From Nymphaea colorata (taxonomy: Eukaryota), in NCBI RefSeq assembly GCF_008831285.2, contig NC_045138.2:23498001-23562000 (forward strand): a DNA stretch of 64,000 nt. The letters run 5' to 3'. Every line of letters starts with the position of its first letter. Position 1 is the first letter of the stretch. The notes below the pieces were generated by a model. It ran no database searches. It worked only from the letters and a program-made list of their open reading frames with translations, and had not been told where the DNA came from. The position numbers and the translations under genes are program-made. Of this stretch, positions 1 to 64,000 are shown in pieces.

Positions 1-56
1 AAGCTGCCCTAGTAGGAGCTTTCATTGGGGGATTGTAGCCTAATATATAATTAGCC

Positions 57-3000
57 ATGCTTTCTCAAGAATCTTGTGACTTAAAGGTGTGCATGAAAGT
101 TGCCCAACATAAAGAAGAAAAATTAGAACGAAAATGGGCTCTCAAAAAGCAAGCCAAGAGGTATGATCCACATCGGACCAGACCACCTGAAAATAAAGTG
201 ACACCAACAGTTAAAGAGGTGTTACAGCCCACCTATAACAAGCTCAAAAAACAATACATTACCCCACAAGAACGTGATGAAAGAATGGCAAAGGGGTTAT
301 GTTACCATTGTGATGCTAAATGGTTCAAGAGGCATAAGTGCAAAGAGCAAAAAGTGTTCATACTCATAGGTGACGAAGATGATGAATATGAGGATGAACA
401 ATCCGACTAAGAAGAAAATGAAAAAGCAGCTATAGAAGAGCAAAGCACAACTGAGTTAGCAGCAGGAAGAGAAGGGTTATGTCATATATTGACCAACCCT
501 GATGGCCCGAATTCGATGAAAGTTAGAGGACGAATAGGCAAACATCAAGTTATTGTTCTTATTGACACCGGTGCTACACATAATTTCATGAGTACATTGA
601 TAGCCCAAAGCATTGGATTCCAACCTAATCCTTAAGTGGCCTTTAATGTCATGGTAGGATATGAGTCTAAGTTGCCTTGTACTGAAATGTGCAAGGATGT
701 TAAACTTGTCATGCATAAGATTCCCATCACGGTTGATCTATTCGTCTTGCCAATTGGAGGAGTAGACATCGTCTTGGGTGTGCAATGGATGAGGACACTA
801 GGCCATATCACTTGGGATTTTAAGGAAATGACTATGTCATTTCCAAAGGAGGGTGGTGAAGGGCAAGAGACATTGACAGTCATTCAGACACATGTAGAAT
901 CTAAAGTGGCCATGAAAGCATTGACAGCACAACAGTCGGCTATGTGGCTAGTTATTATGGTAAAGGATGTCATTCCCACGGTTGAGAGCAGTGAGAATAC
1001 AATAAATGTTAGACCAGTTTTCGGAGGGTTTTTGAGGAACCTAAGGGCTTGCCTCCTACGAGATCTCATGATCATCACATAACACTTACCAAAGGGGCTG
1101 AAGCGGTTAGTGTTCGGCCGTATAGATATGCTCATTGCCAAAAAGCTGAAATCGAGAGTTTAGTGAAAGAAATGTTCGAAAGTGGAGTAATAAGGCCAAG
1201 TAACAGTCATTTCTCCTCACCGGTGTTGCTTGTGAAGAAAAAAGAAGAGACTTGGAGATTTTGTGTTGACTATCGTGCTCTAATTGATGTCACTGTGAAA
1301 GACAAACACCCAATACCAGTGATAGATGAACTTCTCGATGAGTTGACTGGGGCTACAAAATTCTAAAAAATGGATTTAACGGTTGGTTATCATCAAATCC
1401 ATATGGAGGAGATGGATATACCAAAAACAGCTTTTCACACACATGACGGACACTATGAATTCTTGGTAATGCCTTTTGGCCTTACAAATGCACCAGCCAC
1501 CTTCCAACAGTGCATGAACGACTTGTTTAGAGCCTACTTGAGGGAGTATGTACTTGTGTTTTTTGATGAAATTTTGGTCTACATCCTGAGCTTAGAACAG
1601 CACATGAGACACTTAAAAACAGTCTTACAAATCCTAAAGGACAATCAGCTCTATGAAAAAATGTCGAAGTTCATATTTGGCCTAACTTCAGTGGGATATC
1701 TTAGACACATAGTATCAAATGAAGGGGTTAGAGCTGAACTGGATAAGCTTGCAGTAGTTGAGAAATGGCCTAAACCGAAGGATGCAAAGGGCCTACGAGG
1801 TTTCCTTGGCCTCACGGGCTACTATCGGCATTTTATACATGCTTATGGGTCCATAGCTGCACCCCTAACACATATGGTCAAGAAGGGGCCGTTTATATGG
1901 ACTGAAAAATCAGTTGAGACATTCTGTAAACTCAAGCATGCATTGATTACTGCACTCATCTTGGCGTTGCCTAACTTTGAGAAAGATTTTACTATTGAGA
2001 CGGATGCAAGCGAAGTGGGAGTTGGGGCAGTCCTCAACCAAGAGGGACACCCTATAGCATACATGTCTAAGGCTTTGACTAACCGAGCCAAGCCTTTATC
2101 TACTTACGAGAAATAACTCTTGGCAATTGTATTAGCGGTTGAGAAGTGGCGTCCATATGTGCTTGGGCACAAGTTTGTGGTCTGGACTGACCATAATAGT
2201 CTGAAATACCTTGTGAACCAGAGGGTAAGCACTCCGATTCAGCAATATTGGCTTGCAAAACTCATGGGATATGACTTCATTGTTGAATACAAGAAAGGAC
2301 CAAACAATACCGCGGCCGACTCTCTATCACGTGTAGGTGAACAAATGATGACGTTATCCGTGGTTAGCACAAATCTATGGGATAGGATTGCACTTGAGCA
2401 GGAATTGGTGGACAACCTAAGATTTCTGAAAGTTACATTAAAACAAAATGCCAACTCTCTCCCACATTACTTGGTGAAAGGCAACATCTTATGCCGGAAA
2501 GGCAAAGCAGTCATACCAAAGCAGTTCGAGCTTACTAGACAGCTAATACAACACTTTCATAACACCATGTCAGCTGGACATGAAGGAGTGGCTAAGACTC
2601 TTGCCTGAGTCAAAAGCCAATTATGGTGGGAAGGTATTTTAGATGAAATTTGAACTTATGTGCAACATTGCCAAGTTTGTCAAAGGGAGAAGAATGAGAA
2701 TATGAAGCCTCCCGGACATCTATGCCCTTTATCCATACTGAAACAGCCATGGGTTGATATTTCCATGGACTTTGTGGAGGTCATGCTAAGGGTTGAAGGG
2801 AAAGAAGTTGTGCTCGTAGTGGTTGACATGTCAACGAAGTATAGTCACTTCGCACCTCTTTCTAGACACTACAATGGACCGCTCGTGGCAAGTGTATACC
2901 AAGACTAAATCAAAAAGTTGCATGGTATACCACATAGTATTGTATGTGACCGTGACTCAATATTCTTGAGTACTTTTTGGAGGGAGCTGATGAGGTTAGC

Positions 3001-3810
3001 AGGGACAAAGATCCATTATAGCACTGCCCATCATCCTCAAACGGATGGCAAAGCAAAGTTGTGAATAGGACCTAGGAAACTTGCTTGCATTGCTATGCGG
3101 GTGAGGGTGAGAGACCAAATACTTAGATCAAACTTCTAGCTTAGGGTGAATGGTCATATAATTCCAGCATTCATTCTACTATTGGGATCGGTCTATATGA
3201 AGCCCTTTATGGGTATCCACCTCCAACTATACCACATTATGAAGAGGGCATGACAAATGAGACATGGTGGATTGTGAATTACGCAACTGAAATGAGATTG
3301 TAGATTCTCTTTGGAAGAACATAGTAAGAGCTCAAAACCGAATGAGCCAAGTCTATAACAAAGGACGGAAGGATAGAGAATTTGCAATTGGTGATTATGT
3401 GTGGCTGAAGAGATTGAAGATGAGGCATCGTTCAGTCATGGGACAACCCTATTCCAAACTATTACTGAGGTATTATGGACCATTTAGGGTACTTCAGCAG
3501 ATTGAGAAAACTGCTTATAAATTGGCTCTACCAGCTACAGCTCTTGTCTATTCTATTTTCCATGTTTCCCGATTGAAGCCACACCATGGAGACATACCAT
3601 CTCAAGTAGAAGACATACCAGACATGCATCCAGCTCCTTATTGCATTTTGAGACATAGGCATGTCATGAGGAAAGGAAAACCAAGGCATGGAGTTATTGT
3701 GGAGTGGACCGGTTTAGACCAAGGGACATCATGGGAAAGCTTCGAAGATGTGGTGCATCCTTTCCCTCAAACACGAACTTGGGGACAAGCTCACTTCGAG
3801 GAGGGTGGAC
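57..3810 (+). pseudogene. Gypsy gag-pol remnant with multiple stops and frameshifts
   Basis: ORF fragments 57-410, 636-1082, 1049-1366, 1370-2116, 2120-2608, 2660-2908 and 3342-3860 tile a gag-PR-RT-RH-INT-chromodomain polyprotein. The RT catalytic motif reads FFDE. Confidence 0.92.
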
Positions 3811-3811
3811 T

Positions 3812-6795
3812 TGATACGCACCGACCTAGCACATGGCCGAGGAGGCTGCCGAGGGTGTAGGCAAGGCACCAGCTGCTATCGCAGTCATAGCCGAGAGTAG
3901 CGAGAGGGTTAGCGCGGCCGCAGCTGAAGATAATGACTTCAGGCGATGTGAGGTTAACCGAGCAGAGATGCAAGGTGAATCAAGGCATTTTGAGCGAAGG
4001 GAGGCTAAACCCATGATGAGTAGGTCCAAAGCACTAGGTATAGAGCGCAGGACAAGCAGGCCGAATGAGAAAGGCCATTACGAATGTAGTGAGGTTAACA
4101 CTACAACCAGCAAGGTCGAAGTGCAAGGCGCTAGGTGCAAGCAGGCCGAGGCAACTCGGGCATGCGTTTACATTTGTTGTGAGGTTAACCTTTAGAAAAG
4201 AGAGAGTTGTGGCAGATTGATTTCAGCCAAGGCTGAGTGCACAGAGTTGATAGTGGCTTCGAGCAGAGGCCAGCCAACTGAGCAGAGCTTAGGTGCGATT
4301 GAGTGCAGTCAGGTCAAACGGCGAGAGTCCGGTCAGAGATCAGCAGAGTGAGGCTGAAGGTCAGAGGTTGCTGGTTCGGGCAAACGAAGATTGTGCAGCT
4401 GGACTAGCTTGGGGCAGACCAGGCTAGCCAAGAGTTCGTCAAGGTCAGGTTTAGCTAGCAAGAGCTCAGGCTAACCAGAGCGCATCGTGGTTGGGTTCAA
4501 GCCTAGACCAAGTCATTGTACTTTTCTGTTTGTTGAGTGAGGTTTTGTACTCGTCTTAGTTCGAGACAATGAGTGTGACCCGAGACATTCCAATGGTATA
4601 TAAACTGGAGATTGCGCTAACTTTTGTAACTTTTAAAAATTCAATCAATGAAATAGACTTTTTCTCTCTCGCGTGAGAGTTCTTGCCGCTTGAGTGTGGC
4701 ACCAAAAAGCTTGGCCGACGAGGGAGACTCGTCGGAGAAGATGCACGACACCAGGACCAAAGGCAACGTATTTCAGAGCAGTTGTGCGAATCCGACCGAG
4801 GTGCAGGTGTCTTCCATCCCAGAGACATCGAGAGGCCAAATCGGAGGAAGGAGAGCTTGGTGGAGAAGCTTGGACGCCAATCAATCGAGAGATTTCGAGA
4901 ATTGCTGCAAGTGACAGCCGGAGTATATCTCCGTGAGGATGACCTGTTGTTCCGATCAAAGGAGAAGGAGATGCTGACGATCTGCTCGATTCGAGTTTTA
5001 CTTATCTAACGAACATATTAAATCGGTTTGATTCAACTTAGATCGAAGGGTTTGAGGAAGATTTGAGGTGCTGACGAGATCGAGTGAGAACGATCCTTGT
5101 TTTAGGCAGATCGCCTAACGTCTGGCTTAGATCTGTTTTAATTCTTCTAAAAATCAGTTCTCCATGTCGCAATTGATGTTCGCTTGCTGTGAATGATCTG
5201 CGATGAGCAACAGAGCTGAATCTGTCGAGGAATTATAAGATGAAGACGAAGAACAGGTGCTGTTTAGACACAGTGACAAAAATCTCTAATCATCTACAAA
5301 TTTTGGACGATTGGAGATAGATCTGACAATGGAAATAGCTCAGATGTCTTTGTAATCATTAGAGGATCATTCTGGTAAAGTTTGGGAAGAATCCAAGTTG
5401 ATTTGGAAAGTCCACTAGAGCTGATCTGAATCGCGGCTGCGAAATGCGGAAATCGGCGGCGCTGTTCCTCCGATAGCCAGAATTTGGCCAAATTTCATCT
5501 TCAACGAGCGGCCAACTGGAAGCAAATTTGGAGCGTCTAATCCTCCAGATCTTGGCTTCCTCCAACCGAAATTTCACGATTGTTAGAGCTCTATGTGAAG
5601 AGAGATGATTTTTTTAAGGAGACTACCTCTAGAATAGCACCTGAGCCTGCGACAAGCTGTTTTAGGCTGAACACAGCTGATTTTGCCTTCAATGAGTCAT
5701 CAGCTGGGAATGACTTTGGGGCTGATCTTTGGAGCATCTTTTTATCCAGATCATAGCTTCGTTCGGACCAATTTTCACGATTTTAGGAGCTCTGGACACG
5801 GAGATATGATTATTTGAAGAGGCACAGGTCTAGAAGCTGGTTTCACACATGCAAGACGGATTCTCGCCAGTTTCCCCAATTTCTGTTACAGATTTTGGTG
5901 AAATCTATTCTATGGTGCATTCTCCATGACTCGAGGTTGATTAATTAAGGAATATACATATGCTTGAGCTATTGAATAATTTGCAGCACCAGATTCATTA
6001 CTGATAGCTGCTGTGGTGTGCGGATTCTTGAGCAAAACCTGATTTCTGAAGAACGCGCTGCCGGCGCTGAACGGGGCACCTGTTTCCCCCTCTTACAACA
6101 TTCGACAGGGGTTCAATCGATCCTTGGTGACGCTCCTAACCTTTTGAGATCTCCAGATTATCTTTGTTTTCATCTCTGCAGTCACTTCTAGTTTCTGGAA
6201 GCTGTTGTCACAGAACTCTCAGGCGAGCAGGGACTAACCAGTAGGAAGAGAATGAGCTGCTGAGGAGATGATCATTGAAGGAACGAGCGCTGGCGTCTTT
6301 CCAGCATCTGCCACCCCCTAATTCAATCACAACAGGGGTCTAAACTGATATTCAGTGAAGTGCAGAACCTCATTGTATTTCTGTACTTCTGTTTAACCGA
6401 TCTTGATCTGATGTGTTCCTGTTGATTTGAGGTGAATCCGAAGAAGATGAACTCAGCTGGGAGTCCACTGCAGCTGTTGATCGAGGAGGCCATTGCTGTG
6501 GTGAATTGCTGAATACCGAGGATTATTTGGACTTCTTCCTCGGTGAGTGCTGGACTAGCTCCAGCAAGGTACTCACGAACCCCCTATAGCTGTGTGGGAG
6601 GGTGTATTTAATTTGCAGCCAACCTATGGGTTTATAGTTGTAGGGAATCCTCCAAGACTCATCTAGCCGAGGACACATTCCCAAGCTGTTTGACTTTCCT
6701 AGGGCCAAGGGTGTGGAATGCTCGTTTTAGGGATTGTATGCATGGTTTGCATGGATCTTGTGATTGTTGAGTGAGGGAGAGCCCATCTTGTATCA
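3812..6795 (+). repeat. Probable 3' LTR (~2.98 kb) of the Gypsy element
   Basis: Starts TGATAC right after the PPT-like GAGGAGGGTGGAC and ends GTATCA, a 6-bp terminal inverted repeat. TATATAAA lies near 4597. The partner LTR is not in the window, so the right end is inferred. Confidence 0.65.
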
Positions 6796-7489
6796 TTGAC
6801 ACTTGTAAAGTCTCACAACCCCACTCTTGATTGTGATAGGTGGAGACTTTTGGGAGGGAAAAATCTACTTGTATATCAGTCCTAAGGGAAGTATTAAGTC
6901 AGGGCTGCTGTCCAACTTGGGCTCGAAATTTGTAATCTCTGTTCTTTTATATTCCCTCGGTGTGTCCGTCCCCAATAGATCTTGGGAAGCGACTGCATCT
7001 TGGCCTGTTTTCGGCAGCTACAAGGGCAGGGCGCAACAAGTGTGTCATGTGCTCCCCATAAGAGAGTAATCATGCCATGACTAATTTATAGAGGTTAACT
7101 AGGGCATGTAGTTGAGAGAATGGGTTAGTTGGCTTAATTCTTGGGTTGTTAAGGATAGATTACATGGGTTATGGTTGCTGGAGAGTGTAGCCACCAATGT
7201 TCATTGCGTGGGTAGGTGGTGCCTTAACCTACTACGGAGGGCCAGTACATAAGATAGCAGCCTCAAAGCATGGCTAAATTGCATAGCTTTTGGTGATTTG
7301 CGAGGCACTAAGGGGTCATTTGGCAACAATAGCAAATTGTTACTGTCCAATGAAACTTCCCTATAAATTGGGGTGGACTCAAAAAACACTATGTTACAGT
7401 GTAGAGGCACTTGAAAACCCTAATAACGGGCGAGCAGTAAACGTTAAGTTGATCAAAACTCAGATTATGCATAAGCCAATTCTTATTTT

Positions 7490-10420
7490 GAATCTAGCTA
7501 TATGTCTTTTCTCAAATTTGACTTCCAATGTATGCTTCATTAAAGAGTGACACAAACTCACTATTAAGATCACATGATGTTGATGGACAATATGAGTTTT
7601 AGTATAATTATTGATGAAATTTCTAATTGCGAATCATTTTGTCCCTCAATTACCAATGGACAAATTTATAATCTTGAAAACAAATATATGCTATAAAGAG
7701 AGGCTTAATAATTTGAAATATGGTTTTGAAGATTTGGCTTTTCTTCATTATAGAAAAACTCACTAATAAAATTTGTTTTCAATGCATTTGGAACATACAA
7801 ACTCAAACTGTTTGTATTCTTAATTATACTTGAAGCCAAGCAAGAAGTAAAAAGATTTAAGTACACCCCACTACCAATATCGATAAAAGTAAAGTATGTA
7901 ATTTACCTTTATTTTATTTTATTTTGATGTAATATTTAATTTTATGCTAACATTACTAACTATAGTTCAATATGAATACAAAATAATCCAATTAAGTTTG
8001 TCTTTACTTGAAGTGTTTGTTTTCTATCACATTAATCACAACTCAAATTAGTAAACAATTGACAGAAAATATTTCTAATTAAAGATGCACACCTCAATAC
8101 ATTTTTCTAAAACCAAGAGAAAATCTTTCTACTTTCACAATGCCTAGAATGCTTTTTTTCGGGTCAAATATTGCCTTTGTTTCAACTATGCCATGTGGGT
8201 TGTTGTCTATGTGCATACCATGAATGTATCAAAAGCAAATGACCAAAATGTCCTTAAGGAAGATAGTCAACTTTGCATTAATTTGGGTCTTCTTTGGATT
8301 TAATTTCTTGTGTATTTAACTGATTCACATTTGATTCATTTGCATTCCTACAATTGAAAATGAAAGCCAATTAAAATTTCAGGTCACATTATTCTAAATG
8401 AATAATGCAATCTTTTATGATATCGACACTTAAGTTCTATATAAGAAAGTTATTATTTTGAAATTGAGTTGTATGCTTTTCTCAAATCTAGTTTCAAATG
8501 TATGTTTCATCAAAAGACTGAGCCAAACTCAAAACTAAAATCGCATTATGTTGATGAACAATATGGTTTATTTTAGCATGATTACTGATGAAACCTCTGA
8601 GCTAAGCCTGGGCACTGGGCCGGGCCACCGCCGGGTACCCGGCCCGACTCAGGCCTGGGCCCAGGCCTTAAAAAACTGCTAAATGGGCTTATTTTATCGG
8701 GCCCGGTAATTAACGGGTCGGGCTCGGGCCCTCGACTGTGTTCGTCGGGGGCCCGAGAAACCCGACAATAATTTTAAAATTTTTCAAAAAAATAAGCTTA
8801 GGTCAGGGTTTTCATTTCATACTCGATATTTTCATTCTCTAGTTGTCTGTCGTTCTCCTCTAGTCCTCTACTCCTCTGCGGCTCTGCAAGCAAGACCAGC
8901 GACGCAGTCTCCTCCAGTCCTCCCCATCGCCCATCGACCGCTTCCTCTGGTCCTCCCCGTCGGCCGTCGCCCATCGGTAATTTGGCTGTTTCATCTAGTC
9001 ATCCCCCTCGCCGATCAGCTGCCTCTCGTTCCGCGGGAGAGGAAATGCTTCTCTCCCAGTTCTCCCTTTTTATGCTTCTTCATTTCCTAAACCTGCTTTC
9101 CTATTCGAATATTTACGATTGCTCTGTTGTCGTTGAGTGCGAAAGCTAAAAATGGTTGAATAATTAGAGCATTAAATTAGTCATGGTTTTGCTTTTTGAA
9201 TGGTGATGGCGAATGATTTTTCTTCTTACTCACCTTCATAACATCATTTTTGGCTGAACAATTTTTTTGCACCCAAGATGTTCAATGAATCAATATGGCA
9301 TTCTTAAGGGAGGGCATCGGGCCGGTGGGCCAGGCCCGGCCCGGCTCGATAGCCCGGGTCTCGGCCCGAGCCCGACCCATTTAAAATTAAAAAATAAAAT
9401 TTTAATTATAAAATAAAATTTTTAAATATTAAATATATTTATTAATAATAAATATATATTCTAATTACAAAAAAAATTAAAAAATATTTTTTTAACCAAA
9501 ACGGGCCGGGCCAGGCTTCCCGGTTTTTCCCGGCCCAAGCAGCTCTAATTGTTCTCTTAATGTTAGTTGTTTCCCTAATTTAATAAGGCAGACTGTTCAC
9601 AAAAGCTGTACGAATAATGTTTGTCTACGTATGACCTGCATTTGTGTCTATATAACAGGTTAGAACTTCGAATGCAATAGGGCTCAGGTTGCTCACAGGA
9701 AATATCACCATGTAAGAGAAGTCCGTCCAAAAGAAGCCCGGCCCTGCCCGGCCGGCCCGTTAATAATTGGGCCGGGCTGGGCCAGGCCTCGGGCATAAGA
9801 TCAAGCCTGAGGCCCGATTAGCTATAGACCCGGCCCGGCCTGATTATTAACCGGCCGGGTATCAGGCTGGCCCGATAAAGTAATCGGGCTTAAAAATGGA
9901 TGTTTTTATCGGGCGGGGATGGCCCGGCCCGGCCCGATGCCCAGCGAGCTACATATTCATTTTGTCCCTCGACTACCAACCAACAAATTGACAAATTTGA
10001 AAATAAATATATGCTATAAGGAGGGAGGTGAACGGTCGGAATATGATATTAAAGACTTGGATTTTCTGTATTATAGAAAATCCAACTAATTCAATGTGTT
10101 TTCAATGCATTTTGGAACATGTAAACTCAAACCATTTGTATCATTAGTAGGAAAATAAGAAGTAAATAGATTGAAATCCTCCCTATCATCAATATCAGTA
10201 AAAGTAAAGGTATGCAGTGTACTTTACAATTTTATCTTATCTGGATGTTATATTTAATTTTATTCTTACATTTCTAAGTATAGTTAAATATGTGAATACA
10301 AAATTATCCAATTAATCTTTTCAGCGTTGAAAGTGTGTTGGTTTTCTGTCACATTTAATCCTAGCTTAAATTAGTAATAAATTGACAAAAAGATGGTTTC
10401 TACTTAAAGATGCATAATGT
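7490..10420. repeat. Diverged ~600-bp direct duplication: 7490-8100 versus 8460-8604 plus 9952-10420
   Basis: Shared blocks such as TTTTCTCAAAT, CATTTTGTCCCTC, AAATATATGCTATAA, TTTTCAATGCATTT and TTAAAGATGCA occur in the same order. The second copy is interrupted by a MITE. Confidence 0.8.
8605..9945. mobile_element. Non-autonomous TIR element (MITE-like, rich in GGCCC/GGGCC motifs)
   Basis: Ends are AGCCTGGGCA and TGCCCAGC, with dense subterminal GGCCCG motifs. GAGCTA is duplicated on both sides (8599-8604, 9946-9951). Removing it restores collinearity with the paralogous copy at ~7610-7650. Confidence 0.8.
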
Positions 10421-12582
10421 TGGTGCATTTTTAACAATACAAAACAGGTTATGTTTCCTTTTTCTATTATAGTCAATTCTTTCAATGAAAATTTTTCTCT
10501 TTTTTTAGAAAGATTAATGAAAACCAACAAGTATTTAAAGGGCTTTTCTATCTTTTTTTGTCAATAATATTTCTATTCCAAGTAGCCCAACCATGCCGCT
10601 AATGGGAGTGTGTTAGTAGACATATAAAGAACACTTGCAGTTTCAAATAACATAAATGGGCTATTTGCTGTCTTCAATACAAAAAAAAACAAAACTGCCT
10701 CAAATGCCAAACTCCATTTACAACCTTGTTCCTGTCACTCCATATGTAGGATGAGAAAAAAAAAAAGGAAAGGCGCATGATGTGATCAACATGCCTACTA
10801 AACATTATATAAAGGGAGAGGTAAACCAACGGGGGCATATTAAACCACAAGAGAGAGTGTGTATGCAAGACTAGCTTATGGCGCCTAAAGCGAAAGCAAA
10901 TGCAAGTGTGCTAAAGCAATGGAAGAAATAAATGGTTACCTACAGGAACAAATTGAGTGCTTGAGGAGAAAACTTGGCATAGAAATTCAAATCATTCTTA
11001 GTTTTTATGTTAACCATTTTCTATTTTTCCATCAATACGTTTCATTTTATTTGCCAGTGAGTATGTCGTAATGTTTGCTTCTTCTTCTCCTTCTTTTTTT
11101 TTTTTATTTTTTTTTTGTAGCCAAGAGGTACTGGACAACACTCAATTGGAGACATGCATTGCGGTCAAGCGTTATGATATGTATTGCTTTGTTTTTTTTT
11201 TTTTTTTTTTTTGGACCTTTGGCTTTTATCTGTCATTTTTTTTAACGTTCGAACTTGTTTTCTTAGGGTATTTTGCCTGCGGATTCCTGCAGACCTTGAA
11301 GATCTTATACAAAGGACTGAACAAGCTGGCTTTAAGTAGAGGAGGAGCCAAAGAAACTTCAGCGACATTGCTTTGGTTCATTTCAGAGATGTAATATTGA
11401 TGAGGAACAATCTATCTTTGCACATGCATGTGTGATTTTACAACCAGTTCTGTTTTTCTATTTTCTCTAAGTTTTCCTGGTATCGTGCTTTCGTAGTTCA
11501 AGTGTGGCTCGCTATAATGTCTTAGTGTAGATAATTACGCCACAATCAATCTTTCTCTCTCTCCAAAACAGAGAGAGTGTGTGTGTGTGTGATGCTGCAA
11601 AAGGACAAACAGGCCGATATAAAAGCAGGGTTCGGGTCTCACATCCATAGGCCTGACGCCGATTGGTCACCATGTCGACCATATTCTAAACAGATCGCCA
11701 TATCGTGTTGCAGGAAGTTAGATTAAGAACTAAGCTATCAATCCAAGAAAAGAAGATAGACGTAAAATATCACATGCATGCTCGTGACATTTTATTGCAT
11801 TTTATTTTTAGGTTTTCATTTGTCTAAGTTTTAAAAGCTTGCTGAGACATTTTTCTTGACATTGGCAATTTTGCCGTGTTATAACCAAGAACATTTTATA
11901 TAGATTTATTTAGTTATCGGAGAGAGAACCACACAGCGAACGACACTTTGTACGATTGTAAAACAATATGCATGGATGACTCTTTTCTCAAAAACTGATG
12001 TTTTCTAACATGTGATTGGGATTAGTAAGAGGCAACAGCAGAGATATATGAGGCTCGTATGGGCAGTGGCCCATGCCAGAAATCAAAATTTATTGAAAAG
12101 GACTTGAAATTATACTCTAATGGTTCACATATTAGCTGTGTTGCCCACTCCAAACCTTGGTTGATTCGAGTGCCCCTTAGCCAAAAAATTCTACCTCTAC
12201 CACTAAGAAGGGATGAAAAGGGTATAGAACAATGCTGTTAGTAAAGAGACAGATATACGACGCGACTGCGGCAAGATGATGTTGTAGTGTAAAGGACTTT
12301 TGGAAAGATACATATCAAGAGTGACTGTTCACAGCTTGGTGCAAGAGCTGCCTAAATGAAAGAAAGTTCATGACATGCTGTCCTCCGGATTGAAGTTTAT
12401 AAGAAGGGATTTGTGGAGCAGCATCAAAACAAAAGAGAAGGGATTGGTGGAGCAGCATCAAAACAAAAGAGAAGAGAAGAGGAAGAGAATCCGGCAGGAT
12501 GGCGCTAAGAAGAAAGGGAACCCGTTGAAAGAAAAATAGCCCCAAAAGCCAGAGTTGCTGCAAAATCCAAATCAATCTAAAT

Positions 12583-12835
12583 TGCTGGTGCAGAGTTAGC
12601 CGATGCTTATTCCTCAGATGCCATCATTAATTCTTTTATGAAAAAAAAATTGATGACCCATAGACCTTCTACCTCCATGCAGCATTGCTCTGTCAGGCTT
12701 CTGCGCGTTGCATAAGATTCTCCACTGCGGTCTCCCACTGCTGTGGTTGATCATCCTCTTCGACCAGCTACTGATTATCGCGATTATCGCCTTGAAAAGC
12801 TATTACCGTGCCAACTAGCTAATCAGACGCGAGCC
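12583..12835 (-). pseudogene. rrn16: Decayed plastid 16S rRNA fragment (NUPT)
   Basis: The reverse complement reads GGCTCGCGTCTGATTAGCTAGTTGG..CAGTAGCTGGTC..AGAGGATGATCA..AGCCTGAC.GAGCAATGC.GC.TGGAGGTAGAAGG..GGAATAAGCATCGGCTAACTCTG, matching plastid 16S as recalled. It has substitutions and an internal deletion. Confidence 0.88.
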
Positions 12836-13356
12836 ATCAAACCAAGAAGGAGAAAATGACAAGGGAATCAAGTCGTTTGTATCAATTAAATTTCTCATTC
12901 ATCATCGTATTTCATTTTAGTCATCACTTGTTATTTTGTGATGCATTTATTGCAGCCAATTATCTGGAATGACAGACAGTGGTGGATATGCCGTTGACAC
13001 ATACATCCAATCATCATTAGTTAAATATGTCCATTGCCGCCTGACATGATAACCCATATGTACGTATAATGTGTATTTTTTCAACTATTAATTTACTTGT
13101 CGAATTTTATCTAAGTATTTTTGCATTTTAGGCATCTATTTTATCTAAGTTTGTAGCGTACATATTGAATCATATTGAATTGGCATATCTTGAATCGAGT
13201 CACACAAGAAGGAAAGAAAATACCCAAAATAAACTAAGTGTCAACTTTAAAAGGGAGGGGAGGGGGGGTGGTACGAGTCATGCAACTGTTGACCCAAGCT
13301 CATGCCAGCCTGGTGCTTTCTACATCAAGATTCTATTATGGTTAACGGGTTCTTGT

Positions 13357-13647
13357 TATGAATGTCAATGGATCATATTCAAATCTGATATACCCTTAAT
13401 TTTCAGATATTTACATATTGGGACTCGGATTCGCATACTAACAAAGAAAAGTTATTCTGAATCTGAAATATCCAACCGAATCTGATCGGATGTTATACAT
13501 ATATGAATCCAAATTCGATCAGATGTCATTTATTAAATCCAAATCCGACCTGATTTCTTGATCGGATATTATTATTTTTTTCATATATGATTTTCTGGCT
13601 CAGGTCAGTTGTATGTCTGATCCAAATCTGATACATTGACATCTATA
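13357..13647. mobile_element. hAT-like MITE (TAGGGATGTCAATG family, rich in ATCCGA/TCGGAT)
   Basis: Imperfect TIRs TATGAATGTCAATG and CATTGACATCTATA, with internal ATCCGA repeats. Confidence 0.6.
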
Positions 13648-14122
13648 ATCCTTGTGCGTAAATGAAGTGCTTGTAGATTACTATGGTTTTTGTATGGGAC
13701 AAACAAAATGGATGTAGTTTAAATAGGTTGAGTATGCATGAGTAGGATGGTCATAGGCAGGTCAAAGCAGGGTGCCAAAAAAAAAAAAAGAACTAGGTAT
13801 ACGACTGGCCTTTTGCAAATGGTCGGGTCCATATCGAGTTTAATTAAGACCTAATCAAGTTTTTCAGCAGGTCCTTCCGCTCTATTTGGCCAGACCCTAC
13901 CCAATCCGGTCTGATTGGCCAACCCCAAGCTCCAGTATAAATCCAGTTCAAGTTTTATAGCTAGAGATTGATCCGGGTAAATCGGAGTAGTAATTTGAGC
14001 CATAAGTATGTGCTTACCTAAAATGTGCAGTAGACCTGCCTCTTTTATCCATGCATATGATCATCTAATATCTTGAGAAACATGCTTGACATATACAATT
14101 TTTTGACAAGCTTAGCTAATAG

Positions 14123-26958: not shown

Positions 26959-28179
26959 CGACGAAGACCGTGAATTCTCGACGGCCTGTTTGCTCGGAAA
27001 GTAATAGCACGCCTCTTCTTCCTCGCTTAGCTGGAAATCAGGAGGCTATAAGAAACTAAATGGGCTCCCTTTTGGCTCTTTTCCCTCTTTTTCTTCCCTT
27101 TTTCCCCTCCTGAAAAAGAAATCTTCTTTTCACACTAAAGGAACATCTGAAACCCTAAAAGAATCACGGAATTTCCACCTTTCTCTAACTGCATCTTCCA
27201 ACCGAAGTCCAAATCACTTTCCGGCCTCTTCTTTTCCTTGTTTTCTTTTCCTTCTTTAATGAGATTGTTCGACCGGCTCCACTGTGACGGGCGGGGAAGA
27301 CTGCCTCGAGCAAGATAAACACCGAAAGAAAGGAGAAGAGAAGGCCGTGTTTTCTCCTTTTCTTCCTTTTCCTAACTTTCTTCCTTTCTCTTTTGCCTTG
27401 GTCGATGGAGATGAGCAGTTGCAGATTTCAAAACCTTAAACCTTAATCGATGATGACGGAAGAATTATCAAATCTCACTTTCTCTCTTTCTTTCTGATCT
27501 CTACTTGTTTCCAGGAACGCGCTCCAGCAATCAAAGAAAGTCCCAAAAGCAGAAAAAGGAGGAACTTCTACCGGAAACTGTCCCTAATTCAATCATCACT
27601 CGTTTCCCTTTGTATTATCTCTCTTTCCCGTTCTTCTTTCCCGCTTCCTATACGAACCTATTACAGTATAGACCTTTACCAAAAGTCTTCAGAAAATCGG
27701 GATTTGAGAGGCTTCGGCCTTTCAGTAAAAAGAGAAATGTTTGACCAGCAAGCAATCAGCGAGTAAAGAAAGCACCAGAAATTCAACACCACCTAGAAGC
27801 GAGAGGGAAGAGGATCGGATGTAGGAACCGAAACAACACGAAGGGCCTTTCCCGGGGATCGAACAATCACCGGCCGATTCCTTCCCGATATCCGGCCAAG
27901 CCCCAATAACGCAATCGGAGGAGGAACAACTGGCGCAGGAATATGCTCAGAGCACGGAAACCCGAAGAGGAAGACCCTGCAGTTTACGGCTTCCTGTTTA
28001 CTCCTCCCAAATCCAGAAAGAAGCAACAAAGAAGGCGTAGGAGAGATGGCTTTAGATCTTCACTTCGCTTCTTCCTGCTACAGTACCCATGATTTCCTCC
28101 CATACATTTTTATCACATAAATAAAACAGACAGTCAGACAGGAAGAAAGAGAAGGAGAGAGAGAGAATACCGAAGAGGA

Positions 28180-28420
28180 GGAGGGAAGAGACGCCAAATT
28201 CTACGTGAAGCTTTGCCATTATTTATAAAAGTTATTGGCTGTCAAAGTGGGAGAGAGGGCCAGAGGCCAATGAGAACTCGCGCAGGCCGAGTTTCTTTAT
28301 TTTTTCACATGGGTTTCCTTCTTTTTCCGTGTCGAGTTCCGAATCCCACTAACGTGGTAATTAATTAATTCTTTAGGATGCTTTTATGTGTGTTTTCTTT
28401 AGGATACTGTCACGTGTTTC
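28180..28420 (-). promoter_or_regulatory. Putative core promoter of the bHLH gene
   Basis: On the minus strand TATAAAT at ~28220-28226 is followed by a CT-rich stretch. CCAAT lies at ~28267 and the G-box CACGTG at ~28410. Confidence 0.4.
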
Positions 28421-28585
28421 GAACTGGAGACAAGAAAAGGGGGGTGAAGCTGGATGTGAACGGTTCGAATCCATCTCCAATCCGATGGTCTAAGTTAATC
28501 TTCAATTTTTTCTTTTTTTTTTTTTAATTTACAACCCAAATTTTTATGCCATCTGCATCTCGAATTGGGTGAGGTCTTCTTTATA

Positions 28586-28945
28586 TAGGGATGTCAATGA
28601 ATCGGAATTATCCTTAACTGCATCTGCATCTGTTTGTTCAAATATTCATATCTTTTGATTCCAATATGAACAAAAACATGTCACCTTCTAATCTTAAACC
28701 CAAAATCTGATTTTACAATTCAAATTTGATCTTTAAATTCATATCAGAATACAAACGTCGAATATGGCTTACTTTCAAAATGTACGAGCATTGAATATAA
28801 GATATTTTTAAAACTAAATCCGATCCAAAATTAAATTCTGATCGGATGTCATTCTTAATCAGATATATATTTGTTTTTCATATCCGATTCTTGCGGAACC
28901 ATTCGCGTGGAAATCTGATCTAAATCAGATATATTGATATCTCTA
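28586..28945. mobile_element. hAT-like MITE (TAGGGATGTCAAT family)
   Basis: TIRs TAGGGATGTCAAT and ATTGATATCTCTA, flanked by TCTTTATA and CCTTTATC (degenerate 8-bp TSD). Confidence 0.75.
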
Positions 28946-29459
28946 CCTTTATCGGGTCCCAATTTGATACCAAACTTAAATTTGAATTTTGTTGCGGAAA
29001 AGAATAATGGATTCAAGTCAAATTAGTAATTGGATTCATGTTGCTTTACTGGATCTACTTAAATAGATATGAACATGGAGGGATAATGGAATGCAATCAA
29101 TCTGTTTACATCCCCGTGATAATTTTACTAGGCTCAGCTTTGGGTAGAAAATGGTCCATCTCCCATTAGAGGTTTCAGTAAGTGTTGTATTCATGTTCGT
29201 AAGTCGGGGTTGGAGGTTGGTGTGGGCCAAGTATGGACAATAATTGCATAGAGAAACTCGAAAAAAACTTCTTATTTTATGTTGATATTTGTGAGCAATT
29301 TTTTTCTCTTACATATTGGTGATTCTTAAAATTTTAAAATTTTATACTCAGTACCTCTTAAGTAGAATTTTTTTTTTTTTTTTTTGTGGTTCCGCCCAGT
29401 CCAAGGCTGACAAGAAAATATTGCATTACAGGAATAAACAATTCAGATTCCTTGGATCT

Positions 29460-29523
29460 GAACATATAGGTATTAGATTCTCATAGTTTTGGAACATATG
29501 GGTATTAGATTCTCATAGTTTGG
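29460..29523. repeat. 32-bp tandem duplication
   Basis: GAACATAT(A/G)GGTATTAGATTCTCATAGTTT occurs twice. Confidence 0.85.
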
Positions 29524-30157
29524 ACCTTTTTAGAAGTCTCGCAATCATAAGAAAAATTGTAGACGTGTGCTACTTTAGAGATTGTAGATCCAAAGATTGA
29601 AGACCACTCTTGTACATGTGCATGAAGAAGAGTGTGACCCACAAAAGTTTCCGAAGGCTTCCCTCTACCACAGTCGAGCAGTGGCAGACAAGGGATGATA
29701 GTTCTTGAGCACTTGTACAGTAAAGTTGGTATATTCCCTGCCCATCGCATGCATCTGCAATTCTTTTTCCCTTGAAATTGAAAAGCCTTACCTCCACAAT
29801 TCATTCATCCACTCACAATCTTCTCTCTTGGTTTGCCAATCAAATTCATCACTGCAAGACATAGCTTTCCAATTTATAGTTCAATGTACTGCAACCGTCT
29901 TATGTGGACCTAGATCATTGGCGGAGCTAGGATTTTTTTTATTAGAAATGGCTAATTGAAATGTATAGCTAGGTAACATTTCGAAATTCTTTGACAAGCA
30001 TCCATTACATTTTTCAAAATCTTTACAAGACCTTTGGAGGACACCTCTAAAACACTATTTGTTGCATGATTAGATGGCGCTGGAAGCAATGTTTTACAAA
30101 ACCCGGTTTCCATAAAATGATGTATGTTTTCTTTAGCTTATGAAAAACCATAAACCC

Positions 30158-33100
30158 TATTAAGGATAACTTCTAGCTAGCTAGAAGATTCAAATCACAT
30201 GACCGTGCCGTGAGTAAAAAGGAAGACATGCACGGTAAGAAAATCGACACCAAGATAGGAATGGAAGATAACACAAGCATCAAGGAAATCTGTACAACCT
30301 ATAAAGATAAAACCCAAGATAAACGTAGAAAGGATTTGTTACCTTGCATTGAGGAAAACGTCACTTGTGAGATATCTTTAAATATAAAACTAGTGGGAAC
30401 ATCTATTTGATTAAAAAACAAAGATAGAGAGACTGAATCGGGGAAGCAGACTTAAGTCGAACCACGTTAAATACTTGTGTTTATTTGTGTAAGCATGTGT
30501 CTCTTTTATGATATCAGAGCATTAAATCCTTCAACCGAAGGTTCCTTTCCTGATTGCTGGACAAGGGTGTCATCTCAAAACAGTGGACAGAATAACACAG
30601 AGACAGGTTCCAGTATCCTGCCCTTTTCAAGTCAGTTTTCTCCTGTAAAACCAGCTCCTACAAACCTACAGTTTTGTTTATCAATAAAAATAACTGAGGA
30701 CAACTACCTCTTCTGTCAGAGCCAATTTTTTGCCTCTGCTTAAGAGTTACAAAATATTAGGATTCGTTGACCCATCAAATTGGTGTCTTGCAGAGTGGAT
30801 TGAAAATCAGGACAAAACCATATCTAGAAATACTAAATATGATGAATGGCAATATTGTGATCAACTTTTATTAAGCTGGTTGATATCCTCGTTGATACCA
30901 TCGGTTCACAGCCATGTCATTGGTTATGGAACGTCATATAAGTTGTGGGTAGCGTTAAAGAAAATGTACGCTGCCCGATCTCATGCTCGTACTTGGCAAT
31001 GGAGAGGTCAGTTACAGAATTTAAGAAAAGGAAATGATACTATCTCTGATTATTTCTATAAGGTCAAAAACTTAGCTCACCAACCGGTGCCTGCCTTCAA
31101 ACCAATAGAAGAAGAAGAGCTCATCTCCTACACTCTATCTGGTCTTCCAACTCATGAGTATGGCCCTCTAAGGTTTGCTATCAATACTTGTGTGGAAGCA
31201 ATCTCTCTTGAAAATCTATTTGGAATGCTTTTCTCTCACGAAACACAGATTCAAACCGACACAATGGCATATCAAATTGCTGGCAATCTATCATTTAAAC
31301 CAAGTCAAAACCATACTATCGAGGAAATCAAAATGAAGGCAACCAAGGAGGGCGTGGCTATGGTCGGTCACAAAACATAAACACAAAGAATGTCATCTCT
31401 CATGCATGTGGTAATCAAAAGCACATTGCTACTAACTGCCGCACAACATGTCAGATATGTCACAAGCAGGGGCATGCCACATTAAAGTATAAATTATATG
31501 AATCCAATAAGTTTGATGCAAAATCGGTTCTAGAGGCTTATGTTGTAGTGTTAGACTCAAAAGATGGAGGATGGTATCCCGACTCCAGGACAACGCATCA
31601 CATCACCTCAAATAGCAACAGCATGACAAGTCCCAGTGCTTACTGTGGCAATGACCAAGTAAAATTAAGGAAGGGATCTAGCCTATAAATCAAGCGTATT
31701 GGAAACTCTATTATCAAATTCAATAATTCTGATTTTGTTCTGAAAAATGTGCTTATTGTTCTTAATATTACTATGATGTTGATGTCAGTCCATAAGTTCT
31801 CAAAGGACAATAATGTGCTTTTTGAGTTATATCTTAATGAATGTTATGTGAACGATATCAGCTGTCAACACCGGGCGAACACGCCTCACGGGCCTAAATG
31901 AGCAGGGACTTTACAAGCTAGGGACCGAAACTAAACATGGACAAAGGAAATCTGACACCTTAGCCCTTGTTGGTGAATGTGTGTCACTGGAGTCATGGCA
32001 TCAGAGGATGGGACACCCTTCTTTCAAAATAGTTCAGTATGTGATCAAGAAATATGCTTAACCATTTGATTTATTGATATGTGATATTAAAAAACCTTTA
32101 GACATGCTATTTTTTTATGTTTGGTGACCCGCCCCAGTTGCATCCATAAATGGGTACCACTATTATGTTGATTTTGTTGACGAACATGCCATCTTTACAT
32201 GGATTTTTATTCTTAAGCACAAATCTGAAGTATTGTTTGTCTTCCAAAATTTCAAACGCATGATTGAAAACAACTTAGGAACCAATCAAAGTTGTCCAAA
32301 CCAACTAGGGTGGAAAATATCTTTTCGAGTGATTGAATTGCTGGTTGGTTGTATTCTATTTTGCAAAAGAACTGAACGAATTTGAATGCCTATCGGAAGC
32401 CAAATTTGTTTCATAAGACTTATCAAAAGAAGCAATTGGATAAGAATCATACGCTGAATGAGAATATCGTTCCTTATCTACTTTTCTTAAGAAAAATGGA
32501 ATTGAGTACATACTTACATGTCCTCAAACATACGAACAGAATGGAAGAGTTGAGCGGCGCCATATGCATATTATAGAGACTGTACTTGCCTTCCTTGCTC
32601 ATGCAGGCCTCCCCTATAAATTTTAGGACTATGCCTTCTTGACTGCCACATATTTAATGAATCATATGCCATCGCCTGTAGTCAAAATGCAGTCTCCTTA
32701 CTCTCTTTTGTTCAAACAACAACTAGGTTATAAATTTCTTAAAATATTTGGTTGTGCATGTTATCCATACTTAAGGCCTTACAACTCTCACAAGATGGAA
32801 TTTTAGAGAAGGAAATGTTTTTTTCTTGGCTACGTGGATAGCATCATGGATATTTTTGCTATGATTTCAAGGCTATTAGAATGTTCATTAGTTGTCATGT
32901 TGTCTTTAGTGAAGTTTAATTCTCATTTAAAAGCTCTCCAAAACATGTTGATCCTACTCTTGAATGTCCCTTACCAGCATTAAGCTACCCATTATCTGTG
33001 CTCTTTAACTTACCCACTATTGCATGTGAACACCTATCCAGTGTTCCATTCACTTACCCAAATCTTCCTAAACCTGACCAGGTTATGCATACGTCTGTGT

Positions 33101-35109
33101 CCTCTCATGTCTCTCCTTCCTTGTCTACAACCACCCCATCGACCACCCTTTCTCCCCATTTGCCACCCCTTCCTTGCCTACACCCCGAAACATATCTCCA
33201 CCAATTGCACCCAACTTATCTTCTCAGGTTCACCAAATGCTTACCCAGTCCCAGACTGGCTCTTTAAAACCTCGGCTCTTTCTCTCTTCTGTCTCATCTT
33301 TTTCTAACTCTCCTAGTTCTAATTGGCGACAAGCTATGGCTGCAGAGTTCTCTGTTCTGTTGAAAAATCAGACATGGATACTTATTCCACCGTCACCAAC
33401 ATATAACCTTATAGGCAATAAATGGGTGTAAAAGATCAAACCTAAGCAGGATGGCTCCATTGACGGCTACAAGGCTCACCTTGTGTTGACCAATGCGGTC
33501 TCTTCTCGATGGCCTATTCACCAACTCGATGTGCATTACGCCTTTCTCAATAGTGTGCTTAGTGAGGATGTTTACATGAGTTAGCCCCAAGGCTTCCTTG
33601 ATGCTCAATATCCCCATCATGTATGCAAACTCATGACAGCTCTATGATTTTAAGCAGGCTCTGCAGACATGGTACCATCGCCTCAGCACCTTTCTTCTCA
33701 GCCTGAGCTTCTAGCCTTGATGCATCCCTATTCATGTGTTTTAACAAACATCATGTTATTTTCACACTCATTTATGTTGATGACATACTGGTAACTGGTA
33801 GCTCTCCTCCTAGAATTTGCCACCTCATTCAGCAGCTTGGACATGAATTCTCTCTCAAGGATGTTGGCCCGCTTCATTATTTCTTAGGCATTGAAGATTG
33901 TTCTACTCATGAGGGCTTTCACTTGCTTCCAAATTAATATGAGCTTGATCTTCTTCGTTGGGCATCTATGATGGATGCCAAGTCGGTCGCTACTCCATTG
34001 CCTGTGAACTTGAACCTGTCCAAATATGATGGGGATCATCTTCCTAATCCCACTGAATATCGTCAACTTTTTGGGGCACTTCAATATCTAACTATGATCT
34101 GACCGGACTTAATGTATATCATCATCAAAGTATGTCAATTTATGCAGGCGCCCACATCTTCCCACTAGGCAGCGGTCAAACGCATTTTGTGCTATGCTAA
34201 AGGTTCCATTGATTAAGTTATTCTTCTCCGTCCATTCACCTCTTTTCACCTCATGGGTTATATCGTGTGCAGACTGGACCAGCAATCCATTGATAGAAAA
34301 TCTACTAGCGGCTTTGCTATTTTTCTTGGGCATGCTCTTATTTCATGGTCTGCTAAGAAGCAGTCCACCATGGCTAGATCTAGTACAGAAGTTGAGTACC
34401 GAGCACTAGTTTCCACTGTTACTGAATTGATTTCCCTTGTTCACTTTATGCAAGAGCTTCGTTTGCCACTTCCTGGGCCACCTTAATTGCTTTGCTTTGT
34501 GGATGACAACCTCAGCACCACTTATTTAGCAGCTAATCTAGTGAATCACCAACAAATTAAACACATTGAAATCGACATTCACGTTGTTTGTGATCATGTT
34601 CAGCAAAGTTGCCTTCTTGTTCATTATGTTTGCTCAGAAGATCAACTTGCCGATATTATGACTAAAGCACTCTCTCATGCTAGGTTCCTTGATTCATGCA
34701 CCGAACTCAACTATCTCCCAAGACCGTTGAGTTTGCGAGGGGATATTACAGATAATGATTAGCCAGTTAAGGTGCATATCCAGCCCAACGAATTGCTATC
34801 TCAAGAAGATCTGAAGCACAACACCGTGAGTAAAAAGGAAGACATGCACGTCAAGAAAATTGACACCAAGATAAGATAACACAAGCATCAAGAAAATCTT
34901 ACAGCCTATAAAGATAAAATCCAAGATAAATGTTGAAAGGATTTGTTGCCTTGTATTGACAAAAACGTTACTTTGTGATGTATCTTTGAACATGAATAGT
35001 GGGAACCTCTATTTGTTTGAAAAATAGAGATGGAAAGACTGAACTGTGGAGATAGACTTAAGCCGAACCACGTTAAATACTTGTGTTTATTTTGCATGTG
35101 TCTTTTCTA
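30158..35109 (+). mobile_element. Ty1/Copia LTR retrotransposon, full-length but decayed; LTRs 30158-30508 and 34744-35109
   Basis: TSD AACCC (30153-30157, 35110-35114), PBS TGATATCAGAGC at 30509-30520 and PPT GCGAGGGGA. Coding remnants are gag (DQLLLSWL, QNLRKG), protease WYPDS, integrase (WHQRMGHP, EQNG), RT IYVDDILVTG and RNase H (ARSSTEVEYRA, KHIEIDIH). Confidence 0.93.
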
Positions 35110-35567
35110 AACCCCCACCCCTCCCCCACACTTCACATGTTTTTTAGGCCAAAACATCATTTTAATTTGGTAGTCACCCTCTGCAATTAAGAATATCAAC
35201 CTCTGTAGGTCATGTGCTCCAAATGCCGAACCCAACTAAAAAGATATGATGATGATGCCATATTCACCAGTAGATAATAAAGGTGCATCTCTAACTGTAT
35301 ATTTTGTGGAAGCATGGGTTGTTTCTGTTGATTAACCATGTAAAGTGTATCCACAGTATTGAAATGGCCTCTTCCTCATGTTGTCTTTGGTGTAGAAATT
35401 ACTATGTCTCATTGTTGTAATTTAATATCATTTTGGAGATCCTGTAACATTCCCTTTGATCGTGGAAGGCTTGTAATTTTGACACCTTGAGAAATACTAT
35501 CAAAGCTATTATTTGTAAGACCAAAGCTATTACTTTTTGCACTTTTTGTAGCAGGAAATCCTTTCTC

Positions 35568-35571
<4 letters not shown>

Positions 35572-35661
<90 letters not shown>
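35572..35661. repeat. (TA)n(CA)n compound microsatellite
   Basis: Direct reading of the sequence. Confidence 0.97.
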
Positions 35662-35720
35662 TAATTGTCAATAAGCATAATTATTGTTGTATTTCCACGG
35701 TCACATAAGTGCCATGGAAC

Positions 35721-38700
35721 CTATGTCACACGGATACGGGTACGGGTATCCTATGGATACGGGTACGGGGACACGGCATTTTCAAAATTTTAGGATACGC
35801 GGATACGGTGAATATTATATTCAAAAAAATTAAAAATGATAATAAAGAAAGTCTCAAACAAAATATTGTTCATCACCAATCTCAAAAGTGATAACTGCTA
35901 AGACATAAGCAAGAAAGTCTCAAAGAAAGTTACAAAACATTGTTCATCAATCATCACAAAACATTGTTCATCATCATTCTAGTCATCATCAATGCCCAAA
36001 TCATCGTTCTCCCCAATCTCCTCTTCTTCCACAATAGAAGATGTTGAGGGAATACAAGGTTCTTCGAATCTTGAATTAACAACTACAAGTTCATTCTCTT
36101 GTTCTAAGTTAAAGTCCTCAACATTCACGTCCCAATATTTAGTTTCTCCTTCCCTACAAGACAAAAAAATTGTAATTATTATGATGTTAGCGAATAAGAA
36201 GAGAAACATCTAAATCAATAAATCATATACTTAATTTACCTATATTATTCTTTGTTCCGTGATAGAAGCCGAAGGTTAGAATGCACATAAACCAGATTTT
36301 CTGCACGTTTGCTTGTGAGATTATTTCGTTTTATAGTGTGGATTTGTGAATATGTACTCCAATTTCTCTCACAGCATGAAGATGTAGCAGGTTGAACTAG
36401 CAATCTGAAAGCAAGGTATTGAAGAGTAGGATAAGCAGTTCCATGTTTAATCCACCAAGATAAAGATGGATAATTATCTTTGTCTACAGTTGCACCTACA
36501 TCTTCTCCAATTCCAGTAGAAAACCTTTCAAACTCATCATTAGCTCGGCGATTTTGATGTACATCAATGAAAATCCTATTAATACATGCTACTCTGTTTG
36601 TTGATAATTCTAGATCCAGATGTGGTGGGGTTCTTCCAACACCCCCTGTAAGCCACTTTTTTCCATAATATTTAGGATTTAATGTATGTGCCATGCATTG
36701 AAGAGGATTGCTACTTTTGTCCCATCTTGCAATCAATATTCTATGCACATGATCAAAAAATGCTGAATCTTCAAGTGCAATACTTTTTTTTTCATGCTTA
36801 AAAATAACCTCTTGGATTTTTTCAATCATAGTGTCCCACATCTCATACACACAGTGCAACGTTGAATTATCACAATCAAGAACTCTCAACATCTCCCAGA
36901 TCGGTTCTGTGAATGCAAGAAAATAAAAGATTTGATCCCACCACTTGTCTTCAAGAATCATTCCTTTGATTGCTTGAGCTTTGTCATCATCATCAGCACG
37001 GTAGAAACTCCAATCATCATCAGTCACCATACTGATCAATGCACTTTTCACCATTTTTATCCTTTTGACCATAACAATTAGAGATGCAAAACGTGTCTCT
37101 CTGCAACTCTTAATAATTTTAGATCAGAATGCTTGTTATAAATGGAAAGTGCATGTTGATGATTTACTATGAAATTTTTGATGTTCCTCACATCCTTTTC
37201 CAAGTCTTCAATCCACGAACATAATTCATAAGCATGAGAATCTTGCTCTTTACTTGGTGGATTGCATATACTCTTTAGAGCCAAATTTAACCTATGAACT
37301 GCACAAGAAGTCCAAAAGATATGAGGGTAGTACTCCTTTTCTATCGCAATACCAGCTGCTCTACATACAGGTGCATTGTCTGTAATTAGCTGAACAACGT
37401 TTTCTTTCCCCACTTCTTCAATTATTTCCATAAACAATCCTTTCAGATACTCAGCACTTTTGTATTCACCAGATGCATCTATTGCTTTCAAGAAAATTGG
37501 TCCATTTGCTGAAGTTGCAATGAAATTAATAAGAGGGCGTCGTTGCAAATCTGTCCAGCCATCAGAAACAATAGAAACTCCGTGTTGATCCCAAGTGAAC
37601 TTTTGAGACTCTAACAATTTGTTCACTCGAGTCATCTGTTGTTCTAGTAGTACAGTGCGAAGCCTTTCAGAACTAAGGGGAACATACCCAGTCAAGTTAG
37701 AATTTGCAATAGATTTAACTAAGTCTCTCCAATATGGACTTCTAGCTACATTAAATGGTATGCAATTAGCATAGAAAAATGTCGCCACTTTTAGATCTAA
37801 TTCTCACCGTCCTTGTAAACTAAATGAATCCTTAATTGATTTCTGATGAACATCAACAACTTTTCTTTTTTTGGTAGGATTCTGAATATCATCATGTAAA
37901 ATTGAAGCAATGTCAATGAAACCAGATCCAGATGATGTGCTTTTCTTATTCTCAAAGGCTTTTTGTTCTTTCTTCAACTGAGCCAAAGTCTCGTTAGTGA
38001 TTTTCTTACATGGTTGAATTCCTTTTTGACTGATTTTTAATAGATGTGCTTTCACTCTTGTATATGATCCATTGAACTGTCCCTCACAAAAATTACACCT
38101 AAAAAAAGCATTTCCACCGCCTCCAGGAGGTTTCCCCATTAGATTCACGTATGACCATAATGGTGGCTGAGGTGTAGCTGATCCAGAACCACAACTTGTA
38201 GGTTGAGAGTCTTGAGACTGAGACACTGTTTTTCCTTTGCTCGCCATACTAGATTAAACATAATAAAAAATGGAAAAAACGTATAATGAACATAAAATTT
38301 ATGAAATAAAACAATACAACAAACTGACAAAGTATAAACATGCACTGCAGTCACAAAACTTCAAAGATTCAGAAGCAGAACGAAGGCTGAATAGTGAACA
38401 GGAACATTCAAGAATGGTAAATGATAGTACTGCCAGATTGAATAGTGAACAGGAACAGAAGCAATTCGTTAAAGCCTAAAACTAAAAGAAACATGAACAA
38501 TAGCGAAGGCTGAAGTGAATAGTGAACAGTGAACAGGAACATTCACGAATGGTATATTATATGTTAATGCCATCTAGATATCACGTATTCATCATTGTCT
38601 AACATCATGAACAACAGCGAAGGCAAAATCCCCAAATAGGTTATACACCCAAAACGGCAAAATCCCCAAATCCCAAAATCAAACAAAAAAAAGAAAACAT

Positions 38701-39169
38701 CGCACATAGCATTGAAGAATATGATTCTAAACCGTCCAATCTTCAAACCAAAACATCCCCAAATCAGATTTTAATACCCAATGTAAAAAATCCACAAATA
38801 AAAGTTGAAACCCTAACTTCTATTATCGAAAATAATCGACAAAACACTTACCTGTCTGTCGCTGGCTGCCGCCGGACGCCACCGGAAGTCGCCGTCGATC
38901 GCCGGAGGTCGCCGTCGCCCGCCATTGCCTTACTGTGCTGCCAGCCTGCTACGGAAGCCGTCGAGGGTAAACGAAGGTCGAGCGTCGATCGCCAGAGGTC
39001 AGTGCGTAAAACAAAACGCGGGTTAAAAAGTCGGTTATACAAGTGGTTTGGATCGGGTCTGACCCAGACCCGATCCAAAACGTATCCAGCCGTATCGCCG
39101 TGTCGGGATCCCCGTGTCCACGTGTCGACACCGGTACTCGACCCAGTCTGCCGTATCCGTGTGACGTAG
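35721..39169 (-). mobile_element. hAT DNA transposon, full-length
   Basis: 19-bp TIRs CTA(T/C)GTCACACGGATACGG (18/19 match), perfect 8-bp TSD CATGGAAC (35713-35720, 39170-39177) and subterminal GGATAC/CCGT repeats. Confidence 0.95.
35979..38247 (-). pseudogene. hAT transposase (BED finger, DUF659-type core, C-terminal dimerisation domain), disrupted
   Basis: Motifs CNFC..RVKAHL, SIVSDGWTD, VVQLITDNA, CAVH and SSCCERNWS. Lesions are an in-frame TGA at 37804-37806, a 2-bp AG slip at ~37095 (VAETRFAS) and a TAA at 36245-36247. A short intron lies at ~36239-36155. Confidence 0.92.
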
Positions 39170-42100
39170 CATGGAACTTATTTTTTCTACAACTACTCTT
39201 AAAAGCTAGGTTTTTGCCATCCAAAAAAAAAAGCCAAATTTCAGAAATTAAAAACCTGGTTTTGGTCTTGTCATCCAAGTAGATTTACCAAAACTCATTA
39301 GAAAACCATGATCCATTTTTTAGGGTGTCATCCAAATGCCCCCTTAAAATTTCTGGATTTTTTTAAAAGGTAGAATTTGATTTTTCAAGAACTAGGCTAT
39401 ACCCCCTAGCTTTGCATATTCATGGCAGCACCTTGTCAACGGTGTTTGCATTAGAGGAACAAATTGCTGAACAACGGACTTGGTAGGAAATGAAAATGGA
39501 GGCAAAGCTCTAGGTTGCGGGCGTAGCTTCTTTAGGAGGTCAGAATAATGTGTTATATGACAAGTTTGCTTTTGAAAACTATCGAGCACCACTCTTTTGT
39601 AGCTTATCAACCATTTGCGGTAGATCTAATTTCACAAACTCATTTGCTGTCTTGGCTGCATGCTATTGGATTTTTCTGCAATGTCATTGTTATGCCCCCT
39701 CTTTCACATTGTCCACTAATCGAAGCCTTTAGTTCAAAGTCCTTTCCACTAGCAAGGCATTTGAACTCCAACATCCCTTTACATCTAATGACATTTTTAA
39801 TGCCATTTTCTGCTATTTTGGGGTTGAAGGACCCAGGGTTGCACCCTTATCTGGTTTTAAGAAGATTTCACTTGCAGAATCTTATTTACATGCCAATTTT
39901 TATTAGGTAGTACCTTGCACACAACGTTCATGAAAAAAATGCTTGCTTGCCTCCATGCCCATGAGTATTGGTTACTCCTGGCACATTTACCATTGGCAAC
40001 AGATCAAAGGTCTAAACTACTATCTCAATGTTTGAAAAACCTAAGTATTATGCTTCAATCCTAATCAAAACCGTGAAACGCGTCTGCATATGTAATAACT
40101 TAGAAAAGGAACTCTCAGGGCATCAGCTAAGAAGTAGACCAAAACATTATTTCATCATAGGGTCATAACGTGAACTTACATCTACATGATGCATGCAAAT
40201 TTTAGGAAAATAATTGAGAAATCAAATTCAAGATAGCATTGGAAATCAAATTGAAAATTGATTTTAAAAGAAAGCTTAGAGTTGGATTTGAAGAAGGATT
40301 AAAAAAGATGTTTTGAAATGATGATACAAATTTAAAAATGTTTCATAGAAGATACCAAAACACTCAGCGGTCCTTTGTTACAGCTGGAGAAAATGATGTG
40401 GAACATGTTGATCATGTTTGGTTCCTAAGAAGGTGGTGCACATGTTTTACGACGCATGATAACCTACCACATGAAAGAGATCAAAACAATGGATACAAAT
40501 GTTTGACAAACCATTCCGTGCATGCTGTTATAGAAAGCAAACCATATACAATGTGATCCTTGACTAATAAAAATAAAATGAAAGAATTAATATACCATTA
40601 TGCAAGCATCAAAGACAGAAAGCAAGCAAATAGAAAACATGAAATTATACATGATCTGAGGAGAGTCCTCTGCATAGAATCGCCAGGTAGGCTGCCTCAT
40701 GCATTGAACAACACCTTCCACAAGCTCACGCCAACTAGGACCATACACAACACAAACCTAGAAACAAGCCTAACTAACAAGCCTAATTGGTTGATGCAGA
40801 GACCTATGATGGACCCCTGACATACCAATGAGGCTAAACAAGTAATGGTTAATAAATGATTGCCAGAACCCAGACAACAAGTTATTAAAGTGGACCGACA
40901 CTCTAATTTGAATGGAAAGATATGCAAGCTAAAATACGAAGCATATTAAAAGTTTGGACAAAGTAGATACCCTATACAGACTCTGATTGACATGATGACT
41001 CCTGGACATGTTAAAGAAACCTATAGAAGTGATGGAATTGAGAAACCTATCCAGATGAGGGAGAAACAAAGTAATGAACATAGGTTACATTAATCCAGAT
41101 TTGACGGAAAGTAGAATTGACATTGCAAAATGCCGCTCAACTTCCTAGGAGGAAAGACAGACTAATGACCTTAGATTAACATGAAATTGCCTAGACATCA
41201 TCTAAACACACCTATGAAACACTTCAAAGTGACAAAATTGAAAAACTATGGCTAGAACTTAACATAGATGTATTCAAAGTTATTTCAGAAAACTAACATT
41301 CTGTAGTATGTAGAAACACACATATCATCCGGTTGGCGAATTCGGCCGAGTGAAAAAGTATCTAACATGCATGGTTTGGGCTAAAAATTGGTGAATTGAC
41401 TACCGGTATAGAGATGAGCCAAATGCACATTATAGCTTTTCAATATAACACACCTTGGCCTACAGTTATAGGGTCTGGAATTCAAGGGTTTGATGAAACT
41501 GAGATAACTATGTGTAGAAATACAAAATATATGTCAAATGACTAAATTTGGAAGACAATTTAACGACCCTAATGAACATTAATGTGGCTGTAAATCGACA
41601 TGGAGACTCTTGGGTTAGGGATGATAAAATCCCACCATACGACACAACCAAGCCCCTCTCCATCTCAGACTTATGAGGTTGGAAAGTTGGAGATTCATTC
41701 GAATCTCAAACACTGGATAGAAGACTACGACATAAAAAATAGACATTCAGTGGGAAACTGAAAGAGGGCCAAATCAAATCTAAAATCTTTGACAAAACTG
41801 GGTAGGACAAGACAAGACACTAGAGGAAGTTATCCCCATTGAGATATTCAAAAAATGTGTCAATCTCAACTTATAATGTCGAGAAAACGTGCTACTTCTC
41901 ATCATCAATCTTACTGCAAAAAAACTATCAAATGGATTTCTATATTCCGACTAGCAGATGGGTCAAACAATGTCAAAAAAAAAATGCAAACTTGAGCTCA
42001 TTGAAAAGCTAACACATAGATGCACTACTTTTTCTCTTACAAGATCAAGAGATTCAACCCGTCTCTTGACAAAACAAGGCTAAATTTCGGGACCCAAATT

Positions 42101-42172
42101 TCTACATACAAAGATTAGCAAAAAACTGGTTTTTGTATTTCGTGCAAAAGAGAGAGCAAACATACGAAAATG

Positions 42173-45100
42173 TGGTAGCTAAAGGAATGACTTGCCTGCA
42201 CGTCTTCTTCTTGTGTTCCTGAAAATGACACAAATATAACACAAGAGCAACACAACAACTAATCCACCACTTGTTTCTTCAAGTGGTCGCAAGGCATGAC
42301 ACAAGGCAACAAGGATTAAGCACACAACAAGAAACCTTTGAACACACTTGAAAGCGTTCTTTACTTACGTTTGGCCAACCCAAAGGGCCATATATATACA
42401 TGTAAAAAAAAAACTGAAAAATAAATGACATGACTCTTAGTGATTCCACTATGGCCATTATTGACATATGCATTAAAAACAAAAACTGAAAATTAAAATA
42501 GGCAACGTGAAGGGGCACTTGTCACGGTAGGATGGAACTTTTGGGGAACCCAAAAGTTGAACCCTTCACCTTCTTCATAAAAACATGACACATTTTTAAT
42601 TCTTTTGCATTAACTTTCATCACTCCCCCTTAATGCAAAGTTTAAAACACCAAGGTGAGATCAAAACTTCACAAATTTTGGGTATGAAAGTGTCTTAGTA
42701 AACCTATCCGCAACTTGCTCATTGGTTGAACAAAACTTCAACACGATTTGACCTTTACCAACAATCTCACGAATGAGATGATGACGAAGTTCAATATGTT
42801 TTGCCCATCCATGGTAAATCGGATTTCTTGTCATTGCTATAGTTGTCTTGTTGTCACAATGGATTGGTGTTCCTTCAGTTTGACTTTGACCAAGATCTTT
42901 CAAAACTCGACGCATCCAAATTGCCTGAAAAATAGCTGCTGATGCAGCAATATACTCCGCTTCTTAAGATGATAATGTTTTCGTACTTTGCTTCTTTGAT
43001 CACCATGATATAGCACCTGATCCAAGTGTATAAACATAGCCACTTGTGCTTCTTTGAACATCTATAGTTCCTGCCCAATCACTATTAGTGTAACCAAGTA
43101 AGTTAAAAAGACAAACATCTGATTTATGCCAAATTTCATATTTAGTAGTTTCACGGATGTAACGTAGAACACGTTTTGCTGCCCCCCAGATGGTGTAATG
43201 ATGGATTGTGCATGAACCTGGATACCAGCTGACAACAAATCAAATATTTGGTCGTATATGAGTCAAATATAACAAGTCACCAACTAGATCTCTAAACATT
43301 GTTCCATTGGCTTTAGCAGTCCCATCAGACAAAGTCAATTTTTCACCTGCATTCATTGGAGTAGAACACGACTTGCAATTTAACATTTTATACCTCTTAA
43401 GTAGGCTTAATGCATATTTTTCTTGACAGATAAAAATGCCATTATTTGTTTGGACAACTTGAAGACCAAGAAAGAAATGCAATAAACCCAAATCTGACAT
43501 TTCGAACTCACTTATTATACTATCCTTGAATTTTTGAATGAGCACATTACTTGATCCCATGTAGATAATGTCATCTACATAAACACATACCACAAGCATA
43601 TCAATACCTTCATTTTTCAAGTATAATGTGGGTTCACTCTCACAACGTCGAAACCCATTTCTGTGAAGATATGTGTCAAGCCTCCCATACCATGCTCTTG
43701 GTTCTTACTTGAGACCATAAAGGGTCTGCTTCAACTTATACACTTTCTTCTCATGTCCACCTACGACAAAGCCCTGTGGTAGATGTACGTATACCTCTTC
43801 TTCTAAAGCACAATTCAAAAAAGCAGACTTGACATCAAATTGAAATATCTTCCATTTTAAGTGAGCTGATAGTGCCAATACTAGTCTGATAGTCTCAAAA
43901 CGAGCAACAAGAGAAAAAATTTCAAAATATTCAATGCCATATTTTTGTACATACCCTCTGACTACTAGTCTGGCCTTGTATTTTTGCGCATCTTCATCGA
44001 CATTATACTTTAATTTGTAAAATCATTTCACACTTATAGGTTCCTTTCTTTGTGGCAAATCTACCAGCTGCCATGTATCATTTATCTTAATTGTATCGAT
44101 CTCTTCTTACATTGTTTTTTCTCATTCTTCTTTACCACATGCTTTCTCATAACATGATGGTTCAGTTACCATAAAAGTAAATGAACAAGAAGCATATATG
44201 TCATGTAGAGATCGTACCTTTCTTGGTGGAGAAGATCCATCTGTAATTATTTTTACATCTTCTTCATGATCCGAATTGGTCTCTTTTGAATGAGTAGTAC
44301 TTGACGATGATGCATTTGAGTGAGAAGTTGATTCAACAAATAGAATATGTTTGTCTTCTATTGTTGTCCACTCTCATGATCCATTCTCATAAAAAATGAT
44401 ATCACGCCGAATGATTAAAGACTTTGTTACCGGATTGTATAGTTTATAACCTTTTGAGTTATTACTATAACACCCAAAAATACATTTTTCACTCTTTTTG
44501 TCCATTTTGTCTGGACTACTAGAATCAAGCAAGGAGTAGGCAATGCATTCAAAAACTTTTAAATTACTTATATCAGGTTTTTTCTCCCACCATACTTCAT
44601 ATGGAGTCATATTGCGGACTGCTTTAGTTGGTGATATGTTGAGAAGATACACAGTTGTAGCCACTGCTTCAGCACAAAACTTATTTGAAAGATGTTTCTC
44701 ATTCAACATGCTACGAGCCATTTCTACCACTGTGCGATTTTTCCTTTCAGCAACTCCATTTTACTAGAGAGTTTTTCTTACTATCAACTGTCTACGTATA
44801 TCATGTAATTTGCAGAAATTTTCAAAATTATTTGACAAAAATTCTTTCCCTCTATCAGTACGAAATATTTTTATAGGTCACTCACATTCTTTTTCTGCAA
44901 ACATTTTAAATTCCTTGAATTTTTCAAAAGCTTGAGATGTTTTAATAAGAAAAAACACCCAACTCATGCGAAAAAAATCATCAGTGAATAGTAGAAAATA
45001 TTTACTATTATTCAGAGATGGAGTTCTTGTTGGTCCACAAATGTCAGCATGCACTAATTCTAAAGGAGCTTTCGCTCTCCATGCTTTCCCAACTGGAAAT

Positions 45101-47058
45101 GGAAAACAATGTTGTTTTCCATAAACACATGCTTCACAAATATCTTCATTATTGGTAAGATGAGGTAAACCAACAACTAATTTTTCTACCCCAATCACTT
45201 CAATCCATTGTAGTGCAAGTATCCATATCTTAAGTGTCATAATTTAGACACTTTATTCATGTCTACAACTAAGACATATGCACCAAAGTGTGAAAGCTCG
45301 ATTGGAAACATTTTGTTTTTTGTCATGTGCACCACTCTAGGTGGCATGTTAGAAAATTTCTTTTTGATTTCACATATATCATCATGAAATGAAATTATAT
45401 ATCCTTTTTATGTTAACTGTTTAACACGTAGCAAGTTATATGGTAATCCAGGTATATAATAAGCATCATGTACCAATCTTTTAGTATCACCTTTAATTGG
45501 TATCTCAATTGTGCCTTTACCATCAATTTGCACATTTTTCTTGTCTCCAAGTAGAACTTGTTGCTTCACTGATTCATCAATGTCACGAAACAAGCCTCAC
45601 TTTCCTGTTATATGATTACTCCACCCACTATCTAAAAACCATACATGAATATTTTCTTTTGACTTTGTATGAGTAAAAAACAAGTTACCATCTTCTGTTT
45701 TTTCTTCCACTACATTAGCATGTTGTTTTGCATTATCCCAACAGTATGCTTCAGTATGACCATTTCTTTTGCAAAAAATACAGTACCTGTTTGTGTGGCC
45801 ATGTTTTTTATTGTTTGTGTCACCCCCTTCTTACTTGTTTTGTCCTGCCTCAAATCTTCCTCGTCCACGCCCACGGTAGTTACCTCTACCTCACCCCCGA
45901 CATGCATTCTTTCGTACAGTTGCTCCCTTTCTCTCTTTGCTAAAGTCATCCAACTTGACTTGGGCTTGGAATGCTTGTTCTACACTCATATTTTTTCTAC
46001 AATTTTCTGGTTATTGACAACCTCTCCAAAGGTTTTCATCTCATTTATAATTATGAAAGCTCTTGAAAAAAATTCTTGGACCGATTCATTGTTTTTCATA
46101 AACAATGTTTCAAACTCTTTACGGAGGGTTTGGAGTTTCACTGTCGTTACCTTCTTATCACCATGATATTCTTGCTTGAGAATAGTCCAAGCTTCATTTG
46201 AACTAGTAGCACCAGCAATTTGAGGAAAGATAGTCTCACTTACAGCTTGTTGAAGAACAAGTAAGGCTTTTGAATCTTTCTTCCGCTGCTCTATTGATTC
46301 AACTATCTTTTCTCCTTGTTTGGAGCTCTCTCCATTTCTATATAGTCATTTTCAACTAGATCTCAAAGATCTTGTGATAAAAAGAAAGTTTTCATTTTTA
46401 TGCTCCAAAATCCATATTATCACCATTAAATACAGGTATGAGCGATTAAAAAAATACTTTAAGTGGTCATGCCATTAGCCATAATGAACAAAAACTTCCC
46501 ACATAAATTTTGTAGAACAAATTGTGTGCAAAATTTACCTTGCAGGCTTCTCTTTTGCACTCTTACCAACAATCACAAGTACACAATCAACTTGGCTCTG
46601 ATACCACTGTTAGCTAAAGGAATGACCTCCCTGCACGTCTTCTTCTTCTGCTACTGTAAATGACACGAATATAACATAAGAGCAACATAACAACTAATCC
46701 ACCACTTGTTTCTTCAAGTGGTCGCAAGGCATGACACAAGGCAGCAAGGATTAAGCACACAACAAGAAATCCTTGAACACACTTGAAAGCCTTCCTTACT
46801 CACGTTTGGCCAACCCAAAGGATCATATATATACATGTAAAAAAATTGAAAAATAAATGACATGACTCTTGGTAATTCCACTATGGCCATTATTGACATA
46901 TGCATTAAAAACAAAAAAACTGAAAGTTAAAATAAGCAAGGTGAAAGGGCACTTGTCATGGCATGATAGAACTTTTGAGGAACCCAAAAGTTGAACCCTT
47001 CACCTTCTTCATAAAGACATGCACACGTTTTTAATTTTTTTTGCATTTACTTTCATCA
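42173..47058 (-). mobile_element. Ty1/Copia LTR retrotransposon, decayed; LTRs 46608-47058 (5') and 42173-42622 (3')
   Basis: TSD AAATG (42168-42172, 47059-47063), PBS TGGTATCAGAGCCAAG (46606-46591) and PPT AGGGGGAG. Coding remnants include integrase LVHADICGP, RT VYVDDIIY and RNase H KHIELRHH. Confidence 0.95.
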
Positions 47059-48402
47059 AAATGATGCCAAACAAAATTAGGCATCCCAACAATTTCAACA
47101 TCTGTCAATTTGTTGAAAACTCTTCCTAAAACGAGAGTTCTGGTGTAATAATTCAAACAAAATTCTGCTATGCGACACAAACTCTTAACCGAGACGACTA
47201 AAAACTTTGAGTACCCTGACTTCTACAACATGGGACACAACCATGTGGAAAACAAAACAAAATGACTTGACTTCTAAACAGTGGCATGCACACAATGGGA
47301 ATACATTTAAACATTGATATCGACCTCTTTATTGGGTTCTACCCATGATCTGGATCCTTTCGATTCCAATTTATTTGGATCTTTTATCCACCTTCTGTTT
47401 TGAATTCAAAACCCTATTTTCAATATGAATCCCTTCATTCATCTCATATGAATTACCCAAGTTCAATAGTTTATATAAATTTCAACACTTCGATTTCAAA
47501 TTCAAAACTCAATGCTCTATATGAATTTAAATCCAAGTGCAATACACTAATTCATATCATTTTATGAGTTCAGATCACCTTCTAGGCCTTCTCTTGGTTA
47601 GATCTCACTGGCCATTTAGATCGAGACCTAAGTCTCAAGTGTTCAACCTTCCATCCCTAGACCAAATCCATGATCCAATAACCAATTTCTTCTACGATGA
47701 ACATTTCAAGGTTTTCTTTTTTTTTTATTTACTACACAAAATCCAAATATACCTTTGATTCGTATCTACCAAACTTCTGGCCCTTAATCCAATTACTGAG
47801 CTTTCAATTTGGGCTCCTAATCTAAATTCCTTATCAAGATCAAAAATTTCTATTGCCAAAACTTTCCTAGAAACCGGATTATACTCCAAGTAGTAAATCA
47901 ACTATCCAAAGTCCAAGATCCACAAGGAGGACACGATCCCCATGCTCTGGGCTTCATGAAATACATTATATCTTCAGTCAAGATACTCATGAAGACCGTT
48001 GAAGTAAATCAACATTTCTATTGGTAGGCCCAACCTTCCTCACCACATTCGAGCATCTTCATGGAAGATGTATGATGTAATTCTCTTGAAAATACATGAC
48101 ATTTCATTCATATCTTTAATTTACCTAAGTTTTCAACCACCTGCAGATTGATCCTGAGGGATTGGCACAACAGATGGAGCGGGGGCTAGTAGATGGCCAG
48201 CCTTGATTTTGTATTTGGAGATGTCAACTTCCTATGCTGTAAAAGGTGGGGGCACAGACATTCAAGTTGATGCATGGCGGGCCGGCATCTCAGGGCACTG
48301 AAATTGTAGCCTGTAGGTTTAATGAATAGGGGCTTCGGCGTTCTATTAGGTAGTGGGTACTCTATCTCACCCAAAACCACCTGAAGATTGAGTTATTTTG
48401 CT

Positions 48403-48648
48403 CAGAGGCGCTGCCAAGAAGGCCGGTGGGGGCCTTGCCATCCCCACCCCCCAACCACCCTTCAAAATTTAAAAATACATATGTATATATATATATATAC
48501 ATGCAGTTTTCTAAAATTTTCATTTAGTTCTATATATAAATTTTGAAAAATTATATTTCGGCCCTTGTTAAAAAAATTTGAAACTATAGTTCGATCTCTC
48601 TAATGAAAAAAATTTGGCTTATTAAAGAAATTTCTGTTTCCGTCCTTG
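48403..48648. mobile_element. Small hAT-like MITE
   Basis: Perfect 8-bp TSD ATTTTGCT (48395-48402, 48649-48656). Ends are CAGAGGCG and CGTCCTTG. Confidence 0.75.
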
Positions 48649-49149
48649 ATTTTGCTCAAACAATTCCTCGGACACTCATTACTTCCATATAGCTCATGGT
48701 TCGTAGCATGGTTTGAAAGAAATGGACCGGAAAGTCCAATGCCGGGCATAAATGAAAGCTGATGATTGAGAGTGGCAGTAGGAGGCGGGGCTGCGTGGTG
48801 GTCTGAGTCATTAAGTCGATGGTTGATAAGCATGTGAAATGAGAGGACTTTATAACCTGCTGCGTTTTTATTGTGGAGCCCTAAACTTCAATCGTAATGA
48901 AGAATGACCTTCTTTATTGTGAAATAAACATTCAATTATGAATAACATGAAGTTAGCGGCAAAAAAAAATGACATCAAGATGAAACAGCAATTTTCAGTA
49001 ACTTGTCATCAGTATGATACACGAACTACAAAAAATGTGAACATAAAATCATCATTGGTTTAATTTAAAAGGGTTGTTGAAACTATTAATCAGACGTAAA
49101 ACGTGATACTTTCCATTGAGTAAGTCACAGTGAAGATGGCTCGTTTAAG

Positions 49150-49252
<103 letters not shown>

Positions 49253-49932
49253 CGTCACTGACAGATAAAGATGGGGGCTTGCAATGAAAACACATTTTGC
49301 AATGAAGACGAGTTGTATGAGGCAAAGAAAGCGTGTTTTATTCCAAAAAAATACAAAAAAAACGTTAAATACAAGTCAGCTGGAGAAACTGGGAAGAAAC
49401 ACATTTGTTTGAAAAAAACGCCAAATGAAAAAGAACACGTATTATTTGCAGTTTTTTCTCTCTCTTTTTTTCTGTTTCCTTGGGTTTTTTCTTTTTTTTT
49501 TTACATTTTTACTTTCATATCTTTCACATTTTATTTTTAGTTTTAAAATTTTTGTTAACGTGCCAACTTTTTCCCAAGATTTTCAACTTTGCCACATTAT
49601 ATTGGAGAAAAACCTCACCATTTTATACCTGAAAATGAAATTTGCAAAAATGGTTATATCACAAGTAGGAGCGGAAGTAGGTGTGGCTTTGTATGGACAA
49701 TTGCCCACACAATCCAAAAAAAAAGTGCATGTATTTATACTGATACCTCAGACAATTTTTCTCATTTACACGTTCAGTGGAAAAGGATAGCGAGACTCTG
49801 TTCAGACGCTCAAACAAAGAAGACAACTATACGATCAAATTCGCTTTTTGGTGCCTCTTCAAATTTTAATATTTATTACTAGTAGCCCTTAGCTAAAAAA
49901 ATTTCTGACTCTTTCTGTATCGCCATGATTAA

Positions 49933-50225
49933 GGCTGGGTAGTAGACGGGGCCACCGGCAGGTACCCAGTACCCGGCTCGACTCGAGCCGAGGCTCGGGC
50001 TCGAAAAAAAGGGCACTGGGCCGGCTCAGGTTGGCTCGATAATTTTTTAATATATTGTATTAATTTTTATATAAAAATAATATTTTATTACAACTAATTA
50101 CATTTATATTATTTTATATTAAATATATATTTCTTAATTTAATCGAACTGAGATCGGGCTCAAGTTTTATTGGGGGCCGGGCTCAATCCTTGCTTTCGAA
50201 TATTGAGCCGGTCCCTATGCCCAGG
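49933..50225. mobile_element. Short MITE related to the 8605-9945 element
   Basis: Ends are GGCTGGG and TGCCCAGG, and it shares GGGCCACCG..GGTACCC. CATGATTAA is duplicated on both sides. Confidence 0.7.
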
Positions 50226-50436
50226 CATGATTAAAGGTTATTATTTAATCATAAAGATGAAGCAGGTCATCTCTATAAAGATTCCTCGTGCGACATATTT
50301 TCATTTTTCACCTTGATGATCCGATGCATTAGCCTTGCATTGATTGAACATATCTCAATAGCAAAATCCAAATTGTAGCAGTTGTCATTACATGATTAAC
50401 AAATCATTCTTGCTTGTATTCATCATTGCTAATGAT

Positions 50437-50614
50437 CAGGGGCGAAGCGAGGATTTTTTTTATGAAACTTATCCAAGTATGGTCAAACTAAACCTGAATC
50501 CAAAAAATACATTAGACAACTAAAAAGTTTCAAACTTTTTAATGTAAATTCTTTTTTTTTTCAATTAGTTGGGGTGGAATCATGGCCTAGGCGGCCCCCC
50601 TCCCTCTGCCCCTA
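50437..50614. mobile_element. Small hAT-like MITE
   Basis: Ends CAGGGGC and GCCCCTA, with a perfect 8-bp TSD CTAATGAT. Confidence 0.8.
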
Positions 50615-50987
50615 CTAATGATCATTATTTGCTTCAACTAACATCCATCACCATTAGTGATGATCACTTTAACCTATGTTTCAATTGCAATCATGATAGT
50701 TGTCTTTAAATCATTGGTAATTTACAAGAAGCGAAAGCCACCCCTCATTTCCCATGCCCTTAGGGTCGAGGGTTCGTTCGGAAGTTTGGAGGACCTATAG
50801 TATACCTTTCATTTTTAGTGTCGCATATGCCACCATTTGTAATTTAAAAGAGTAGTGCCCACGAGAATCAAACTACAACTGAGCTCTCACCGGCCTTTGG
50901 CCTAACCACCATTATTACAGACCTACGTATATTTGTTGTTGTTGGTCATCACCATGAATGCTCCTATTAAATTGATATGGATGCATC

Positions 50988-51400
50988 TAGGGATATCAGT
51001 ATTTCTGATTTGAATTGGATATCCAACTACACCAATCCAAAAAAAAGCAGATATAGGAAAAAAAATAATATCCGATTAAGAAATCGGATTGAATCATATT
51101 TGGATTTAAGAAATAGTCGATTGGATTCGGATTTGAATATGCATAAATATCTGATTAGATTTGGATACAAATTGGATCTGATTTATTTTTCGACAAATAT
51201 CCTATATCTAATACATTTTGAAAATTGGCAAAATTCCGTTTAAAATTTGGAGTTGGATTTAGATATGAATATAAAAATAATATTTGGATTGTGAAATTGG
51301 ATTTCATATTCGGATATGTTTTTCTTTATTCGTATTCAAATCTAAATATGTGAATATACAAAAAGGCGAATATGTTATCGGTATAACCGATCCATTGACA
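50988..51400. mobile_element. hAT-like MITE (TAGGGAT.TCA family)
   Basis: Starts TAGGGATATCA and ends CCATTGACA with a truncated right TIR. It is rich in GGAT/ATCC like the copies at 13357 and 28586. Confidence 0.6.
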
Positions 51401-51803
51401 GGTTGTTGTCGTTACATACCTGCTTAAATTCATTGCTGCTAGTGACCACACAAAAGTTTGTTACTCTTAAATTGCTGTTCGTGATTCCCAATGGTTGAAT
51501 TTCATAATTGCTTGTGTAGTGGCTACTTAATCTTGTCAAATCGTTGTAGCTGGCAAATTGCTTTTTATATCGCAAAAGACCAATAAACTTTTGTGACAAA
51601 TTATTGTGATGTTTCCCGATCTATATGCATCACTATTGGTGGCATCTTTTCGATGCATCACTTTTTTTGTTACAATAAAATCAATTTCATTTTGAGTTGT
51701 GCGTATATGTTGCTACGTTGCTAATTACAAAATCAAACGGAGAATGTCATAGTTTCAGAAAGCCTATGCCGAGGTTTATCCCTTTGTTCCCTTCATCCAT
51801 CTA

Positions 51804-52223
51804 TAGGGGTGAACAACGAGCCGATTAACTCGAACTCAGCTTGTTAAAGCACGGTTCAAGCCAGCTTTTCTACTCAACGAGCCAAGTTCGAGTTGATCGT
51901 TCAGCTTGTTTATTTTATCGAGCCGAGCTCGAGTTCGTTTAACGAAGCTCGCTTAACCCAACTCGGCTCGTTAGCTCAAATATTTATTGTTTTTGCCATT
52001 GATTCATCTTCATTTTTTGTTTTTTTTTCTCTCTCTTCACTTTCTTTCTCTTTCATCCTCGACCTCGAGCCTCTGCTGCTCCCTTTGGCACACCCTCTCT
52101 CTATCTACTTTGTTTTTCTACTTCTTCTTCCTCCTCCTCTTCTCCCACTCAGAGATGGTCGCTACTTCTTCTTCCTCCTCCTCTTCTCCCACCCAAAGAT
52201 GCTCGCCTGAGTCAGACATCTCC
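51804..52223. mobile_element. Left arm of a hAT-like element (rich in CGAGC/GCTCG), interrupted by a Copia insertion
   Basis: TAGGGGTGAACA start and repeated CGAGC motifs. The right end was not found. Confidence 0.5.
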
Positions 52224-55200
52224 TGTTGAATGTTATTGCCTGTAGCGGTTGAAAAAGATCGCCCAAAAATCAAGAGGATGAGTTGTTAGGCGTTGCAGAT
52301 TGAGAAATCACAATGAATTAGGAATGATAATCTTGTACGAGAAGAAATCAGGGATATGAACGTTTCTTGTTCTTATCCAATAGCCTCTATATATATACCT
52401 TGTAAATGATTCATAAACACAATACAATTTCTTCATTCTCAGTTCCTTTCATTGTCTCTCTTCCTCTCAATTTATCATGGTATCAGAGCCTTGTTGAAGT
52501 CGACCAAGGCAAGCATGGGCAGCATCTGCTCACGTTGCTTCCATCTTCACGGTTTTCCCAAGAAGAGCACGTCTAATGGCCAACAACAGCAGCCTCAAGC
52601 AAATCTTCATTCTTCCAATGATGCATTGTCAATCCCTCCATCTAAAAAGCCTCAAGAACAGCCAACTTCCTTCACGCCAGATATGTACCGTCAGTTTATG
52701 AAATTTATAAATTCCAAAACACTGAAAGTCAACCTCGTAGGTATATTAAATTCACCCATTGTCTGTTTGGCCTCCTCTCAAGTATGGATAATTGATACCG
52801 GAGCTACACATCATGTTACCAATTGCTTGTCTAACCTTGTTTCACCTTCTTTAGCTCAGTCTAGTCCTGTTAAGCTCCCTAATGGTTCGACAACTCCAAT
52901 TACTCATGTTGGTCAGTTGCATTTAAATTCCTCTATCATGTTACATCACATCCTGTGTGTTCCCACCTTTTCTTTTAACCTTATATTTGTGTCTAAGTTG
53001 GTTGCTAAAAACAATTGTTATGTTATCTTTGATACTCATTATTGTACAATTCAGGATCGACGCTCGATGAGGATGATTGGGAAGGGTAGGATGGAGAATG
53101 GCTTGTATATCCTTGAAGATGAAGAACCACCCGCCGCCGCAACCTCGCCAAACCAATCCCATTTATGGCATGTTAGACTCGGTCACCCTTCACTTGCTCG
53201 CCTAAAAATCATTATTTAGTTTTATTGATTCTTCTCATGTTAATGAACATTGCTCCATATGTTATCTTGCCAAACAAGCTCGGTTACCATTTCCCAATAG
53301 TTCTATATTTACCATTAGCATATTTCAATTGATTCATTGTGATATTTGAGGAGGTTATCAAACACCTTCACTATCTGGTGCTCATTATTTTCTCACTATT
53401 GTGGACGATTTTTCACATTGCACATGGGTCTTTCTCATGCGTTACAAATCTGAAGCATTTTTTTATATTCAAAAATTCATTAATCTCGTGAAAAATTAAT
53501 TTCAAACCTCCATTAAAAAAAAAACTGTTGTGATAATGGAGCTGAATTTTTTTCTGCAAATATGGAAAATCTTTTACACCATAAGGGCATTGAACGTCAA
53601 CATTCTTGCATCACTACACCCCAACAAAATGGTGCGCTTGAACGTAAACACAAAGATCTTTTAAATATTGTCCGTGCACTTTGTTTTCAAGCATGCTTAC
53701 CTATAAAATTTTGAGGAAAATGTGTTTTAACGGCAGCCTATTTACTCAACCGTTTGTCCACTCATCCTTTACAAGAAAAAACCCCTTATGAGGTTCTTTA
53801 TGGGCAAACTCCCAAATATGATCATATTGGGGCTTTTGACTGCTTATGTTATGCTTACAACATTAGTAAGGCACACAAATTTAATTCGCGCTCACGCAAA
53901 TGTGTCTTTATCGGATACCCTTTTGGTCAAACTGCCAATAAACTTTATGATCTTGACCGTCATGAAATTTTTATTAGTCGAAATGTTAGGTTTATAGAAA
54001 GCATATTTCCTTTTCAAAACCATAAAGACCAAGATAGTAAGGATGTTATACCTCTCCCATCTCAAGAATCACTTGAATATGAATATCATGCTCATGCACC
54101 TAGCCCACAACAACCAACCCAACCTTAAACCCTTAGACCCTCACCACAACCAGATGACCACCAACCCACCACCGTTGAAGCTATCACCACCAACCATGAT
54201 TCCCGTGAACCTTCATTACGGCGATCAACTAGACAGCACATCCATCTTCACGACTCAAGGATTATCAATGTCATTCCATTGCTCAGCCCACATCATCTGA
54301 ATCAACGTTAGTGCCTATGCAACCTAACGGAACAAGGTACCCCATGAGTCAATACCTCCATTTACACAAGTTTTCTCCTAAATATCAAGTGTTTCTTACA
54401 TTCTCACTCACCATGAGCCATCCACTTTCCAAGAAGCAATGCAACATCAAGAATGGATAGATGCTATGGCTGCTGAAATTCGGGCACTAGAAGCAAACTC
54501 CATTTGGGAGGTGGTTTCTCTCCCACCAGGAAAACACCTTATTGGCTGCTGATGGGTATATAAAATCAAATATCATGAAGATGGCACAATCGAGCGATAC
54601 AAGGCTCGCCTCGTTACTAAGGGTTATACTCAAACAGAAGGCATTGATTACACATAGTCATTCCCTCCAGTCGCTAAAATTACCATCATTCGGTGTTTCT
54701 TATCCACTGCAGCCATCAAAGGATGGAGCCTTTTTCAAATTGATGTCAACAATGTCTTCCTCCATGGTGATTTACATGAAGAAGTCTATATGACACTTCC
54801 TCCTGGTTTTACCCGACAAGGGGAGAATAAGGTGTGTCGAAGAAACAAATCTTTATATAGACTCAAACAGTCATCTCGCAACTTGTTTTTTAAATTGACA
54901 GATACCCTCAAGCAACTTGACTTCACTCAATCTAAGGCAGACTATTCATTGTTTTCCAATATCAATAAACAGGGCAGCGTTTTCATAATTGTATATGTCG
55001 ATGACATAATCATCGCAAGAGACAATCGTGATGCCATCGAGAAACTGAAAGTCATCATCAATAGTAAATTTCAGTTGAAAGATTTGGGAGAATTAAAATA
55101 TTTTTTGGGCATTGAAGTAGCTCAATCCAAGAAATGGATATTCTTATCCCAAAAGAAGTACAACATGGACATGTTACATGAAGCCGGATACAGTGGTGCT

Positions 55201-56233
55201 AAACCTAGCGAAACACCTATGGAACAACATTTAAAAATAGATGATGAAAGAGGGAAATTACTAAAGGATCCTACCTTTTTCAAGAAAATAATTAGTCATT
55301 TAGTTTATCTAACCATTACACGACCCGATATCTTGCAAAGTGTCCACATGTTGAGTCAATTCATGTCACAGCCAAGAACAACACGTTTAGAGGCAGCCTT
55401 CAGGATCTTTCGATACATCAAATCTACAGCAAGTTATGGGATTCTGCTATCATCTCATAGTGACATAATAATTAAAGCTTTTTGCAGTTCGAATTGGGCA
55501 TCTTGCCCAATGTCAAGGAGATCCACTTCAGTTTTTTGCATTTTCATTGGAGAAAGCCCAATATCTTGGAAAGTTAAGAAACAAACAACCGTTTCGAGGT
55601 CTTCAGCAGAAGCCAAATATAGAGCAATGGCATTGACTTCTTGCGAGATGACTTGGATAAGGTACATTTTAATGACTTTGGAATTACTCATCATCAACCA
55701 ATGGAATTGCATTGTGACAATCAAGCAGCAATACACATATCTGCAAATCCGGTGTTTCACGAAAGGATGAAACATATTGAAATTGACTGCCATGTCGTTC
55801 GAGAGAAGATCCAAAGAAAAGAAATTTGTACTAAGCAAATTGACATTGAAAATCAAACTGCAAACATTTTTACTAAGGCATTGGCAAAGGACTCATTTGT
55901 AAAATTCAGATGCAAGTTGGGTCTCATCGATCCTGGAGCACCAACTTGTGGGGGAGTGTTGAATGTTACTGCCTGTAACGGTTGAAAAAGATCGCCCAAA
56001 ATCAAGGAATCAAGATCGCCCAAAATCAAGAGGATGAGTTGTTAGACGTTGCAGATTGAGAAATCGCAATGAATTAGGAATGATAATCTTGTACGAACAG
56101 AAATCAGGGATATGAACGTTTCTTGTTCTTATCCAATAGCCTCTATATATACACCTTGTAAATGATTCATAAACACAATACAATTTCTTCATTCTCTTTT
56201 CCTTTCGTTGTCTCTCTTCCTCTCAATTTATCA
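52224..56233 (+). mobile_element. Ty1/Copia LTR retrotransposon lacking most of gag; LTRs 52224-52477 and 55957-56233
   Basis: TG...CA LTRs, TSD TCTCC (52219-52223, 56234-56238), PBS TGGTATCAGAGCC at 52478-52490 and PPT GGGGGAG. Coding remnants are protease WIIDTGATHH, LWHVRLGHPS, RT VYVDDII and RNase H KHIEIDCH. Confidence 0.95.
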
Positions 56234-59144
56234 TCTCCTTCCCATCCCAAACCCTAACCCTACTCCCAGCCATCACTGCAGGCCCTCCGCCCAACATCTG
56301 GGTTGAGAGCAACCTTGATCAGATCATGTCTACTAATCTCTCACTCAAGGAGACAATGAATTCCAATCCACTGATTGCCCTACCAGCCATAAGCATGGAT
56401 GCCTTGGCAATTATGCCCCATCACTGCAAATCATGCCATTTTGAGCTGGTACAATGGCGCACCAGGCAGCCCTTCTATGTCTCAAAAATAAAAGAACTGG
56501 TAAAAGCAGTCAAGAAGCTGGGAGGTGTATTCATGTGTTTGTCTGCCACTTACATTATGATGATTTCTTAAACCTTTCTATTTACTACATCTCTCAAAGG
56601 ACAAAGAGAGTGGACGAGTGATAGTCAAGTTGAGGATGTTAGAAAAAACTTGCTGCAATTATTTGCAAAAATGTGTACATGTATCAATTTGTGTTGTTAG
56701 CATATGGTTGCTTGTTGTCTTATATCCTTGTTGGTGTTTATTTTGGTTCATGCTAGCATTGACGACACAAAGCATGCCACATATATTGTTGGTGTCCATT
56801 TTGATTGTGCTTCTTACTCTTCCCTGTTTCGCTTTCTTTGCTTCCTACTTTTCCACCTTGCTTCACATAATCTTTGCTTATAAGATGCAAATGTGCCAAC
56901 ATCTTGTTTGTTTTGCCCGCTTAATAGGGAATGCCTTGCACACATTGGAGAATGAATTTTAGCACTCAATCACTTGAAATGGACAAAAACATATAGCTGA
57001 GATATTTTTTTATAATTGTAATGTTCAGGTTTGCATGGTACTGATGTTCCCTTTTAGGTTTACATGGTAATAATGTACATGAATTATCTCATTAGATTTC
57101 TTATGAGATAATAAGAATTTTCTCAACATTGCAAATATTTTCAAGCTTTGCTATCATTTGTTGCCATGAATCAAGAACAAAATATTCAGTTGTAAGTAAG
57201 AGGTGGCATACCCATCTGGGAGCCATGCTCGGGTGATCTGGACATATATTAGTAGCGTGTTACTTGTGTTACTATTTTTATCTTCATCAATAATCCACAA
57301 CTTTTTCGTAACAAAATGAATATACAGTGAGGTTTTATGAGAAGGTTTAAATTATAGTTTCAAAATTTTGACAGAGGCCAATATATATATATATATGAAA
57401 TCTTTTAAAATTTACATTTTTTTTTAAGGGGGAGGGGAGCGGGGTAGGTACTGCTGGCTCCATCCCTGTCAAATTTCATGTTTATCCAAGCTCAGAATTG
57501 GGAGTTTGCTGGGTTATACTTTCTGGGATTGGAAGCTTAAATAAATGAATGTCTGCTCCCCAAATTTCAGGTTGATTCTAGTTCAGGATAAGAAGATGTG
57601 ACCCTCAGTAAACGGCAGACCTCGTGGTGTCTCTGCAGCTTTTGTCCACTGTTAAGGGAGGTGACAGTTCTAGATGATGCTCAGTCAACCAGATTGAATT
57701 GGCAACATCTCCTTGCAAAATCTTACTAGCTTGTTGTTTTTTGGAAAGATAATTTTATAAGTTTCTCAATGACTATAAACTTAGAAAAATAGGAGTTTAT
57801 TTATCTTATGAAATGTGTGATCGCTGATCCCATTAATTGTAGAAGCTGGTTATGTGCACAAATCCATGTTCACAAAAAATTGTGCACAAGAGTGTGTAAT
57901 AACTAAAAATATTCTCCATTAAAATAAATATGAAAAATTTTTTAGAATGATAAAAAGGGATTGTCAAAATTTAAAAAAAAAAAGTCTAAAATATCCAACT
58001 TTATAAAAATTTTTAAAAATACCCTCATCTCTCTTTGTGCATACTTGTTGCAACATGTGCAGGCAACTATCATTTTTTTTCGAGCACTTGGCATTTGGCA
58101 GCAATGCACCGCTTCTAGCTAGTTCCATCAAGGGCTTGGTGTCGCAAGTTATGTTTGCTATATTGGTACAAAAAATTTGGTGCGCCAGTATGGTTAATTA
58201 TTAAAATATCTTTCATTAATTAAAAAAAACTTTTTTGAATTGTTAAAAAAGAAACGGAAAAAAGTTAAAAGACTAAAAATGGCACTCTTTTTTTAATAAT
58301 TTCTAAAATATCCCCACTCCGGGCACTCCCTATTTTTTTTTTTCAGAGCCTAGTACGCTCTTGGTATTGTAAGTATGCTCTGCTTTTAATGAAAGTTTTT
58401 ATGTGTGTTTAAAGTTTTCGTTCGTGTTTCGCTTATAAGCCGAATAGGAAAGTCTCTTCCCCGGAAGCATGTCTCTTTGTATATGCCTGCATAATATGTT
58501 GTTATGAATCTTTTTGTTTTATGTTGGAAGTTCTGGCCCTAGCCAGGATCTATGCGTAGGAACCATACTTTATAAGGAAGAACCTGCTGCAACATGTTTT
58601 GTTCATGAACTGATTCCCGTGTTTTTGAGTTCTTCATTTTTTGGACGAGCCATTATGTGAATCCTTTAAGACCAAAAGACTATTGTGGAAAAGAAGTACC
58701 CGTGAGGCGAGGAGGCCGTTTAGGGGAAAAATAGTACACAAACGGTGAGGTTTGAATGGGATGACAAGGTGTCGCACATGGTGTTCTATGAAAGGAGAAT
58801 ACAACAAGTTTTCAAAATCGGGGGAATCATACCATAAGCTTACCATGTTTCAGTTTGTTCTTTTTTATAATAGATGTGTTATCTGTTCGTAGAACCCTGT
58901 TTTTGTGAAAGGAATTTTTTCAACCTAAAAACAATAGACTCGCAAATAGAGTGAAGTTGTATGCTTGATACATAGGACTGTGGGATAGAAAGAGATGAGT
59001 ACCTAGTAGGCTCAAGAACCTTTTGATCTAAAAAAACCGTACCTTAAGACCTCTTTGATTTCAGCACACTGTGTTTCTCAAAAAATCCAAAAATATTTAC
59101 TAGCCAAAATTAATAGTTTACTGAATTTTCTTTCGTATTATTAT

Positions 59145-59868
59145 ATGCATAGAGTAGAATATTTGAATCTTGAAATATACCCAAACCATAAAGATATAAT
59201 ATGCTAACTCAAAGAGACCCAAAAATTTACAATAAACAGGTGACACATATAGCTAGAAGCAAAGTTATAAAATATCTCCGGAAAATTGTAACTGTTAAGA
59301 GATTTATAAACAAATTAAAAAGATTAGTGTTTCTTAAGCAAATAGAGCAACACTGGCATATGATAGAATTACAGCCAGACGATAATTATTCAGACTACTC
59401 GGACTATGAAGAATATTTATACAACGAATGGTACGAACCCTGAACGTTTGCCATATCATTACTCCACCATATGAATTGACTAGAATACCTCAACCTAGAA
59501 CTATACCAAAAATCTAAGAGTACTGTAAAAAACAATCAATTTAGTCATACATGTTATTTTCAAAATGGAAAACATCTACTTCATAATGAGGACACTAGTC
59601 TCATGTCTCAACAACTAAATTGTATAACTGATCTACACATTTCCTTAGCACAAAGCTTAGAATCCTACAATACTAAGAACCAGGTCTTTTTACAACCCAT
59701 ATTTAATACATTAAGAAATAATATTTTTAAAGACATATTAGAAAACCAAAGACATCTAAAAGACCAACTAGCCACAATTTTAGTAAACTAGGAAAGCTTA
59801 CAAGCATATAAAGATAATACTGAAATCATAAAATTAATAACTGAAATCAAGCAAATAATCCTACGCTG
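59145..59868 (+). pseudogene. Viral ORF1 (or two small ORFs), function unknown, disrupted
   Basis: Fragments 59145-59200, 59201-59443 and 59603-59791 continue to ...ITEIKQIILR* at 59868. The C-terminus is coiled-coil-like. Confidence 0.5.
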
Positions 59869-59871
59869 AAT

Positions 59872-62312
59872 ATGGATTATATTTCGAAAACCTTAGCCAA
59901 AATAGAGTATAAACATGAGCATGAATGGAAACACAGATCAGGAAGTAGTGACCATCAATGCATCTTTTGTAATGGGTATCCTAGTATAGAACTAAGATTT
60001 CAGTGCAAGATTTGTACGACTGAAGCATGCAAATTTTGTCTAGAACAAAGACAGTATCAATTTCTTCTAGAAAAAATGATTGGACGAAAAGATGACACTA
60101 TAGAAAAACGAATCCTTGCAGTAGAAAATAGAATTGATGATATAGAAAAAACCTTAGCCATAACTAAACTAAAAATAGGATCCTTAGAAAACAAGATAGT
60201 GAAGTTTGATCCAATAAATTACGAGATGTCGAATATCAAAGGGAAAAGCATAATTTTGGAAAAAGGTGAAAGGGCACTAACTACTATAACCTTTCCCAAT
60301 ATGAAGACTGACCATAAGGAACAAAGAAGAACAGGTATCAGAATTCCTTGTATATTCAAGATAGAAAAGTGGAAGTTAGAAATAGATGCCTTAATAGACA
60401 CAGGGTGTAGTGTCTCGGTGTTAGATAAAGCATTGGTTCCACCAGAATATCATAGAAGCCTAGACCTTACCTTACAACTTTGGGCAGAACAAATGGATGG
60501 ATCCTTACACAAATATGATGAAGAAATATGCAAATATAAAATAGCTTTTAGACTCTCTGAAGAAGAACATACTGCCTACCAACCAGGGCCTAAGACATTC
60601 ATTAGACATATGCAATTACATGATAGTACGAAATGCATTATATGACTAAATTTCATTCTAGAAAATATGGCCGAGTTTGTCATAACCAGGACAGGCCTTT
60701 CTTTTCTTACCAACCAAGTTTCTTGGGTCCTAGAATGGAAATTATATGGAAATAAAGGCTGTAAATGTAAAATTTCAGGAGTCTGCAAAGAAAAAATTGA
60801 CCTAACCTACCCTGAAGAAGAAGATGACCTAGAAGAATTAGAAATAGACCCCGATTATAACCTTATAAATATATAAAAAATCTATAATAAATTAGAAACA
60901 GGCTGTATAGAAATAGATGACTTGCTCAGAATATTAGAAAATGATGAAATCAGAGGAGAAATACCTACTAAACATTGGGATCGTAATAAGATAGAATGTA
61001 TCCTACAGATAAAAGACCCAAGATTCACTATTTCCAACAAAAAGATAAATGCTACGAATGACAATATTAAAGTTTTTGAAATGCATATAAATGAATTGTT
61101 GAAACTAGGAGTCATAAGGAGAAGCATAAGCCCTCACAGGAGTCCTGCTTTTAAACATAGTGAACAAGTTCGTGGAAAATCAAGAATGGTCATAGACTAT
61201 AGGCGACTTAATGATAACACCATAGAAGACTCTTATGATATACCTGATAAGACTGAATTAATCAATAGTATACAACACAGTAAAATATTTAGTAAATTTG
61301 ATTGCAAATCTGGATTCTGGCAAGTAAAAATACATACGGATAGTATTCAATGGGCTGCATTTACTTGTCCCTTAGGAAGCTTTGAATGGTTAGTCATGCC
61401 TTTTGGCTTAAAAAATGCTCCTGCTATATTCCAACGAAAAATGGATATGATATTTAGCCAATATAGAGGATTTGTGTGTATTTATATAGATGATATTTTT
61501 GTTCATAGTAAAACACAACCAGATCATATAGGCCACTTAAAAAGAGTGTTAGGAGAATTTCTACGTAATGAAATTATAACCAGTATTAAAAAGGCACAGT
61601 TCTTTAGAACACACAGGATATTTAGGTGTAGAGATTGGTGATGGAAAAGTCAAACTACAACCACATATAGCAACTAAAGCTTTAGAATTTGAGATACATG
61701 ATATTAAAAGCCTTCAATGGTTTTTAGGATTAGTAAACTATGCTAGACCATTTATTAAAGACTTAGAAAAAATGGTCGGCCCATTATATAGTAAACTCGG
61801 CCAAACTTGGGTTAAAGCTTTTAATACAGAAGATATGAAACAAATAGAAAAAGTCAAGCAATAAAGTACTTACCAGAAATGTATCTACCCCTAGATTCAG
61901 ATTTTTTAATAATTGAAACGGATGGATGTATTAACGGGTGGGGAGCAGTGTTAAAAAGGAAACCCAATAAGTATGCTTTCAAAATAACTGAAGTCGTCTG
62001 CAGATATAGCAGCGGCCAGTACAAAGAAAAGGGACTCTCCAGTAGTATAGATCAGAAATTCTTACAGTAATATATGGGCTCAATAGTTTTCGCTTATTTT
62101 TGCTCAACAAAAAAGAAATAATAGTTAGGACCGATTGTGATGCTATTGTAAAGTTTTATGAAAATAAAAATTCTAAAAGAATAAGTCAGAGAAGATGGAT
62201 ATCCTTTAAAGATACCCTTATAAACCAAAATTATAAAGTAACATTTGAACACATAAAAGGAGAAAACAATCGTCTAGCCGATATGTTAAGTAGATTGTTA
62301 AAAGATGAATAG
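59872..62312 (+). pseudogene. Viral polyprotein: Cys motif, aspartic protease, RT, RNase H; disrupted
   Basis: ORFs at 59872, 60667 and 60922 share one frame and are split by single stops, with frameshifts after ~61610. Motifs are CX2CX11CX2CX4CX2C, protease LIDTGC (~60390) and YIDD at 61483-61494. RNase H ends LADMLSRLLKDE*. Confidence 0.92.
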
Positions 62313-62553
62313 AGACATTGATGTTTATGAATCTGAAATAAGAAGACTTAATAAAATTGTCAGTTATCTCGACCAATCTAGAGTAAGGTTACATGACCTT
62401 AACCCTGCTTTCTCCATCGAGATCAGAAAAGTTAGTGATGATCTTTTAGACATTGTTTTAAGCATGCAACAGTTAGTTGATGACATGAAACAAGAAAGGG
62501 TTCAAGCATCTTCATCTCGTTCTTCAAATGACACTTCTGCATGTAGACATTAG
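62305..62553 (+). CDS. Small viral ORF (82 aa, predicted coiled-coil), overlapping the pol stop
   Basis: An open ORF whose ATG overlaps the last pol codons, with a heptad-like hydrophobic pattern. Confidence 0.5.
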   Translation: MNRDIDVYESEIRRLNKIVSYLDQSRVRLHDLNPAFSIEIRKVSDDLLDIVLSMQQLVDDMKQERVQASSSRSSNDTSACRH

Positions 62554-62613
62554 TCATGGTAGACAAGATAGAATGCATTGTTTCATTTAATATTTTTCTT
62601 ATTACAGGACAAG

Positions 62614-63997
62614 ATGGCCTCTACAAACCAGTTGCCCCTTGACCCAGACCTAGGATTACCAATCTTCCCACCTCATTCAAATTTGGTCTTTCGAACTTCT
62701 CCAGGCTTCATCCTTGATATAAAAGATCATGTCCTTCTAGACAACCTTTGGCAAAACAAAAGAAATCCCTCACACTCAAAAATCATTTCCTTATTAGCCA
62801 GCCATCTCAACTTGAAAAACAGGCAACTTCAATCCAAAACTCTGCCCGAACTCTCCCTGGATCATATAACCCAACGACCTCAAACCTTGGATGTTATCTT
62901 ACCCTAGAAAGGAGCCTAAAAGCAGCCCGAGCAGAAATAAGTTGGCGGAAAAAGGAAAAAGAAGAGCTAAATGAAAAAATACAAGCTCTAGAAACAGAGA
63001 ATATACTCTTCAGGGAACATGTTGAAGAAGAAACTAGGAAATTAGGAGAAAAAAGAGAAACAGTTCCCCCAAACATCCCATTAGTCAAGGAACAGATCTA
63101 TCATTTGGTGATGAAGGCAAAAAGAAAATAACAAGTTGACATGCAGAATCTATTAAGGACCATGGCACGACATTCAAAGAAGAGAAAGCCTGGTTTGGAA
63201 TTTGCTTTGCTGAAACATAAACATAACCCACATGAAGAAAGTTCTTTCTGTGAATGTGAACAAGGATTTTCCATTATACAAGCCACTCTTAACCTTAGAA
63301 AGTGGCAGGACCAAGAGATTCAGGGGATAAAACTTTCTCCCAAAACTCTTTTGGAGCAAGGATTTTTAAAACGAGTACTGGTTACGAAAGAAGAGCAGGT
63401 AAATATCTTGATTTTCATTGGCGATTGGCATACACATTAAGAAGGATGTTTAAACTTGGAAACATAAAGCCTTATGGCTATGTTAATTTAGACATTGAAA
63501 CTATTCCTCCTTCGTATGAATATCCTTGTGAAGCGAAACATGAAATTACAATCAATATCTACACTTCACTTTTTCCCCTGCAAACTCATATTCCTGAAGA
63601 AACTCTTCGAACTCTTCTTATTAATGAAGATGTATATTCCCAACTGAAGAGTTGGAGAGCTTATACAATTGCTGCAGACCAACATGCCCGGTGCACAAGA
63701 TCTACTTGTATGGTAGCTGAAGATAAAAATACACGAATCTTCCTAGCAGAGACTTGGCTTACTGAGAAATTTTACATTCCTTTCCAAAGTTTCTTACAGA
63801 TAAACCCTGGCCTCTGTGAACACTTCTGTCAAATCTATGATAGTAGTCCTGCAGAATGGACCGGTGATGATCAAAATGTCAAAGTAGTCATTCATAGAGA
63901 TGACAATGAAGATGAGTGGAATGTTGGTGATGAAAGAGAATGAGAAAATAATGAACAATACGAAGAAGAAATTATAGAAGAAATTGGAAACAACTAG
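62614..63997 (+). pseudogene. Large post-pol viral ORF (~460 aa), possibly TAV/viroplasmin-like, disrupted
   Basis: Fragments 62614-62907, 62748-63131, 63141-63440 (in frame with 62748 across one TAA) and 63302-63943 join via two frameshifts. It contains a coiled coil, a KTLLEQGFLKRV motif and an acidic tail. Confidence 0.6.
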
Positions 63998-64000
63998 GGA

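Follow-up and report, generated by a model that had tools for sequence, protein, structure and literature searches.

The element at the right edge of a 64-kb stretch of Nymphaea colorata DNA (NC_045138.2, 23,498,001–23,562,000; the window) raises the question of how an endogenous pararetrovirus with a polymerase, and with no visible movement protein (MP) or capsid protein (CP), came to exist. The preliminary description proposed an evolved replicase-only segment rather than a random deletion. The element, from 58343 to about 64000, goes back to the genome of a pararetrovirus of the yendovirus group, preserved in the chromosome as a decayed copy that is itself dead. The short genome it represents, containing a leader, P1, pol and a last ORF but no P2, MP or CP, probably multiplied as a non-autonomous replicase segment served by a partner.

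Gene content and order of the element

All features lie on the forward strand, in the order clipped tRNA-Met primer-binding site, leader, small ORFs, pol ORF, a small ORF and the last ORF; among the long ORFs only ORF3 is unbroken. The insertion begins on its left with the primer-binding site (58343–58350), which lacks its first bases and adjoins a host T run; the host DNA before it is single-copy, and contigs of runs X1, X2 and X3 pass from this flank into the element with 0 differences. In other copies the sequence extends further upstream than 58343, in the form of loose contig ends. The leader or intergenic region (58343–59144) is 802 nt long with many short ORFs only, in agreement with the roughly 800 non-coding nucleotides first described, and is the highest-depth part of the family. 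It contains a long central hairpin (∼58535–58985; z −3.95, with 0/60 shuffles equally stable, the folded segment having been picked after the fold was seen), and folding of the whole leader gives a z of only −1.5.

The region 59145–59869 had been described as a single ORF1 of about 240 codons, but it is composed of two units, ORF1a (59145–59443; about 99 codons, with one frame change near 59190) and ORF1b (59471–59869; internal stops at 59477 and 59789), both of which open with a duplicated start of about 43 nt (33/43 nt identical); beyond this start ORF1a is unassigned. The stop at 59441–59443 is old, because other copies in X3, X6 and X7 carry a different stop codon there. Judged by its sequence, ORF1b is a homologue of the P1 of tungro-, badna- and yendo/orendo-type viruses, with tblastn matches to L081 (E 3e-7) and L011 (E 3e-5), and scores against L081, L011, L070, L119 and L018 that were reached by none of 500 shuffles. 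ORF1a is present in only part of the copies, as seen in X1 and X6 from its low depth and from joints, such as 59028>59464, that bypass it; it is also found in diverged contigs of X1, X6 and X7. A likeness of ORF1a to the N-terminus of P0003 was rejected, 116/1000 shuffles being as good; the corresponding numbers for P0005, P0004 and P0006 are 152, 333 and 28 of 1000. ORF1a and P1 contain five ATGs each, equal to chance expectation, whereas leaky scanning requires ORFs devoid of AUG (PMC5902531); decay may have added ATGs, though.

The pol ORF (59872–62312) has its own ATG just after the P1 stop (59867–59869), as had been noted, and is interrupted by stops at 60643 and 60874 and by frame changes near 61610, 61858 and 62060. 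The second Cys motif, CX2CX11CX2CX4CX2C, begins at residue 30 (59959–60039), close to where it was first placed, and Pfam matches to a tungro-type A3B aspartic protease (∼60388–60615), RT (RVT_1, ∼60910–61608) and RNase H (∼61855–62300) occur in the order originally read. A coiled segment lies between the second Cys motif and the protease. ORF3 (62305–62553; 82 codons) is open and overlaps the pol stop; no convincing homologue was found for it, and a small ORF occupies the same position in L049/L050/L064. ORF4 (62614–63997, the end being approximate) is the last ORF (ORF z, or P4-position protein) and is broken into three frames. Its N-terminal part is similar to the last ORF in loci of the yendo/orendo type (piece 4a, z 11.8 against L027 and 9.2 against L011), and its C-terminal part the end of the last ORF in L049/L050 (pieces 4b and 4c, z 7.3 and 9.9 against L050, the match ending at residue 373 of 388), with 0/500 shuffles as good in each case. 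A search of an atlas with the ORF4 end gave no usable match.

The 30K movement protein and knuckle capsid required of an autonomous caulimovirid genome were not found within the window. First, the CX2CX4HX4C knuckle is absent from all six frames. Secondly, the best scores anywhere in the 64 kb are 1.9 bits for the MP profile and 1.1 bits for the CP profile, compared with 14.5–243 bits (MP) and 25.5–181.5 bits (CP) for 7/7 held-out viruses; these results bear out the absence noted from inspection, and together with the P1 homology of ORF1b they show that ORF1 is neither a capsid nor a movement protein. ORF4 likewise gives no MP or CP signal with Pfam or with these profiles. Thirdly, 90 nt separate the P1 stop from the second Cys motif, compared with 2568–3052 nt in all five full-length relatives measured, such that the element has lost 2.5–3 kb relative to them. 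A P2 profile built from three sequences failed to detect its own control L119, which we take to be RTBV from its size and ORFs, so the absence of P2 rests on this lack of room.

A monopartite virus of rearranged order, with MP and CP beyond 64000 after ORF4 and a monomer of about 9–10 kb, seems quite improbable. The window does end at 64000, P0003, whose RT is sister to that of the element, is found on contigs of about 9.2 kb that have room for a full gene set, and 10.4 kb separates two RT loci of Dioscorea alata. However, no gene follows ORF4 in any of the relatives mapped, its end, placed as in full-length relatives, coincides with the window edge, MP and CP lie before pol in every full-length locus mapped, and we know of no caulimovirid in which they follow it. 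The P0003 pol is without the Cys motif, which fits the usual gene order, CP having an ORF of its own further upstream.

Relationships to known caulimovirids

The element shares with the Caulimoviridae an aspartic protease-RT-RNase H order, with no integrase or LTR found, and a tRNA-Met primer-binding site (clipped at 58343) that precedes the ORFs. Its RT is approximately 79% identical to that of DioAla-18 (169/213, counted by hand), which places it in the same 60–62% identity cluster as the named Dioscorea members of Yendovirus-02 (DioAla-18/-19/-21 and DioRot-06/-10; de Tomas and Vicient 2022, PMC9794742), and the suggestion of an undescribed lineage is thus not upheld. The element also shares with these five members an RT motif variant that occurs, within the part of the table examined, in their rows only; that paper gives RT sequences only, with no gene order (PMC9794742). 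In a quick version of an 84-row tree and in a 37-row tree, neither with named yendovirus references, the window RT and P0003 form a pair (100/100) that stands outside the badna-, diosco-, tungro-, caulimo- and rice-type rows, with the backbone unresolved. Its neighbourhood (support 92.5/93) includes other polymerase ORFs lacking CP, P0004 and P0124.

Other genera fit less well. Compared to Badnavirus, Tungrovirus and Dioscovirus the RT is 40–53% identical and falls outside those clades, and their polyprotein layout is absent, there being no MP, no CP and no room for P2; the Wendovirus layout of four ORFs and two proteases, with CP and MP upstream of pol, differs from the single protease and missing CP and MP seen here. 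RTBV, rice eRTBVL/Orendovirus and Dioscorea nummularia-associated virus (DNUaV) share with the element a P1 homologue, the second Cys motif before an A3B protease, and a last ORF after pol, with RT identities of 40% for the presumed RTBV (L119), 55–57% for the rice type and 53% for DNUaV, but all carry P2 and an MP-CP-PR-RT-RH polyprotein. A yendovirus-like contig from yam is reported with MP-like and zinc-finger domains (PMC13451355), both of which the element lacks.

No close relative was found in viral contigs or in 44/64 parts of the metagenome collection, where the best full-length match is 57%, and none of 122 loci gave a useful match to the leader. A search for longer proteins containing the Cys-protease piece found none, and is a weak search with the known relatives not among its candidates. 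Many representatives begin shortly ahead of the Cys motif, but gene prediction on decayed copies yields such starts as well, and this was not used.

Other copies and the origin of the short layout

The stop/ATG junction is bridged by at least four contigs from three organisms among the 24 of 952 pieces listed (X1 record 3, X6 records 12 and 13, and X7 record 21), with at least 31 nt on either side and 27–51 letters differing. These copies are 13–16% diverged from that in the window, the two in X6 being distinct, and 0/18 of the loose ends listed (of 272) fall at 59865–59875. Because the junction recurs in four diverged contigs, the loss of MP and CP is not a deletion of the window locus alone. 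The tidy stop-to-ATG arrangement, on which the preliminary description had leaned, is weak evidence by itself; it is the recurrence that counts, and the proposal of an evolved segment gains from a layout common to diverged copies in three organisms. Of the three outcomes named beforehand as speaking against that proposal, two were looked for and did not occur.

The family is multicopy, with an X1 depth of 670–1225 over pol compared to ∼24–35 at the single-copy flank (depth being a rough guide only), and has reached tens of copies. In X1, X2 and X6 the leader is covered more deeply than pol, and depth drops sharply at ∼59030 in X1, X6 and X7, with roughly half coming back in P1; this hints weakly at elements that have the leader in common but carry different genes. 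At the junction X1 depth is 206–279, only 40–50% of that in P1 and the Cys motif; other copies may hold P2-MP-CP there, or may simply be more diverged. A 1611-nt X6 contig (record 10) carries the 5′ half of P1 followed by about 1.1 kb unlike the window, its orientation being inferred, and in one contig of X7 a loose end of 106 nt precedes 59899. Four reads from about 6% of one RNA run match 58900–60200, none of them 99% alike, and are uninformative on expression.

An old internal deletion of P2-MP-CP in an integrated full-length yendovirus, with the dead copy multiplied by tandem or segmental host duplication and inherited by related species, would produce a recurrent junction with no viral replication at all. 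Endogenous pararetroviruses are often rearranged and clustered (PMC13451355), the junction depth is under half that of its neighbours, the flank is seen for the window copy alone, and the three organisms may be close kin, the flanking host DNA of X6 differing only slightly from that of the window. We nonetheless regard this as unlikely: the 13–16% by which junction copies differ from the window copy is far above the difference in flanking host DNA between the same runs, the window copy is flanked by unique, single-copy DNA and has its start at the primer site like a viral DNA end, and the deletion spares P1 whole and leaves the pol ATG 30 codons ahead of the Cys motif.

Retention of the primer site, protease, RT, RNase H and Cys-rich domain, in tens of copies, could also be expected of a self-sufficient capsid-free replicon, copying itself within the cell as a retrotransposon does and needing no partner. 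This is highly improbable, as integrase, LTR, and Gag or capsid are all absent, and caulimovirid reverse transcription is tied to capsid assembly. Furthermore, most matching contigs are less than 95% alike to the element, and no young, intact copies were seen.

Divided genomes among pararetroviruses

If the element derives from a non-autonomous replicase segment, the short genome would have replicated episomally before integration, with reverse transcription primed by tRNA-Met, and for packaging and movement it would have depended on a partner, predicted to carry the same leader, that provided capsid and movement proteins in trans. Adding to the last ORF the 0.3–1.4 kb found after it in relatives, the monomer would be about 5.9–7 kb; pol may have been translated via shunting and leaky scanning or reinitiation, and a linear DNA end at the minus-strand gap was presumably captured by host break repair. 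As the partner, an RT-less complementary component is only slightly favoured over a full-length helper.

Florendoviruses and petuvirus-like grass elements are known to include polymerase components that lack MP and CP (PMC4241990, PMC5491270); we found none described on the bacilliform side. Florendovirus component A (VvinBV, VvinDV, OsatBV and SbicV; 5.5–6.9 kb; Geering et al. 2014, PMC4241990) is, like the element, polymerase-bearing with CP and sometimes also MP deleted, and both keep the intergenic region and a downstream ORF; the element similarly lacks its structural domains in a layout common to many copies. However, florendoviruses belong to clade B and have a known component B (PMC4241990), whereas the element, which belongs to clade A and there to the bacilliform side, has P1 and the second Cys motif and is known from the polymerase component alone. 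In the non-Oryza group of ePVCVL2 (sorghum and switchgrass), MP and CP are both absent, as here, and an RT-less partner is paired via a shared intergenic region (Chen, Zheng and Kishima 2017, PMC5491270), but these elements are petuvirus-like. The sole RTBV-side defective form in that study, eRTBVL2, carries MP-CP-PR with no RT and is thus of the opposite kind (PMC5491270).

A second, independent replicase-only lineage with intact ORFs is present in grass-type metagenome contigs (L027 and L029), in which the primer site lies within about 90 nt of an intact Cys-PR-RT-RH ORF; terminal overlap, as a sign of circularity, is seen in none of L027, L029 and L032. We speculate, tentatively, that genome division occurred more than once among bacilliform (yendo-/orendovirus-side) caulimovirids, with the element as the polymerase-bearing component of a two-part yendovirus genome and the grass-type contigs as a second, independent and perhaps still circulating case with RT-less elements of the eRTBVL2 kind as natural partner. 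No living reverse-transcribing virus is known with a divided genome, and the fossil polymerase segments belong to a single side of the family, being florendo- and petuvirus-like (PMC4241990, PMC5491270, PMC10377300). Yendoviruses are the second most widespread endogenous group and are known almost only by RT; surveys that rely on RT score polymerase-only segments as complete viruses and overlook RT-less partners. Such a segment among yendoviruses would represent an independent origin and allow the causes and the manner of genome splitting to be tested by comparison, and, if the broader proposal is true, genome division would be a recurrent route in reverse-transcribing plant viruses and not a florendovirus oddity.

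Gene order of a decayed endogenous caulimovirid

An endogenous caulimovirid, by its RT of the yendovirus group, fills the final 5.66 kb of the window (58343 to 64000, + strand), and the surrounding plant DNA is abundant in LTR retrotransposons. A decayed Ty1/copia element (52224–56234) lies 2.1 kb upstream, with LTR-like repeats (52224–52478 and 55957–56234) that are 96% identical; two further long direct-repeat pairs (30208–35092 and 42173–47040), spaced about 4.4–4.6 kb apart and 84–96% alike, are probably LTR retroelements, and there is an RT-like stretch near 1448. The host flank contains a short, MITE-like high-copy repeat (57333–57387), where numerous loose ends occur in each of the four runs. 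The left end of the viral element at 58343 falls within a tRNA-Met primer-binding site that lacks its first bases, and this join is real, since contigs of three public sequencing runs (X1, X2 and X3) cross it from single-copy host DNA with no differences. Next comes a leader of 802 nt that contains short ORFs. Its centre forms a long hairpin (z −3.95, none of 60 shuffles being as stable, in a fold window chosen after the fold was seen); controls in coding DNA give z of about −0.1, and the whole leader −1.5.

All of the ORFs to the right of the leader are in the + orientation. Instead of the single ORF1 of about 240 codons in the preliminary description, there are two units, ORF1a (59145–59443) and ORF1b (59471–59869), whose first 43 nt correspond to each other (33 identical). 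The stop between them is old, because the X3, X6 and X7 copies carry a different stop codon there. By alignment, ORF1b corresponds to the P1 protein of bacilliform-type viruses: no shuffle in 500 reaches its score against the first ORF in any of the full-length loci L081, L011, L070, L018 and the tungrovirus-like L119, and matches to L016, L019 and the badnavirus-type L108 (2–8/500) and to L101 (28/500) are weaker. ORF1a was assigned no relative, and it is missing from some copies, in which contigs skip from the leader end to a single P1 (59030–59464 region); the duplicated P1 start suggests that ORF1a arose through local duplication. The pol ORF has its ATG at 59872, beyond the P1 stop at 59867–59869, with a Cys motif at residue 30 and then protease (Pfam A3B, 33 bits, cut-off 28), RT and RNase H, all as first described. 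It is followed by ORF3 (82 codons) and by ORF4, which is broken and at both ends resembles the relatives' last ORF. Because the match to the last ORF of locus L050 runs to residue 373 of 388, near 63940, the window shows the gene set through the last gene; we regard a position of the movement protein (MP) and capsid (CP) genes beyond 64000 as quite improbable. Decay is evident: P1 and pol have two stops each, pol also has three frame changes, and ORF1a and ORF4 carry more breaks.

Absence of structural genes and recurrence of the junction

Pfam finds no MP or CP in 13 stop-free frames. Profiles built from 17 MP and 16 CP regions score at most 1.9 and 1.1 bits, respectively, on all six frames of the whole 64-kb window, compared to 14.5–243 (MP) and 25.5–181.5 bits (CP) for all seven held-out viruses, some from distant genera. 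The capsid knuckle motif (CX2CX4HX4C) is absent from the six frames, and the P1 stop lies 90 nt from the Cys motif, a distance that measures 2568–3052 nt in five full-length relatives. The absence of MP, CP and knuckle noted by eye is thus upheld, and ORF1 is neither capsid nor MP, given the alignment of ORF1b with P1 and the low profile scores.

Other copies were examined through public contigs aligned to the window. The family is repeated, with X1 depths of about 24–35 in the flank and 670–1225 over pol, 1100–1870 over ORF4 and 1280–1710 over the leader, contig depth not being a copy number; most family contigs are less than 95% alike to the window copy, with differences mainly being transitions. 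Among the 24 pieces listed out of 952, at least four bridge the P1-stop/ATG junction, whose recurrence had been proposed as a check; they reach 31 nt or more to its left and right, differ by 13–16%, and come from X1 (one), X6 (two) and X7 (one), representing three organisms and three studies. A fifth contig, also of X1, looks collinear between P1 and the Cys motif, judging from the equal depth of its pieces, and none of the 18 loose ends listed out of 272 falls at the junction. That one deleted copy was multiplied by host duplication is, in our judgement, unlikely. Three observations speak against the recurrence: depth at the junction is 40–50% of that to its left and right, one X6 contig contains the 5′ half of P1 followed by about 1.1 kb unlike the window, and a loose end precedes 59899 in one contig of X7, so full-length or partner elements may coexist with the short form. 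Leader depth falls sharply at about 59030 in X1, X6 and X7, with only about half regained in P1, which hints weakly that elements with other genes share the leader.

Relationships to yendoviruses and to other replicase-only segments

RT trees of 84 and 37 rows were picked from about 300 proteins and 122 loci, and their backbone is without resolution. The closest protein, P0003 (72% over 230 columns), is sister to the window RT with support of 100/100. This 783-aa pol ORF stands by itself, lacks the Cys motif and occurs in at least six records from several assemblies, on contigs of 9224–9559 nt; these may represent a full-size, undescribed genome of the yendovirus group in which pol is encoded separately. 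Next are P0004, P0010, P0124, P0012 and P0009 (56–59% identical; clade support 92.5/93). P0004 is a Cys-PR-RT-RH ORF with a faint MP trace (7 bits), and P0124, a Cornus florida gene model, is MP-Cys-PR-RT; both are without CP, as gene models that may be spliced or partial. A yendo-like RT-RNase H protein, P0128, is by Pfam fused to further domains: a second protease-like part, the N-terminal domain of RNase H1 and, at its C-terminal end, a dUTPase. The window RT shares 40–53% identity with RTs of named badna-, diosco-, tungro- and caulimoviruses. In the available part of PMC9794742, searching the RT table (supplement file 4) by motif gives at least five Dioscorea rows, all Yendovirus-02 among the matches listed, and DioAla-18 shares 169/213 residues (79%, hand count) with the window RT. 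This exceeds the 60–62% group threshold (accessible portions of PMC9794742 and PMC13308828), and the lineage, first thought possibly undescribed, is therefore already known by its RT; the novelty is in the gene order.

There are precedents in other groups, as described in the available parts of two papers: florendovirus component A is without CP, sometimes also without MP, and is paired with an RT-less component B (PMC4241990), and ePVCVL2 of sorghum and switchgrass has neither MP nor CP, and eRTBVL2 is without RT (PMC5491270). The feature is real, and the element is probably a non-autonomous polymerase segment like component A and ePVCVL2, here in a lineage assigned to Yendovirus by its RT and with a putative partner. 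Polymerase-only segments of the yendo-, orendo- or tungro-type were not found described in the accessible portions of PMC10377300, PMC9794742, PMC13308828 (12/14 supplement files), PMC13451355, PMC13658181, PMC9719215, PMC5766536, bioRxiv 158972 and bioRxiv 2025.06.08.658526, subscription journals being mostly outside the search; such a layout may already be present in supplements with reconstructed yendoviruses (Diop et al., CAULIFINDER libraries, two PMC13308828 files).

Three grass-type metagenome contigs, L027 (269–4138), L029 (457–4222) and L032 (41–3861), carry a primer site and, about 90 nt further on, an intact Cys-PR-RT-RH ORF of 967–995 aa and then a last ORF, and P1, MP and CP are absent. 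Among 79 metagenome loci, L027 and L029 have the whole primer site, about 90 nt, the intact ORF and then the last ORF; they are 79% alike over 3.9 kb, and L032 is 98% like L029. Short pieces of the N-terminus of these ORFs correspond to the spacer between MP and CP in full-length L016 and L019, and a Panicum protein is one member of their cluster. In the RT trees L027 and L029 nest inside the rice-type full-length clade, apart from the window. They form a second, independently arisen replicase-only lineage, of which no description was found in the literature searched.

A proposed mode of replication

The gene content, gene order, recurrence and insertion end are observed, and the replication steps are those expected from caulimovirid biology (PMC5902531, in part, and general knowledge). 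Circular viral DNA would be transcribed into pregenomic RNA, ribosomes would get past the structured leader to make P1 and a polymerase precursor, the protease would cleave the precursor, and RT, primed by tRNA-Met, would copy the pregenomic RNA. Because this copying would need capsid, and cell exit a movement protein, both would come from a co-infecting genome, which most simply would share the leader with its packaging signals; a partner-free replicon is very improbable. Host repair probably caught viral DNA that a break at the primer-site gap had made linear, and the copy decayed afterwards. Overall, the element is probably a non-autonomous polymerase segment of a yendovirus that was served in trans by the MP and CP of a putative partner. 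With pol and the last ORF kept and the structural block lost, a division of labour would fit a little better than pure parasitism on a full-length helper.
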